This document shows, piece by piece, positions 1-64,000 of a stretch of 64,000 bases of DNA. The notes under the pieces were generated by a model. That model had not been told where the DNA came from. It saw only the letters and a list, made by a program, of their open reading frames with translations, and did no database searches. This stretch comes from a virus (Duplodnaviria > Caudoviricetes). The stretch lies in IMG/VR virus record IMGVR_UViG_3300032050_000002; one strand, 5' to 3'. Position numbers and translations under genes: made by a program. Position 1 is the stretch's first letter, and each line of letters begins with the position of its first letter.

Positions 1-2
1 AT

Positions 3-488
3 ATGACACTAGAACAACATTTTAAAAATTATACCAAAAATAATCCGAATAGTGAAATCACATTATTCGATTGGAAAGATTGGTTTGGAAATAGATTGAA
101 AATTAATAAAAAATATATGGAAAACACACAGACAAAAATTGATTTTTTAAAATCAAAGGGATGGAAAAATTTAACAAAACAAGGAAATTGGGTTGATACA
201 AACAAAGTATATACAATTCCTGACATCAAAGGAATTACATTAGAAGACGCTTACAACCACGTTAAGAACAACGAAGAAAAATATAGATTTGCAAAACCTG
301 TATTGTCAAAGGTTATCATAAAAGAGAATGGAAAAGAGATAACAGGAGAAGTGGTTCAGAAAGTTATCCAATGCACAATGGACGGAATAATGTTTTTACA
401 ATATGTAATTAAGTCTGAACAAGGGGTTCATATTAGAAACGAAAACGAATTTGAAGTTATTTTATCCCAAGAGTTAAATTACAATTAA
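3..488 (+). CDS. Hypothetical phage protein
   Basis: 161-aa ORF, no recognised motif. Confidence 0.6.
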   Translation: MTLEQHFKNYTKNNPNSEITLFDWKDWFGNRLKINKKYMENTQTKIDFLKSKGWKNLTKQGNWVDTNKVYTIPDIKGITLEDAYNHVKNNEEKYRFAKPVLSKVIIKENGKEITGEVVQKVIQCTMDGIMFLQYVIKSEQGVHIRNENEFEVILSQELNYN

Positions 489-506
489 TTTTATTATCTT
501 TGTATT

Positions 507-1778
507 GTGATTACAGAGAAACTAAAACAAATACCCAAATTTCCGGGTTGTTATCTATTCAAAGATGACAAAGACCAAATAATATATGTTGGGATGTCAA
601 AGTTCTTACCAAAGAGGGTGACATCCTATTTCCAAAAAAATCACGATAACGAAAAAACAAAGTATCTTGTTGAACAGATAACTGATGTTGACTTTGTTAT
701 TACTTCTTCTGAACAAGAGGCAATTCTAATGGAGGAAGAACTTATAAAGATATATAAACCAAAGTTTAATATCAAAGGTAAGGATGATAAATCAAGGAAA
801 TGGTCGATTTGTTTAACTGATGAAAGATATCCAAGACTTGAGATTGTTAGAAACAAAACTAATGATTCGCCAAGTCTTGACTTCACCAGTGGTTTTCTAT
901 GTAGAGAGGTGTTTAATCTTATTCACGATATTGTTGAACTAAGAACCTGTTCGTATGAATTATCTGAGAAAAACATTGAAGAAAGTAAAATCAAACCTTG
1001 TCTTGAATTACAAATGAAAAGGTGTTTAGGTCCTTGTAATGGTGATATAACAGAACTATTATACAAATCAAAGATACTAATTGTAAAACAAATCTTTGAA
1101 CTTAATATCGATTCTGTTAAAAAAGGTATGGTAAAAACAATGAAGTATTTTGCCGATACTATGGAATACGAGAAGGCAAATGATATTAAAGTTAGAATGG
1201 AATATCTTAAAACTCTTGAAACAAAGTTAGAAACAATTAGGATAAGAAAATCAAACAAAAAAGCATTTGAACTTAAAAAACTATTGGGGCTTAACTTTAT
1301 TCCAAATATCATTGAAGCGTTTGATAACTCACATAATCAGGGCGATTCTAATGTTGCTGCTTCAGTTAGGTTTGTAAACGGAATACCAAACAAAAGTGAT
1401 TATAGAAAATATAATATCAAAAGTTTTACCGGTGTAGATGACTACGCGTCCTTTGATGAGGTATTAACAAGAAGGTTTAAAAGATTAATTGAAGAGAAAG
1501 GACAACTACCAAACCTGGTATTAATTGATGGTGGAAAAGGACAACTAAATGTTGCAAAGAAAGTATTTGATGAACTTGGATTAACTGATAAGATTGATTT
1601 AATATCGGTGTCAAAAGATGACAATCATAAATCATCCATAATACATACAACAAATGGTAAAACTTATAGTATATTGAGTAATACTAATTATAGTTTGTTA
1701 GGAAAGGTTCAAGAAGAGGTTCACAGGTTTGCGATTAACTTCCACAGAAAAAAAGAAAGTAAAAAGATTTTTTTATGA
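507..1778 (+). CDS. uvrC: Excinuclease ABC subunit C-like (GIY-YIG + UVR + RNase H-like), no C-terminal HhH domain
   Basis: PGCYLF...IIYVGMSK (GIY-YIG), MEYEKA (UVR), EAFDNSH...DDYASF.EVL.RRF...LVLIDGGKGQL; ends at RFAINFHRKK, where UvrC normally continues into HhH. GTG start 4 nt after TATCTTTG. Confidence 0.9.
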   Translation: MITEKLKQIPKFPGCYLFKDDKDQIIYVGMSKFLPKRVTSYFQKNHDNEKTKYLVEQITDVDFVITSSEQEAILMEEELIKIYKPKFNIKGKDDKSRKWSICLTDERYPRLEIVRNKTNDSPSLDFTSGFLCREVFNLIHDIVELRTCSYELSEKNIEESKIKPCLELQMKRCLGPCNGDITELLYKSKILIVKQIFELNIDSVKKGMVKTMKYFADTMEYEKANDIKVRMEYLKTLETKLETIRIRKSNKKAFELKKLLGLNFIPNIIEAFDNSHNQGDSNVAASVRFVNGIPNKSDYRKYNIKSFTGVDDYASFDEVLTRRFKRLIEEKGQLPNLVLIDGGKGQLNVAKKVFDELGLTDKIDLISVSKDDNHKSSIIHTTNGKTYSILSNTNYSLLGKVQEEVHRFAINFHRKKESKKIFL

Positions 1779-1803
1779 GAAAATAATTTCGTATCTTTGT
1801 ATT

Positions 1804-2025
1804 ATGAAATCAATATATAAATACTACATATATTCCATAGTGGATATAGTTCAATTAATGGTCTTTTTAAAATTATCATATTTGAAATTTTTAAATGGAG
1901 AAACTGCAATGTTCTCGGTGTGGTTCATATTATTTGTTATGAATCTAAATGAGATGGTTACTAAAGGTAGAAACTTTAGAAAATACTACCCTTACTTTGA
2001 AGACAAATGGTTATACATATTCTAA
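1804..2025 (+). CDS. Small hydrophobic hypothetical protein (true start probably 1804)
   Basis: ATG 4 nt after TATCTTTG (1792-1799); hydrophobic. Confidence 0.55.
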   Translation: MKSIYKYYIYSIVDIVQLMVFLKLSYLKFLNGETAMFSVWFILFVMNLNEMVTKGRNFRKYYPYFEDKWLYIF

Positions 2026-2510
2026 ACAATGGAAAGAGAAATTGAATTTAAAGAAGTCTTTGAACAGATGTGCGAAACATTCAAAGAAATTGGGTATGTC
2101 AACGGAGACATATCTGATGTTGGAAACGAAATTGGTTTTGCCTTAGGAAAAGTATTACCAAACCTGACAGAAGAAGAGATGAAAGTATTCATATTTGGAA
2201 TTAAACACGGAATATCATTAACAAACGGAACACATTAACTATGGGAAAAATAATTTTAGAATTTGACAGTGTAGAAGAATCTCAAGACGCAAGGGTTGCG
2301 TTAGATGCGATGAAATGGAAAATGGCGATTTGGGATTTAGACCAAGAATTACGAAGTACGGTAAAGTATGAGAAATCTTTATTAAGTCACGATGGTAAGG
2401 CAACCGATGTTGAAATTGAGATTGCAGATAAACTGAGAGAAAAGATTAGAGAGATATTAGAAGGGTATCAACTCAATATTGAAATGTAAACATAAATAAA
2501 AAAAAGAAAA

Positions 2511-2960
2511 ATGAAAAAGTTAGTATTATTAGCGGGAGTTGTATCAACATTGTTATTAACAAGTTGTTCAGAGAATTATTCAAACGGTGAAAGAATTGGT
2601 GTTATCACACAATTCTCAGAAACAGGTTTGGTTTGGAAAAGTTGGGAATGTCACTTAAACACAACCCAAAGTGGGATGAATAGTTCAATACCTTTTGACG
2701 CATCAATTGATAACGATAATCCAAACGAAGAGGTGATTAAAACACTTGACTCGGCGGCTCAATATGGATGGAAGGTTAAACTTGTATACCACGAAGTAGC
2801 TGGTTTTAATTGGTTCGGTAACAGGGGTGAGACAAATCACTTTATCAATAAGGTTGAGGTATTGGAAAAAAACTTTGCCAACAATTTTACAAAAAATGAA
2901 CCAAAAGTTACAGGAAGAGTTATTGATACAATATACGTTGTGATTGATAGAACAAAATAA
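2511..2960 (+). CDS. Putative lipoprotein
   Basis: MKK + hydrophobic stretch + LLTSC lipobox. Confidence 0.7.
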   Translation: MKKLVLLAGVVSTLLLTSCSENYSNGERIGVITQFSETGLVWKSWECHLNTTQSGMNSSIPFDASIDNDNPNEEVIKTLDSAAQYGWKVKLVYHEVAGFNWFGNRGETNHFINKVEVLEKNFANNFTKNEPKVTGRVIDTIYVVIDRTK

Positions 2961-2961
2961 T

Positions 2962-2993
2962 TTTGGTAGATTCAAAATTAAATTGTATCTTTG
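2962..2993 (+). promoter_or_regulatory. Bacteroidota sigma70-type promoter TTTG-N20-TATCTTTG, ATG 4 nt downstream (2998)
   Basis: TTTG 2962-2965, TATCTTTG 2986-2993; matches the -33/-7 consensus. Confidence 0.85.
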
Positions 2994-2997
2994 TATT

Positions 2998-3402
2998 ATG
3001 AAAAATGAATTTATAACATATGAACAAGCGGTGGCTCTTAAAGAGTTAGGTTTTGATGAAAGATGTTTTGGACACTATAATCCAAATGGTGTATTCTTTT
3101 GGAAGATTCTATGTTCAGACGAAGACAATGACCATACATTATCAGTTAAAGATATTATGGAACACGTTGCTGACGGTTATGTTGAAGCACCGCTCTATCA
3201 ACAAGCATTGAAATTTTTAAGGTATAATAATAAATACAGATTTTATATAATACCTTGTAGTCAAAACAAAAAACATCTATTTGAAATAACATTACCTTCA
3301 AGTATTGTATATACGACCATAGATGAACATGCTTATGATACTTACGAAGAAGCTGAGAGAGATTTATTGGATAAATTAATTGAAATAATAAAAAACAAAT
3401 AA
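2998..3402 (+). CDS. Hypothetical phage protein (EFITYEQAVALKELGFDE type)
   Basis: Leaderless ATG at 2998 inside track ORF 2944..3402. Confidence 0.65.
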   Translation: MKNEFITYEQAVALKELGFDERCFGHYNPNGVFFWKILCSDEDNDHTLSVKDIMEHVADGYVEAPLYQQALKFLRYNNKYRFYIIPCSQNKKHLFEITLPSSIVYTTIDEHAYDTYEEAERDLLDKLIEIIKNK

Positions 3403-3728
3403 TATGAAACCAAAAATAGGTGATAAAATAATGGTTAAAACCAAACTTGATGGAGAAAAACTTTGTGAAATTGATTGGTTTGATGATAAAAAAATACATT
3501 TTAAGAATAAAAGTAATTTTGGCATGACTGTAAATTCTGATAGAGTTATATACACGAATAACTCTTTGAGAGGTGCTAATTTTATTTACACAAGTTTCAA
3601 CTAAAACAAATAAAAAATGTTTGATATACCAGAGCCACCAAATGGTAAAAATAATGGTCTTATTATGATAATTTGGTTTATTTTTGTGACATTGATTATC
3701 ACTATGTTTATCACATCATTAAATTAAA

Positions 3729-3760
3729 TTTGGCAGATTCAAAATAATTTCGTATCTTTG
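3729..3760 (+). promoter_or_regulatory. Bacteroidota-type promoter TTTG-N20-TATCTTTG
   Basis: TTTG 3729-3732, TATCTTTG 3753-3760, ATG 3765. Confidence 0.85.
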
Positions 3761-3764
3761 TATT

Positions 3765-4442
3765 ATGAAAATTTGGCACATATCCGACACACATACATTC
3801 CACGGGTTATTAACAATACCTGAAAACATCGATATGGTTATCCATAGTGGTGACGTTAGTAACCCCCAAAATCAGTATCTAAACAAACCTGAAGTTGAGA
3901 ACTTCATCTATTGGTTCAGTAAGTTACCTATCAAATATAAAGTGTTTGTTGCGGGTAATCACGATACATCTATTGAAAAGAAACTAATAAACAAGATGGA
4001 TTTCGAGTCCAACGGTATTACCTATTTGGAAAATGATTTTGTTGAGATAGAAGGTCTTAAAATTTGGGGTTCACCAATAACTCCAACATTTGGAACAGGT
4101 TGGGCATTTAACAAAAATCGGGCAAAGACTCACGAAGTTTGGGCAAAGATTCCTGATGGAACTGACATTGTTGTTACTCACGGTCCTCCAAAAGGTGTGT
4201 TGGATTTATCTTATGATAGACTGAATCAATTGGAATTTTGTGGTGATAATTCTTTAAAAAAGAAAATGTTATCTTTAAATCCAAAGTTAGTTTGTTTCGG
4301 ACACATCCATAACTGTGAAGATATTATAAACGCTGGAACAATGAAACTATCTGTAAGTGATACCATATATAGTAATGGTAGTGTTGTTACCGATGGTAAG
4401 TTTGGTAAGTTAAGTAGTAATGGTAATGTATTTGAGATATGA
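3765..4442 (+). CDS. Calcineurin-like metallophosphoesterase
   Basis: HISDTH, HSGD, AGNHD, VTHGPP, FGHIH motifs. Confidence 0.9.
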   Translation: MKIWHISDTHTFHGLLTIPENIDMVIHSGDVSNPQNQYLNKPEVENFIYWFSKLPIKYKVFVAGNHDTSIEKKLINKMDFESNGITYLENDFVEIEGLKIWGSPITPTFGTGWAFNKNRAKTHEVWAKIPDGTDIVVTHGPPKGVLDLSYDRLNQLEFCGDNSLKKKMLSLNPKLVCFGHIHNCEDIINAGTMKLSVSDTIYSNGSVVTDGKFGKLSSNGNVFEI

Positions 4443-4857
4443 AATACAAAGATAAAACAAGAAAATATGAACTACAATAACATTATTATTGATTTCTTTA
4501 CTGGAATGAGAGGAATTCATGATTTATTTGAATCTATATATGAAGGATTATATGGTGGTGTTCAACGATATAAGGTAGAACCAAATGAAGGTATCTTTGA
4601 TAAAGATTTCTTAATAAAATTTATTAAGATAAATCAAGGTAATAATGATTTTGATTATGAACTTGGTAGAATTGGTTATAGATTTCTAACTTCAAATGAA
4701 GGGTTAAAAGAATTATCAAAATTCTACTTGAACGAGTTAAAAACATATAAACATGAATATGTATCAACTGAAGTTATTGAAAATTGTAAGAAATCGTTAA
4801 TTAATATAATAAACACATAATTTTAATTTTTTAAGAAGGGTGGTAAATTTTTATTGT

Positions 4858-4911
4858 ATATAACGTCTGATGATAAACAATCGTTTTAATGTTGTTTATC
4901 ATTTGTTATAT
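4858..4911 (+). mobile_element. attC-like site A
   Basis: ATATAAC-gtctg-ATGATAAACAA-loop-TTGTTTATCAT-tt-GTTATAT; 48 bp near-identical to site D. Confidence 0.75.
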
Positions 4912-4935
4912 GAATGTAAATTAAAATTTGAAAAT

Positions 4936-5205
4936 ATGAGTAATATAGGTAGAATAATAAAAAATGGCTATTGTAATGGTTTCTTTGGGCGAGATTATGA
5001 TTTTCATAATTCTGTAATCATTGCTGAGGGAGATGAATACATTGTTATTAGAAAAGAAAATGGTATTGTTGAATTTGGTAATCTTCAATCTTGGGACTGG
5101 AATAGAAATGATGATGGAACTTTATCATATGGGATTTCTAATTTACAATGTATGAGTAGAGAAAAGAAACAAGAACTAATTGATAGTTGGTGTGGAGAAT
5201 TTTAA
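4936..5205 (+). CDS. Cassette 1 ORF, hypothetical (frame also open from ATG 4870 inside attC A)
   Basis: Cassette ends GTTATATGAA (4905-4914) and TTCATATAAC (5211-5220) are exact reverse complements. Confidence 0.65.
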   Translation: MSNIGRIIKNGYCNGFFGRDYDFHNSVIIAEGDEYIVIRKENGIVEFGNLQSWDWNRNDDGTLSYGISNLQCMSREKKQELIDSWCGEF

Positions 5206-5213
5206 TTTATTTC

Positions 5214-5308
5214 ATATAACGTTTTGCGTATATGCGAGGTACGCCAAACAATAAACTTAAATATTTGTAAACCGCTTCGTGGCGTATCTTGCATATACGC
5301 TGTTAGGC
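5214..5308 (+). mobile_element. attC-like site B
   Basis: TAAC-gtttt-GCGTATATGCGAGGTACGCCA...TGGCGTATCTTGCATATACGC-t-GTTAGGC imperfect palindrome. Confidence 0.75.
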
Positions 5309-5323
5309 ACAGTTGTTTTAATT

Positions 5324-5533
5324 ATGACAAAATTCGATAACGGTTTTATTCTTTCAACCGATGAACTGAAAGAATTGCTTGAAAAAGCGTTTAGTAATGG
5401 TGCTTTATCTCACGCTAAATGGGATGGACAAAGAGATACTTGTTGGTCAAATGTTAATGAAGATATGAAAGAAGAAGTTTCAGTAATTCTTTCTGACCTT
5501 AACAGTAAGGTGGTCACTAACAATTGTGCCTAA
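5324..5533 (+). CDS. Cassette 2 ORF, hypothetical
   Basis: Stop TAA overlaps R'' (gccTAAc); ends GTTAGGCACAGTTG / CAATTGTGCCTAAC are 13/14 complementary. Confidence 0.65.
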   Translation: MTKFDNGFILSTDELKELLEKAFSNGALSHAKWDGQRDTCWSNVNEDMKEEVSVILSDLNSKVVTNNCA

Positions 5534-5668
5534 CTATTACAGATATATTTAGGTTTTCTGATATTTATATATAAAATAAAATTATGAGCAAAGAAATGAG
5601 AAAATACATAGACACTTTCAAACAGAGACTAACTGAATCAGAAAACTTGAATATATCTGATGTTAGTG
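5528..5668 (+). mobile_element. attC-like site C with TATTTAT motif, ATG and leader peptide inside its loop
   Basis: Arms CAGATATATTTAGGTTTTCTGAT (5540-5562) / ATCAGAAAACTTGAATATATCTG (5637-5659), flanked by CCTAAC and GTTAGTG. Confidence 0.75.
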
Positions 5669-5871
5669 ATAGTAATCAATTCAAAGTAGGGGATAAAGTT
5701 ATAAAAAACGAAGAAACTTGGGAACCAAATGATTTTGATAGTTGGGGAAGAGGAATTGGTGTGGGAATTATAGTTGAGCCTCCTTTTGAAATGGATGAAG
5801 GTGAAGTTGATGTAAGATGGCCTAATGGTAGAAGTTTTGAATTCACACACCAATTACGAAAGGTGAATTGA
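5584..5871 (+). CDS. Fusion ORF: attC-encoded leader (aa 1-26) + cassette 3 domain
   Basis: Codon 27 is the GTT recombination triplet (5662); cassette ends 5662-5682 / 5865-5885 are 20/21 complementary. Confidence 0.7.
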   Translation: MSKEMRKYIDTFKQRLTESENLNISDVSDSNQFKVGDKVIKNEETWEPNDFDSWGRGIGVGIIVEPPFEMDEGEVDVRWPNGRSFEFTHQLRKVN

Positions 5872-5878
5872 TTATTAT

Positions 5879-5932
5879 CACTAACGTCCGATGATAAACA
5901 ATCGTTTTAATGTTGTTTATCATTTGTTAGGT
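5879..5932 (+). mobile_element. attC-like site D
   Basis: CACTAAC-gtccg-ATGATAAACAA...TTGTTTATCAT-tt-GTTAGGT; copy of site A. Confidence 0.75.
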
Positions 5933-5990
5933 TTAGTTAAATTATTGTTTTACGAATGAAAAAAACAGATTATTACGAAATTTATATTTA

Positions 5991-6020
5991 AAACCTGAAA
6001 TAATTTTTCAGGTTTTTTTT
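5991..6020 (+). terminator. Intrinsic terminator closing the cassette region
   Basis: AAACCTGAAA-loop-TTTCAGGTTT + T run. Confidence 0.75.
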
Positions 6021-6053
6021 GTTTAATTCAAATTAATTTTGTATCTTTGTATT

Positions 6054-6698
6054 ATGGAAACCGATAAAAAGACATATAATAAAGAGATTGATGAGGCGGT
6101 TGAACGTGTTAACAACGGTCAGTTTGTATCAAATGAAGAAGTTATGAAAGAGATTGATGAATTGTTTGTTAAACCGGTAATCTTCCTCGACCACGATGGT
6201 GTCATCTGCCTTTCAACGGAATGGGGTTCTCGTTTCAAAAATAAAGAAGGATTGGACTCTGTATTTGACCGATTTAATGATAAAGCGATTAAGGTATTAA
6301 ATCAGATTATTGAAGAAACAGATTGTGAAATTGTTATTAGTTCGGATTGGCGTTTTCACGCACCATTAGAACAGATGCAAGAACTTTATCGTATTCGTGG
6401 AGTTAAGAAAGTTCCGATTGATTATACCACAACTGGTTTAGATTGGAAACAATTTATGACTATAACACCAAATAATGAACTTGAAGCAACACGTAGTTTT
6501 GAGATTTTAAATTGGTTGGAGGCACATCCCGATGTTACAAAGTGGGTTGCGGTTGATGATTTGAATATGAAGGAACAATACGGTGGTATCGATGGAAACT
6601 ATAAATATGGTTTAACAAACTTTGTTCATACTCCCCGTTCAAAAGAAGGTATTAAACAATCAGGAGTCAAAGAAAAGATAATTAAGTTTTTAAAATAA
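6054..6698 (+). CDS. HAD-superfamily protein (phage RNA-repair/Swiss-Army-knife HAD type)
   Basis: IFLDHDGV, IVISSDWR, WVAVDDL; leaderless ATG 6054 after TTTG(6018)-N20-TATCTTTG(6042). Confidence 0.75.
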   Translation: METDKKTYNKEIDEAVERVNNGQFVSNEEVMKEIDELFVKPVIFLDHDGVICLSTEWGSRFKNKEGLDSVFDRFNDKAIKVLNQIIEETDCEIVISSDWRFHAPLEQMQELYRIRGVKKVPIDYTTTGLDWKQFMTITPNNELEATRSFEILNWLEAHPDVTKWVAVDDLNMKEQYGGIDGNYKYGLTNFVHTPRSKEGIKQSGVKEKIIKFLK

Positions 6699-6730
6699 TT
6701 TGGTAAATTAAAGAAGATTTTGTATCTTTG
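6699..6730 (+). promoter_or_regulatory. Bacteroidota-type promoter driving the non-coding RNA cluster
   Basis: TTTG 6699-6702, TATCTTTG 6723-6730; followed by GTTCTTTG rather than ATG. Confidence 0.8.
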
Positions 6731-6840
6731 TATTGTTCTTTGAAAGATTTATTGTGTTGTTCCCTTGAGAAAGGAAGTGCATTACCAGTAGAGGAATCAA
6801 GTTGTGCTCTACCAACACAGAGGACTTCTCACCCTCAAAT

Positions 6841-6967
6841 AGTCAGGTGACATTTGGTGTCATTAGTGTGGGAATGAATGTATACGACTGTCAAGTCAGT
6901 GACGTAACTGGCCAAATCCTACTACGGGTAGTATACGGCTAAACAGGTTCGAATCCTGTCCTGACTA
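6841..6967 (+). ncRNA. tRNA-like RNA 1 (127 nt), expanded anticodon domain
   Basis: AGTCAGG/CCTGACT acceptor, T-arm ACAGG-TTCGAAT-CCTGT, TTAGT/GCTAA stem around a large insert. Confidence 0.7.
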
Positions 6968-7182
6968 CAATGAGTAAGAGATACTCATTGGTCTTTGGTC
7001 AATAGATGGTTAAACAGGACTCGCTAAAATCTGGACAGCGAAAATGCCAGTTCGTAGGGCTCAAGGCGGCAATCACACCCTCTCCTACGTTGTGTGACTT
7101 TTTTAATAGGGGATGCCCTGTAGGTTTCATCAATAGGAAAAAACCGAAATAACTACTCACCGAATCTCAAGTGGGGAAATAT

Positions 7183-7308
7183 AGTCAGGTGGCGGAATTG
7201 GTAGACGCTAGAGCTGGAGTTAGGTCACACGCATTTGGGTTCGAGTCCCGTTAGTTGGGCCAGCTAGGAGAGCCGTAGACCGTGTGGGTTCAAATCCCAC
7301 CCTGACTA
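7183..7308 (+). ncRNA. tRNA-like RNA 2 (126 nt), Leu-type D arm, internal second T-loop hairpin
   Basis: AGTCAGG TG GCGGAATTGGTAGACGC ... GTGGG-TTCAAAT-CCCAC CCTGACT A. Confidence 0.7.
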
Positions 7309-7415
7309 CTGAATCAGTTTGTCCGTGGGAACGACTTGAAAGAGTCACTGTAATCAAAATCCAATCACTGTCTCACTGGTGTATTGGGCTAAATGTGAGG
7401 AAAAAACGGTCATAT

Positions 7416-7514
7416 AGTCAGGTGGTGTATATGGTAACACCCTTCATTGTAAGGATAAACAAGGTTGATTGTTTATCTGGAAGGACGAAGTCGGTTCGAA
7501 CCCGACCCTGATTA
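7416..7514 (+). ncRNA. tRNA-like RNA 3 (99 nt), hairpin inserted 3' of a possible anticodon (UGU or GUA, ambiguous)
   Basis: AGTCAGG/CCTGATT, D stem GTGT/ACAC, CCTTC/GAAGG stem, T-arm GTCGG-TTCGAAC-CCGAC. Confidence 0.7.
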
Positions 7515-7591
7515 CACTTGGTTTCGGTAGAGTTCCAGAAAGCATAGACTGAACAAAAAACAATCTACCTCGTTGACATAGAAGTGTCGTT

Positions 7592-7726
7592 AGTCAGATG
7601 GCGGAAACGGAAGACGCAACTGTGATGATTTTGCCGGAAGGTGTAACTCCTTTGTCTTAGGACATAAACAATAGCGGGGTTAATCAGTTCTCAATCATCG
7701 TGTGGGTTAGAATCCCACTCTGATTA
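7592..7726 (+). ncRNA. tRNA-like RNA 4 (135 nt)
   Basis: AGTCAGA/TCTGATT (covarying pair 7), GCG..GACGC D arm, GTGGG-TTAGAAT-CCCAC. Confidence 0.65.
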
Positions 7727-7795
7727 CTGAAAATAAAACTCTGGGGTCAGGGTTTTGTTTCGCCGAAAGGTGTTGTTTTCAACGGTTCGAGTCCG

Positions 7796-7908
7796 AGTCA
7801 GGTGGCGGAATGTTAGACGCTTAAGGGTTGGATGGATGTTGCAACTGAAAAACAATGAATATAACCTTGAAAAAATCCATCGTGTGAGTTCAAGTCTCAC
7901 CCTGACTA
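7796..7908 (+). ncRNA. tRNA-like RNA 5 (113 nt)
   Basis: AGTCAGG/CCTGACT, GCGGAATGTTAGACGC, GTGAG-TTCAAGT-CTCAC. Confidence 0.7.
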
Positions 7909-8033
7909 CAATATGATAACAACAATATTAGTATACATTGGGTTTATCCTTTGGTTTTGGGCGGGATATAATGTGGGAAAAAATAACCGAAGATAAATTT
8001 GGTAAATTAAAAATAATTTCGTATCTTTGTATT

Positions 8034-8315
8034 ATGACAGAAAAGGAATTTGAAGCAATCGGAAATATTATGGATAACTTTGATTTTGACAAAGTTCACG
8101 AAGTTATGAGTTTACTTAAATGGGAATGGGTTGGCACCGAAAATGGTGTTCCAAGTAAGTCCGAGTTAAGAAGTGAAGCGAGAAGATTATTGAAGATGTC
8201 GATTAATGATAAAACAAGAGTTTCAACAGGTGGATTTGAAGTTGATTACATTAATGATGGAGATGGATTTGTTGAGTTAAAATTTGTTGTTTCACAATGG
8301 GATTCAGAAATTTAA
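8034..8315 (+). CDS. Hypothetical phage protein (true start 8034)
   Basis: TTTG(7998)-N20-TATCTTTG(8022)-tatt-ATG. Confidence 0.65.
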   Translation: MTEKEFEAIGNIMDNFDFDKVHEVMSLLKWEWVGTENGVPSKSELRSEARRLLKMSINDKTRVSTGGFEVDYINDGDGFVELKFVVSQWDSEI

Positions 8316-8935
8316 AAATTTAAAAATATGGAAGATAGAATACAAATAAACGGAGTTTGGTATGTTAAGGCGGACAGCTATGTTGATAAACCAATACCTA
8401 CTATATCAGTTAGTCTTTTTGATGAGGATGGGATTATATACAACCAAAATTGTATGTTTGAAACTGAGGACTTCATATTTAGAGCGGTTGTTCTTATTGA
8501 TGGGGATGGTGAATTAAAATATAAAAATAGTTTATATATTGAATTTATTGATAAGCGACCTGAACCTTGGAAAGAAGAACATTGGGATAATCCAACGTGG
8601 TTAAATGGTGTTATATTAAACAATACTGACTCAATCAAGGTGTTGGAAGAACTTAAAATGTCACCAAGCGCAATTGCAACTTTCAGAGACTTTTTGATTT
8701 ATTTAAGAGATGAAAAGGAATGGCTTTAAAAGGAACACTACATAAAGATGATAATGATAAGTGGCATGTAATACATTTTCAAGCTACTTTAAACGGTCCT
8801 TTATTTCAATCACTACCAATAGTGAAAGATACATTCGATATCAACAATCCAAAACCAATAGTTGTATTGAAAGAAGGTAAGGAAGTAGAGTTTGAAGTTA
8901 TTGATGGAATGTATGCTAAATTAATAAAATAAAAT

Positions 8936-9256
8936 ATGAAATTAAAATTAAGTATTATCGCATTGGCGATTGTTGGTCTTACTTCCTGTGCAGACCCAGG
9001 AACAACTCAGTTACGATTAAATGGTAATGAATCAAATTTACCTGATGAATTGAAAGGGTTAAAAATATATTCAGTTGCAACTGATGGAGGTCACTATGTT
9101 AGAGTTGCTATATTAAATAATCAAGTTAATTCAACAACTTACACTGTAGGTAAACATACTCAATCATTAATACTTGTGAATAAACAAGATGGTAAACTAA
9201 TTGAGGTTGGTAGTGTTTTGATGGAAAATGATAGTTTAATTATTTGTAGAAAATAA
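8936..9256 (+). CDS. Putative lipoprotein
   Basis: Signal peptide with LTSC lipobox. Confidence 0.65.
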   Translation: MKLKLSIIALAIVGLTSCADPGTTQLRLNGNESNLPDELKGLKIYSVATDGGHYVRVAILNNQVNSTTYTVGKHTQSLILVNKQDGKLIEVGSVLMENDSLIICRK

Positions 9257-9682
9257 ATTATGAAAACACGACAAGAGATAGAGCAGTTAGCTCAAGAAGA
9301 ATACAAGGATAATTTACACAATCCATTCTTTACTGCGGCACCAATGGGTTATATCAAGGGCTACATTCAATGCCAAGAAGATATGAAGAAAGAATTATAT
9401 GAGTTTGGTAAACTTGTATTAGATACATTTCATTCTGAGGGTAAAACTCATAGTGGTGAGGCAAGATTAGCGAGAATAAAGTATCACGAATGGTTTAATG
9501 AATTATGAAACATTATTTAAGATACACTTTAAAAATACTTTTTGGGTTTATGATTATCATATCATTAGATGTTATGTTGAAAAAAGTAGACCCATCTGTC
9601 GGAGACTCGTGGCTTTTCATAACACTTGTTTTATACACAGGATATTGTTATATTGATTATAGAATAGAAGATAAAGATTAAA

Positions 9683-10051
9683 ATGAAAGCGCAAGAATTA
9701 AGAATAGGGAATTTAGTAGATTTAGGTAATAGAATTGCCAAGGTTATTGATATAGGCCATCTATCTTGCACGGTAGTTGATTTGGAAGAAACTCAAGATA
9801 CCTTAGAGGATTATGAAAGAACCAAAGGTATTCCACTAACAGATGAATGGTTGGAGAAGTTTGGGTTTGATATAAAAGATAAGGACAGATTGGATTGGGT
9901 TAAAGGAGCGTTTAACTTAGAAAGGTCTAATGAAGATAATAATAAATTCTGTTTTGAGGTTTACTCTCATTACATTCCTTTAGATTATGTTCACCAATTA
10001 CAAAACTTATACTTTGCCTTAACAAGGGAAGAATTAACAATTAAATTATGA
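9683..10051 (+). CDS. Hypothetical phage protein (ELRIGN...VHQLQNLYFALT type)
   Basis: Motif pattern I associate with Bacteroidota phage orphans. Confidence 0.55.
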   Translation: MKAQELRIGNLVDLGNRIAKVIDIGHLSCTVVDLEETQDTLEDYERTKGIPLTDEWLEKFGFDIKDKDRLDWVKGAFNLERSNEDNNKFCFEVYSHYIPLDYVHQLQNLYFALTREELTIKL

Positions 10052-10917
10052 ATAAAGAGTATAAAATAACAAGAGAACAATTTGAGGAGATTACATACTA
10101 CAAAACTATGTTTGAGTCTCATGCCGATACAATAAAATGGCTCTGTGAAAAGGAAAAAGATGATGTGGTATATGGATTTCAATTAGGACAAACATATTCT
10201 CATATGAGACAATGTTTTATTGGCATGTTGGAATTAGAAACAAAGATTAGAGAACAAAACAGAAATGATGAGTAAACGAACTAAAATAAATTTCAATACT
10301 ATTAATGGTGATAATTGGAAAAAACTTGATGTTGGTGACTTTGGTGCTCGTATCAAAGAACAAGAAAGATTAGAGTTTGAGAAGAAAAAGAAAAAAGAGG
10401 AAGAAGAAAAAGAACGTATTAATAATATACCTTGTCCTGCTTGCACATCAACAAACAAACATCACCATAAAAAATATGAAAATAATGGTATCATTGGGAC
10501 TGGTTATTCTTCTTGGTTAATTGAAGAATATCTAGTATGTTTGCAGTGTGGAATACATTTTAGTGATATTAAAAAATGAAAAACAATATGACAATAGAAA
10601 CATTAAAACAATTAATTGAAATTGAGTTTGAAAGAACTGGAACCATATCTCAATTCAAACACGAAGTATTCAGGTTATTAGACCTATACGAATCTGATAA
10701 GAAACCTATATCACTTCCAAATGTAAATTATTCACCGACTCTAACTTTAGAGGGTAACGGAATGGTGCCTTATTCTGAACTTTGTGGTTGTAATCCCAAA
10801 AATGGTGGTAGTGGTATTTGTGGATGTGTAATCGGAAACAAGATGGTACCAAATGTAAAAACCAAACAATATAATACACCTGGAACTTGGTAATTAAATT
10901 TAAAAAATAAAAATAAT

Positions 10918-11490
10918 ATGGGACTAATAGAACACGCAAAAATGGAATTAGAAATAGCAGGACTTTTTGATGAAGATTCTGACTATGCTGGAATGGTGGC
11001 AAAGGATGTGATGGAATTGGTAGAGGTATTTGCAAAACAAGGTCATTCAGGAATGTCAGCACCTTATGTAGCAAAACTATTTAATAAATTAGCCAACTAT
11101 GAACCACTACAACCAATTACCGGTAAAGATGAAGAGTGGGGTGATGTAAGAGATTTGGGAGGTGATAAATCTTGGTATCAAAACAAAAGATGTTCAGCTC
11201 TCTTTAAAGATGGTAAAGATGGTCAAGCGTATTACATTGATGCGGTTATTAAACGAGACCAAAATGGAACTTGTTGGAGTGGTATGGCTTGGTTATCTGA
11301 AGAAGATTATAAAACAGGTGATAGAAGTAAGATGGTTGGTAAGAAAGGTTATGTAAAATCATTTCCATTCACACCTAAAACATTCTACATTGATGTTAAG
11401 GATGTTGAAGTTGCAAAAGATGATTGGGAATCGTTTGTTGTTGACCCTTCTCAATTGGATGAAGTTAGTGAGTATTATGATTTAAAATAA
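10918..11490 (+). CDS. Hypothetical phage protein
   Basis: 190-aa ORF with QGHSGMSA motif, followed by a terminator. Confidence 0.6.
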   Translation: MGLIEHAKMELEIAGLFDEDSDYAGMVAKDVMELVEVFAKQGHSGMSAPYVAKLFNKLANYEPLQPITGKDEEWGDVRDLGGDKSWYQNKRCSALFKDGKDGQAYYIDAVIKRDQNGTCWSGMAWLSEEDYKTGDRSKMVGKKGYVKSFPFTPKTFYIDVKDVEVAKDDWESFVVDPSQLDEVSEYYDLK

Positions 11491-11494
11491 GAAG

Positions 11495-11527
11495 AATCCC
11501 AATCAGTATAATGATTGGGGTTTTTTT
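11495..11527 (+). terminator. Intrinsic terminator
   Basis: AATCCCAATCA-loop-TGATTGGGGTT + T7. Confidence 0.75.
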
Positions 11528-11561
11528 GTTTATGGTGATATTTATATTAAAAAATATAATA

Positions 11562-12344
11562 ATGAAAAATTTATTATTAATATCAGAAGAAGAACGAAAA
11601 AATATTTTGAATTTTTATTATATAAAAGAACAGAGGTCTGATTTTGCTATGGATAGACAAGGTAACGCATTAGCTAATACAATTGGTGTTAGAAGTGACT
11701 CGGATTACAAAAAAGTTAATAGAATAATAAAAACCGCAGAAGATGAAGCAAAATATGTAGTGAAAGACCCACACACTCTATTGTTAATTACTCAAATAGC
11801 AACCGCCTTTATCCCTGTTGTGGGAGTTTTTATTAGTGCGGGTATTGGATTTGCAGACGCTGCGTTATATTACAATGAAGGAGACAAAAAAACCGCCGGA
11901 ATGACCGCAATGTTTTCGGTCTTACCTTTATTGGGAACCGTGGTTTCAAAAATACCTGCGATTAATAAATTAGGTCAAAAAGGTATGAAAGCGTTATCTA
12001 CAAAATTGGCTAAAAAAGGTTCGAATGCAAAATTAACTGCGAACGAATTAGAAGTTGTTAATGGAATATCAAAAGAAAACTCATTAATAACTCAAGAACT
12101 AAATCAATATAGTAAAAATATCACAAATAACGCCAGTAATAAAGTCACAAATAATAAAACAAAAAAAGTTTTAAAAAACATCGCTAAAAGTGGTTTAAAA
12201 TTTGCGGGGATAACCGGTGCTTATATGGGTGCGGGTTTGACTTATAGTGCGGCGTATGATAAATATAATAATACATCAACAATTGATTTAAATACTCCTC
12301 CACCTGAAAGTGCTAAAAAGGTTGCCGCAGGAATACAATGGTAA
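11562..12344 (+). CDS. I/L-x-E leader protein with pre-toxin-TG-like hydrophobic segment
   Basis: TATTTAT 11539; MKNLLLISEEERKNIL; FIPVVG...ADAALYY.EGD...AG......LP. Confidence 0.5.
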   Translation: MKNLLLISEEERKNILNFYYIKEQRSDFAMDRQGNALANTIGVRSDSDYKKVNRIIKTAEDEAKYVVKDPHTLLLITQIATAFIPVVGVFISAGIGFADAALYYNEGDKKTAGMTAMFSVLPLLGTVVSKIPAINKLGQKGMKALSTKLAKKGSNAKLTANELEVVNGISKENSLITQELNQYSKNITNNASNKVTNNKTKKVLKNIAKSGLKFAGITGAYMGAGLTYSAAYDKYNNTSTIDLNTPPPESAKKVAAGIQW

Positions 12345-12366
12345 ATAAAATAAAATAAAATAAAAA

Positions 12367-13098
12367 ATGAAAAAATTTATAATTACTGAAGAAGAAAAAA
12401 ATAACATTCTTAAAATGTATAATGTTAATTTATTAAATGAGGACATATTTAGTTCGTTTATTGGTGCATTGTCTAAATTCGCAAGAAAAGCCATCACTCA
12501 ATCTGAAGATGATTTAATAAGAGCGTTTAGAACAAGTGAAGTTGCGTTATCTAAAAATATTGATGATATTGTTAATTTATCAATAAAAAGCGGTAAAATT
12601 GATGATATACAAACTTTAGAAGCAAAATTAATACATGCTTTCGACCCAAGCGGAACCAATCCCCAAATGGCGCAAGAACAAACTAAAAAATTTCTTAATA
12701 GTTATGCTAAAAGTAAGGGTAATACTGGGTGGAAAGATATTAGGTCTAAGGCACAACCTAGTCAGTCAGGAAGTGCCGCTCAATCAAATACGGCCGGAGC
12801 TTCAACAAGTGCGGTACGTAATATGTTTTCAGGAAATAGGATTTCAAATCGGTCATTTGGTGCCGATACCGAATGGTCTAAATATATTGAGTGGGATAAA
12901 ATTTTAAACGCTAAAAACATGGACGATTATAATAAGTTAATTGCTAAAGCAATTAAAACTGGTGATTATAGTCGTATATCTTCAAAAGGATTTGAAAGAT
13001 TTGGAATTGTTAATTTTAGAGATTTTCTTAAAAACAATATTACTAAAGTAAATGAAGTTATCCCTGAAACTGGAAGATGGAGCGTTGTATTTAAATAA
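12367..13098 (+). CDS. I/L-x-E leader protein, hypothetical
   Basis: MKKFIITEEEKNNILKM is identical to the start of 36109..36399. Confidence 0.6.
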   Translation: MKKFIITEEEKNNILKMYNVNLLNEDIFSSFIGALSKFARKAITQSEDDLIRAFRTSEVALSKNIDDIVNLSIKSGKIDDIQTLEAKLIHAFDPSGTNPQMAQEQTKKFLNSYAKSKGNTGWKDIRSKAQPSQSGSAAQSNTAGASTSAVRNMFSGNRISNRSFGADTEWSKYIEWDKILNAKNMDDYNKLIAKAIKTGDYSRISSKGFERFGIVNFRDFLKNNITKVNEVIPETGRWSVVFK

Positions 13099-14709
13099 GT
13101 TTTAATATATGAAAATATTAATAACTGAAAATAAACTTGAAAAAGTAGTTCAAAATGAGATTAACTATCAATTGGATTATTTAAAAAAACTTAAAGAAGA
13201 AAATGAAGACAACATTCCTGACAACATTAGTGATGGTACTTGGGAAGATATCCATGTCGTTGAGAAAATTAAAGTCGAAGATAGTAGGGTCAGTGAGTTT
13301 AAAATCACTCCTGAAAAAGTTTACATTTTTACCTTGGGTTTTGTTTATGATAGCGTTACTGGTATTGCGGTTGATGATATTCTCTATGATATACAAGGTC
13401 TATGTAGAGAATCATTAGGACTAAACATACATTTTAATTTAGGTGAAGTAATAAACAGATATAACGAATATGGTCAGTGGTAATGAATATATTTAAAAAG
13501 TTTTTACTTATATTATTTTTCTTTATCACAACATCTTTCGGTCAAGGAAATGAAACCGAGACTTACGTTAGTTGGAAACAATCAAACTCAGGATATTGGT
13601 CTCCAAACAGAGGATTTAATGTCTACAATGATTTTGATTTTATGATAACAAGAACTGTTTATCCTGATAACTATGGTTACTATACGTTTTATTTTTGGTT
13701 ATATTCGCAAAGTTATTATTGGGATGGTTATAGAGCTTCTTATACATCTACAAATATAAGAAATGTTACGGTTCATATTAGTGAAGGTGGAGGATTAAAA
13801 TTAGTTGCTTATGATTATTCACCTTTAGGGATAACTTTCTATGGTCAGTATTGTCCAAGTAATTTAATATTTAGAAGTAAATTAAAATCACCACTATATT
13901 ATATAAGATGGGGTAATATGTCAGCATTATGAGCGAACTAGAAAACAATATAATGGAAAAAAGATTCTCATTTTCAATCAAAGATATGAAGTGGGTTATA
14001 TCTACATTAGTCATCGCAATAGGTTGGGTTATAACAATTGTATTTTGGGTTCAAGATAAGAACAAACAAAAAAATAGAATAGAAACTTTAGAGACAAAAA
14101 ATGTTACATTAGAGAGACAAGTTGCAACACTCCAAGGACAGATTGAGGGTGTTAATCAAGCGACAAAAGTATTTATGGAATATCCACCATCTGAGAGTAG
14201 ATTTAGAATAGAATTATTGGAAAAAAGAGTGGATAAGATTGAAAATATAAGTGGTGTACAGGTAGATAAAGCTATTGAAAGTACGTCAGCACCAATTAAA
14301 AGAAATATAAGATGAGCGAATCAATTTACGATAAAAAACAGATATTTCAAAACTTAGTAAAATCAACAGAAAAATTAAAAGACCTTTTTAATTTAGTTGA
14401 TAAATATTACGAAATATATGAAATTGTTATAGACGATAAAGATATTAGCCCCAATTATGGTTTGGATATGGTTCTTTATCGAGTAATTATAAAAATAGAA
14501 ATGGATAATCCTAGTATTGAAGAATTATCAGGTGAACTTAAAAAACTTGAAAAAGTATTTGAATCTTCTTTTGGAAAAGTTTCATTTGATAAATTTGGAT
14601 TGATAAAAAAACCTACATCAGAAAACGTTACTTACGCCGGTAGTTTAGTTAATAGTCTTATAATGCAAAACGATATTATGACTTTAGATGTGCATTGCCA
14701 TTTTATGAG

Positions 14710-15792
14710 TTAATACTGAATTCTTTTCATATAAGTTCCATCATCATAACATTCAATAACAAATCCCTTATAATTTTCATCAACTTCTTTACCTTCTAAA
14801 GAAATTAGTTTTACAATCTTTCTATTAATATCATTTCTAATTCCAATGATATCGGAATATTCAAAGTTACCATCGTAGTCAATTTGTTTTAATCTGTAAT
14901 AATTAATTGAGTTATTTATAAATTCATAATCATTGTACTGATATAATTGTTCTTGTAAAGTCGTACCATTACCAAATACAATACCGATACTAGACCAATT
15001 AATCGCGTCTAAACTCCTTCCAACTTCAAAGTGACTATTGTTTGTTTCACTAAATGTTTTCCAATTTAAATTATTATATTTACCATCATTTGTTCCATTA
15101 AAATTTACAAGTTGAACTGGTAGTGGGGCGCAAGGAGCAATTTCATATAGTTCCATATTATCTAACCACCATTCTTCTCCAGCGGCATTTACCCTACAAA
15201 GAATATCTATAGCGATTTGAGATATACCTGTTAAAGTTAAAGTAATATCCGAATAACCATCTCCTGTTGTTGTTCTATTTCCTCCACCCGCAGGAGTATA
15301 CGTTGTTAAAGCACCATTTGCGGTTTTATTAATAACTCCTAAAGTATTATAATTCCAAGTTGCATTATTATTTCCCGTTATTCTAATTTCCGATGTATAA
15401 GATATTTCACCATTTGTTGATACTTGAACCTCAACTAAATCAGGAGAATCAACCCCTCTTGTTGTTGCGGTTGAATTTGAAAATACATAAGAACCTAATC
15501 TAAATTTAAATTGATATGTATATGAAGGGTTTAATCCTGTTATATTAGGAAGAACATACCAATCTTGTTCTATTGCCGAACTTCCAGCTCCATTACCATA
15601 AATAACAGCACTTGTTGTAGGTGAGACTGAAGCATCAATAAAGTAAGAACTATTTAAAGTATTACCAAACCAAAGTCCAACCCAATCATAAGTTTCAATA
15701 TAATCATACGCAACTAAAGTGGTACAAGTCTGTGACCTAACAAACGAAGATAGTGTAATAAATAGTATGATGATATATTTCCTCATACCCAT
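14710..15792 (-). CDS. Secreted Bacteroidota-type protein with T9SS-cargo-like C-terminal region
   Basis: Signal peptide; PLPVQLVNF...W.T.SETNNSHFEV.RS.D...YYRLKQIDYDG.FEYS module. Confidence 0.7.
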   Translation of the reverse strand: MGMRKYIIILFITLSSFVRSQTCTTLVAYDYIETYDWVGLWFGNTLNSSYFIDASVSPTTSAVIYGNGAGSSAIEQDWYVLPNITGLNPSYTYQFKFRLGSYVFSNSTATTRGVDSPDLVEVQVSTNGEISYTSEIRITGNNNATWNYNTLGVINKTANGALTTYTPAGGGNRTTTGDGYSDITLTLTGISQIAIDILCRVNAAGEEWWLDNMELYEIAPCAPLPVQLVNFNGTNDGKYNNLNWKTFSETNNSHFEVGRSLDAINWSSIGIVFGNGTTLQEQLYQYNDYEFINNSINYYRLKQIDYDGNFEYSDIIGIRNDINRKIVKLISLEGKEVDENYKGFVIECYDDGTYMKRIQY

Positions 15793-15816
15793 AAATACGA
15801 TAAAACTAATATATAG

Positions 15817-15975
15817 TTACCACTTTAAGAAAAAAATATCTCTAATGTAATATATTGTTACAACCGCCCAAGCCATAACCTCAGACCAATCCTGTTCGGC
15901 ACAGGAAGATAAGATACATAATAAAGAGAATACTAATCCGAAAATATTTAATAATTTAATTGTTAAATTATTCAT
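15817..15975 (-). CDS. 52-aa membrane microprotein (not in ORF track)
   Basis: MNNLTIKLLNIFGLVFSLLCILSSCAEQDWSEVMAWAVVTIYYIRDIFFLKW*. Confidence 0.5.
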   Translation of the reverse strand: MNNLTIKLLNIFGLVFSLLCILSSCAEQDWSEVMAWAVVTIYYIRDIFFLKW

Positions 15976-17670
15976 TGTTTATTTACTTTAAAGTTATTAA
16001 TAGGGTAATCCAATTCAATCTCCCAATCCTTATGTTGTTTATGAACAAAATAAAGTAAGTTTTTAACCTTATCTGCATGATTCATATCAACGAGTTTAAA
16101 TGTCATTTCTTTAACATATTTACCGTTATCGATAGAGTATTCAATTGCTGATAACGTGGCAACAGTGTCTTTCTCATACATAATAACATTCTCAGACGAG
16201 TAAAACCCTACGGTGTCAATTTTTTTTAGTCCAGTACAACTTACTATTAACACTGAACCTAAAATTAATAATTTTTTCATTTTTTATTAGGGTTAAATAA
16301 ATTAATATTATCTTTTAAAACCTCATTCATCTCAACAATTGATTTGTGATAACTAATTGCCGCATTATGAAATTTAATATTATTTTCAATAACCTCCAAA
16401 TATTCTTTACCCAAAGATAAAGATTTTATAGGGTTATTATCATAGATAATGCCAAGAGTTTTTTGTTGCATATCCAAAAAATTTTTAAATACCATTTCAA
16501 AGTGTTCCATATTATTTGTAGTTTAATATTACAAATATAGTAAATGTTCTAAATAAAATCAAATTATTAATATAACAACTGAATATGAGTTTTATATATC
16601 TTATAACCCATATCAATCTTTGAAGTTATTTGGGGAATTGAGAACTCAACAATATCATTAATCTCCAAAATGGTTTTCTCCTGTAAATCACAAACAGACT
16701 CATTCTTAAAATACTTATAATTTTTCATCTCAACCTTTTCAAGTAGATATTGATAGTTTTGTTTAAAATTACTGAGTTCCTTATTTAATTTTTCTAAATG
16801 AAGTAAATGAGGAGATAACATTTTTTGTAAAAAAGAATCCTCAACTTTTCTTAAATAAGATAACAAAACATATTGTTTGATTTCATAATCAAACGGATGT
16901 TCATAATACCAAGTTAAGTTTAAAAGTTCCATACTATTATAAATATAGTGATATTTATTGGATATATGAAGTTGAACGAAAATATATTAAGGGTAAAAGA
17001 GATAATGGGTATTAATGAATCGGCAGACGCTGGTGAAAATGATATTAGTTTTGCAATTGATGCTGTATTAAACACCACTTTTGTAGAACCTAACAAAGAT
17101 ATCGTATGTAAAGTTAAAGTTATACACCCCAAAAATATTGAAGTTTTAATGGGTCAACAAAAATATGTTCAGTATAAATTAGTTATTACATTTATAGGTG
17201 GTTACGGAACAAAATATTGGCCAAGAACAATGGCTGTAAATGATATGTATGAAAAATTAATGGATGAGGCTTGGTTTTTAGTATATAATTTTGTGGGTAA
17301 ATCAACCGCAGTATTTTCAGAATACGTTAAAGAGTGTGACTCTACTGAAAAAGAGGTCGAACGCGTCCATCGGGGTATATTAAATATATAGAGTAAAAGG
17401 CGGTAGGTCCGTCAATAGTTTTTGGAAATATTAAATTGTGAACATCATCAATTTTTGCCGCTAAATCAGCAATATAAAGAGTAGGAACAAAATCCTCATT
17501 TGAAGTAACATTATATTTAAAAACAGGATAAGAGTCTTTCCAACCACTTAATTTGGTATCCGAAACTTCAATTTCAATTTCTTTAACCCAATCAAATTTA
17601 TCTTCATTAAAAAACGATTGCAAATAACCTTTAATTACTTTCGATATTTTATGTTCATTAATTTTAAAAT

Positions 17671-18711
17671 TCATTTTATTTTAATTCTTTTATCTTGAGA
17701 GTCGGAGTATATTTTTTCATTCAAACAGTAGTAACTACCTTTAATATCACCATTAATTTGATTTAAAATTAAGTCGACAGTTGATTTAAATTCAGGTCTA
17801 CCTTGGCCGTACATTTTATTATCAGAAATTAATATAATATCATCATAATCTTCCTCATTTTCATACGGTTTAATATTTAAAACCGATAAAGGATTTTGAA
17901 TATTCTTATCATTATTTTTAATTAGATAAGAGATTAATGAACCTTCTTTAACATCATTTAATAAGTAGTTAACATTCTGACCCTCTTCTTTTCTATCGTT
18001 AATTTCCTTCTCTATTTCAATTATTTTTTTGTAAAGTTGTCTAATTTTTTCTTGTTTTTCGTAAGGAATTACTTCCCTCTCAGGAAAGAAAAATGCGGAT
18101 GCAACTTCTTTAGGTCCACTCTCAGCTTCAGCTTTATAAGTCTCGTATTTCATTTTGGCTTCCCTTAATGAATTTTCAAGTTCTTTAATTCTTAACGAAT
18201 CAGAGTGACCCATAGTCATACAATTAGTCCAATTTCTATCTGTATCTGAACCGGCAATATCATAAGGATGTCTTGATATTACAACCATTAGATTAGATGC
18301 GTCAGATGTTAAAGATTTCCTTGATTCATCAGATACAAATTTTTTCATTAAAGCGTCAGATTTAAGTCTTGATAATGCTTTACCAATAGTTGTTACATTT
18401 TTTGAATCACCATACTTAGCGGTTCCTTTAACGTAATCCAATACTTTATATCCATTATCTTCTAAAAACTTTGTAACTTCTTTTTGAGTTTCTGATACGG
18501 GACCTTCTTGTGAAGATGATTGTAATGGAATGTAGATTCTATAATAGTTTCTATCGTGACCATACTTATCGCCAAGTGTTTTAAATATGTCAGAATACCT
18601 TTCTCTATTAAATTCTTTTGCGTATTTTCTAAATTGAGATGGTTTTAAGACCTCATTAACCATTTTAATGATAACTTTTTTTAATTCAGGTTCAGTTAAT
18701 CTTAATCTCAT
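17671..18711 (-). CDS. I/L-x-E leader protein, hypothetical
   Basis: MRLRLTEPEL; TATTTAT on minus strand at 18717-18723. Confidence 0.6.
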   Translation of the reverse strand: MRLRLTEPELKKVIIKMVNEVLKPSQFRKYAKEFNRERYSDIFKTLGDKYGHDRNYYRIYIPLQSSSQEGPVSETQKEVTKFLEDNGYKVLDYVKGTAKYGDSKNVTTIGKALSRLKSDALMKKFVSDESRKSLTSDASNLMVVISRHPYDIAGSDTDRNWTNCMTMGHSDSLRIKELENSLREAKMKYETYKAEAESGPKEVASAFFFPEREVIPYEKQEKIRQLYKKIIEIEKEINDRKEEGQNVNYLLNDVKEGSLISYLIKNNDKNIQNPLSVLNIKPYENEEDYDDIILISDNKMYGQGRPEFKSTVDLILNQINGDIKGSYYCLNEKIYSDSQDKRIKIK

Positions 18712-19346
18712 AAACTATAAATATACAAATAAATTAAAACATAAATATATTTATTTAATATGCAAAACAAAAAATATATTGAAAAATTAAAAAAATTAGT
18801 TGATGAACACGGACTAAATTATGTGTCAAAATTATTAGGTATTTCCAAACTTAAACTGGCAAGACTTTCTGATATGGTTATTGGTGATGCGGATATAGCT
18901 TATGATATTATTAATTTATTATTTTATGATGGAGAATTAATTAAAGACTTTGAACACGATGGATTTAATGTTGTAATTGGGTATGATGGTTTGGAAGGCA
19001 CGGTTACTTGGGTAATAGAAAGTAAAACAACTTATTATTCTGAAGATGATGAAACAGAAATAATAACTTGTTACGCAACTCCATTTTGGGAGGGAGAATC
19101 AAATATACCAATTGATGTTACTTCTTACACAATAGTTGATGATAATCACGATGTTATATTTGAAATAGAGGGAGAAATTCAAGGAGATTATTATAAAAAC
19201 ATTACTATAGGTTCGGTATATAAAAATGTTGATACTCTTATAGAATGGTATGAAGAAAAATATATACCAATAGTTTTTAATACAGTAAGAAATTTATTTT
19301 TACCTAAGCTTAGAGAAAGAGCTAGTAAAGAAAGAGATTGGTTATC

Positions 19347-19904
19347 CTAATCCCTAACTTTAAACATAATCGATAACCTTTTAAAACCTCTCCAACCACT
19401 ACATATCTCCCAACGATACTCTAACTCAGAGTGAGGAAGAAAATCATCTTCAAATTGAATTCCAATATTTGTTTTAGTAATCTTATTAATTATGTCATTA
19501 TCAATATTATTGAACATATTACAAACAAAGTCATTATATTTTGTTTTGGCCAAATCCAAAGAACCCTGACCGTACAAATCTACTAATTTAATTAAATCCT
19601 GTTTAGTAGAAACTTTAAACATAGGTTCAGAATACATTGTCCAATTTTTTACCTTAGATTTTTTGTATTTCTTTATCTCAATCTTATCACCATTTTGACT
19701 TACGGCATCATATTTCTCGAATGTGGAATCTGACATTGGTTTGAATTTATTAATATCAAAATTTACCGAAAGTATTTTTGAAAAGTTGCAAGGACCTTGA
19801 CCAGTCCATTTTATCTTAGGAGATTTAGTTATTTTTTTCCAACCTTTTGATTCACAAATTGTGTTCTCGAATTGAACACCAATTATATTTCTACTTTGAC
19901 TCAT
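19347..19904 (-). CDS. Possible PD-(D/E)xK nuclease
   Basis: FEKYDAV...KIEIKK pattern. Confidence 0.4.
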   Translation of the reverse strand: MSQSRNIIGVQFENTICESKGWKKITKSPKIKWTGQGPCNFSKILSVNFDINKFKPMSDSTFEKYDAVSQNGDKIEIKKYKKSKVKNWTMYSEPMFKVSTKQDLIKLVDLYGQGSLDLAKTKYNDFVCNMFNNIDNDIINKITKTNIGIQFEDDFLPHSELEYRWEICSGWRGFKRLSIMFKVRD

Positions 19905-20778
19905 ACTTAATATTATTAAAATAATATTAAATGGTCAAATTAATTTTCATCATCTAAATCAAACTCATCCTCATCATCAAATTCCTCATCTTCATCATTC
20001 GGATTAGACTCCCAAGTCTCATATCTATCAGACAAAGAATTAAATGTTATATCGTAGTTATGTTTTACAAATTCTTTAAAAGTGTCAACCCATTTATCAC
20101 TAAATGTTAAATCAAGTTCCTTTTTTATATCATTATCCATATACAATATTGGAGAATTGATATCATTTACCCCTTCATTAACCCACTCAAATGCAACATC
20201 TTGGTTACCCCAATTACCGAAATAAAAATACATACGGTCACCATCTTCATTACCAAATTCATCTTCAGCATAAGTCCAATTAAGTTCACCTTTATCATTA
20301 TGTTCAAATAAATTTAGGATGTATTCAAACATTAATGATTTAAGTTTATTTTCCGTTATTAGATATTTCATATTACCAAAAAAACCAATTAAATGTTTTA
20401 TTTCCTTTAGAGGATAAATCTATTTTATGAAATTCCAAAAAAAACTTTTCAAAAGTTTCATCACCAAAAAGTTCATAAAGGTATTCTAACTCAGGATTTA
20501 CACTCCACCTTTCTTGAGCATGATAATAATCATTATCCGAATACTCTTCAATTATTAATTCACCATCTTGAGTATAGTATTCTGTTTTGAATATGTCGTA
20601 TTCTCTACTATAATCATTAGAGCCAAGGCCTATATGTTTTAATTTTGAATCTAATGGTTTTAATAGAATAGGCATTGTTAACTCAATGTGACGAATCATG
20701 ACCGATAACATCCTACTTTCTGTGATTAGATATTTCATATAAATTATAAATATACGAAAAATTATAATATTTATTTGT

Positions 20779-21738
20779 ATGAACCTAAGACAAACAATAA
20801 AAAGAATACTAAAAGAAGAATCAGAATCCGTTAATTGTAAATGTGGATGGTCTTGGAAATTATCTGATGGAGGCGATGACCCATACGTTTGTCATAAATG
20901 TGGAAGAGATAATAGTAAATTAAATAAAGTTTATTATGGTTTTGCTAAATTACCCAATTATTGGGTTGACGATAACGATTTCTCATACAACGATGAATTT
21001 TTCGATGATAAAGACTATGATGACCACTATTTTGATAATTTTAAAGACATGGACAAAATGTTTGGACATAGAAAATCTTTATTCGGAACAAGAGGTTTAG
21101 ATGTTGGGGATGAAAAAAGAACTTCACGGTCATTTAATCAATATAACGAACGATATGGTCCTGCAATTGTTAGGGTTATCAAAGATAAAAAAGAAAAATT
21201 AAATGAAGTTAGAGTTCCAAGAAGTGAAAGGGTGGAATTATATAAGGATGATAATATAATTGTTGTTGTTCCATTAACTCATAGAGCATTACAAAAATAT
21301 GCTACAAATTGCCAATGGTGTATTAATGATGATTTAACAGATTGGGAGGAGTATCATAAAGGAAGACACGCAGTCATCATCCAAAGAAAGCCAAAGAAAA
21401 GTAAGAAAGGTATTACAGGGATGGAAACATATGGTGAGATTTTTATTTTATCAAGATTAGATGAAGGAATGTGGGATTGGAAAACTGCCATAGATATTTT
21501 AGGGTATGATTTTGGTGGTAGTAAAGAAAGGGCTTTAGACTATTATGTTAATATATCAAATGATATAAATAACTTTGCAACAAATATAGTTTATTATTCA
21601 CCTGAAAATGGAATATATGATATGGAAGATAACTTCTTATGGAATTTCGATATTGAGATAAACGACATACCAAATGTAACTCCAAAAGTTATAGAGATGA
21701 TGGATGACTATCTAACCAATTCTGAAGAGGATAATTAA
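20779..21738 (+). CDS. Leader-bearing protein with Cys zinc-ribbon module
   Basis: MNLRQTIKRILKEE; CKCGWSW...CHKCG; TATTTAT 20768. Confidence 0.55.
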   Translation: MNLRQTIKRILKEESESVNCKCGWSWKLSDGGDDPYVCHKCGRDNSKLNKVYYGFAKLPNYWVDDNDFSYNDEFFDDKDYDDHYFDNFKDMDKMFGHRKSLFGTRGLDVGDEKRTSRSFNQYNERYGPAIVRVIKDKKEKLNEVRVPRSERVELYKDDNIIVVVPLTHRALQKYATNCQWCINDDLTDWEEYHKGRHAVIIQRKPKKSKKGITGMETYGEIFILSRLDEGMWDWKTAIDILGYDFGGSKERALDYYVNISNDINNFATNIVYYSPENGIYDMEDNFLWNFDIEINDIPNVTPKVIEMMDDYLTNSEEDN

Positions 21739-22256
21739 TCTCGCCACTTACTTAATACCTCGTTTAACAAATATTGAGAAACGTTATTAGTCCCAATAAT
21801 ATCATTAACAACCAAATCATCTTTATGTTTTAAAACATTACCAACAAGTATTGGTTCATCATAATACCCCAAATTATTTTCGGTAACCTCGTCAACAGAC
21901 CTCTCCATATCAAAAGGAACACCATAAAAACTTCTAACTTTATAATTTAAAGACTCCTCCAAATTTTTAACTCTTTTCATATTCTTACTTATTTTAACAA
22001 CATCTGTATTAATAACTTCTTCAACCCAACTCATCAAGATTGGTTTAAAATCATCTTCAATTAATGAAAACATTTTAAAGAAAAAATGAAAATAATCATA
22101 TCTGTACCACAATGTTCCCCTTACAAACTGAAAATACCAAAATTTTTTCTCCCTATCAATAAACCAAATAGACTTATCGTAACAAATAATTTCAACCGTA
22201 CTTAAATTAAAGTATAATTCATCAAAGATAATTTTTTTTAATTTATCAGAAACCAC
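21735..22256 (-). CDS. MISDKLK-family paralogue (decayed 22-aa repeats)
   Basis: MVSDKLKKIIFDELY...WFIDR.KK.WYF...LWYRY. Confidence 0.65.
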   Translation of the reverse strand: MVSDKLKKIIFDELYFNLSTVEIICYDKSIWFIDREKKFWYFQFVRGTLWYRYDYFHFFFKMFSLIEDDFKPILMSWVEEVINTDVVKISKNMKRVKNLEESLNYKVRSFYGVPFDMERSVDEVTENNLGYYDEPILVGNVLKHKDDLVVNDIIGTNNVSQYLLNEVLSKWRD

Positions 22257-22862
22257 AAAATAAAGATAATAATTAATTATATTAGAAACAATATCAATAT
22301 ATTTATAAATATGAATCTTAAACAGATTATTAGAAAAGTATTAAATGAGGAACACACAATTAAATCAAGACTTGAGCAAGTTGTTCAAAATCTTGGAATT
22401 ATGGAGGCGATTAAGTTAGTTGGAAGTGTTAAAAAACTATTTGAAGTATTAGAATTGGATTATAACGATATTAGAGTCCAAGAGGATATTGTTAAGAATT
22501 ATTTGTATCATAATGAATTTGAGAAAGTTCTCTTTTTAAAGGTTAATAGAGTATCACCAAACAGAACAGTTATAGATGTTTATATAGGACCTGATACTGC
22601 GGCAAATCATACAAGTTGGTTTTCCAGTGTGGTAAGTGATGAATTTAAAAAGGTATTTCCATTTAGGTTTGAACCCGTTTGGGAGTTTGAGTGGGCAAAA
22701 AGTAAAAGAACAAAAATATTTTTAGATGTTCATATTTTTGACGAAACCGAAAACATAACAGAATCTAAAGAAATTACAAAGATACAAATAAAATAACGAT
22801 TACAAATTCAGATAATACAGAAAAAACAACAAATGAATTGGTAGATGAAATTATTAAAAAGA

Positions 22863-23231
22863 TTAATTAAATTCATTTTTTGGAATAATAAACCTATGAC
22901 CATTAGTCCAATTAGTTCCTTTTAATACTAAATCAAACCCCAACTTATGACCAACCCAAGAAGTGATAAGTTCTACAGAATTATCATAACTCATTGAAAA
23001 AAAACCTGAAATCTCATCAATAAGATTATGATGAACAAACACCCAATCTCTTTCTTCACCAAAAGCGTTTTTTTTATAAACGGAAATAACCGAGTGGTCA
23101 TCATTTTCCGAATTTAAAAAGTAAATATAATTATTAAATTGTTTATTATTATCTTTAATAATAAAATCTTGGTTATCCAAATATTTATAAACCGCATTTT
23201 TAAATTTACTTTCTGTAATAACAAATTTCAT
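22863..23231 (-). CDS. MKFIITESK...YLDNQDF family paralogue
   Basis: Shares N-terminus and YLDNQDF with 25489, 25816, 28165. Confidence 0.65.
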   Translation of the reverse strand: MKFVITESKFKNAVYKYLDNQDFIIKDNNKQFNNYIYFLNSENDDHSVISVYKKNAFGEERDWVFVHHNLIDEISGFFSMSYDNSVELITSWVGHKLGFDLVLKGTNWTNGHRFIIPKNEFN

Positions 23232-23634
23232 AACAAATATTTTTTAAGGGGCGCCATCATACCATTCCCAAATCCTATCAACATCAACGCCATATTTAAC
23301 TTCAAACCATTTCCCAATAATTTTATAATCACCAACATCCTTAACACCTGAAAATAAATTACAAAAATATAATATTGAAGGACTAACTTCTAAAGTTCCG
23401 TCAACATAATAAAATGCCCCAAGTCCAGGTTCAATTTCACTCGTTTTATCAAAATCTACACGAAATTCATCATCATTACTTTCGCTATAGCCATCTTCTT
23501 CAGGACTCAATTTCAAACTATTAAGTTTATCTAAAACATATAATTTGGCTAATCTTTGGGCTTTTGATTCTGATATTATAATTCTCATTAACAATAAATA
23601 TAAAGATATTCATAAAATTAATATATTTATCAGT

Positions 23635-24600
23635 ATGGGAAAAGAAGACATTAATAAAATGTATTTAGGTAAAGATTATTCAAAACTTGTAAATGCGTTA
23701 TTCTCAAAGAAGTATAGTTGGTTTAAGAAAATAGATATAGATAATGTTATTTATAATAAATTAAAATATAAACCAAGTTTCTTAAATCTAAAAGGAACAA
23801 TATATGTTGATTCAGATTGGGGACACAAACAATTTAGAGAATATTATTACGATTTAGCCTTTCCCGAAGATACCGAGTTAAGTTTCGGTGATATTATGGG
23901 TGGAGATTTAAGTAAAGAAATACAAGATGATTTTAAAACAATATTCTCTTCTCTATATGGCACACAAATACCCACATATATGTCATTTACTTGGTTAATG
24001 GTAAAATTTGTTGATGAAGACAAAAGATTGGAAGAAACCATAAAAAAAGTATTAAGAAAAGAGAACAAATATAGTAAAAATATGAAATCAGATAGACCTG
24101 AAACCAATGAATCTGAATTAACCGAAAAATGTTGGCCAGGATATACCCAAAAAGGAATGAAGACAATGTTTGGAAAACGATATCCAAATTGTGTTAAGAA
24201 GAAAAAAACATTAAAAGAATGGTATGTGACAAGGGATAGAGAAAAAGAAATGGGGATGTCATACGTTAAATTTGAGGAAATAATAAATAATTTAATGGGT
24301 AAAAGATATGATTGGTGGGAAGGTATTAAAATAAAAGATATTTTATATTCTGGTTTTAGTGATGAAGTAGAAATTTATGGTGTTTTAAATGTTAATAGAA
24401 AATGGGCTAAACAACAATTAAAAAAACTTAGACCATTTTTTAAAACTAAAGATGGAGAGGGTTTGGATATAGATGATGTTTTCAACATGGAACTGATGAG
24501 AGAAATAGAAGAATATTTAACTATGTTGTTTTCAACATTAACTAATTTTAATAAAACTGAGGGAGTAAGATTAAATGCCTTACATATAAAATTTGCATGA
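23635..24600 (+). CDS. Modular protein with internal leader-like segments and CWPGY...NCV motif
   Basis: True start 23635 (TATTTAT 23624); LTEKCWPGYTQKGMKTMFGKRYPNCVK. Confidence 0.55.
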   Translation: MGKEDINKMYLGKDYSKLVNALFSKKYSWFKKIDIDNVIYNKLKYKPSFLNLKGTIYVDSDWGHKQFREYYYDLAFPEDTELSFGDIMGGDLSKEIQDDFKTIFSSLYGTQIPTYMSFTWLMVKFVDEDKRLEETIKKVLRKENKYSKNMKSDRPETNESELTEKCWPGYTQKGMKTMFGKRYPNCVKKKKTLKEWYVTRDREKEMGMSYVKFEEIINNLMGKRYDWWEGIKIKDILYSGFSDEVEIYGVLNVNRKWAKQQLKKLRPFFKTKDGEGLDIDDVFNMELMREIEEYLTMLFSTLTNFNKTEGVRLNALHIKFA

Positions 24601-25150
24601 TGAACTTAGAACAAACCATAAGAAGAATATTGATGGAAGAAATTAACAGTTCTTCATTATCTCCTTACATTAAAAGAAGAGTTGATTTATCCGATGAAAA
24701 AATTAAAAAGATTTTAAAAACCGAAATTTTAACAGATAAAGACATTAATGCTGATGATGAATTTAGACTTAATAAGATAATAGATAATACAACAGGAGAG
24801 TTATTAAAATGGGTTAACCAAGAAGAATATGATGACAACTATGATTCAGTATATGAACATATAAAAAATAATTATTCTGATTTCATATTACAATACTTTA
24901 GAGAAGTTTTTAAAGATGATGAAGAAGCGAAGTTTTGTTTTATTAAACATAGTGAAAGATATGGAGGAAGAGGATTTACAGAATGTTTCGGTTCTTGGTT
25001 TGGTTTTCTAAATGGTTATGGAAGTTGGTTACCTAATGTTGATTGGAATAAAGTTAAAGAAGAATTAAAAACAAAAGATAGAATATTATTGGCAAGACCA
25101 TTAGAAGGTCATATCTATGGATATTATTTTTCGGTATTAAAGAAATGATT

Positions 25151-25489
25151 TTAAACCCAATTATCCGGCATTTTTAACAAAGTTGCTTCAAGACCAATCC
25201 AACTATTTGTATCAACGACTTTCACATTTAATTTATTCTCAACCCAACCAGCAATTACGTTTCTGGTAACAATATATTTTGATGAAAAGAAACCATCCAT
25301 CTCAACAATCAAATCAGAATTAATATAACACATTCCCGTACCATAATCATACATTATTTGAGCAATCTCATCATCTTCTGAATTGGCAAAGTAAGCTCCG
25401 TCATAAGTATGAATACGAATAAAATCTTGATTGTCCAAATACTTTTCCATCGCGGAAACTATTTTTGATTCGGTGATAATAAATTTCAT
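25151..25489 (-). CDS. MKFIITESK family paralogue
   Basis: YLDNQDF; C-terminal WVENKLNVKV motif. Confidence 0.65.
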   Translation of the reverse strand: MKFIITESKIVSAMEKYLDNQDFIRIHTYDGAYFANSEDDEIAQIMYDYGTGMCYINSDLIVEMDGFFSSKYIVTRNVIAGWVENKLNVKVVDTNSWIGLEATLLKMPDNWV

Positions 25490-25516
25490 ATAGTATAAAT
25501 ATATAAACTAATCAAA

Positions 25517-25816
25517 TTAGAATGAAAATATGCCGTAACCAACAACAGGAACATTTAACTTATTTGACACCCATTTAGCAATAATATCACCGGCGGTTAC
25601 CTTCTCAATAGAGAAAAAATCAATTAATTCATCAACTAAGTCTTTTTTAAAATAACACATTTCACTTACATTTGAATAACCGATGAGTCCATCCACATCA
25701 TCCTCAGAATTTAAAAAACGAACTGTATTTTTATAACCCTTCACAATAAAGTCCTGATTATCCAAATACTTAAAGATAATGTTTTCCAATTTTGATTCGG
25801 TGATAATAAATTTCAT
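25517..25816 (-). CDS. MKFIITESK family paralogue
   Basis: Start 25816, 4 nt after minus-strand TATTTAT (25821-25827). Confidence 0.65.
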   Translation of the reverse strand: MKFIITESKLENIIFKYLDNQDFIVKGYKNTVRFLNSEDDVDGLIGYSNVSEMCYFKKDLVDELIDFFSIEKVTAGDIIAKWVSNKLNVPVVGYGIFSF

Positions 25817-25843
25817 AATCATAAATATACGATATTTATTAAT

Positions 25844-26689
25844 ATGCGACTTAAAGAAACTATGATAAAAAGATTATTTAATCTTTATGATGATATATTT
25901 AAGAAATTAAAGTTAGAAATTTATACCGATGAATCGGGAACCATATATGGAAAATGGTTTGATAAAAATGAAAAATTAATTTTCAGTAGAAATCATTTTG
26001 GAACATTATGGGTCGATGACTGCGACTCATATACCACACTATGGATTTATTCAAAGGCATTATCCCTAAATAAAGAAGAGTTTGAATTATCTTTAATAGA
26101 TTATTTGAATCTAAAATATCAAAACCAATCAAAAAATAGACCAATAAAAAGTATTGGTGATGAAAATCATTGTTTGGAGGATATGGAAGATGAAACCGAA
26201 AATTTGCAAGAATCCATAAGAAGAATATTAAGGGAAGAAACGGATTTTTATTATAATCTAAAGACGGTTGCGTTTGAAGAACTACCATTTGAATATCAGA
26301 GGTCATTAATAATTTATATGTATGAAGGACCCGTTGTTGATTGGTCATTAGACCTGGATAGGGACATTGTTTCAAAGAATGATGAACTTGTTAAGGTTCT
26401 AATAAATGATTATATGTCGGTAGGTAGAAATAAGAACAAATCATTTGCTTATGGTATAGTTCCAATGAAAACTCTAACAAAAGAAATTGCCGAGAGAATG
26501 GGATATGATAACTACAATGATTATCATAAAGATTATGTAGGTTCAAATTATGTTCAAAAACATAAAGAGTCGGTATGGCCAATTATTCTAAATCCTGACA
26601 ATGATGAATTAATAGAAGATGGTTGGCATAGATTCCACGATTATTATAGTAGGGGATTAAAGAAAGTTCCAGTGGTTATGTTTATGTAG
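25844..26689 (+). CDS. Modular protein with C-terminal ParB/Srx-like domain
   Basis: WPIIL...LIEDGWHRF...GLKKVPVV; internal LQESIRRILREE. Confidence 0.6.
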   Translation: MRLKETMIKRLFNLYDDIFKKLKLEIYTDESGTIYGKWFDKNEKLIFSRNHFGTLWVDDCDSYTTLWIYSKALSLNKEEFELSLIDYLNLKYQNQSKNRPIKSIGDENHCLEDMEDETENLQESIRRILREETDFYYNLKTVAFEELPFEYQRSLIIYMYEGPVVDWSLDLDRDIVSKNDELVKVLINDYMSVGRNKNKSFAYGIVPMKTLTKEIAERMGYDNYNDYHKDYVGSNYVQKHKESVWPIILNPDNDELIEDGWHRFHDYYSRGLKKVPVVMFM

Positions 26690-27075
26690 AAATTACAAAC
26701 TAATCATATTAGTTTAAGTCCCAACATATTTCTGTAAGGTATTTGTCAGTTCCGTTTACTTTAGAAACTTCTTCTTTGTGTTTAGTTATAAATTCTTCAT
26801 TATAATTTCCCAAAACACCTTGGTCCCAATGATTTAATTTTGCAATACGAATAAACTTTCCATATTCTTTTTCGGTCAATCTACCCTTCAAAGGTATTAC
26901 ACTTCCAACACAAGTATTCCACTTTGTTTTTCTACCATTATATGTTACATAGTAATAATCTTGCTCATCATCACCAATAGCAATTAACCTTTCTATATCC
27001 CAAGATTCAGTTATTACAAATTGACCTTTAAGTTCTTCAAATTCTGATAATATTTTTTGTAAGTTACTATCCATA

Positions 27076-27732
27076 TTATTTTATTGTATGATTTAATACC
27101 TTGTCAACATAACTTTCTTCATCAATCATTTCGCCACCATCCATATTAGTTACCGTATGATTTAATATATCTTCCACCTCAGATTTAAATTGGTGAAGAT
27201 GGTCATTAGCAGTACCAGGAGTACATTTCAATATCTCTCCCATCCACTTATCCAAACTTGATGCGGTTTTATCAACCTTACAATTTAATACTTCTTCCAC
27301 CAATTCAGGAGCGTAATAAACACCACCATCTGTTGCATTAACCTTACAATTTAATACCTCTTCCACCTCTTCATTCATAAAAAAGACAACACGTACGGTT
27401 GTATTAACCTTACAATTTAATACCTCTTCCACCCGGTTATAAATGGTGATGGCACCAACAGCAGTTGTATTAACCTTACAATTTAATACCTCTTCCACCC
27501 AATCTTTTAAAATGGGCTCAAATCGAGCGGAGTCAAGAGAAAATAATAAGAAAAAATCATTAAAGAAACTATATCTCCACCACAATCTACCATCTTTTTG
27601 TAGTTCAAAATACCAGTACTTCTTTTGTCTGTCAATAAACCATATATTACCATTATAGTTGATAATCTCAGTCTTCCCAAGTTCTCTATATAGTTCATCA
27701 AAGACAATCTTTTTTAATTTATCTGAAATCAT
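27076..27732 (-). CDS. MISDKLK-family paralogue containing a repeat-spacer array
   Basis: TATCTTTG 4 nt before ATG; four VEEVLNCKV repeats. Confidence 0.7.
   Translation of the reverse strand: MISDKLKKIVFDELYRELGKTEIINYNGNIWFIDRQKKYWYFELQKDGRLWWRYSFFNDFFLLFSLDSARFEPILKDWVEEVLNCKVNTTAVGAITIYNRVEEVLNCKVNTTVRVVFFMNEEVEEVLNCKVNATDGGVYYAPELVEEVLNCKVDKTASSLDKWMGEILKCTPGTANDHLHQFKSEVEDILNHTVTNMDGGEMIDEESYVDKVLNHTIK
27266..27499 (-). repeat. CRISPR-like array, 4 x 36-nt repeats with 3 unique 30-nt spacers, in frame
   Basis: Repeats at 27266, 27332, 27398, 27464; consensus GGTGGAAGAGGTATTAAATTGTAAGGTTAATACAAC on the minus strand. Confidence 0.8.
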
Positions 27733-27819
27733 AATACAAAGATAATAATAAAAAATGGATTAGACAAATTTAATTAGGTATTCTCAATTTATTAAAAATA
27801 AGTGGTCTTCTTACTTGTT

Positions 27820-27919
27820 GTGTCTAACACCTTGATTTGCGAGGTATTCCCGACAAAGGCTTAATCTTACCAAAACAAAATACTGCGTCTAACACCTTAA
27901 TTTGTAAGGTATTCTCAAC
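27820..27919 (-). repeat. Two 35-nt repeats with a 30-nt spacer at the end of ORF 27824..28165
   Basis: GTTGAGAATACCTTACAAATTAAGGTGTTAGACGC / GTCGGGAATACCTCGCAAATCAAGGTGTTAGACAC. Confidence 0.6.
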
Positions 27920-28165
27920 CCACTTACCGATAAGGTTTTTAGAATCAAGATACTCTAAAGAAAAAAAAGAAGAAATTTCGTCCACCAAATCAACATTAAA
28001 ATAACACTTACCAACATTTTTATCGTATTTAATTTGAAAAAACTCATCTTCTATCGAATTAAAAAAATAAATATAAACCCCCTTTTCAACCTTAACAAAG
28101 TCCTGATTATCCAAGTACTTAAAGATTACTTGTTCCATTTTAGATTCGGTGATAATGAATTTCAT
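27824..28165 (-). CDS. MKFIITESK family paralogue
   Basis: YLDNQDF; WVENTLQIKV. Confidence 0.65.
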   Translation of the reverse strand: MKFIITESKMEQVIFKYLDNQDFVKVEKGVYIYFFNSIEDEFFQIKYDKNVGKCYFNVDLVDEISSFFSLEYLDSKNLIGKWVENTLQIKVLDAVFCFGKIKPLSGIPRKSRC

Positions 28166-28177
28166 ATAAGATAAATA

Positions 28178-28555
28178 TTAGTAGATGTGTTCATTATCAT
28201 AAAATGTCATTATTTCGTTAGTTTTAATATTCATATGTTTTTCAAACCATTTTAATAAATGACTTTGTATTTCTTCCCAAGTTTTCATGCTAAACAAATT
28301 AAATATATAACCGTAAAAATCATCGGCCAAATAAACTTCTGAATTGCCAAAAGCAATACGTGATTTAGAGCCCTTATATTCTTTATTTAAAGTTAATATA
28401 ATAATAACTTCATTATCGTTATCATCATACCAAACATCTCTATGATACAACCCATTAGGATTAGGAACTCTTTTATGTTTTAATCCCAAAAATAGTTCGC
28501 CAATAAAAGAATCAATTATATTATCTAATTTAGATTCGGTGATAATGAATTTCAT
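28178..28555 (-). CDS. MKFIITESK leader protein
   Basis: N-terminal motif. Confidence 0.6.
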   Translation of the reverse strand: MKFIITESKLDNIIDSFIGELFLGLKHKRVPNPNGLYHRDVWYDDNDNEVIIILTLNKEYKGSKSRIAFGNSEVYLADDFYGYIFNLFSMKTWEEIQSHLLKWFEKHMNIKTNEIMTFYDNEHIY

Positions 28556-29339
28556 ATAGTAATAAATATGAAGATAATAAGAAATTATGAACTACTTCTT
28601 AATCACCTTAATATCAGAGACATTTCTTGTTTCTTTAAGATACTTTTTGGCGTCTTTAATGGAGTTATGTAACTTATAGGGGAGTCTAGGTATTAAACCT
28701 GATTTTTCTGTATATACGTGTATGTAGTTATTACAAGGAAAAGTTATAACGGTTGTTTTTTTCATAATACAAATATAAGAATAAATTAATCAAAAATGTA
28801 ATCCCCATCAATTAGTCTTTTAATCTTTTCCAACCATTGTGATGAGTGGGAAATATAACTATTAAATTTCTCTATCTCATCAAAAGAATATAATGATTTG
28901 TCTCTATTCTGATTATACTCAATATAACTTTCGAGTTTGGTTTTCTCCTGTTCGTAAAACTTTTCTAAATTATCCATAATACAAAGATAATAATAAATTA
29001 TGAACTAAACAAACTTAGTGATTATAACCTGGCTCACTATGAAATTCATAACCTTCCCCACAATCAAAGTAACAAGATACATTAGGGACTCTACCGTATT
29101 TTTTAAGGGGAGATAACATTTCAAAAAGGAGTTTTACTTCGGTATCAATTTCCATTTGTTTTTTAGCGGGTAAACACTCCTCAGATTTTAAATAACAAGC
29201 ATATTCTGACCCAACCATAAACTTTAAATTAGGGATATCATTAAACCTATCCTCAACTTTAACATCATAAAGATAAGGGTATTTTTTAAAGATTAATTTT
29301 CTTACTACATTTTCTAATAGTTCTTCCATAATAGTATAA

Positions 29340-31800
29340 ATATAAAGATAATAAGAAATTATGAACTAAACAAACTCACTCCCATACATTCCCCACCTTC
29401 AGTGGGTCGTTCCACTACACTTCGTTTCGTTTCACTAATGTATTTCGTTCCTTTGTTCATTTCATAATTTCCCCCACTTTATTACAGGAACGTATTATAA
29501 TTCTATTTTGGTGTTGTGGTAAAATTCTATTTTGATGTAAAAACCTATATGGTGAATTATATGGTGGGAATTTGTGGTAAGTTATTATGGTAAGGTTTCA
29601 CCTTTAAAGAATAACTTTATTTTATCCCATATATAGTGTTCCTAACTATGAGGGGGAAGTCTGAGATGGTCATATGAATGGTCACTAAATGGGGACTAAT
29701 GTCCTTACGTTGAAGGTTAATAATGTAAAACTCTAACACACTAAAGTGTTTCCCGCGTTTAGGGACACTAACTAATATTTTTAGCTGGGAAATACATATA
29801 CTAAAAAAAATGGAGCCCACGATAGCGTCAGAGGGGTTTTTTTGTGTTTCTGATACTAATAACGAAGAAAGGTGGTGGGAGAAAGTGTAAATAAGTGGTA
29901 AGAGGTGGTAATAAAAGGTGGGAAAGGGATTATCCCCTATCTGACACGTAACTGACATTATGACAAATCCAAATAATTTAACATTTATTTTTATTAACAA
30001 TCCCCTATATTACTACCAATAAACCAAATTTTTTTATATAAGGGATATGTACCAAACAGGTGTTTTAGAGGACTTTATTACAGAGGTCTCCAAGGAAGGA
30101 GAAGAATATATTATAAAATACTCAAGTGGTGAGTATAAGGGAGAGTGTAGATATAAGATGATGGAACTTACAGGTAAGAACAAACCCATAAGGCAAACCC
30201 CCATGATACTGACTCATTCTAACATGGGGGATATTATAGAGAAGATACATAAGGACAATACCTTAAGCTCTGAAGATTTTAATTCTCTATCTATGGATAT
30301 AAGGGAGCACTCACTTAAAAGATTAAATGAGTTTCTTTCTATACTCCCTTAGAATTTCTTTAAAGATATATTCATTACTTATAGCTTCCCTTTCAAAGGG
30401 ATGGTCATCATAACCATACTTGTTTAGTAATTTCATATACTTACTAATGCAAGGTTGTAAAGAGTGGGTGTACTCATGACAGATAAGACTTACAACATCC
30501 TTGATAGTTTTATTCTGTTTAAGCATTATAGTTATCTCATGCTCATAAGGGTCATAAAAACCATAACACTCATTACTAATGTCACCATTATAAATTCCAT
30601 AAGTTAATTCCTTTTTCTTTCTCTTATTAATACCAAGTTTATTCTTACAATACTCAAGGGAAAACATAACGAGCTCATTTATTTCAATGAGTGAATAATT
30701 CTTTAACCTATCTCTACTTAGATATTTTTTCATTACCTATAAAATTTGTTATTTAATATTGCCACGGTAATACCAAATACCGTAACCGCGAATGCTGTAA
30801 TAGATAGACCATACTCTTTAATTAATAGTCCATAGATTGCCATCATAAAAACCCCAAGCGTTGGGATTAATAAAATTATACTTGTCGTTTTCATATTTTA
30901 TTTTTTAATTCTTTTCATCACCTTCATGGCTTTCTTATATGACTTATAGAACTTAGGGGCTCTAAATACAAGTAACCATGTATTAACCAATTCATCATCA
31001 AGATAAGTCCAATTACCAAATATGTTTTTCTCTTGGATTCCCCAAGCTATCTCACCCGTAACAAATTTGTGTTCAACTATTCTAACGTCTCTCATTGTCA
31101 TTAATTTTATCTTACAAAGATACAAACTTTATTTCACCTGGCCAAATAAAAATAAATTTTTTTATATCAATTATTTTTCTTATCTTTGTAGTATGATAAA
31201 TGAAACACTAATAGCAAGAGTATTCGGGGGACTAATGTTAATCATATTATTATCCACTCTAATGTAGACACATTCTAAATAACAGGTGGGAACACCAATA
31301 CGTTGTAACCTAATTAGGAGACCGAGTGTACTCCCACGTGCTTTACATTCTACAATCCCCCACACTTATGAGCATACTGGAGTATACCCTCTTAGATACA
31401 TATGACTTATCTGACCCGTCTCGGTTATTAACCACTGACAATACAAAGGTACGAAATCCCCCCGACATATACAAATTTATTATTGTTAAAAGTTATTAAC
31501 ATGACACAGTGTCTGTTAATAAATTTATTTGGTTATGTCCCCCATTTGACATGACACTCAGAGATTACTTATAGAAGAGGTGGGAGGGGTATTATGTTTT
31601 TGGGGTAAAGGATATGACATACCTCCCCCCTGATTCCCTTATAGGTGGGGTATACCCCTCCCCTCCCCGTATCCCCCCTCCATATATGACATATTGACGG
31701 GGTAAAAAGGGGGGATAATCCTCTTTGCAATGTATTCATAAAAAATTTCCAGAAAAAATTTTTGGAAAATTTCCCCATTATAGTCAGGTAGTATATTTAT
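29340..31800. other. Low-coding region with TGACA repeats, G/C tracts and divergent promoters (candidate origin or packaging region)
   Basis: TGACA at 29942, 29953, 29961, 31436, 31502, 31547, 31552, 31615, 31687; dominant gene orientation flips across it. Confidence 0.4.
30323..30733 (-). CDS. HExxH zinc-metallopeptidase-like protein
   Basis: ICHEYTHSLQ...HPFEREA. Confidence 0.6.
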   Translation of the reverse strand: MKKYLSRDRLKNYSLIEINELVMFSLEYCKNKLGINKRKKKELTYGIYNGDISNECYGFYDPYEHEITIMLKQNKTIKDVVSLICHEYTHSLQPCISKYMKLLNKYGYDDHPFEREAISNEYIFKEILREYRKKLI

Positions 31801-32761
31801 ATATAAAAATATTATTATGAAAAAAGTTATAAGATTAACGGAAAGGGATTTAATGAAGCTTGTAAAAAAGGTTATTAAAGAATCAGAAAAAGAAACTGAA
31901 TTAGATTCAGATTTCTATGATAATGAATTAAATGATGAAAAGGTTATTAATAGTGTTAAATGGTATTTGAAGGACGTTGAAGGTGTTAATCTTCGAGGAG
32001 ATGAAACTGATGATGAACTTATTAATATGTATACTAATTTGAGATATAATAGAAAATAATAATACTTTAAACAACCATTATATTAGAAGGGTCTAAAACT
32101 GAAAAAAAAATCTGGAAAAAATTTTATAAAATTCAATATATTTATATATAAAAAATACATTATGAAAAAAACTATACGATTAACAGAATCAGATTTGATT
32201 CGACTCGTTAAACGAGTTGTTAATGAACGAGAAGAAGGTGAGAATATGATTCGTATCCCAAAAGAATATGGTGGAGTTGTAATGGAACTTGGGAAATCCT
32301 CAACACCTGAAGAAATTATGGACAGTTATAATACAATGGTTGAGGAAGGAACCCCACTTGTAAGTTATTCTGATGGTGTATTCTATAATCAGAATGATGA
32401 AGAGATTTCTGTGGATGTGGTACTTGATGAATTGAATTATTCAATTACAGGTGGTGAGGAAGATGATGATACGATAGGACCCTCACCTAAAAGAAAAAGA
32501 TTTGGTGATGGAGGTGAATCCGAGTTTTTCTTAACGGATAATATTATATTTAAACGTTTTAACGGTAGATTGGGTTTCTTCTACCAACCATCAAAAAATG
32601 GTGGAGGTATTAGTTTATCAGACGAACAAAAGGAAATGTTAATTAATTTTTTATCTAAATAAAAAATATTGAGCCCCTCTCAATAAAAGAATTGTTAAAA
32701 CGACCCCATCTTATTTTAGGTGGGGTTTTTTATTTTAAAAAAAAATTATTATCTTTGTGGT

Positions 32762-33226
32762 ATGATTTCGGATAAATTAAAACAGGTTATCTTTAAGGAG
32801 TTATATTATCAACTTGGTAAGGTTGAGATTATTCCTTATCAAGATAGTATATTTTTTATCCATAGGGAAAATAAGTATTGGTATTTTGAATTTGAAAAGT
32901 GTGGAAGGTTATGGTGGAGATACGATTTCTTTAATGATTTTTTTAAGATATTTTCTTTAAGTATTGAGGACTATACAAAGATTATTTCTGAATGGGTGGA
33001 AGAGGTATTAAATCATAAGGTATCTACAACGCAGGTTGCGACTTCAATTGGAATCGAAGAGGCGGAAGAGGTATTAAATTGTAAGGTATCTACAACTAAT
33101 TCATACTTCACTCACTCTATTGAAAAGGTGGAAGAAGTATTAAATCATAAGGTATCTACAACTTCAATGTTTGAAATTGATGATGATAATAGTGTGGAAG
33201 AGATATTATCACATACTAATAAATAA
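32762..33226 (+). CDS. MISDKLK-family paralogue containing a repeat-spacer array
   Basis: TATCTTTG 32750-32757, ATG 32762. Confidence 0.7.
   Translation: MISDKLKQVIFKELYYQLGKVEIIPYQDSIFFIHRENKYWYFEFEKCGRLWWRYDFFNDFFKIFSLSIEDYTKIISEWVEEVLNHKVSTTQVATSIGIEEAEEVLNCKVSTTNSYFTHSIEKVEEVLNHKVSTTSMFEIDDDNSVEEILSHTNK
32995..33226 (+). repeat. CRISPR-like array, 3 x 36-nt repeats + degenerate 4th, 30-nt spacers, in frame
   Basis: Repeats at 32995, 33061, 33127, 33193(deg.): GGTGGAAGAGGTATTAAATYRTAAGGTATCTACAAC. Confidence 0.8.
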
Positions 33227-33234
33227 ATTTAAAG

Positions 33235-33756
33235 ATGGTATCGGATAAGTTAAAACAAATTATCTTTAATGAGTTATATACACAACTAAAGGATGTTGAG
33301 ATTATTCCTTATAATGGGAGCGTATGGTTTATTAATAGAGATGAGAAGTATTGGTATCTTGAATTAAATCCTAATAATCATTTATGGTGGAGGTATTCTT
33401 TCTTTGTGGATTTTTTTCATTTGTTTTCCCTTGAGATTAAAGAATATGAACCCCTTATTAGAGAATGGACCGAAAATATATTAAATCATAAGATATCTAA
33501 AATCACAATAGGTCATTATGGGTGCAGACAATTGCTCGAACAGATGTTAGATTGTAATATTGAAAGCTCCAATCATTCTGAATATAATATTGAGTTTGTT
33601 TCTAATTATAATATCCTAACAACTGGTGGAAATGGTTTTCACTATGATAAACTATTTGATAATGTTTTGGAAACCACTAAGATTGAAAGTTCTTCTTTCG
33701 CTAAGGTTACCCTTACCAAAAATATCGATATTATCTTAAATCAACCGGATGTATAG
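33235..33756 (+). CDS. MISDKLK-family paralogue (decayed repeats)
   Basis: MVSDKLKQIIFNELY...LWWRY. Confidence 0.65.
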   Translation: MVSDKLKQIIFNELYTQLKDVEIIPYNGSVWFINRDEKYWYLELNPNNHLWWRYSFFVDFFHLFSLEIKEYEPLIREWTENILNHKISKITIGHYGCRQLLEQMLDCNIESSNHSEYNIEFVSNYNILTTGGNGFHYDKLFDNVLETTKIESSSFAKVTLTKNIDIILNQPDV

Positions 33757-34960
33757 ACCGACCCGTCCGAACTCACTTCGTTCGTGGTTCAATCCCCCCG
33801 CCCCCTTTTTTTGCTTAATGATATATTTATTGTTATGAAATTTATAATAACGGAATCACAAGATGAAATGCTTAAGTTGGAAAGACAGTCCGATATTTTG
33901 TATAAATTATTTGAAATGATGTATCCTGACAATTATGATGTGGTGAGAGAATCATCTCGTTATGGTGATGAAACTGAAGTATATTCTAATGAAGAACGTG
34001 ACCAATTATTATTTTATTATAAATGGAGAAATAAAGAGTTTTATATTGGGACTACTTTTATTCAAGAGTTGTATGATATAACCCATCTTGATTTTTTAAA
34101 TCCTGGGTTATTAGAAACAGGGTCACCTGAAAGAGAAGAGTTTGATAATATGATTAAGGTTTTTGCCAAAATACATTATGGGTGGACCGTAAATAAAGTT
34201 TGGCTTCATTGGTATTAAAATATATTTATATTATATGAATCTTGGTGAATTATCAAACGCTCTTGAAAAATTATATAACTCAGTTGGTAACAAATATCTA
34301 ACGAGTAACTTTATTACCGAACCTTTTGAGTTCAAGGTTAATGTTATATATGATAGGGATAATGATATGTATGATTATATTATTAAAGTTTATAGCAATC
34401 CCGATATCCCCGAAGAATTTTTTTATAAACCCGAAGTCAAAGAAGAAAAGAACACAGATGGAATTCATATTTCAGTTTTGAAAAGTAAATTCAAAGAGTT
34501 AATACAATATGTTGAACCGAATTCCAAAAGATACTATGGGATTGAATTTATGAATAAGAAAAAGAAATGAAATTTATAATATCCGAACATAGACTAGACA
34601 AATTAATATATTCATTTATTGATGAACATGTTAAAGATATGTTTAATAGAACACTTCCAGATAGTTTTATTGTATATAGTAAAAATACCGAAAATGAGTT
34701 TGATGATGATTTCGTTAAATTGGAATATGATAACTTTGACGGTAGATTATATATTGAAGACGGTTTTATAGGATTAATTTCTGATATGTTTGGTCTTCAT
34801 CCTACTGAAGCAATGGTTAAAATTCACGATTGGTTTGAGGACTATGAAGGAATTAGAGCTAAGTATTTAGAAGGTTGGTATAACGGTAAAAAGCACAAAA
34901 TTGATATGGAATAACTTACCATACTTTACACATTCCTTTTTTTATCCTATAATTCTTCTT

Positions 34961-35317
34961 ATGAAAAAATATCTTACACTTAAAAACTTGGGATGGTTAT
35001 TGACCATACTTGTTTCCGTTATGTTGGGAAGTTCTGCCCTGTCCAAATTACTTGGTACAAAAGAAATGATTGACAATTTTACATTTATGAATCTTCTACC
35101 CTATCTTGATTTATTAGGTATGGTTGAACTTGCTGGTGTAATTATGTTTATCGTTCCAAAAACATCTAAGTACGGTACGGTTCTATTATCTTCTTATTTA
35201 TCAGGAGCGGTTGCAATTCATCTTGCTATGATGGGAGGACAAGGAATTTTTATTCCGTTCTTATTGGGAGTTGTTGTATGGACGGGACATTGTCTTAGAA
35301 CTTATACTAAAGACTAA
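34961..35317 (+). CDS. DoxX-family membrane protein
   Basis: SALSKL.G..EM...F...LG.VEL.G...P.T...G..LL..YL.GAVA.HL pattern. Confidence 0.7.
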   Translation: MKKYLTLKNLGWLLTILVSVMLGSSALSKLLGTKEMIDNFTFMNLLPYLDLLGMVELAGVIMFIVPKTSKYGTVLLSSYLSGAVAIHLAMMGGQGIFIPFLLGVVVWTGHCLRTYTKD

Positions 35318-37258
35318 CGATTAAACCAGTTAATTTTAAAACCCATATATTTTTTATGGGTTTTTTTATTTTACAATATATTTATATAAAAAAAAATTGT
35401 GAAACACTTATTAAATAATTTATCCGAAGAGGAAAAAAATAGAATTAGAGAACAACACGAAGGTGGAATGAAAGTTAATACCGAAAAGTTTAAATCTTTA
35501 TTAGAGTCAAAACTTGGAAATGCAAAACCATTGTTATCTGAGGCGGCCATCGAGTCTGAAATGGGTTCACTCCTCAATCAAGTAAAATCGATGGAAAAAA
35601 GTACACCTATTGGAGGATTATTATCAGTTCAAGCTTCAGGTGATAAAATTACCGCAAAACCTAAAAACAGTACAAATCCACCTTTAAGTATCGCATTATC
35701 TAGTCCTGAATTACCATCTTTAAGAATGGCGGGAGTTAAACAATATGGTGATACTATTTTCATAAATGCTAAAATTAAATTAAGAGATATTGGAAATATG
35801 GGATTAGTTGCTATTACTAAATTAGGTAGTATTACTATTGATATTTATGACGCAACAGGAAAAGTTAGATATACTGGTGAACAGTCTGAAGACGAAATAG
35901 GGTGGACAGGTTTAAGTGATAGTCAAGCAAAAAAGTTAGGATATAAAGACAGCGATGATATTATTTTAGGATTATATCTTGGTTTAGGCGCTGGAGGGGT
36001 TACTAGAATTTTAGATGCGTTACAAAAAGTACAATACAAACCGGGCGTTGTAAGTTCAATTAAAATACCTGTGGTTGGAAAAACAATTAATATTTCAAGA
36101 GTTTAATTATGAAAAAATTTATTATAACTGAAGAAGAAAAAAATAACATTTTAAAAATGCACAAAAAACATATCTTAAAAGAACAAGGAGATATGTTTGA
36201 CAAATATTTGGATATTGTATCTGATAAATTTGGAGGAGAAATATGTGACCCATCAAATAAAAATAATAAATATAAATTTGATGAAGACGTTAAGAATTTT
36301 CAAAAAGCGATTAACATAAAATATCCGGATACCAAAATGAAAGAAGATGGTATTTTAAATGCCGATGTTATAGAATATCTTTGTTATAGTGCAAATTAGC
36401 CCCACCAATGATAGTATCGTTGGTCCGACCTCATCTTAATTGATGAGGTTTTTTATTTTTATTATATTTATAACTATGAAAGTAATCATAAAAGAATCTC
36501 GATTAAAAACTTATTTAGATAAGGTACATAATTTTGATTTAACAGGTAAAGTTAAATTGATTACGTCTTATGACGATATGCCGGATGTGTTTAAAGGATA
36601 TATAACCGAAAAAATGTATAATCACGTTACGGAAAGAATTAAAGAACCTTTTTTTGCACTTAAACTTAAAGATAAAATATTGGATGGTGTGTATTTATAC
36701 CGACACGGTAAGAAAACAAACACAACTTTAGTTATGGACGCTTATGGTTTTTTAGGAGATGAAGAAACTATTATGGATAAAATCAATTACCCGATAGGTC
36801 TTGGAATTGAACTTGATGAATTATTTATGTTGTATGTATAATTTTTTAAATTCTAAATATATTTATATATAAATAAAATTAATAAAAAAAAATAATGGCA
36901 AAAAGAGTAATAAAATTAACTGAGTCGGATTTAATGAGACTTGTTAAGAAAGTAGTTAGTGAACAATCAACGTATACAAATCAAAGTGACCCAACTTTAG
37001 ATAAAGTATTAATGAGACTTAAAAATATGGGGTATGCGGTTAATACAAATACAAAAAATTTTCCTAAAGACGGTGAAACTTTAGACACCTACGTAATTTT
37101 TGAAAAAGAAGGTGAAGATGGTAAGTTTCATAGAGTTACTTATGAAGTTTATCCGGCTGGTGATTCAGGTGTTACATCTAAATAAAATTAAACCTATCAT
37201 TCATAATATTTTCTGAAAAACCCCTCCAAATGAGGGGTTTTTTATTTTCTAAAATATT

Positions 37259-37290
37259 TTTGGCAGATTCACAAAAAGTCCTTATCTTTG
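37259..37290 (+). promoter_or_regulatory. Bacteroidota-type promoter TTTG-N20-TATCTTTG
   Basis: TATCTTTG 37283-37290, ATG 37295. Confidence 0.8.
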
Positions 37291-37294
37291 TATT

Positions 37295-37429
37295 ATGAAA
37301 ATGAATGATATATTTGATGAAGGATTTGATTCCTTCTTTGATGGTGAAAGTGAGAACCCATACTCTATTGGTGATATTAGATATAAGGTTTGGGAATTAG
37401 GATATAATAACGCAAAATCAGGAAACTGA
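37295..37429 (+). CDS. 44-aa microprotein with ribosome-modulation-factor-like motif (not in ORF track)
   Basis: MKMNDIFDEGFDSFFDGESENPYSIGDIRYKVWELGYNNAKSGN*: G(F/Y)..G...PY.....W..G(Y/W) spacing. Confidence 0.45.
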   Translation: MKMNDIFDEGFDSFFDGESENPYSIGDIRYKVWELGYNNAKSGN

Positions 37430-37431
37430 GA

Positions 37432-37533
37432 GAATTAAGTAGTGAATAGTCGGACTTTCTAGAGGTCAAAGCCGAAATGGATATGGTGCCCGAGACGGGT
37501 TCACGTTGTGGGTTCGAATCCCACCTTAATTCC
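37432..37533 (+). ncRNA. Non-canonical tRNA-like RNA
   Basis: GAATTAAG/CTTAATTC acceptor-like stem, perfect T-arm GTGGG-TTCGAAT-CCCAC, no canonical D or anticodon arm. Confidence 0.55.
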
Positions 37534-37549
37534 AACAAATTTAAAACAA

Positions 37550-37774
37550 ATGAAAACATACACAGAAACAACATTAAGTGACTTCCAAGCGTGGAGTGGA
37601 GGTAAAGACACACAAGAAATTATTTTAGAACACGGTAAAGAAAAAGATTTTGACTATCTTATGGAAGAACTATATCCTGATGGTCTTAGTGAAACTCAAC
37701 TTAACGATATCCTTTGGTTTGAATCGGATTGGTTATTTGAAAATTTAGGGATTAATTTAGACGAAGAAGAATAA
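37550..37774 (+). CDS. Hypothetical phage protein (true start 37550)
   Basis: FQAWSGG...EELYPDG.SETQLNDILWF. Confidence 0.6.
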   Translation: MKTYTETTLSDFQAWSGGKDTQEIILEHGKEKDFDYLMEELYPDGLSETQLNDILWFESDWLFENLGINLDEEE

Positions 37775-38772
37775 TAATTTAAAAACAAAAACTATGACAA
37801 TTGAACAAATTAAAACAGAAATGAACTCATTAATGGAAAAAGTATCACAGTTAGAAAAAAATAATGCAAATGTTGCATTAACGCAAGAACAATTAACTAA
37901 GATAGTTAAAACAGTGGTTGAGGACACGACAAGGGAAATTAGAGATAATATTAGAGGAAACATTGATTTCATTGATGATTACGTTGAGTTAAGTATGGAT
38001 AACAGAGAAGTGTATGTTGATGTTAATCAACGTTCAATTGAAGATGAGATTGTGTCTATGGTTGACGCTAATGGTCTTACTCACGCTATGGATGATGAAC
38101 TATTAGAAGACTATGTTGCCAATTTAATCTTGAGAGTTACTCTATGACAAATAAGGAAGTTGAAAAAATAAGATTGGAGGCTTTACTCGGTAGTGTTGAA
38201 AAATACCTCAACTTTATGGTTGAGTTCAGTAAGAAACCTGATTACCGAGGAGATTTAAGTGAAGAGATTAAAAGACTTAAAGATGAATCCGACTCAATTA
38301 AAGATAGGTTAATGGAATTAACCCCACTGTAAAAAAGTGGGGTTTTGATGTATTTATATGTATGAAAAAACTATCAGATAACGAAAAGATAGAGAGAATG
38401 GTTAAAATAATGACCGATTACTTTAATGTTAATAATAAGGTAAAAGGTGATTATGCCGATTGGGATGATAATGGGATAATTTATACATTCAAATTTGTTC
38501 CTGTAGAAATGGTAGTTAATAAAAACTTAGGAGAGTTTTATACAACAGAAAACTGCGAGTTTGAGGGACATATAAAATTAAGAGTTACTGATATACAAGT
38601 TAGTGATTATGATGAATCAGATTGGGAACAAATGAATTATGAGGATGATTTACCTGAATTTGTTTGGGAAGGTGAACTTGAAAACATTGAGGATGAATTG
38701 TATCAATATTTACCTCAAATATGTTTAAGAGCAAAATTTGTCTTTAACGATTAAATACTATATTTATACTAG

Positions 38773-39939
38773 ATGAGAGAATTAATAAGACAAGTATTAA
38801 GAGAGGCTTTAGGTGTACCATCAGGTTCTATTGAATCTGGTGAAATATTATATGACTTAATATTAAAAAAATTAAAAGTCCTTCCAATAGATTTGGATGA
38901 GGATTCCACTTTTAATATGAGAACAAATTTTAGTATATCAGATTATAAAATTAAAAAAGTTATATTAAATATTACTTTTCATAAAGACAATGCAATTCCT
39001 GATGTTCATTACTATTCTATGGGTTTTAAATCTGTATCAAGATATGACCCAACAAGAAGACCAAGATTAATTAATATTATCCAACCAAATACAATTGACG
39101 TAATGATTAATTTTGCCGGACCTGAAGATACTCAAAGAAAAGATTTAATAAACTATTTTAAAAGTGATAAGACAGATATTGTAAGTTCTTTAAGTCACGA
39201 ACTTGGACACGCATATAATATCTATAAGAAAAAATTTACAGGTATTGGCTCACAAGCAGAATATAATGCTTATCAAAAAATTTCATTTCCTTTTTATGAA
39301 ATTAGACAATTTATGTTTAATCTTTATTACATTCATTCTGTTGAAAATATTGTAAGACCTATTGAAGTTGCATCACTTATGAGAAGTAGTAATGTGAATA
39401 GAGAAAATTTTTACGATTTTATTACCAATAATAAAACATATGCCAAACTAAAAGAGATTGGTAATTTTTCGGTGGATAAAATGATTGAGAGTCTTAAATT
39501 AGAATCCGATAAGATTAGAGAGTTTTTAGACCATATTGGAGTTGATACTGATAATTTAGAAACTGATGATGAATTAGTTAATGAGCTATTAAGAATTGTC
39601 TATGTTAATATTGCCAACAATAAGGTTGAGATTGCAAAACAAATGATGACGACAAATGCTTTTGAAGATTTAATGGGATTTATGGGAAGTAAGGAAGAAT
39701 TTTTTCATAAGTTAGCATCTGGATTTGTTAAATATCAAGAAAGGCCAATCGATTTCTTTAGAAGAGAAGAAAGAAACTTTAAAACAATTTCAGAAAAAAT
39801 GATAAAGAAAATTTCCAAATTATATGATATGGCAAAAGTAGACAGCTCCTCAATTAAAGATTGGGATTTACATCATAAAATAAATAAAACCGGGGAACAG
39901 TTTGAAACCGAGATTAAGTTTAAAAGAAAATTAAGATGA
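38773..39939 (+). CDS. Leader-bearing HExxH zincin-like protein
   Basis: MRELIRQVLRE; LSHELGHAY; TATTTAT 38761. Confidence 0.55.
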   Translation: MRELIRQVLREALGVPSGSIESGEILYDLILKKLKVLPIDLDEDSTFNMRTNFSISDYKIKKVILNITFHKDNAIPDVHYYSMGFKSVSRYDPTRRPRLINIIQPNTIDVMINFAGPEDTQRKDLINYFKSDKTDIVSSLSHELGHAYNIYKKKFTGIGSQAEYNAYQKISFPFYEIRQFMFNLYYIHSVENIVRPIEVASLMRSSNVNRENFYDFITNNKTYAKLKEIGNFSVDKMIESLKLESDKIREFLDHIGVDTDNLETDDELVNELLRIVYVNIANNKVEIAKQMMTTNAFEDLMGFMGSKEEFFHKLASGFVKYQERPIDFFRREERNFKTISEKMIKKISKLYDMAKVDSSSIKDWDLHHKINKTGEQFETEIKFKRKLR

Positions 39940-41331
39940 AAATAATAATATCCGAAGACCAAAGAATTAGATTATTATATGAACAAGGTTCATTTGACAA
40001 ATTTGATAAAATATTTTCAAGCTCAGACTCCGCGGAAACGTTTAATCAAAGTCAAAAAGAAATGTGGACTAAACTTAGAAATTTAAATCCTTCGGCATTC
40101 GATTTCGCGGTTCAAATTGGTCTATGGTTTGTTCCTTTTGTTGGACCATACCTATCAGCGACTTATGGCACGGTACAAGGTGTTAATACTTTACAAGATG
40201 GTTATAAAAATAAAGACAATAACAAAATAACTGCAGGAATTATTGAGATTATAACAGGTCCTTTATTTTTGGCTAGAGCAGTTAAAGCACTTAAAGCGCT
40301 TGGAGCAACTGACGAAATTTTATCAGTTTTAACAAAAATAAATAAATTAGGTATTCCTATTTTAATAAGTAAAGGTAAAGAAACTTTTTTAAAATGGGTT
40401 GCCACTAATTTTCCTAAAGAACAAAAATTTATTTCTGATTTAATTAATAATAAAAAAACTCTAAATCAAATAATATTTTCAAAATAATTATGAAAAAAAT
40501 AAGATTAACGGAAGAAGAACTAACAAGAATTGTTAAAAGAACTCTAATTGAAATGGAGGACGGTTCACAAGATTTTAATGAAGTTATTAAATGTATTAAT
40601 GATTATTTTAAATTTAAAGCAAGAGACCTTTCTAAAGAAAAAATACTTGAGAGAATTAATAGTTTAAAGTTTGAACTTAGATTATTAGAAAATGAATATG
40701 GGATTAAAAAATCCACATCAAGAAGACCATTCAAATAATTATACCCCCAACTATACAGGGGGTTTTTTATTTAAAATAAATTTATTAATTTTGTAATGTA
40801 TGATAAAAAAGGAAACTATGAATCAAACAACAGAAAACAATAAAACAAAAGAAGAAAAAATTGAAATAACAAATACTGAAGATAAGACTTTATTAGAGAA
40901 ACTTCAGTTACGACTTGAGAAAATTAAAAAAATTATAAAACCATAGGTTTCATAATTGAAGATATTTATATTTAATGAAATTTATTATTAAAGAATCTCA
41001 GCAAAATTTTATCTGGTTATTAAGAAGACTTAATGAGGAAGATATTAAAGAACACTTACGAGAAATTATTGTTGAGGGGTTTGATTATGACAAACCTTGT
41101 GATTATACTTACGATAACGGATTTAATGATTGGGTCACCTCAATTATCGAAGGTTCGGTAGATACTTTCATATATTCTTATGATGATAAATTTAAATCTA
41201 ACGAAGGGGTGGAAGAACTTAGAAAGTTTTTAATAGACTACGTTAGAAGGGGATATGGTAGAAGTTTAAAAAAATACTACACAGAAGAAATTGAGGATAA
41301 TGAATGTGGTTAACCTAATATTTATATTGAT

Positions 41332-42093
41332 ATGAAAAAAGTTTTAAAATTAAGTGAGAATGAACTTATTAACGTATTGAAGAATATAGTTACTGAGGCA
41401 AGATATTCTCCAACCGCAAATATATTAAGAGGTAACATTAGAAAATCAATTAAAACAATTGCTATTCTAACGGCAGAAAATCCAAAAGGTGTTGAGGCTA
41501 GTAAGGAATATAATGAAGTAGCAAATGAAAAATTAAAAGATGTTTTAAGAGCAGGTAGATTTGGTTATAGACCTGTTGACGGTTCTTACGGTACTAAAGA
41601 AAATTCTTTTATCATTAATAACATATCTTTGGATGATGCTATTAATATTGGCAAGAAATTCAAACAGGACACAATTGTATTTGGTGAGGTTGTTGGTGGT
41701 GATGACGAAAAATCATTTATGACTTTTAAGATGGTTGGTACCGACCCCGATAAACCAAAAGAATATCGTAAAATAGTTGCGGTAAGTGATGTGTTTATTA
41801 ATAGAAAAGATGCCGAAGATTTCTATTCTGAAATTGGTGGAAGAAAATTTGTATTACCTTTCTATGGAACAATAGATAAATTTGTTGGAGAAGATGACAA
41901 AGTTTATAAAATAGAAAAAGATTATTCAAGAACAAAGTGGGAAGGTGGTAAAGCCGAACCTACGGATATTAAAATAAGTCCTGATGAAGACGAATTAAAT
42001 GAACTACAGGAAAGGGCAATTCGTACTTGTTGTTCTACCTCATACAATTTAAGAGGAAGAATTGATAAGATAATTAAAGAATCTTATAAATAA
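41332..42093 (+). CDS. Leader-bearing protein, DUF3293-like
   Basis: ILTAENP...N..L...GSYG..ENSF. Confidence 0.45.
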   Translation: MKKVLKLSENELINVLKNIVTEARYSPTANILRGNIRKSIKTIAILTAENPKGVEASKEYNEVANEKLKDVLRAGRFGYRPVDGSYGTKENSFIINNISLDDAINIGKKFKQDTIVFGEVVGGDDEKSFMTFKMVGTDPDKPKEYRKIVAVSDVFINRKDAEDFYSEIGGRKFVLPFYGTIDKFVGEDDKVYKIEKDYSRTKWEGGKAEPTDIKISPDEDELNELQERAIRTCCSTSYNLRGRIDKIIKESYK

Positions 42094-44003
42094 CAGTATT
42101 TATTTAAATGAGGTTATTAAATGAAATAGAAAGGATTAAAAATATCATGGGGATTATCTCCGAGCAAGAAATCCGGTCACAAACAAATACAGAATTAAAT
42201 AATCCTAAAAATGAAGAAGAGTTTATCAATTTAGTAAAATCTAAAGGGTTTCAGAAAATAGATAGTTCAAATTTTGAAAGTTCAGAAGCTAATAAATTTT
42301 GGACATCAAGCACTAAGGTAAATGTGAATGATTTTCAATGGTTATATATAAATTTTGATACAAAAGTTTACGTTTATAAATTTAAAAAATCACCTTCAAT
42401 TAAGTTTGGACAAAGAGCTTATTTTTCACCAAAAGAAAATAAAGATTATCCTGCTATAGGATATTTAATAGAATCATTCCCTATTCAAGATTGGCAAAAA
42501 CAAAAAATATCTGAATTAATAATTGATAAGGAAAAGTTGGACTTAGGATATGATTTGGATTCTGTTGTTAGAAGAATTGATAGTTCTAGACAAATTTGGG
42601 GACCTGGAGATATTACAAATGAAAACGGTCAATATTTTTATAAGGGAAAACCTCTTAATCAAGATTATGTTAAATCTTATATAACCGGCACTAAATTTAA
42701 TGTTAATGAAATACCTAATTTAATTAATAGTTTATCACCTGAAGATTTGAATAAACCGATAACGAGCCAAAATGGTGAAAAATTTGACACTATAAATGAT
42801 TATTTTAATCAGTTTAAAAAAGAAGCTCAGGATTTAAAATTTATTGCTTAATGACCAAAGAACAGAGATTAGAAAATGTTATTAAAAAAACCGCATTAAG
42901 TATTCTAAAAGAAAAAGAAGGTTTACCTGAAAATTTTAGTGATGTTGCGGTTAATGTTTATCCATCAAAATATGGTCTTGGGGCTAAGATATCGATTCTA
43001 ATGAAAGAACCTTTTACTGAAGAAGAATCTGATTTTTTTGATGTAGTAGTATATGAAATAAAACAAGTCATTAGTAAAGTTTTTAAAGATACCCTAACTT
43101 ATGGAGTCTCCTCCTCAATTTCAACTATGGATAACTACGAAAAAGTAGATAAACCATATTATGAAAAATTATGGGTCAGGTTCAAAAGTTCTAATTTATC
43201 TGAAAATAAAAAACCTAAAAATGTTTTAATTACAGAAAATCAATTAAAAACATTGATTAGACATTCCAAAAATGAAAACAGAAATAACTAATAAACAATT
43301 AGAAGTTATAAAAACTAACATTCAAGAGGTTATTAATGGCTCATTGGATGCTATTAGGAAAGAATCTGAAGAATGGGGTTTGGGAGAAATGGATGAAATT
43401 AATGAACTGGAATCTATTGATAAAATCGTAATTGATAGAGTTGTTCCTTATGTTGGATTAACAGTTTATGTAAAACTATATATTAATAACGAACGTGATG
43501 AATTTGATAATATTTTATCAGAATTAAATTACAGGGTTCAAAAATGGTTACCTAACGTAATAATTTTTATAGATTCTATTATTTAGAGATATTTATAAAA
43601 AAAAATAATATGAAGAAAGTTGTAAAAATAACCGAACAGGATTTGGTTAATATAGTTAGAAAAACAATCCAAGAACAAGAAGTGGAAGAAGGTCTGTTTG
43701 ACGGAGTTAAAGATGCTTACCAAGGACTTAAAGGAGTTTGGAGAGGGGAAGGATATGACTATTACAAATATACAAGTTCTATTAGAAATATTGCAAAAAA
43801 ATTAAAAAAACTTGATGAGCCAAATCATAAAACTATGATTGAATTAAACTCATTAAAAAGTAAGGTTGGTGCATCTAAAATGGACCCCACAAAAAAACAA
43901 AATTTAGTCGATACTATTGACAATGCAATACGATATTTTAACGCTTATGCAGGTCTTATTGATAGGATAGACCAAATCGCTAGCACTAAATTAGCCTAAT
44001 AAT

Positions 44004-44129
44004 ATGGATATAATATTCCTACAAAAAAGATTGGAGTATCTTGTTAAAAACGAGGAGTATGAAATTGCTACAAGAATAAAAAAATGGATTGATGAGCTAA
44101 AAACAAAATACGAGACACAATACAATTAA
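44004..44129 (+). CDS. 41-aa UVR (UvrB/UvrC motif) microprotein (not in ORF track)
   Basis: LEYLVKNEEYEIATRIKKWI. Confidence 0.5.
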   Translation: MDIIFLQKRLEYLVKNEEYEIATRIKKWIDELKTKYETQYN

Positions 44130-44147
44130 TAGAGATATTTATATATT

Positions 44148-45347
44148 ATGTTAAACTTAATTAGAAGAATATTACAAGAGGAAGCTGAGATGAAGGAGAT
44201 GGGTATGAGAATTAATAAGCTCAAACAACTCCAACCATCAAACTATCTATTACAATCTTTAAAACAAAAACAATCTAGAAGTGTAATCTCTAAAAGAGAA
44301 AAGGCAAAATCTGATGCAGAACAAATAAACTCATTGATGCCGGAATTAACTCAGAGTCTAAAAAATTTAAGTTGGGATGAAATAAATATGGAATTATATC
44401 CTAATGGTCATTATTATCTTAAATTACCAAAACATATTTTAGATTTATATAAATTAATTACCAAACTTTATAAAAGAATACCATCAGAATACCAAAGATT
44501 AATTGATAATGTTGAAAGAGTAAAAAGAATTTATCTTGATTGGGATTTGACTTTATCAAATGAAGATGTTAATATGTATCTTGAGAAGAATAGAAACAGA
44601 ACACATTTCCCTGAAGGACTACCACAATCTTTATTAGGTTATAACTTAGGTTATAAAATGTATAGAAAATTGATTGATGATTTGTGGTTTATACAATCTC
44701 AAGAAAACGCGTCAAAAGAAGTCCAAGGAATATATAGACAATTATTACAACAAACAGATTTAAATTGTGTTGTAACAAAGAACACTATATTAATAATGAG
44801 AAGAGATTTAACAAAGGAAGATAAAATAAAAATATTATCAGAATACATATTCCAATGTTATGAGTTTAGCGATAGAGACTTCTTAAAAATTCAAAAAGAT
44901 ATTATTCTTGATGGTCCTTTATTAAGAGAACTTGGAGAAAGAAGAGTTCAGGCTTTAAATACGAAAATTGCGGAATACAGTCAAAACTATACTAGAAGAG
45001 CATTTGAGAATTCCCCTTTTGATGTTGACTATACTTATGATGAGAATGAACTTAAACAATATGGTTCTAAGAACCGTAAAGATGATAGTGAAGATGATAG
45101 TGAAGAGGATAATGATGGTGAATGTATACCTTGTAGTCATTGTGAAGGAGAGGGTCAGACTGAATGTGAGTATTGTTTTGGTGAGGGTCAGTTTGAATGT
45201 GAGGATTGCGAAGGTAGTGGTAATGATGATGAAGGTAATCAATGTGGAGGTTGTGACGGTAGTGGGTATGTCGATTGCGAAGATTGTGATGGACGTGGTT
45301 ATGATGATTGTAGATACTGTGATTCTTCGGGATGTGCTAACAACTAA
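44148..45347 (+). CDS. Leader-bearing protein with C-terminal DnaJ-type CxxCxGxG zinc fingers
   Basis: Six CxxCxGxG-like motifs; no J-domain HPD. Confidence 0.65.
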   Translation: MLNLIRRILQEEAEMKEMGMRINKLKQLQPSNYLLQSLKQKQSRSVISKREKAKSDAEQINSLMPELTQSLKNLSWDEINMELYPNGHYYLKLPKHILDLYKLITKLYKRIPSEYQRLIDNVERVKRIYLDWDLTLSNEDVNMYLEKNRNRTHFPEGLPQSLLGYNLGYKMYRKLIDDLWFIQSQENASKEVQGIYRQLLQQTDLNCVVTKNTILIMRRDLTKEDKIKILSEYIFQCYEFSDRDFLKIQKDIILDGPLLRELGERRVQALNTKIAEYSQNYTRRAFENSPFDVDYTYDENELKQYGSKNRKDDSEDDSEEDNDGECIPCSHCEGEGQTECEYCFGEGQFECEDCEGSGNDDEGNQCGGCDGSGYVDCEDCDGRGYDDCRYCDSSGCANN

Positions 45348-46477
45348 AAAAAAATAAACCCCCTCTGATAAAAAAGAGGGGTTTTTGATTTAAAAGAGAT
45401 TATATGTGGGCGGATTTTATAAAAACAATAACAGAATTATTTAATAGAATAGATAAAGACGATAAAGAACTTAGAGAAAAAATATCAATATTACTTTATG
45501 AAATGCGACTTTTATTACTTAGTGTTTCAGATAATTTAGAAAAAAATGAAGAGGTTAATATCTGTTCTCAAACTATGGAATCTTTAACTAATGAAATATA
45601 TGAAAGTTTAAAAAATTACATTAGAGTTGAGGATATGGATAAAACTTACAAAATACTAAAACATTGTTCTCATATTGATGTGGAATTTGATGAGTATGAC
45701 AATAATAAAAAATCTATATTCTTAAAAGAAGTTGCGGAAGAAATTAAATCGTTATCCTTTTCGGTGTGTTTTATTGACAACTAAATAAAAATAAATTATA
45801 ATTTATATATGAATAACGAACAAAAAGCGGCCGCCTACGGACAATTATTAAATGAACATACCAGAATTGGTAATCAAATTGCCGAAATTAAAGGACAAAA
45901 TCTTGAATTAAACCAACAACAACTTCAAAAAGTTAAACAACTTGAATCTTTACAAGTTAAGATAATGAGAGATATTAATAGGTTATTCACTTCTTAATTT
46001 ACAAACCTATTGGATATTTATTGTAAATGCCGTCTAGAGATAATAATTTTACAAAAGAACAAATAAAGGGAATATCTTTAACTATTAAAGGTTTATCTAA
46101 AAAATATAAATTTGTTAAGAATTGGGAATTTTCACATGATTTTGAACAATATGCCTCAATACTTTATTTAAACATTTATATCGATGTAGATATTTTAAGC
46201 GAATTTGTTGGAATTGAGGTTGATGATTTTTATAGAGACAGGATTTTAAAACATCCTGACTATGCCGAATACCACAGACTATTCGGTCCTTTAAAATACG
46301 ATTATCAAAATAAAGAAATTGCTGAAAAATCATCTCAGATGAAAGAAGATATGATAACTTATATGAATGATACATATAGTATGTTCCCTGAAAATCTTAG
46401 AATTCAATATAACGTTTTTTCAGATACGATGGTCGATGTTAAGTTAGGTATAGATATATTTAAACCAATAGAACTTT

Positions 46478-47257
46478 TTAACCGATAGAACCAATTTCGG
46501 AATCAACAATATTATAATTCTGACCAAAAAATAAACTAGGGTCTTTGCTTAGACTACCAAAAAATACATCTCCCGAGATAATTTTACCAATATCAAAAAC
46601 ACCTCTCACATTGGTAAATTTAACATCAATAATAAATGATTGATTATTTAGTTCTACGTTATCAATTAAAATATCATTTAATTTATCTTCATAGTTTTTT
46701 TCATCCATAACCTCAATAGTTGAGAATAATGATTTATCCCAAGAAATGTAAAATTGTTCTTCCACCTCAACCGTATCATCTTTAATAAAATAACCATTAC
46801 CATCACACTCGGTACATTTATACGCTCCCCTGCCATCACAACTTGAGCATTTTAAATTACCACCACCTTGACACTCATCACAAGTTTCGCCCCAATTATC
46901 GCCATCGCCTCCACATTCATGACAACTTTCTTCTCCGTCACCCATACATTGGGAGCAGTCGGCATAACCTTCCCCAACACAATAATCACAAGTATCCGTT
47001 GGTTCAATATCATGAACATTAATAAGTGAAAAGGTAAATAAATTATAATATATTTTATCGTACAATGAGTTTAAATCTTCATTTAAGTTAGAGTAAGGAG
47101 TTAAAAAACAAAAAATTACAATATCTATTGCACTAAGGGCTTTAAAATACATAGGATAGTCTTTTTTTATTTTACCATAAATTAATTTAGGTGATTCTAA
47201 ATTAGAATGACTCCTATTAAATTTTTTACATATGGTAATTAACTTTGATTTTTCCAT
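46478..47257 (-). CDS. DnaJ-type zinc-finger protein
   Basis: CDYCVGEG, CSQCMGDG, CHECGGDG, CDECQGGG, CSSCDGRG, CTECDGNG. Confidence 0.65.
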   Translation of the reverse strand: MEKSKLITICKKFNRSHSNLESPKLIYGKIKKDYPMYFKALSAIDIVIFCFLTPYSNLNEDLNSLYDKIYYNLFTFSLINVHDIEPTDTCDYCVGEGYADCSQCMGDGEESCHECGGDGDNWGETCDECQGGGNLKCSSCDGRGAYKCTECDGNGYFIKDDTVEVEEQFYISWDKSLFSTIEVMDEKNYEDKLNDILIDNVELNNQSFIIDVKFTNVRGVFDIGKIISGDVFFGSLSKDPSLFFGQNYNIVDSEIGSIG

Positions 47258-47849
47258 TGAAATTATTTATATTATATAAATATGAAAAAGATATTTATTA
47301 TTCCTTTAATTTTATTATTTGGTTGTGAATATAAACAACCCAAACAAATAACAAAAAAATGTGTTATACAAAGTTTTAAAATAAAACAATCAATATCTAC
47401 AATAGAACCTGAACCCGTATATTTATATTATACCGATTGTGGTAACACTATAAAAACAAAAAGTAAGTATCATGTTGGTGATACAATAACTTATATAACT
47501 AATATAACTAGATAATATGGGAAGTTCATATAGAAAATTAAAAACTATTTTAGAATCAAATCTTTCACTTGAAAAAAGATATTTGTTAAGAGAGCAAGCT
47601 CCATCAACAGGTGCAACTACAGGTAATACAACCACAACAACAACCGCAGCCCCAACAACCACAACTACGACAACGGTAAAAAAAATTACAGATAAGGATA
47701 TTACTAATATGCCTAAGTGTTCAAGTTTTAAAGGTGCGTTTACAGGTGCGTCATCCGCTAAAACTGAAAATTTTATAATTTACTATAAAGACAATTTAAA
47801 ATGTAAAAAACCTATTGAATCTGAGGAATAATTTTCTTAGATTTGATAT

Positions 47850-48464
47850 ATGAATAAATTAGATAAAGATTATCAAAACCTATTAAGGGATATTTTACAA
47901 AATGGAACCAAAAAGCAAGACAGAACTGGAACAGGAACACTCTCAGTATTTGGAAGACAATTTAGACATGATTTTCGGGACGGATTTCCTCTCCTCACCA
48001 CAAAACGAATGGCTTTTAAACAGATTGTTACAGAACTCATCTGGTTCCTCCGAGGAGACACAAACATCAAATTCTTAGTTAATAATAATTGTCACATTTG
48101 GGATGGTGATGCTTATAAGAATTGGTGTAGACAATTTGAAGTTGACCCAAATAATTTTGATACCGAAGAATTATCTAAAGGTCATAATGACCAATGTTGG
48201 GGTTACTCCATATTAGACCACGTTAAACCTACATCAAAAGAATATAAAAGAGGTCAAATAAATGCTTATTTAGAAGGTAAAGCAGATAAACCTTTCTTTT
48301 ATTTAACACAAGAAGAATTCATCAACAAAATCAAAACCGATAATGAGTTTGCTAATAAGTGGGGTGAATTAGGGCCTGTGTATGGGGCTGGTTGGCGTAA
48401 TTGGGGTGGTAAATCAGATGACAATCTTTACGAAGATTATTTGAAAAAAGTTAAAGAAAAGTAG
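47850..48464 (+). CDS. thyA: Thymidylate synthase, N-terminal part
   Basis: [43 protein letters not shown] then stop. Confidence 0.9.
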
Positions 48465-48503
48465 TATTTTTCCATTTATTACCATATTTATATATAGTAA
48501 ACA

Positions 48504-49205
48504 ATGGTAATTATGGACTACAAAAGAATACACGACAACCTTATTGAAAGAGGAAAAAATAGAAAATTAGATGGATATGTTGAAAGACATCACATTATAC
48601 CAAAATGTATGAACGGGACAAATGAACCAAATAATTTAGTGGAATTAACAGCAAGAGAACATTTTTTAGTACATTGGTTATTACACGAAATGTATCCAGA
48701 AAATAGTGATTTAAGGTATGCCTTTTGGTCAATGTGTCGTAATTCAGATAACCAACAAAGATATAAACCATCTTCAAGGGTATATGAATATGCTAAACAT
48801 AAAATGTTAGAAATATGGCAAAAGTTCAAACCATCAGATAAACAAATAAATTCTATTAAAGAAAGTTTAACTGGAACTAAATGGTATCATAAACCAGATG
48901 GAACTAATTTAAGAGCATTTCCAAATGACCCAAAAATTAGTGATGAAGGATGGTTACCTGGTAGGTTTGGTGGTAAATCAATTTCTGATAAGGCTAACAA
49001 AGTTAAAGAGAAGAAATACGAAGGAAAGAAATTACCTTCAACATCAAACAAAAGATGTTCAATAGATGGTGTTGAATTTGAATCGGCTAAAGCGGCTGCG
49101 GACTTTCTTAATATAAATGAATTTTCTATTAGATGGATATTACAGGGTGGAGGTCGGTCAGAGAAACATAAAGAAAAATACAAAAATTGGTTCTATATAA
49201 AATGA
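48504..49205 (+). CDS. HNH homing endonuclease
   Basis: ERHHIIPKCMNGTNEPNNLVELTAREHFLVHWLL; own TATTTAT motif. Confidence 0.85.
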   Translation: MVIMDYKRIHDNLIERGKNRKLDGYVERHHIIPKCMNGTNEPNNLVELTAREHFLVHWLLHEMYPENSDLRYAFWSMCRNSDNQQRYKPSSRVYEYAKHKMLEIWQKFKPSDKQINSIKESLTGTKWYHKPDGTNLRAFPNDPKISDEGWLPGRFGGKSISDKANKVKEKKYEGKKLPSTSNKRCSIDGVEFESAKAAADFLNINEFSIRWILQGGGRSEKHKEKYKNWFYIK

Positions 49206-49615
49206 AAATAGAAATACCTTTATATGATATTAAAATTAAATTTTACTTTGACTATGATTTAGGTAAACCCATTAAAAAGATAAAGAAAAAACATAATAAG
49301 AAAAAACTTTATAATGTAAGAAGTAAAATTGATTTTTGTGGAATTGTTATTGGTGAGTTTATACCAAAGGATAAGTTAATTTATGTTTTAATAGAAAAAA
49401 CTAAAAAGGGTATTAATATAGATACATTAACTCACGAAATATATCATTTAACAACCAAAATAATGAAACACAATAACTTCAAGTTTAATAAAACAGATGA
49501 ACCTTTTGCGAGATTAAATGGGAAGTTAAATTCAATTATTATGTGTGAATTAATTAAACATGGTGAGAAGTTATATTACCCAATTGAAACTAAAAAGATA
49601 AAAATAAAATGGTAA
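49202..49615 (+). CDS. HExxH-containing hypothetical protein
   Basis: LTHEIYHLT...DEPFA. Confidence 0.5.
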   Translation: MKIEIPLYDIKIKFYFDYDLGKPIKKIKKKHNKKKLYNVRSKIDFCGIVIGEFIPKDKLIYVLIEKTKKGINIDTLTHEIYHLTTKIMKHNNFKFNKTDEPFARLNGKLNSIIMCELIKHGEKLYYPIETKKIKIKW

Positions 49616-50144
49616 AAATGATAAAACAAGAATGTTCATTATTACAGTTAGATATGACTGATGAACAAATAAATGAGTTAATAAAAATAAGTAAAGAAGA
49701 TTTAATTGAATCTAAAGGTAGTTTTGATGAAGATACTCTTTATAATTTATCATTATCTAATGTTAAATTACATTGGGTTAGATTTATTAGACAATACTCA
49801 AACAACCCACTTAATGAAATAATTGAGGTTGATAAGATTATCAATGAAGAAACATTAAAAGTTAAAACTTTATTAAAATAATATGTGTGATTTAATCTAC
49901 TTATTCAATTGCTGGTGGAAAACAGTAAGGAAAGGAAGACCTAATAAACGGTCATTTTTAATTTTTTCAAAAAGATTACAATTAGAAATAGAATGTTTGT
50001 TATGTACTGGTAGATTTACATCTGAGATTTAGTGTGATGGATAAAAAATATTGTGTATAACGTTTCGTGGCTATATTTAGTGCCGAATTAAATAGTATAA
50101 AATTTAAATAATAGATAAAATGAGTAAAGAAAAACAAACCATCA

Positions 50145-51083
50145 ATGAAGAAGTTGAAAGACAAAACGACAAAACGAATAAATAAAGCTATGGAGTATTT
50201 ACACGAAGATGGAACTCCTTTTACAAAAGAAGAGTTTCTACAAAAATTAAAAACAGATAAGGAATTTAATAATGAGTTCGGTAATAAAGGAATAGACCAA
50301 ATCGCAAACCTAATCAACGACCTCAAAACAAATCCAGACTCAAGAAGACTAATGGTTTCAGCTTGGAATGTAGGTGAATTAGACCAAATGGTTCTTCCTC
50401 CCTGTCATTATGGATTTCAAGTTTATACAAGAGAGTTGAGTGAGTTAGAAAGACATGATATTAAAGAACAATATGGGTTTGATTGTAGAAAATTAGCAAA
50501 ACCTTCTATTAAACAATTAGATGATGCGAACATCCCAACCAGAGCAATCTCTTTAATGTGGAATCAACGTTCAGTAGATACATTCTTAGGTTTACCATTT
50601 AATATTGCATCATATGGTTTACTACTTGAAATTATAGCTAAATCAGTTAATATGATACCTGATGAATTGATTGGTAACTTGGGTGATGTGCATTTATATT
50701 CAAACCATATTGAACAAGCTAAAGAACAGATTGGTAGAGAGTTAGATATAATTGAGAGAATAAATTACGGAGTTAATATTTTAGGTTATGAATCATTATT
50801 AGACTATGGCCATTCTCAGAATGAAGATGAATTAATAACAAAGTTATGTAATGAATGGGGTGTACCAAAAAGAACAAGAGAACCATATCCATTACCAACA
50901 TTAAACATCAATACAGAATTTTGGCCTTATGAAGGTGGTGAGTGTGGTGTAGGTCCTTTAGACGCTATTAAAGTGTTTGAAGCGTTTAAAAATGATAACT
51001 TCTGTAGATGTTTATTAGAAGAAGATATACAATTAGGTAACTATCAATCACACCAAACAATTAAAGCTCCCCTATCCAATTAA
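50145..51083 (+). CDS. thyA: Thymidylate synthase, C-terminal catalytic part (alt. start 50190)
   Basis: IDQI, PDSRRLMVSAWN, LPPCH, QRSVD.FLGLPFNIASY, GDVHLY.NH. Confidence 0.9.
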   Translation: MKKLKDKTTKRINKAMEYLHEDGTPFTKEEFLQKLKTDKEFNNEFGNKGIDQIANLINDLKTNPDSRRLMVSAWNVGELDQMVLPPCHYGFQVYTRELSELERHDIKEQYGFDCRKLAKPSIKQLDDANIPTRAISLMWNQRSVDTFLGLPFNIASYGLLLEIIAKSVNMIPDELIGNLGDVHLYSNHIEQAKEQIGRELDIIERINYGVNILGYESLLDYGHSQNEDELITKLCNEWGVPKRTREPYPLPTLNINTEFWPYEGGECGVGPLDAIKVFEAFKNDNFCRCLLEEDIQLGNYQSHQTIKAPLSN

Positions 51084-51204
51084 TGAAAATCACAAAAATA
51101 AAATTAGATAAAAGTAATCGAATGTTACGACTTGGTTTTGGAAAACATGAAGGTAAATGGTTTTTTAGAATTGATTTGTGGTTTTTTGGTTTTAGATTAA
51201 CATA

Positions 51205-51591
51205 ATGATGAGAAAACCTGACAATGTTGCCGACAATCCCGGTCTTTTACCTTATGGTAGTAATATCGGAGCCCCATCAATAAAAATTGATAACGTTGAT
51301 GGTTGGAAAAAATCTAATGTTTTTAAAGTTAACAAAGAATTAAATACAAGATTTGAAGAATTAAAAAATCAATACCAAAAACTGATTGAGGAATATGAAT
51401 GGAATCAGTTAGTATATTCTGCACATTATAATTTTGAACCAATTATCGGAGAAACTTATCATCTGTATAGAAATAATGATAAAATTTTTTTATCTTTAAT
51501 TAAACCTGAAGAATGGAAATTAGAGTATTTGGGTAGTTTTAAGTTAGATTCAAATAACAAGTGGAATAAATTAGATGAAATACATTTTTAA
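51205..51591 (+). CDS. DUF2452-like protein
   Basis: LLPYGSNIGAPSI...FEPIIGETYHLY. Confidence 0.5.
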   Translation: MMRKPDNVADNPGLLPYGSNIGAPSIKIDNVDGWKKSNVFKVNKELNTRFEELKNQYQKLIEEYEWNQLVYSAHYNFEPIIGETYHLYRNNDKIFLSLIKPEEWKLEYLGSFKLDSNNKWNKLDEIHF

Positions 51592-52411
51592 TGTAATAAA
51601 AGAATTTAAATGGTCTTTATTACTCATATATTTTTACATAGTTTTAGTTGAGGTTATACATTTGGTAGAACCTTACATCTTAGGAAAGAGTATTGATGGT
51701 CTTTTAAAGAAAGAATATGGTTGGTTAATTTTGTTTTTTACCACATCTATGGTCTCAAATGTTATATTCTTTAAGAGAATGTTATTTGACACAAAAATAT
51801 ATACCAAAATATATAATAAAATCGTTTTTAAATATCTAAGAGCCAATAAAGACTGTAATACCTCAACAAGAGTTGCGAGAACCGAAATGACTAATCAAAT
51901 TGTTGGATTCTTAGAACACGAAATTCACTATTATATATCATCAGTTCTTTCTGTTTTTGGTAGTTTATTTTTTATATTTTTACAACATACCCCAACAGGT
52001 TTTGTAACATTATCTTGTATGATACCAATAATATTTATTGTTTCAAAGTTTTATAAAAAAATTGGTCAAGGAACAAAAATTCTTCACTCCCACTACGAAA
52101 AGAAGATGTCAACAATGGATACAAATTCAATGACACTAATTGAAAGTTTCTTTAAGAGAAGAGCGAGACTAATTGTTTATCAATCAACAATACAAGGTAA
52201 AAATTGGTTTTCACTAAACTCAACAAAAATGTGTTTTTTAATTTTAGCACTATTTGTATTTACACATAACAATGTAAATTTAACTCAAGGACAAGCAATT
52301 TCAATGTACGCATATATACATCAATTCTTGATATCTTTATTATCAATCCCTGTCGGGATGGAGACATTTACAAGAATGAAAGACATATTAAATAGAATAA
52401 AAGAAAAATGA
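51575..52411 (+). CDS. ABC-transporter six-TM domain without ATPase
   Basis: PYILGKSIDGLL, multiple TM helices, no Walker motifs. Confidence 0.6.
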   Translation: MKYIFNVIKEFKWSLLLIYFYIVLVEVIHLVEPYILGKSIDGLLKKEYGWLILFFTTSMVSNVIFFKRMLFDTKIYTKIYNKIVFKYLRANKDCNTSTRVARTEMTNQIVGFLEHEIHYYISSVLSVFGSLFFIFLQHTPTGFVTLSCMIPIIFIVSKFYKKIGQGTKILHSHYEKKMSTMDTNSMTLIESFFKRRARLIVYQSTIQGKNWFSLNSTKMCFLILALFVFTHNNVNLTQGQAISMYAYIHQFLISLLSIPVGMETFTRMKDILNRIKEK

Positions 52412-52493
52412 TTAAAAAAATATTAACTTGGTTAAGTTTTATAGAAAACAAAAGATTAGATTATTTATCTAAATCAATCTTTGGTAAATTATA

Positions 52494-53096
52494 GTGGAAT
52501 TAAACCATAACATACCCCATTTTAAATGTCTTGTTAGACAATCTTATTTTACAAAAAATGAAGAACATAAAAACATTTACAATAACTGTTACGCATTTGC
52601 AATACAATCAGTTCCCGCAAAAATATTGACCTTTCATGTAATTACTGATTATGGAATGGTTAGGTCAAGAGTCCCAATATCTGAGATTTATTTAAAAGAA
52701 CCAACCAATGATGTTCCTTTTTATTTTAAACAACTTTGGGATTGTTTTGATAAGAATGTTACAGTTACAACTTACGACTTTTTAAAATCAAATAGGTGTG
52801 AAGTTGTATTGAGAGATAGAACAAAAGTTTGGGCAACTTATATGTTCACTATAGATTGGTTTGACAACCCTTTTAGTGATGAGCCTTCAGATTATAAATG
52901 TGGTCATGTATTAGTTTCTGATGATGGTTATCTTTTATGTATGCCAAATAATAGAATCTATTGGAGAGACTCTAATTGGGTAACAAAAGAATTTCCTGTT
53001 GAACTCAAAGATATTAAAGTAGACACCGAACTACTGAGTGTTGAGAGTGTTTCTGACAGATGGGTATCTGATGATACGGATTCTTTTTATTACTAA
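52494..53096 (+). CDS. Conserved hypothetical phage protein
   Basis: LNHNIP...QLWDCF...FTIDW...MPNNRIYW. Confidence 0.55.
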   Translation: MELNHNIPHFKCLVRQSYFTKNEEHKNIYNNCYAFAIQSVPAKILTFHVITDYGMVRSRVPISEIYLKEPTNDVPFYFKQLWDCFDKNVTVTTYDFLKSNRCEVVLRDRTKVWATYMFTIDWFDNPFSDEPSDYKCGHVLVSDDGYLLCMPNNRIYWRDSNWVTKEFPVELKDIKVDTELLSVESVSDRWVSDDTDSFYY

Positions 53097-53196
53097 CCCT
53101 TTTTAACATGATTCTTGTGCCATAATATAAATGGTAATTGCCAACAAGAGTTGTAATAAGTTATCCACATCAACCAAAGATTTGTATTTTCTTTCA

Positions 53197-56100
53197 TTAA
53201 TCTATTTTAGAAAAAAGTGTTGTTAAATACTTTTTATTCTCATCATATATTGTTATTTGGTAGAAACCCGTATTCAAAAATCTTAAATCAACTTCATCTT
53301 CAGAATTTATATTTTTAGTTAAATAAACTTTACCTAATATATCTGAAACAACTAAATTAAATTTCTCACTTTCATTATGAAATATTCTTATTTGTAATAA
53401 ACCATTACCCGGATTCGGAAATACTATAAATTCAAAATCTTTATTATCTATTTCACCAAAACCAACTGTTTTTGATGTATTACAAACTTTAGTAACTCCA
53501 AAATAAGCCATTGGACTTGAACCACAAGTATTAACACCCATCACACTAAATGTACCACCCATAAAAGATGAGCTTGTTTTAGCCATAACACTATTTCCTG
53601 TTGTTGAACCAATAAATTGAGTTCCGTTAGAGTTATTCCAAATATAACTTGTAATTCTTGGAGATGTTGATGCAACTAATCTAATTGTATCAGGAAAACA
53701 AACCGATGAAGTTCCTGTAACAGTGGGTCTAACAGTCAATAAACCAACTTTCTTTTTACTTAATACACTACCACAAGCAAATTGTGTCGCTAATCTTATA
53801 CTATCACAAGAATTATTAATACAAGATGTGGATTCAAAATTACTTGGGAAAAATACGTCTATAGAGTTCGTTCCTTGACCTCTCACTATTTGAGCATTTC
53901 CTGGTACAGTCCAATTAAACGATAACGCTCCTGTTGTAGATACACTATACGTGTTAGTAAACCCATTATCAACACAATTAACACCACTTATACTAACACT
54001 TGGTAAACCCAAATCAACGGTTCTAATTCTTGTTATAGGATTTCCACATCCACCCGTAATTACAACTTGAATGTTTCCACCTGTAAAACCATTTTGGAAT
54101 GTTACATTAATTGAATTAGTTCCCTGACCACTAATTATTGTTGAGTTAGCAGGTACAGTCCACAAATAGTTAACTCCACTTATTGGACTAACACTAAACG
54201 TTGCAGGAGTGTTAGTTCCTACTAAACTACAAACACTTCTTACACCTGAAATTGCTGAAGCGGAAATTGTTGATGTTGTTGTTGATAGTGTTCTATTTGA
54301 AGATATACTTCCTCCACAACCATTGTTTAAGTTAACACTAATTGTTCCTGAACTAAATGAGTTAGATACTAATACATTTATTGAATTAGTTCCTTGACCC
54401 GATTGTATTGTCATATTAGTAGGAACAGTCCAAGTAAATGTTCCACTTTGATTTGTAACACTATAAGTAACTGATTGACCTAAGTACGGACACAAATCGC
54501 CAGGGCCTGTTATAGTTCCTATATTAGCGTAAAGATTATTATTAGATACAGTTCCATAAGTCATAGGTGATGAACCACATTTGTTAACTGACATCACACT
54601 AAATTGACCTGAAGTAAAGTTTGTACTAAATTTTACTTTAAGTGTGTCATTACTACTTGAACCTATTATACTAACACCATTAGGTACATTCCAAATATAC
54701 ATAAACGATGTAGGTACAGAATCGACTCTATAAGTGTAAATTGTATTACCATCAGCACAAACTGTTGTAGGTCCTAAGATAGACGTAGGTCTAACAACTA
54801 ATCTATCAATCGTAAATTGAGTTGTACTACTTCCACAAGAATTTGTTGCAGTAACTGAACCACCTGAACCACTTACCAACATTATTGACACTTTAAATTG
54901 TACAGTATCGTTACCTTGTCCACTATATATATTAACTCCATAAGGTACAACCCAATTATAAGTCATATTTGGTTGTGAATTTGTTACAATGTATGATTTA
55001 ATACTACCTGTAGGTTCACCACAGAAACTACCTGATACGATTGGTTTATTAGGTAATTTAGTAACCCAAATACTTCTATGATAAGTAATACCATTAGAAA
55101 CAACATCAACTTCAATACTATCTTGAACGAACCCTGAAGAAAAATTAACATTTATTGTTGGGTTACTTAATCCATTAGTTGATGTTATACCATTAGGTAA
55201 AATCCAAGTAATACTTTCAGGACTTGCGTTAGAATAATCAATGGTATATGAACCAGAACTAAGACCACATATTGAAGTGGGACCTTCTATTTGACCAACA
55301 TTAATAATTGCTGACGTACAACCCAAAGTCATTGGAGAAACTGATTGACAACCTTTAGAATCCGTAACAGTTAATGTGTAATTACCTGACGCGACGCCCG
55401 TTAAATTTTGTGTTGTTTGACCATTTGACCAACTGTATGTAAAAGGAGGAGTTCCACCAATAACACTACTACTTACAACACCATTATTTGAACCACAATT
55501 AGGGTAAGTTGTTATATCTAATGATATACTAATTTCTGATGGTTGAGAAATATTAATATATGTAATTTTTGTACAACCTTTATTATCTGTAACAGTAATT
55601 TGATAATTACCTGATGTTAAATTAGAAATACTACTTTGAGTATTTCCTGTATTCCACATATAAAGATAAGGTAGAGTTCCTCCTGACGCAGTAACCGAAG
55701 CGCTACCATTATTACCACCATAACAATTCACATTTGTCGTTGTTACAATTGTTGTTAGTTGAGTTGGTTGAGTTATTGTAACCGTTCTTGTCGTCTGACA
55801 CCCCTTTGAATCCGTAACTGTTACACTATAAGTGTTTGCCACAAGTGAGAAAATATCTTCTGTTGTTTGACCATTACTCCATAAGTAAGTATAAGGTGAT
55901 GTTCCTCCTGATGGAGTTAAGTTTATACTACCGCCAGGTTGTCCAAAACAACTTGGGTTAAAACTAGTTGATGTTGAGGCAAGTAACGTAGGTTGAGTAA
56001 TTGTGATTGATGTAGTTGATGTACAACCATAAAAATCTGTGACTGTAACTGAATAATCTCCTGATGTTAGGTTTGATATGTCCTCAGTAGTTCCACCATT

Positions 56101-58764
56101 AGACCAATTAAAATTAAAAGGTGAATTACCTAACGGAGTTAAATCTATACTACCATTATTACCACCATTACAACTAACATTAACACTTGTTGTTGATAAT
56201 ATAGAAGGAAATCTAACAGTCCAAGAAGTTAATACATCATAAGCATTGTTAGAACATCCAATACCTGTAGAACAATCACCTCTGCGACCTCTTATTTGAA
56301 CTACACTTCCGGCGGTTAGTGATGTTGTAGATATTAAAGTTCCTGGAGTATAACTTTGCCAAGATGTACCATTAATAGTGTATTGAAATATATCTGAACA
56401 GTTTATACCATTACTACCCGAATTGAATGTCGCTGATACATCACTACCAACACAAACATTGTTTGAGTTGGGTGTTTTAGTATTTAAAGTTGGATTAATT
56501 GGGTCAGGAATTACATTAACGGTATGAACGGGTGAGGTTCCTACACACCCTTTAGAATCTGTAACTACTACTCTATAATCTCTTGTTGATGTAGGTGTTG
56601 CGTTTATTGTTGTGGTTGTAACACTGTTTTGCCAAGTAGAGTTAAAAAATTGCCATTGATAAAAATAAGTTGGAAATCCCGATGTTACAGTTGAAGTTAT
56701 ATTATTAGTTCCCGAACCTCCAGCACATATCTGACTTGTGTAAGTGTTTAAGGTGACAGATGGGTTTGTTGCGGTAGTTAACGACACAGTATTTGAATTA
56801 ACAGATTGATTACAAGTATTTGTAATACTAACATAATAATTTCCTAATGTTGATGTAGAATAAGTCGATGAGTTAGCCCCTGATATTGGATTGTTATTTA
56901 AAAACCATTGATAAGTAAAAGGTTGTCTAACTCCTGATGCGGTAACTGAAAAAGTTACTTGTGATGTACAAGTTGTTTCATTAATAGGTTGTGTAGTTAT
57001 TGTTGGCGGTGAAGAAGTGTAATTAACTGATAATTGAAATGTTCCTCTTGCATTACTATAACCTGTAACCATCACATAATATTCTGTTAAATCTGTTGTT
57101 GCAAATGTAACTTCAGAACGAGTACTACAAAAATCATCACTATAGGTTAAACAAGTAAGTGCTCCACAAGTTCCTGTATATACAAATAATTTAGTATCAA
57201 AAGAAGTTCCTGTACATAAACTTAATGTTACATTTTGTCCGTTACCAATAACCTTATACCAAACCCCTGGTGCAGTCCAAGTCTCAGAGCCACCGTTATA
57301 ACAACTTGGTGAATCACCTGTTTGAGTCGCATTTTGAGTACTACCATTGAAAGTTGTATTACAAGAGGTGATAATCGCTCCTGAACATTCATCATTTGAA
57401 GGTGGTGGAATTGTACACTGAACACTTCTTGTTCTTATTGTTACTGATTCTCCACATGAGTTATTTGTATGAGTATAAAATCTCACAGTTTCGTTTGAAC
57501 TTGGTGTATAAACAACTGGTGTTGTCCCGTAAACTAAAACTGTTGTTCCTCCATTATTACTAATAGTTATAAAATCTGTTAACACCGAACTTCTAAATGT
57601 ATATTGAATTCCTCCTGTTAAACTAACCACTGAGTATTCACCCGCGTAACCACCTGTTGTAATATTTTCTTGAGTTCCTGAACAAGTTGGTGTGTATGTT
57701 GATGTCGGCCATTGACCATTTGAAGCGGTTAGACATCCAGGACCTGAAGTTGTAAATGTCCATACCGAACATCCTATAGCATTACCTGCAGAATTCTTTG
57801 GGATTATTTGCCAATAATATTGTGTGTTATAACTTAATGTTGATGGAGTATATGTTGTTCCAACTTGGTTAACAACAAAAGGTGGAGACGAATTTGACCC
57901 AAAATAAACATCATAACTTGTTGCACCAGATACCGCTCCCCAAGTTAAAGTAGGTCCTATAAATACACCCGTTTGATTATTTGTTGGCGATGTTAAAGTT
58001 GCACAAATAGGAACCGCTTGATAAGTTAATATAACTCTACCCGCAGCACCTCCACCACCAGCTCTACCTGTTGTATTATTTTTATACGCACCGCCACCTC
58101 CACCACCTGGAGATACACCTGACGAACCTGCTCCACCTGAAGAGTGACCACTACCACCATTACCTCCACCAGCAGGTGCGGTAGCTCCCGCAGTTCCCGT
58201 TGCATCAACACCGGCTAAAGTAGTTCCTGCTGATGAGCCCCCTCCTCCCGAAGTTACCCCACCAACTCTACCACTACCACCCCTACTTGATGTTCCTATA
58301 CACCCTGTTGTAGAACCAACTCCAGCAGTAGTTCCAACTGCACTTTGTCCGCCCTTAGCGACAACACCGTTAGTTGATACTGTAGGGGCAATGTTTGACA
58401 ATTTACTAACCCAAGTATCATTACCGTTAGATGCGTTACCTTGAACTCCAGCTCTTGCTGCTCCAACACTATAATAAATTGTTTGACCAGGTGTTACAGA
58501 TATTGTTGTTGTTGAACGAGAACCTCCCGCTCCGCCCGCAAATCCCCCTGTTCCTGATGTTGATTGTCCGGCACCAGCTCCACCACCACCCCAAGCATCA
58601 ATTTTAATTGAGTATACGTTAGCAGGGACAGTCCAAGTTCCTGATGATGTTCCAACATTTGCTCCTGAGGCGGGCATTGTTTGAGAAAAATTTTTAAGAT
58701 TACATAAAATAAAAATAGATAAGAATAGGGTCTTAAAAAATGATGATAAAGTAAGAGGTTTCAT
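53197..58764 (-). CDS. 1855-aa adhesin-like T9SS cargo (Gly-rich, FnIII, SprB repeats, PKD-like, T9SS CTD)
   Basis: Signal peptide; CNGGNNGSIDL...WSNG.TTEDI..L..G.YSVTVTD..GC repeats; C-terminal VFPNP...DILGK...L.TGFY. Confidence 0.85.
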   Translation of the reverse strand: MKPLTLSSFFKTLFLSIFILCNLKNFSQTMPASGANVGTSSGTWTVPANVYSIKIDAWGGGGAGAGQSTSGTGGFAGGAGGSRSTTTISVTPGQTIYYSVGAARAGVQGNASNGNDTWVSKLSNIAPTVSTNGVVAKGGQSAVGTTAGVGSTTGCIGTSSRGGSGRVGGVTSGGGGSSAGTTLAGVDATGTAGATAPAGGGNGGSGHSSGGAGSSGVSPGGGGGGAYKNNTTGRAGGGGAAGRVILTYQAVPICATLTSPTNNQTGVFIGPTLTWGAVSGATSYDVYFGSNSSPPFVVNQVGTTYTPSTLSYNTQYYWQIIPKNSAGNAIGCSVWTFTTSGPGCLTASNGQWPTSTYTPTCSGTQENITTGGYAGEYSVVSLTGGIQYTFRSSVLTDFITISNNGGTTVLVYGTTPVVYTPSSNETVRFYTHTNNSCGESVTIRTRSVQCTIPPPSNDECSGAIITSCNTTFNGSTQNATQTGDSPSCYNGGSETWTAPGVWYKVIGNGQNVTLSLCTGTSFDTKLFVYTGTCGALTCLTYSDDFCSTRSEVTFATTDLTEYYVMVTGYSNARGTFQLSVNYTSSPPTITTQPINETTCTSQVTFSVTASGVRQPFTYQWFLNNNPISGANSSTYSTSTLGNYYVSITNTCNQSVNSNTVSLTTATNPSVTLNTYTSQICAGGSGTNNITSTVTSGFPTYFYQWQFFNSTWQNSVTTTTINATPTSTRDYRVVVTDSKGCVGTSPVHTVNVIPDPINPTLNTKTPNSNNVCVGSDVSATFNSGSNGINCSDIFQYTINGTSWQSYTPGTLISTTSLTAGSVVQIRGRRGDCSTGIGCSNNAYDVLTSWTVRFPSILSTTSVNVSCNGGNNGSIDLTPLGNSPFNFNWSNGGTTEDISNLTSGDYSVTVTDFYGCTSTTSITITQPTLLASTSTSFNPSCFGQPGGSINLTPSGGTSPYTYLWSNGQTTEDIFSLVANTYSVTVTDSKGCQTTRTVTITQPTQLTTIVTTTNVNCYGGNNGSASVTASGGTLPYLYMWNTGNTQSSISNLTSGNYQITVTDNKGCTKITYINISQPSEISISLDITTYPNCGSNNGVVSSSVIGGTPPFTYSWSNGQTTQNLTGVASGNYTLTVTDSKGCQSVSPMTLGCTSAIINVGQIEGPTSICGLSSGSYTIDYSNASPESITWILPNGITSTNGLSNPTINVNFSSGFVQDSIEVDVVSNGITYHRSIWVTKLPNKPIVSGSFCGEPTGSIKSYIVTNSQPNMTYNWVVPYGVNIYSGQGNDTVQFKVSIMLVSGSGGSVTATNSCGSSTTQFTIDRLVVRPTSILGPTTVCADGNTIYTYRVDSVPTSFMYIWNVPNGVSIIGSSSNDTLKVKFSTNFTSGQFSVMSVNKCGSSPMTYGTVSNNNLYANIGTITGPGDLCPYLGQSVTYSVTNQSGTFTWTVPTNMTIQSGQGTNSINVLVSNSFSSGTISVNLNNGCGGSISSNRTLSTTTSTISASAISGVRSVCSLVGTNTPATFSVSPISGVNYLWTVPANSTIISGQGTNSINVTFQNGFTGGNIQVVITGGCGNPITRIRTVDLGLPSVSISGVNCVDNGFTNTYSVSTTGALSFNWTVPGNAQIVRGQGTNSIDVFFPSNFESTSCINNSCDSIRLATQFACGSVLSKKKVGLLTVRPTVTGTSSVCFPDTIRLVASTSPRITSYIWNNSNGTQFIGSTTGNSVMAKTSSSFMGGTFSVMGVNTCGSSPMAYFGVTKVCNTSKTVGFGEIDNKDFEFIVFPNPGNGLLQIRIFHNESEKFNLVVSDILGKVYLTKNINSEDEVDLRFLNTGFYQITIYDENKKYLTTLFSKID

Positions 58765-59052
58765 CTTCTTGTTTTTTTGATACCTCCTAAGAGGTGGTTA
58801 TTAATAACACGTCATATATTTATAAATATAAAGAAATTATACAATTTTGAAAAAACTATTGTTGTTTAATTAAAGTTTAAATCTTATATTTTTAATAAAA
58901 AAAATGAAAGAAATTACAATACTAAAAAAAGTCGAGAACTACTACGTTGTTCAATCTCTTGATGGAGAAACTCATGTTATTGATGAAGAAACTTTAAAAA
59001 AGTTAATATCTTATGGTAAAGTTTTTAACCATGAAGATTATATTTATGATTA

Positions 59053-59442
59053 ATGAAAGTAACGGTAAAACATATAAAATCAAAAATAGATAAACGGAAT
59101 TATAATATAATAGATAAGTTTATTCATTTTTTACAAGAACAATATTCATTAAATAATGATGTTGTTATTAATTTTGTTGGGGAAAGAATTGGTAAAATGA
59201 CCACCGGGTCAAGAAGAAAAGACAGTAATATTTTTGTATTAACTAAAAAAAGAATTATTAGAGATATATTAAGAACATTGGCTCATGAATGGGTTCACGA
59301 ATATCAAATGAATGTATTAAATAGAGAAAGAGGTCCTGATATTGGTGGTGAAAATGAAGACATGGCGAACGCCGAGGCGGGTGCATTGATGAAAAAATTT
59401 GAAAAAAGAAATCCTGATATTGAAGAAAAGATGTATGAATAA
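59053..59442 (+). CDS. HExxH zincin-like protein
   Basis: LRTLAHEWVHEYQ...EDMANAEAG. Confidence 0.6.
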   Translation: MKVTVKHIKSKIDKRNYNIIDKFIHFLQEQYSLNNDVVINFVGERIGKMTTGSRRKDSNIFVLTKKRIIRDILRTLAHEWVHEYQMNVLNRERGPDIGGENEDMANAEAGALMKKFEKRNPDIEEKMYE

Positions 59443-59466
59443 CATACATCTTTCTTTATTTCTTTC

Positions 59467-59892
59467 TTAGTCAACAGATACTATTTCTAAATCAAATATT
59501 AGTTTTTTACCAGCCAATGGATGATTTGCATCAACAACAACACTATCTTCTTTTATTTCAGTCACTCTAACTACAATAGGTCCTTGAGGACCGTGTCCTT
59601 CTAAACTGTCACCAATACTACAATTTTCAGGAACTTGGTCTTTAGGAATTTCAGCCGTCATATCTGAAATATGGTGACCATAAGCGTCCCCTGGTTCAAT
59701 CTCAATAGTTTTTTTTTCTCCTTCGGACATTTCTAAAAGACCGTTTTCAAATCCTTTAATTAATTGACCTTCACCTAAAACGGCGACCAAAGGTTCTCTA
59801 CCAGGATTTAAAGATGAATCAAAAATAGTTCCATCTTCTAGTTTTCCTGTGTAATTTACTTTAACAGTACTTTTGTTTGTTACTTTTTTCAT
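59467..59892 (-). CDS. FKBP-type peptidyl-prolyl isomerase (SlyD/SlpA type)
   Basis: YTGKLEDGTIFDSS, LIKGFE.GL..M, AYG, VVDANHPLAGK.L.F. Confidence 0.9.
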   Translation of the reverse strand: MKKVTNKSTVKVNYTGKLEDGTIFDSSLNPGREPLVAVLGEGQLIKGFENGLLEMSEGEKKTIEIEPGDAYGHHISDMTAEIPKDQVPENCSIGDSLEGHGPQGPIVVRVTEIKEDSVVVDANHPLAGKKLIFDLEIVSVD

Positions 59893-61465
59893 AATATTAA
59901 TTTTTATAATTATAAGTAATAAAATTTAACAATCAAATAATTTTTTATTAAAAATAATTTAATAACTTTGTGGTATAATATTTATAATAACCCAATCTTA
60001 ATAATCATGTCAAACGAAGAAATTTTAGAAGAAATCTATGGAATGGCTCATAAATTTGGAGTATTTAATGAGTTTATAACTGAAGTAAATAGGTTGTTGA
60101 AAACAACAAAAGAAACAATTTATGAAATTGCAAATAAAGTTTATTATGAATTTATAAAAAAAGGTTTAATTATTGAGGTTTGTCCTGTATAATATCCAAT
60201 CTAGTTAATAGTAGTGGCTTATAATCTTTAAGACCTGTGTATATCCAAGATTCTTCAATTATATAATTGATACCGTCTAATTGTGTTTCTTGGAATAGAG
60301 ATAAATCAGCAACATATAATACACAATCTATTATATAGTTTTTTTTATTGGTTGAGTAAGTTACGTGATTAATCTTAACTTGAGTTCCTTCTCCGTATAA
60401 TAATTCAAGTTCTTTTTTATAAAGTTTATCAATTATAAGGGATAACGGTTTTTTCATTTTTATAAATATATGGTAAAAAAATTTAAATATAAATTGTAAT
60501 ATTTATTGGTATGAGATTAATAATCACTGAACAAGATAAAGAAAAAATACTTGATAAGTATAAGGATAATACTGATAATGAACTTTTTAATAAATTAAAA
60601 AGAAGATATAGAATAATTCCTAAACAAACTATAGAAACACCTTTCGGACCTCATGAAGTTGATACCTCAATAGTATATGAAGATGGTGATAGAGTTGCGG
60701 AAATAAAAAATAGAAAATCTGAACTAATTAATAAAATTTATAATGAAGTTGTAGATGACTTATATTATGGTGAAAATTTAGACCGAGATAAAATAGGGAT
60801 TATACGAAGAACTATTAAAAGATATTTAGACCAAGCACCTTTTATCGAACCAATTAAATAATATTGACTTAATAAAATTATTTTTATATAATTTTTTAAA
60901 AAACAATATGATACTAACAATTATTTTAGCAATTTTAACTATTTCAATCATTACCGCATTGATTATGATGTATTTGTGGTGGAAAAAATATGGGAAAGAA
61001 TTATTTAAAATGATTCTCAATCAAAACGATATAAATTTAGGAAATCCTTTTGGAGACACTAAAAATATGTTTAAAGAGTTAAATAAAACAATGGGAATAA
61101 TTAACGAAATTAGTAATAAAAATCACAAAAATGGAAAATGATTTTAGTTGGATTATTAGAATTTTAGCCTCATCCAAAAATTTACAACACATTAAAGTTT
61201 CTGAAAAACTTTTTGAAAATTTTAAGAAAAAGTGGTCAGAGTTTATTGAGGATAGTGTTAACGATATTGTCTATACAAGACAATTTAATGAAAAAAAACG
61301 TAATATACAAAAAAAATTGGGTTTTTCATAATAAAAACTTAAATTTTTTTAAATTTATATTATATTTATTATTACTATCACTCATCAGGGTGTCAACATA
61401 TAATAATGGGGAAACTTTTTTTAGTTTCCCTTTTTTATTTTAAAAAAACTTTGTATCTTTGTCGT

Positions 61466-62062
61466 ATGAAAGAGGAAAAATTAAATATCTTTAAAAAAAT
61501 AGGTCTTTGGTGGAAGTTTGAAGGACAATACTATCATAAGGACTTTATAAATGGAGTGAAAAACTTATGGAAATGGTTTCCAACTATTTGGAAAGATAGG
61601 GATTGGGATGATAGTTTTATATTTGATATTTTAACAAAAAAACTAAAAAATCAAGCGGATTATATCGGTAAAAAAGATAGGCATACACGAGCAAAACGAG
61701 ATGCGGAAGTTATGATGACTTGCGTTAGATTATTGGAAAAAGTAAAAACTGAAGAATACGGAATTGAGCACTTTGATTACGAAAAATCTGATTGGGATTT
61801 TGTTCCTTGTGAAGACCATCCGGGTTACTCAACATTAGAGGTTAATAGAATCTCAGAAAACTTTGATGATTACTTCAAAAAATATCCAAGACAATATAAA
61901 CGAGTTATGAATGGTGAGATTAATAGATTTAATCGTGATATTACCGAATTAACAAATGACAAACATAATATTGCTATGGAGATTGCCCACGAAAATCACG
62001 AAAGAGCTAGAAAATTGGTTTTCAAGATGTTAGAACAAAACATTGAAAAATGGTGGGATTGA
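61466..62062 (+). CDS. Hypothetical phage protein (true start 61466)
   Basis: ATG 4 nt after TATCTTTG 61454-61461. Confidence 0.6.
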   Translation: MKEEKLNIFKKIGLWWKFEGQYYHKDFINGVKNLWKWFPTIWKDRDWDDSFIFDILTKKLKNQADYIGKKDRHTRAKRDAEVMMTCVRLLEKVKTEEYGIEHFDYEKSDWDFVPCEDHPGYSTLEVNRISENFDDYFKKYPRQYKRVMNGEINRFNRDITELTNDKHNIAMEIAHENHERARKLVFKMLEQNIEKWWD

Positions 62063-62098
62063 TTTGGTGAATCGAAATAAAATTCGTATCTTTGTATT

Positions 62099-62782
62099 AT
62101 GAAAATTACGTTAATAAGTGATACTCACACCAAACATAATGAAATTACCAATGACTTAATTGGGGGTGATTTAATTATACACGCAGGTGACCTTAGTAAT
62201 ATGGGTTATCTTAATGAAATTAGAGACTTTTTTAAGTGGTTTAAGAAATTACCTTATGATGAAAAAGTCTTTATTTGTGGTAATCACGATTTTGGATTTC
62301 AAGATTATCCTGTTGAGATTGAAATGATGTTAAATGAACACCCTGAAATTGATTATTTACAAGATAATATGTATGTTATCGGAGATGATTATCAAAGTGG
62401 TATTAAAATTTGGGGTAGTCCTTGGCAACCAAGATTTTATGATTGGGCGTTTAATGCTGACAGAGGTGATGATATAAAACAACATTGGGATAAAATACCA
62501 AACGATATTGATATATTGGTAACTCACGGACCTGCCTTTGGTCATTTAGATAAAATATTAGGTCAAAGTAATTCTTTAGGTTGTGAGGAATTAACCAAAG
62601 CAATTGAGAGAATTAAACCTAAAATTCATATCTGTGGTCATATTCATAGTGGGTATGGTTACAAGTTTGATGGAACAACTCATTATTTTAATGCGGCGGT
62701 TTTAGGTGAAAGATACACATATCAAAATAAACCATTTCATTTTGATTGGAATCCTGAAACAAATGAAGTAACCTTCATATAA
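62099..62782 (+). CDS. Calcineurin-like metallophosphoesterase (paralogue of 3765..4442)
   Basis: ISDTH, HAGD, CGNHD, VTHGP, CGHIH; TTTG(62063)-N20-TATCTTTG(62087). Confidence 0.9.
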   Translation: MKITLISDTHTKHNEITNDLIGGDLIIHAGDLSNMGYLNEIRDFFKWFKKLPYDEKVFICGNHDFGFQDYPVEIEMMLNEHPEIDYLQDNMYVIGDDYQSGIKIWGSPWQPRFYDWAFNADRGDDIKQHWDKIPNDIDILVTHGPAFGHLDKILGQSNSLGCEELTKAIERIKPKIHICGHIHSGYGYKFDGTTHYFNAAVLGERYTYQNKPFHFDWNPETNEVTFI

Positions 62783-62784
62783 AT

Positions 62785-62811
62785 AAAAAACCCCTCAACG
62801 AGGGGTTTTTT
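62785..62811. terminator. Bidirectional intrinsic terminator between convergent genes
   Basis: AAAAAACCCCTC-aac-GAGGGGTTTTTT. Confidence 0.8.
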
Positions 62812-62812
62812 A

Positions 62813-63415
62813 TTAACTATTTAACGATTGATAAAAATGTTTAAAGTGTTTAATTCTGTCGGCAAGACCTAATGTACCTCCATTAACTCTTTTAGTTACC
62901 GCAGTTACGGTTGCATCATCCGCCCCCTTATCACAAATTTCCCATAACTTATTATTGTTAAAGAAAAATGCGGCTGAAGCCAAAGGATATTTTGTTGAGA
63001 CCAAATCAGGATTTACAACACAATCTTCTCCGATAAATTTAGTAAAGTTAGTGTAGTTACTTTTTCCGGTTAACTGAATATAACCTCTACCTCTAAATTT
63101 ATACCCTTCTTTAGTTGTTTCATCACCATTCCCCATTCTACTACCATAAACTCTTGACGCAATTTTTTCAGGATTTTTTGCATAAGATTCCGCCAAGTTA
63201 CCGGGAAAATACTTTGGGAAGACTTTCATAAGTCCGTCCTTAGAATAGTTTAGGTTTTCATTAACGGCCTTAAAATTACCCGATTCGTGGGCACATTGAG
63301 CCAAAAAATGAGCCAATCTTAAATTAGATGTAATGTTAAATTTTGACGCCGTATCAGGGATTTGAGATAATACATTGTCAGGTACATGACCTTTTAATTT
63401 TTCTACGTTTATCAT
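62813..63415 (-). CDS. Glycoside hydrolase family 19 endolysin
   Basis: LAHFLAQCAHES, FRGRGYIQLTG..NY, TKRVNGG..GL.DR. Confidence 0.85.
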   Translation of the reverse strand: MINVEKLKGHVPDNVLSQIPDTASKFNITSNLRLAHFLAQCAHESGNFKAVNENLNYSKDGLMKVFPKYFPGNLAESYAKNPEKIASRVYGSRMGNGDETTKEGYKFRGRGYIQLTGKSNYTNFTKFIGEDCVVNPDLVSTKYPLASAAFFFNNNKLWEICDKGADDATVTAVTKRVNGGTLGLADRIKHFKHFYQSLNS

Positions 63416-63490
63416 ATTTTAAAAGTTTTTATTATAATAAATATGTCAAAAATGTAAATGGTTTTTTAAAAATAAAACTATTTATTAAGT

Positions 63491-64000
63491 ATGAATTATA
63501 AATTTAAAACTTATTTACTCCCTTCAATTATTATCATGTCTGTTTTTTTTATTCTTAAAACAATGATAATAATTGGTTATATTGAATCAACTCAAATTAC
63601 TAAAGTTGTTGAATATCTTTGTATAATACTATTTATACCATTATTTTATTTTTTGATGAAATCACAAAACGATGAATTAAAAAGTAATTTATTAAAGAAA
63701 ATAAAAGATGATGAGGGGTTTATTGATGCTGCTGCGATTATTTCAGTAGCGGATAAAAATGGTAAAATTACATACGTTAATAAAAAATTTGAGGATGTGT
63801 CCGGATGGTCTTTGGATGAAGTAATTGGTAAAGACCATAATATTGTTAACTCAGGACGACAACCTAATGGTTATTGGGGTAAAATGTATCAGACGGTAAT
63901 GAAAGGTGAGATATGGAATGATGTTGTTACCAATAAATCAAAATCTGGTGAATTATATTACGTTGACACATATATTAAAGCGAAATTCGATAATAATGGT
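63491..64000 (+). CDS. Membrane-anchored PAS-domain sensor protein, runs off window (not in ORF track)
   Basis: Two TM segments, then ISVADKNGKITYVNKKFEDVSGWSLDEVIGKDHNIVNSG...W..M...GEIW...N.SKSGELYYV. Confidence 0.8.
   Translation, partial: MNYKFKTYLLPSIIIMSVFFILKTMIIIGYIESTQITKVVEYLCIILFIPLFYFLMKSQNDELKSNLLKKIKDDEGFIDAAAIISVADKNGKITYVNKKFEDVSGWSLDEVIGKDHNIVNSGRQPNGYWGKMYQTVMKGEIWNDVVTNKSKSGELYYVDTYIKAKFDNNG

Follow-up and report, generated by a model that had tools for sequence, protein, structure and literature searches.

Thymidylate synthase genes apparently carried in two or three pieces by environmental phages, with parts of a native ThyA module at the breaks

Results and Discussion

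Judged from their sequences, many environmental phages carry the thymidylate synthase gene thyA as two, and sometimes three, separate genes, and the split appears to be old and conserved. In the 64,000-nucleotide stretch of viral DNA analysed here (the window), the two halves are separate, intact ORFs under selection. The first half ends in a short conserved tail and the second begins with a conserved head, and tail and head together are one copy of a three-helix module that is native to the ThyA of these phages. We propose, with considerable confidence, that this is a genes-in-pieces thymidylate synthase. In all likelihood each half would be translated from its own ATG and the chains would assemble non-covalently into a normal (N+C)2 enzyme. 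The tail helix probably docks on the head helices and so re-forms the module, which would act as a clasp and would allow selfish nuclease genes to occupy the gap with no need of an intron. Annotators are likely to call such genes broken thyA.

Layout of the split locus

The window is AT-rich (about 29% GC) and dense in small ORFs, and we infer that it belongs to a large phage of a Bacteroidota host. A 1855-aa protein encoded on the minus strand at 53197-58764, with SprB, PKD and type IX secretion tail domains, points to such a host. All relatives of the thyA locus were found on contigs of viral or metagenome origin, none longer than 430 kb, and none in GTDB genomes. Just before thyA-N, positions 47838-47845 (plus strand, as are all features of the locus given below) match TAnnTTTG, which we take to be the Bacteroidota -7 promoter consensus; this is a consensus match only.

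thyA-N (47850-48464) encodes 204 aa, stops at TAG and contains R25, E62, W84 and Y178, the equivalents of E. coli R21, E58, W80 and Y94, and thyA-C (50190-51083) encodes 297 aa with the RR, PCH, RSxD, Asn and HxY motifs and the conserved C-terminus. The N-half matches positions 1-107 of Pfam PF00303 and the C-half positions 104-226, so the halves are complementary, and the gap between them measures 1725 nt, a multiple of three. An earlier reading of the window from sequence alone (the sequence-only reading) had described thyA as two intact ORFs around a multi-gene insert with an HNH gene and two or three further ORFs, and this description is borne out. The gap contains a free-standing HNH nuclease gene (48504-49205; 233 aa, intact ORF; phrog_655, E 8e-48), a cargo ORF of 137 aa (49202-49615; phrog_1365, unknown function) that also occurs in site-1 and site-2 gaps elsewhere, a cargo ORF of 90 aa (49609-49881) with no relative among the loci fetched, a short ORF of 49 aa (49883-50032) for which no relative was found and which may not be a gene, and a 21-aa remnant (50120-50185) of a 55-aa cargo gene that is whole in L204, L260 and L279. 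In another assembly (L209) the nuclease copy is 98% identical and identity to the window is 94% across 1.2 kb of the gap; near-identical layouts of this kind, recovered in separate assemblies, speak against an assembly artefact. A PDB sequence search with the nuclease gave no match.

The start of the C-half had been placed at 50145, and a likeness had been pointed out between MKKLKDK there and LKKVKEK at the end of the N-half. Neither point was upheld. The longer C-half frame that begins at 50145 reads through the cargo remnant in the wrong frame, and MKKLKDK is nothing else, so the resemblance of the flanks is meaningless. Moreover, a Met stands 5-13 residues ahead of the conserved head motif in 35/35 alleles and relatives do not conserve the Met at 50145, so thyA-C most likely starts at the ATG at 50190, 45 nt downstream.

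Conservation and selection

Searches with the halves and with the head yielded 35 distinct complete alleles broken at the same place as the window (site 1), against 94 uninterrupted ones; these counts depend on the queries used and are not frequencies, and L181 was reassigned by hand from site 1 to site 2. The comparison with uninterrupted alleles, proposed in the sequence-only reading, places the break in a loop that is hypervariable in them, where it holds 5-92 aa. The tail is present at the end of the N-chain in all site-1 alleles and the head at the start of the C-chain in nearly all, with L193, Y194, Y197 and L198 of the tail invariant in the site-1 alignment. The catalytic Cys-His, RR, RSxD, Asn and HxY and the N-terminal Arg, Glu, Trp and Tyr were all found, and the catalytic columns are invariant across 34 aligned alleles. 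Values of pN/pS were 0.095/0.39 for the tail, 0.074/0.73 for the head and 0.16/0.66 for the C core, similar to those in intact alleles. No second thyA or thyX was seen in four contigs of 129-166 kb that are 40-55% complete.

These values indicate purifying selection on both halves and on both new ends, in agreement with the earlier view that both halves look intact. Non-functional halves, kept by nuclease drive while the host supplies dTMP, could be imagined from the decayed cases, namely L194 (on the same contig as L308), where the cassette lies in a decayed thyA, and P0002 and P0047, which look similar. We regard this as very improbable given the selection on cores and ends, the intact ORFs in more than 50 split alleles and the persistence of splits after loss of the nuclease.

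Origin and fold of the tail and head

The native variable small-domain module of these ThyA proteins, encoded at 48099-48365 in the window, consists of a helix, a variable loop and two helices; the window has a long version of the loop, which it shares with uninterrupted alleles (L072, 89.6% DNA identity). The conserved 17-aa tail of thyA-N (48411-48461) represents helix 1 of a duplicated copy of this module, and the conserved 34-aa head of thyA-C (50190-50291) represents its helices 2-3. Against an HMM of the native module, the joined tail and head scored 28.6 bits and the head of the window 28.3 bits, the head supplying most of the signal, whereas 68 control loops reached at most 4.4 bits and 200 shuffles at most 9.1 bits. 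The tail alone scored only 2-3 bits, so its homology is read from the fused allele described below. The observation that the start of the C-half paraphrases N-half sequence was therefore sound and proved to be the key: the paraphrase is one half of a duplicated subdomain, and the other half ends the N-chain.

In L218 and L219, whose assemblies may not be independent, tail and head are fused in frame. The DNA is identical to that of the split allele L217 on either side and the join lies at a 7-nt repeat, so we read these alleles as a natural re-fusion that probably arose by deletion. A model of the L218 protein (pLDDT 88.5) matched solved ThyA structures (TM by target 0.84-0.92), and its helices 143-152, 167-176 and 178-184 mirror the native helices 84-94, 107-116 and 118-124. 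Modelled alone, the 49-aa module was all-helical (pLDDT 84, pTM 0.61). Both models were built from a covalently fused natural allele and an alignment assembled for this analysis, so they show a foldable unit and not assembly in trans. A complex prediction for tail and head as separate peptides (30 and 38 aa) scored 0.22 against a mark of 0.32 and was counted neither way. Charge complementarity is not an obvious driver of assembly, since the tail has next to no net charge and the head is slightly acidic.

The same phages also encode a stand-alone family of proteins, each about 110 aa long, that includes the module and is built from the two variable modules of their ThyA (L044:2321-2662, L068:316-663, L182, L211, L056, L143), often with several copies upstream of thyA. 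It received no Pfam, PHROG or Atlas assignment. A fold search with the module gave a best Z of 2.9 in the PDB and no BFVD match at E<=0.001, and the ESM Atlas gave no usable match for the stand-alone relative, results that are uninformative on novelty or absence. At L194:3914-6276 the pieces of the decayed thyA are recombined with the stand-alone family at both ends.

The ThyA fold has a core sheet with strands contributed by both halves, as the L218 model also shows, and it can be asked whether the core pieces meet unaided in a two-chain enzyme, with tail and head kept for another job such as chain stability, dimer-of-heterodimer assembly or translation start. In one re-fused allele (L291, minus strand, close to the end of the locus) most of the module is gone, lost via a short tail-head repeat, which favours this reading. 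In Aeromonas phage Aeh1 the NrdA tails are unneeded for the heterodimer and essential for the higher oligomer (PMC3045599), so the role of the ThyA clasp may also differ from the one proposed. Yet one tail/head pair serves four structurally different loops, always in the order tail-gap-head, its invariant positions are hydrophobic and map to faces of the helices, and tail and head are two parts of one domain, all of which makes unaided assembly unlikely in our estimate.

Gap contents and the joining of the halves

Depending on the allele, the gap contains a nuclease gene of one of two HNH types, a GIY-YIG gene, or cargo alone. Gap lengths range from 77 to 1725 nt, with whole genes inside and all three frames represented, the stop codon is TAA, TAG or TGA, and the tail end is ragged by 4-12 residues. 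No DNA is common to all gaps, and 21 of 53 share none with that of the window. An alternative genetic code is ruled out by the varying stops and differing frames.

The sequence-only reading had reported no visible intron and had offered, besides an enzyme of two chains, an unrecognised splicing or bypass event; the two-chain alternative is well supported and the other disfavoured. A self-splicing intron or other RNA splicing that joins the halves has in its favour that thyA is a classic intron target and that a seamless joined form exists as DNA (L218). Rfam covariance models gave no intron match at the locus, a weak kind of silence since the same search missed an apparent group I intron in L420/L421. 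Splicing is nevertheless very unlikely, because the non-coding room amounts to only 45+4 nt in L055, where the gap is 45 nt, a nuclease gene and 4 nt, or to 77 nt in total in L282, and because the gaps have no DNA in common and fall in all three frames; the C-half has a conserved start codon of its own, the stop is ragged, and no conserved group I ribozyme core common to the alleles was found. Ribosomal bypass, frameshift or stop read-through in the style of T4 gene 60 would fit the window, where the gap is a multiple of three, the last codon is Lys and an in-frame Lys stands two codons before the head ATG, and bypass is associated with the mobA cassette in T4. However, a matching landing residue occurs in only 23/54 alleles and is mostly the common Lys, the gaps vary in length and contain whole genes, any of the three stops is used, and there is no stable structure at the landing side, which leaves this explanation a probability close to negligible.

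Inteins carry a Cys or Ser start and a His-Asn end. The added ends of the split ThyA lack such residues, total about 50 aa, are all-helical and match no intein family, and there is no HINT domain in two parts, which would span at least about 130 aa and have a nucleophile and a His-Asn end. Protein trans-splicing or ligation by a non-intein module is therefore hardly plausible, even though the layout mirrors that of fractured genes with split inteins (Dassa et al., PMC2677866). There too, two halves surround a free-standing nuclease gene and the paired end modules move as a unit, whereas inteins ligate the chains and remove themselves, and the thyA module has no splicing residues.

An RNA hairpin is predicted over the nuclease start codons (48471-48517) and contains the motif TATTTATA at 48485-48492. 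Its z values were -2.3 to -5.5 in seven alleles, and RNAalifold found no compensatory pairs in it. TATTTATA occurs 41 times in the whole window against 20 expected, often just upstream of genes, and is likely a late-promoter motif. With about an even chance, in our view, the nuclease would be restrained by the hairpin over its start and the late promoter would bypass the hairpin; the nuclease-start control described for Aeh1 mobE and I-TevI resembles this predicted arrangement.

Reuse at four break sites

The same tail/head pair flanks breaks at four loops of ThyA. At site 0 it is the native module itself that is interrupted, with GIY-YIG or other nuclease genes in its variable loop (L001, L041, L339-L354; 3 complete alleles and about a dozen more). 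Site 2 lies just before the catalytic PCH motif (16 alleles), and site 3 lies in the hairpin after PCH (L420, L421), where the genes bearing tail and head overlap and there is no nuclease. Three-piece thyA occurs in L167 (sites 0+1) and L214 (sites 1+2), the latter with a middle chain of 83 aa that has the head at one end and the tail at the other. The pair is also found in ThyA lineages without the native module (L324 and L422, site 2) and in divergent ThyA with a remote form of it (L321, L427). The module is thus portable within thyA genes. Neither the locus searches nor a profile search of 1.84 billion proteins found a module-split gene other than thyA, the 47 profile matches being pieces of ThyA, stand-alone proteins with the module and a single repeat protein. 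GTDB genomes gave no match to the head, and among INPHARED phages the sole match was the native module in an intact thyA. At L279:1510-2256 a chimeric head (front from site 1, back from site 2) occurs with the site-1 cargo pair, which shows that the two sites have exchanged sequence. In L420 (1340-1421) and L421 (343-510), already split at site 3, the apparent group I intron lies right after the QR codons and is followed by a GIY-YIG gene.

Patchy spread of the cassette

On a tree of the ThyA core blocks the site-1 state required 17 changes, at least 6 of them forced by well-supported branches; the ThyA core trees are weakly resolved and recombinant. An AU test rejected a single site-1 clade (p 4e-6), on a subset picked after the first tree and so of little weight. 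The thyA flanks of the window are closest to uninterrupted alleles. Four host-like codons ahead of the tail (48387-48398) travel with the cassette, reading GCT GGT TGG CGT in split alleles versus AAG CAA TGG AGA in intact ones, and Gly replaces the conserved Gln before the tail in 26/35 site-1 alleles versus 3/94 intact ones (L181 removed). The cassette has spread patchily over thyA backgrounds and has outlived its nuclease. Patchy spread and co-travelling codons are consistent with homing, and ordinary recombination also mixes these genes.

We consider it rather likely that the nuclease would cut uninterrupted thyA near the YG..WR codons, that homing would copy the cassette and that the changed codons would give immunity. 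A nuclease gene may first have invaded the native module at its variable loop (site 0) and so given rise to the cassette, the split module moving later to the other loops; we give this about even odds, and the direction of movement is inferred only. We also suggest, more tentatively and with some doubt, that tail and head could be a portable, self-assembling clasp of 50 residues which makes loop breaks harmless almost anywhere on the surface without splicing. If so, it would represent a separate class of mobile-element adaptor, drawn from a subdomain of the host enzyme itself, and would serve these selfish nucleases as introns and inteins serve others. It would also be a minimal, naturally occurring heterodimerisation tag that should function when grafted into other proteins.

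Comparison with known systems

By its sequence-level features, which are two complementary ORFs with their own start and stop, a free-standing nuclease gene and selected element-borne extensions, the arrangement would be of the same kind as the nrdA of Aeh1, split by mobE into nrdA-a and nrdA-b (Crona et al., PMC3045599; reviewed in PMC2988022), and the topoisomerase genes 39/60 of T4-type phages, split by the MobA element (Manning and Atkins, bioRxiv 10.1101/2022.08.31.505936). As in Aeh1, a free-standing HNH gene divides an essential nucleotide enzyme, neither an intron nor an intein is seen, the chains have gained C- and N-terminal tails, active-site residues are distributed over two chains, and a hairpin over the nuclease start is combined with a late promoter (here predicted). 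The enzyme is a different one, however. The Aeh1 tails had no database match and carry opposite charges, whereas the thyA tails, which together make up a subdomain of the host enzyme, show a hydrophobic pattern and recur at four sites, in three-piece genes and alongside several nuclease families. Function has been shown for the Aeh1 split, while split thyA is known here from sequence. The MobA case is alike in its conserved terminal extensions, its short host-like altered region, its spread among clades, the survival of the extensions where the nuclease has been lost or a GIY-YIG nuclease has taken its place, and its ability to re-fuse; it has a single insertion site and a translational bypass cassette, in contrast to the four sites, lack of a bypass signal and traceable extensions of split thyA.

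Group I introns of phage thyA (T4 td/I-TevI; Bacillus phages, PMC11878797) interrupt the same host gene with HNH and GIY-YIG nuclease passengers, whereas split thyA has no room for a ribozyme, other insertion sites and translated ends. In a further reviewed split gene, for a different enzyme, the split is likewise kept with or without a nuclease in the gap, and the review describes no reusable end module. Our literature search, with most subscription journals outside its scope, found no paper on a naturally split thyA. What sets the thyA case apart within this known kind is the host enzyme, the origin of the tails, the reuse at four sites, the three-piece products and the lack of a fixed nuclease family.

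The way in which split phage enzymes come together again and the source of their tails have been named as open questions (PMC2988022, PMC3045599). In thyA the origin of the tails is visible, and nature supplies more than 50 alleles, breaks at four points of a single small enzyme, three-piece forms and a re-fused control; with a simple E. coli growth selection the question is directly testable. Should the module be a stand-alone clasp, it would be a candidate small protein tag.

Other observations

In L082, at about 5550-6370, an uninterrupted thyA carries a 272-aa in-frame insertion, endonuclease-like by eye, in the site-1 loop. In L205:707-2464 a 50-aa stub of the thyA N-terminus is followed by a nuclease-like gene of 340 aa and after that by a fresh full thyA-N. 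Elsewhere in the window, a UvrC-like GIY-YIG and RNase H endonuclease gene is present at 507-1778 (plus strand). A tRNA-like gene of 126 nt at 7183-7308 (plus strand; Rfam 36 bits, no gene found by ARAGORN) has a long anticodon-arm insertion with a second T-loop-like sequence.
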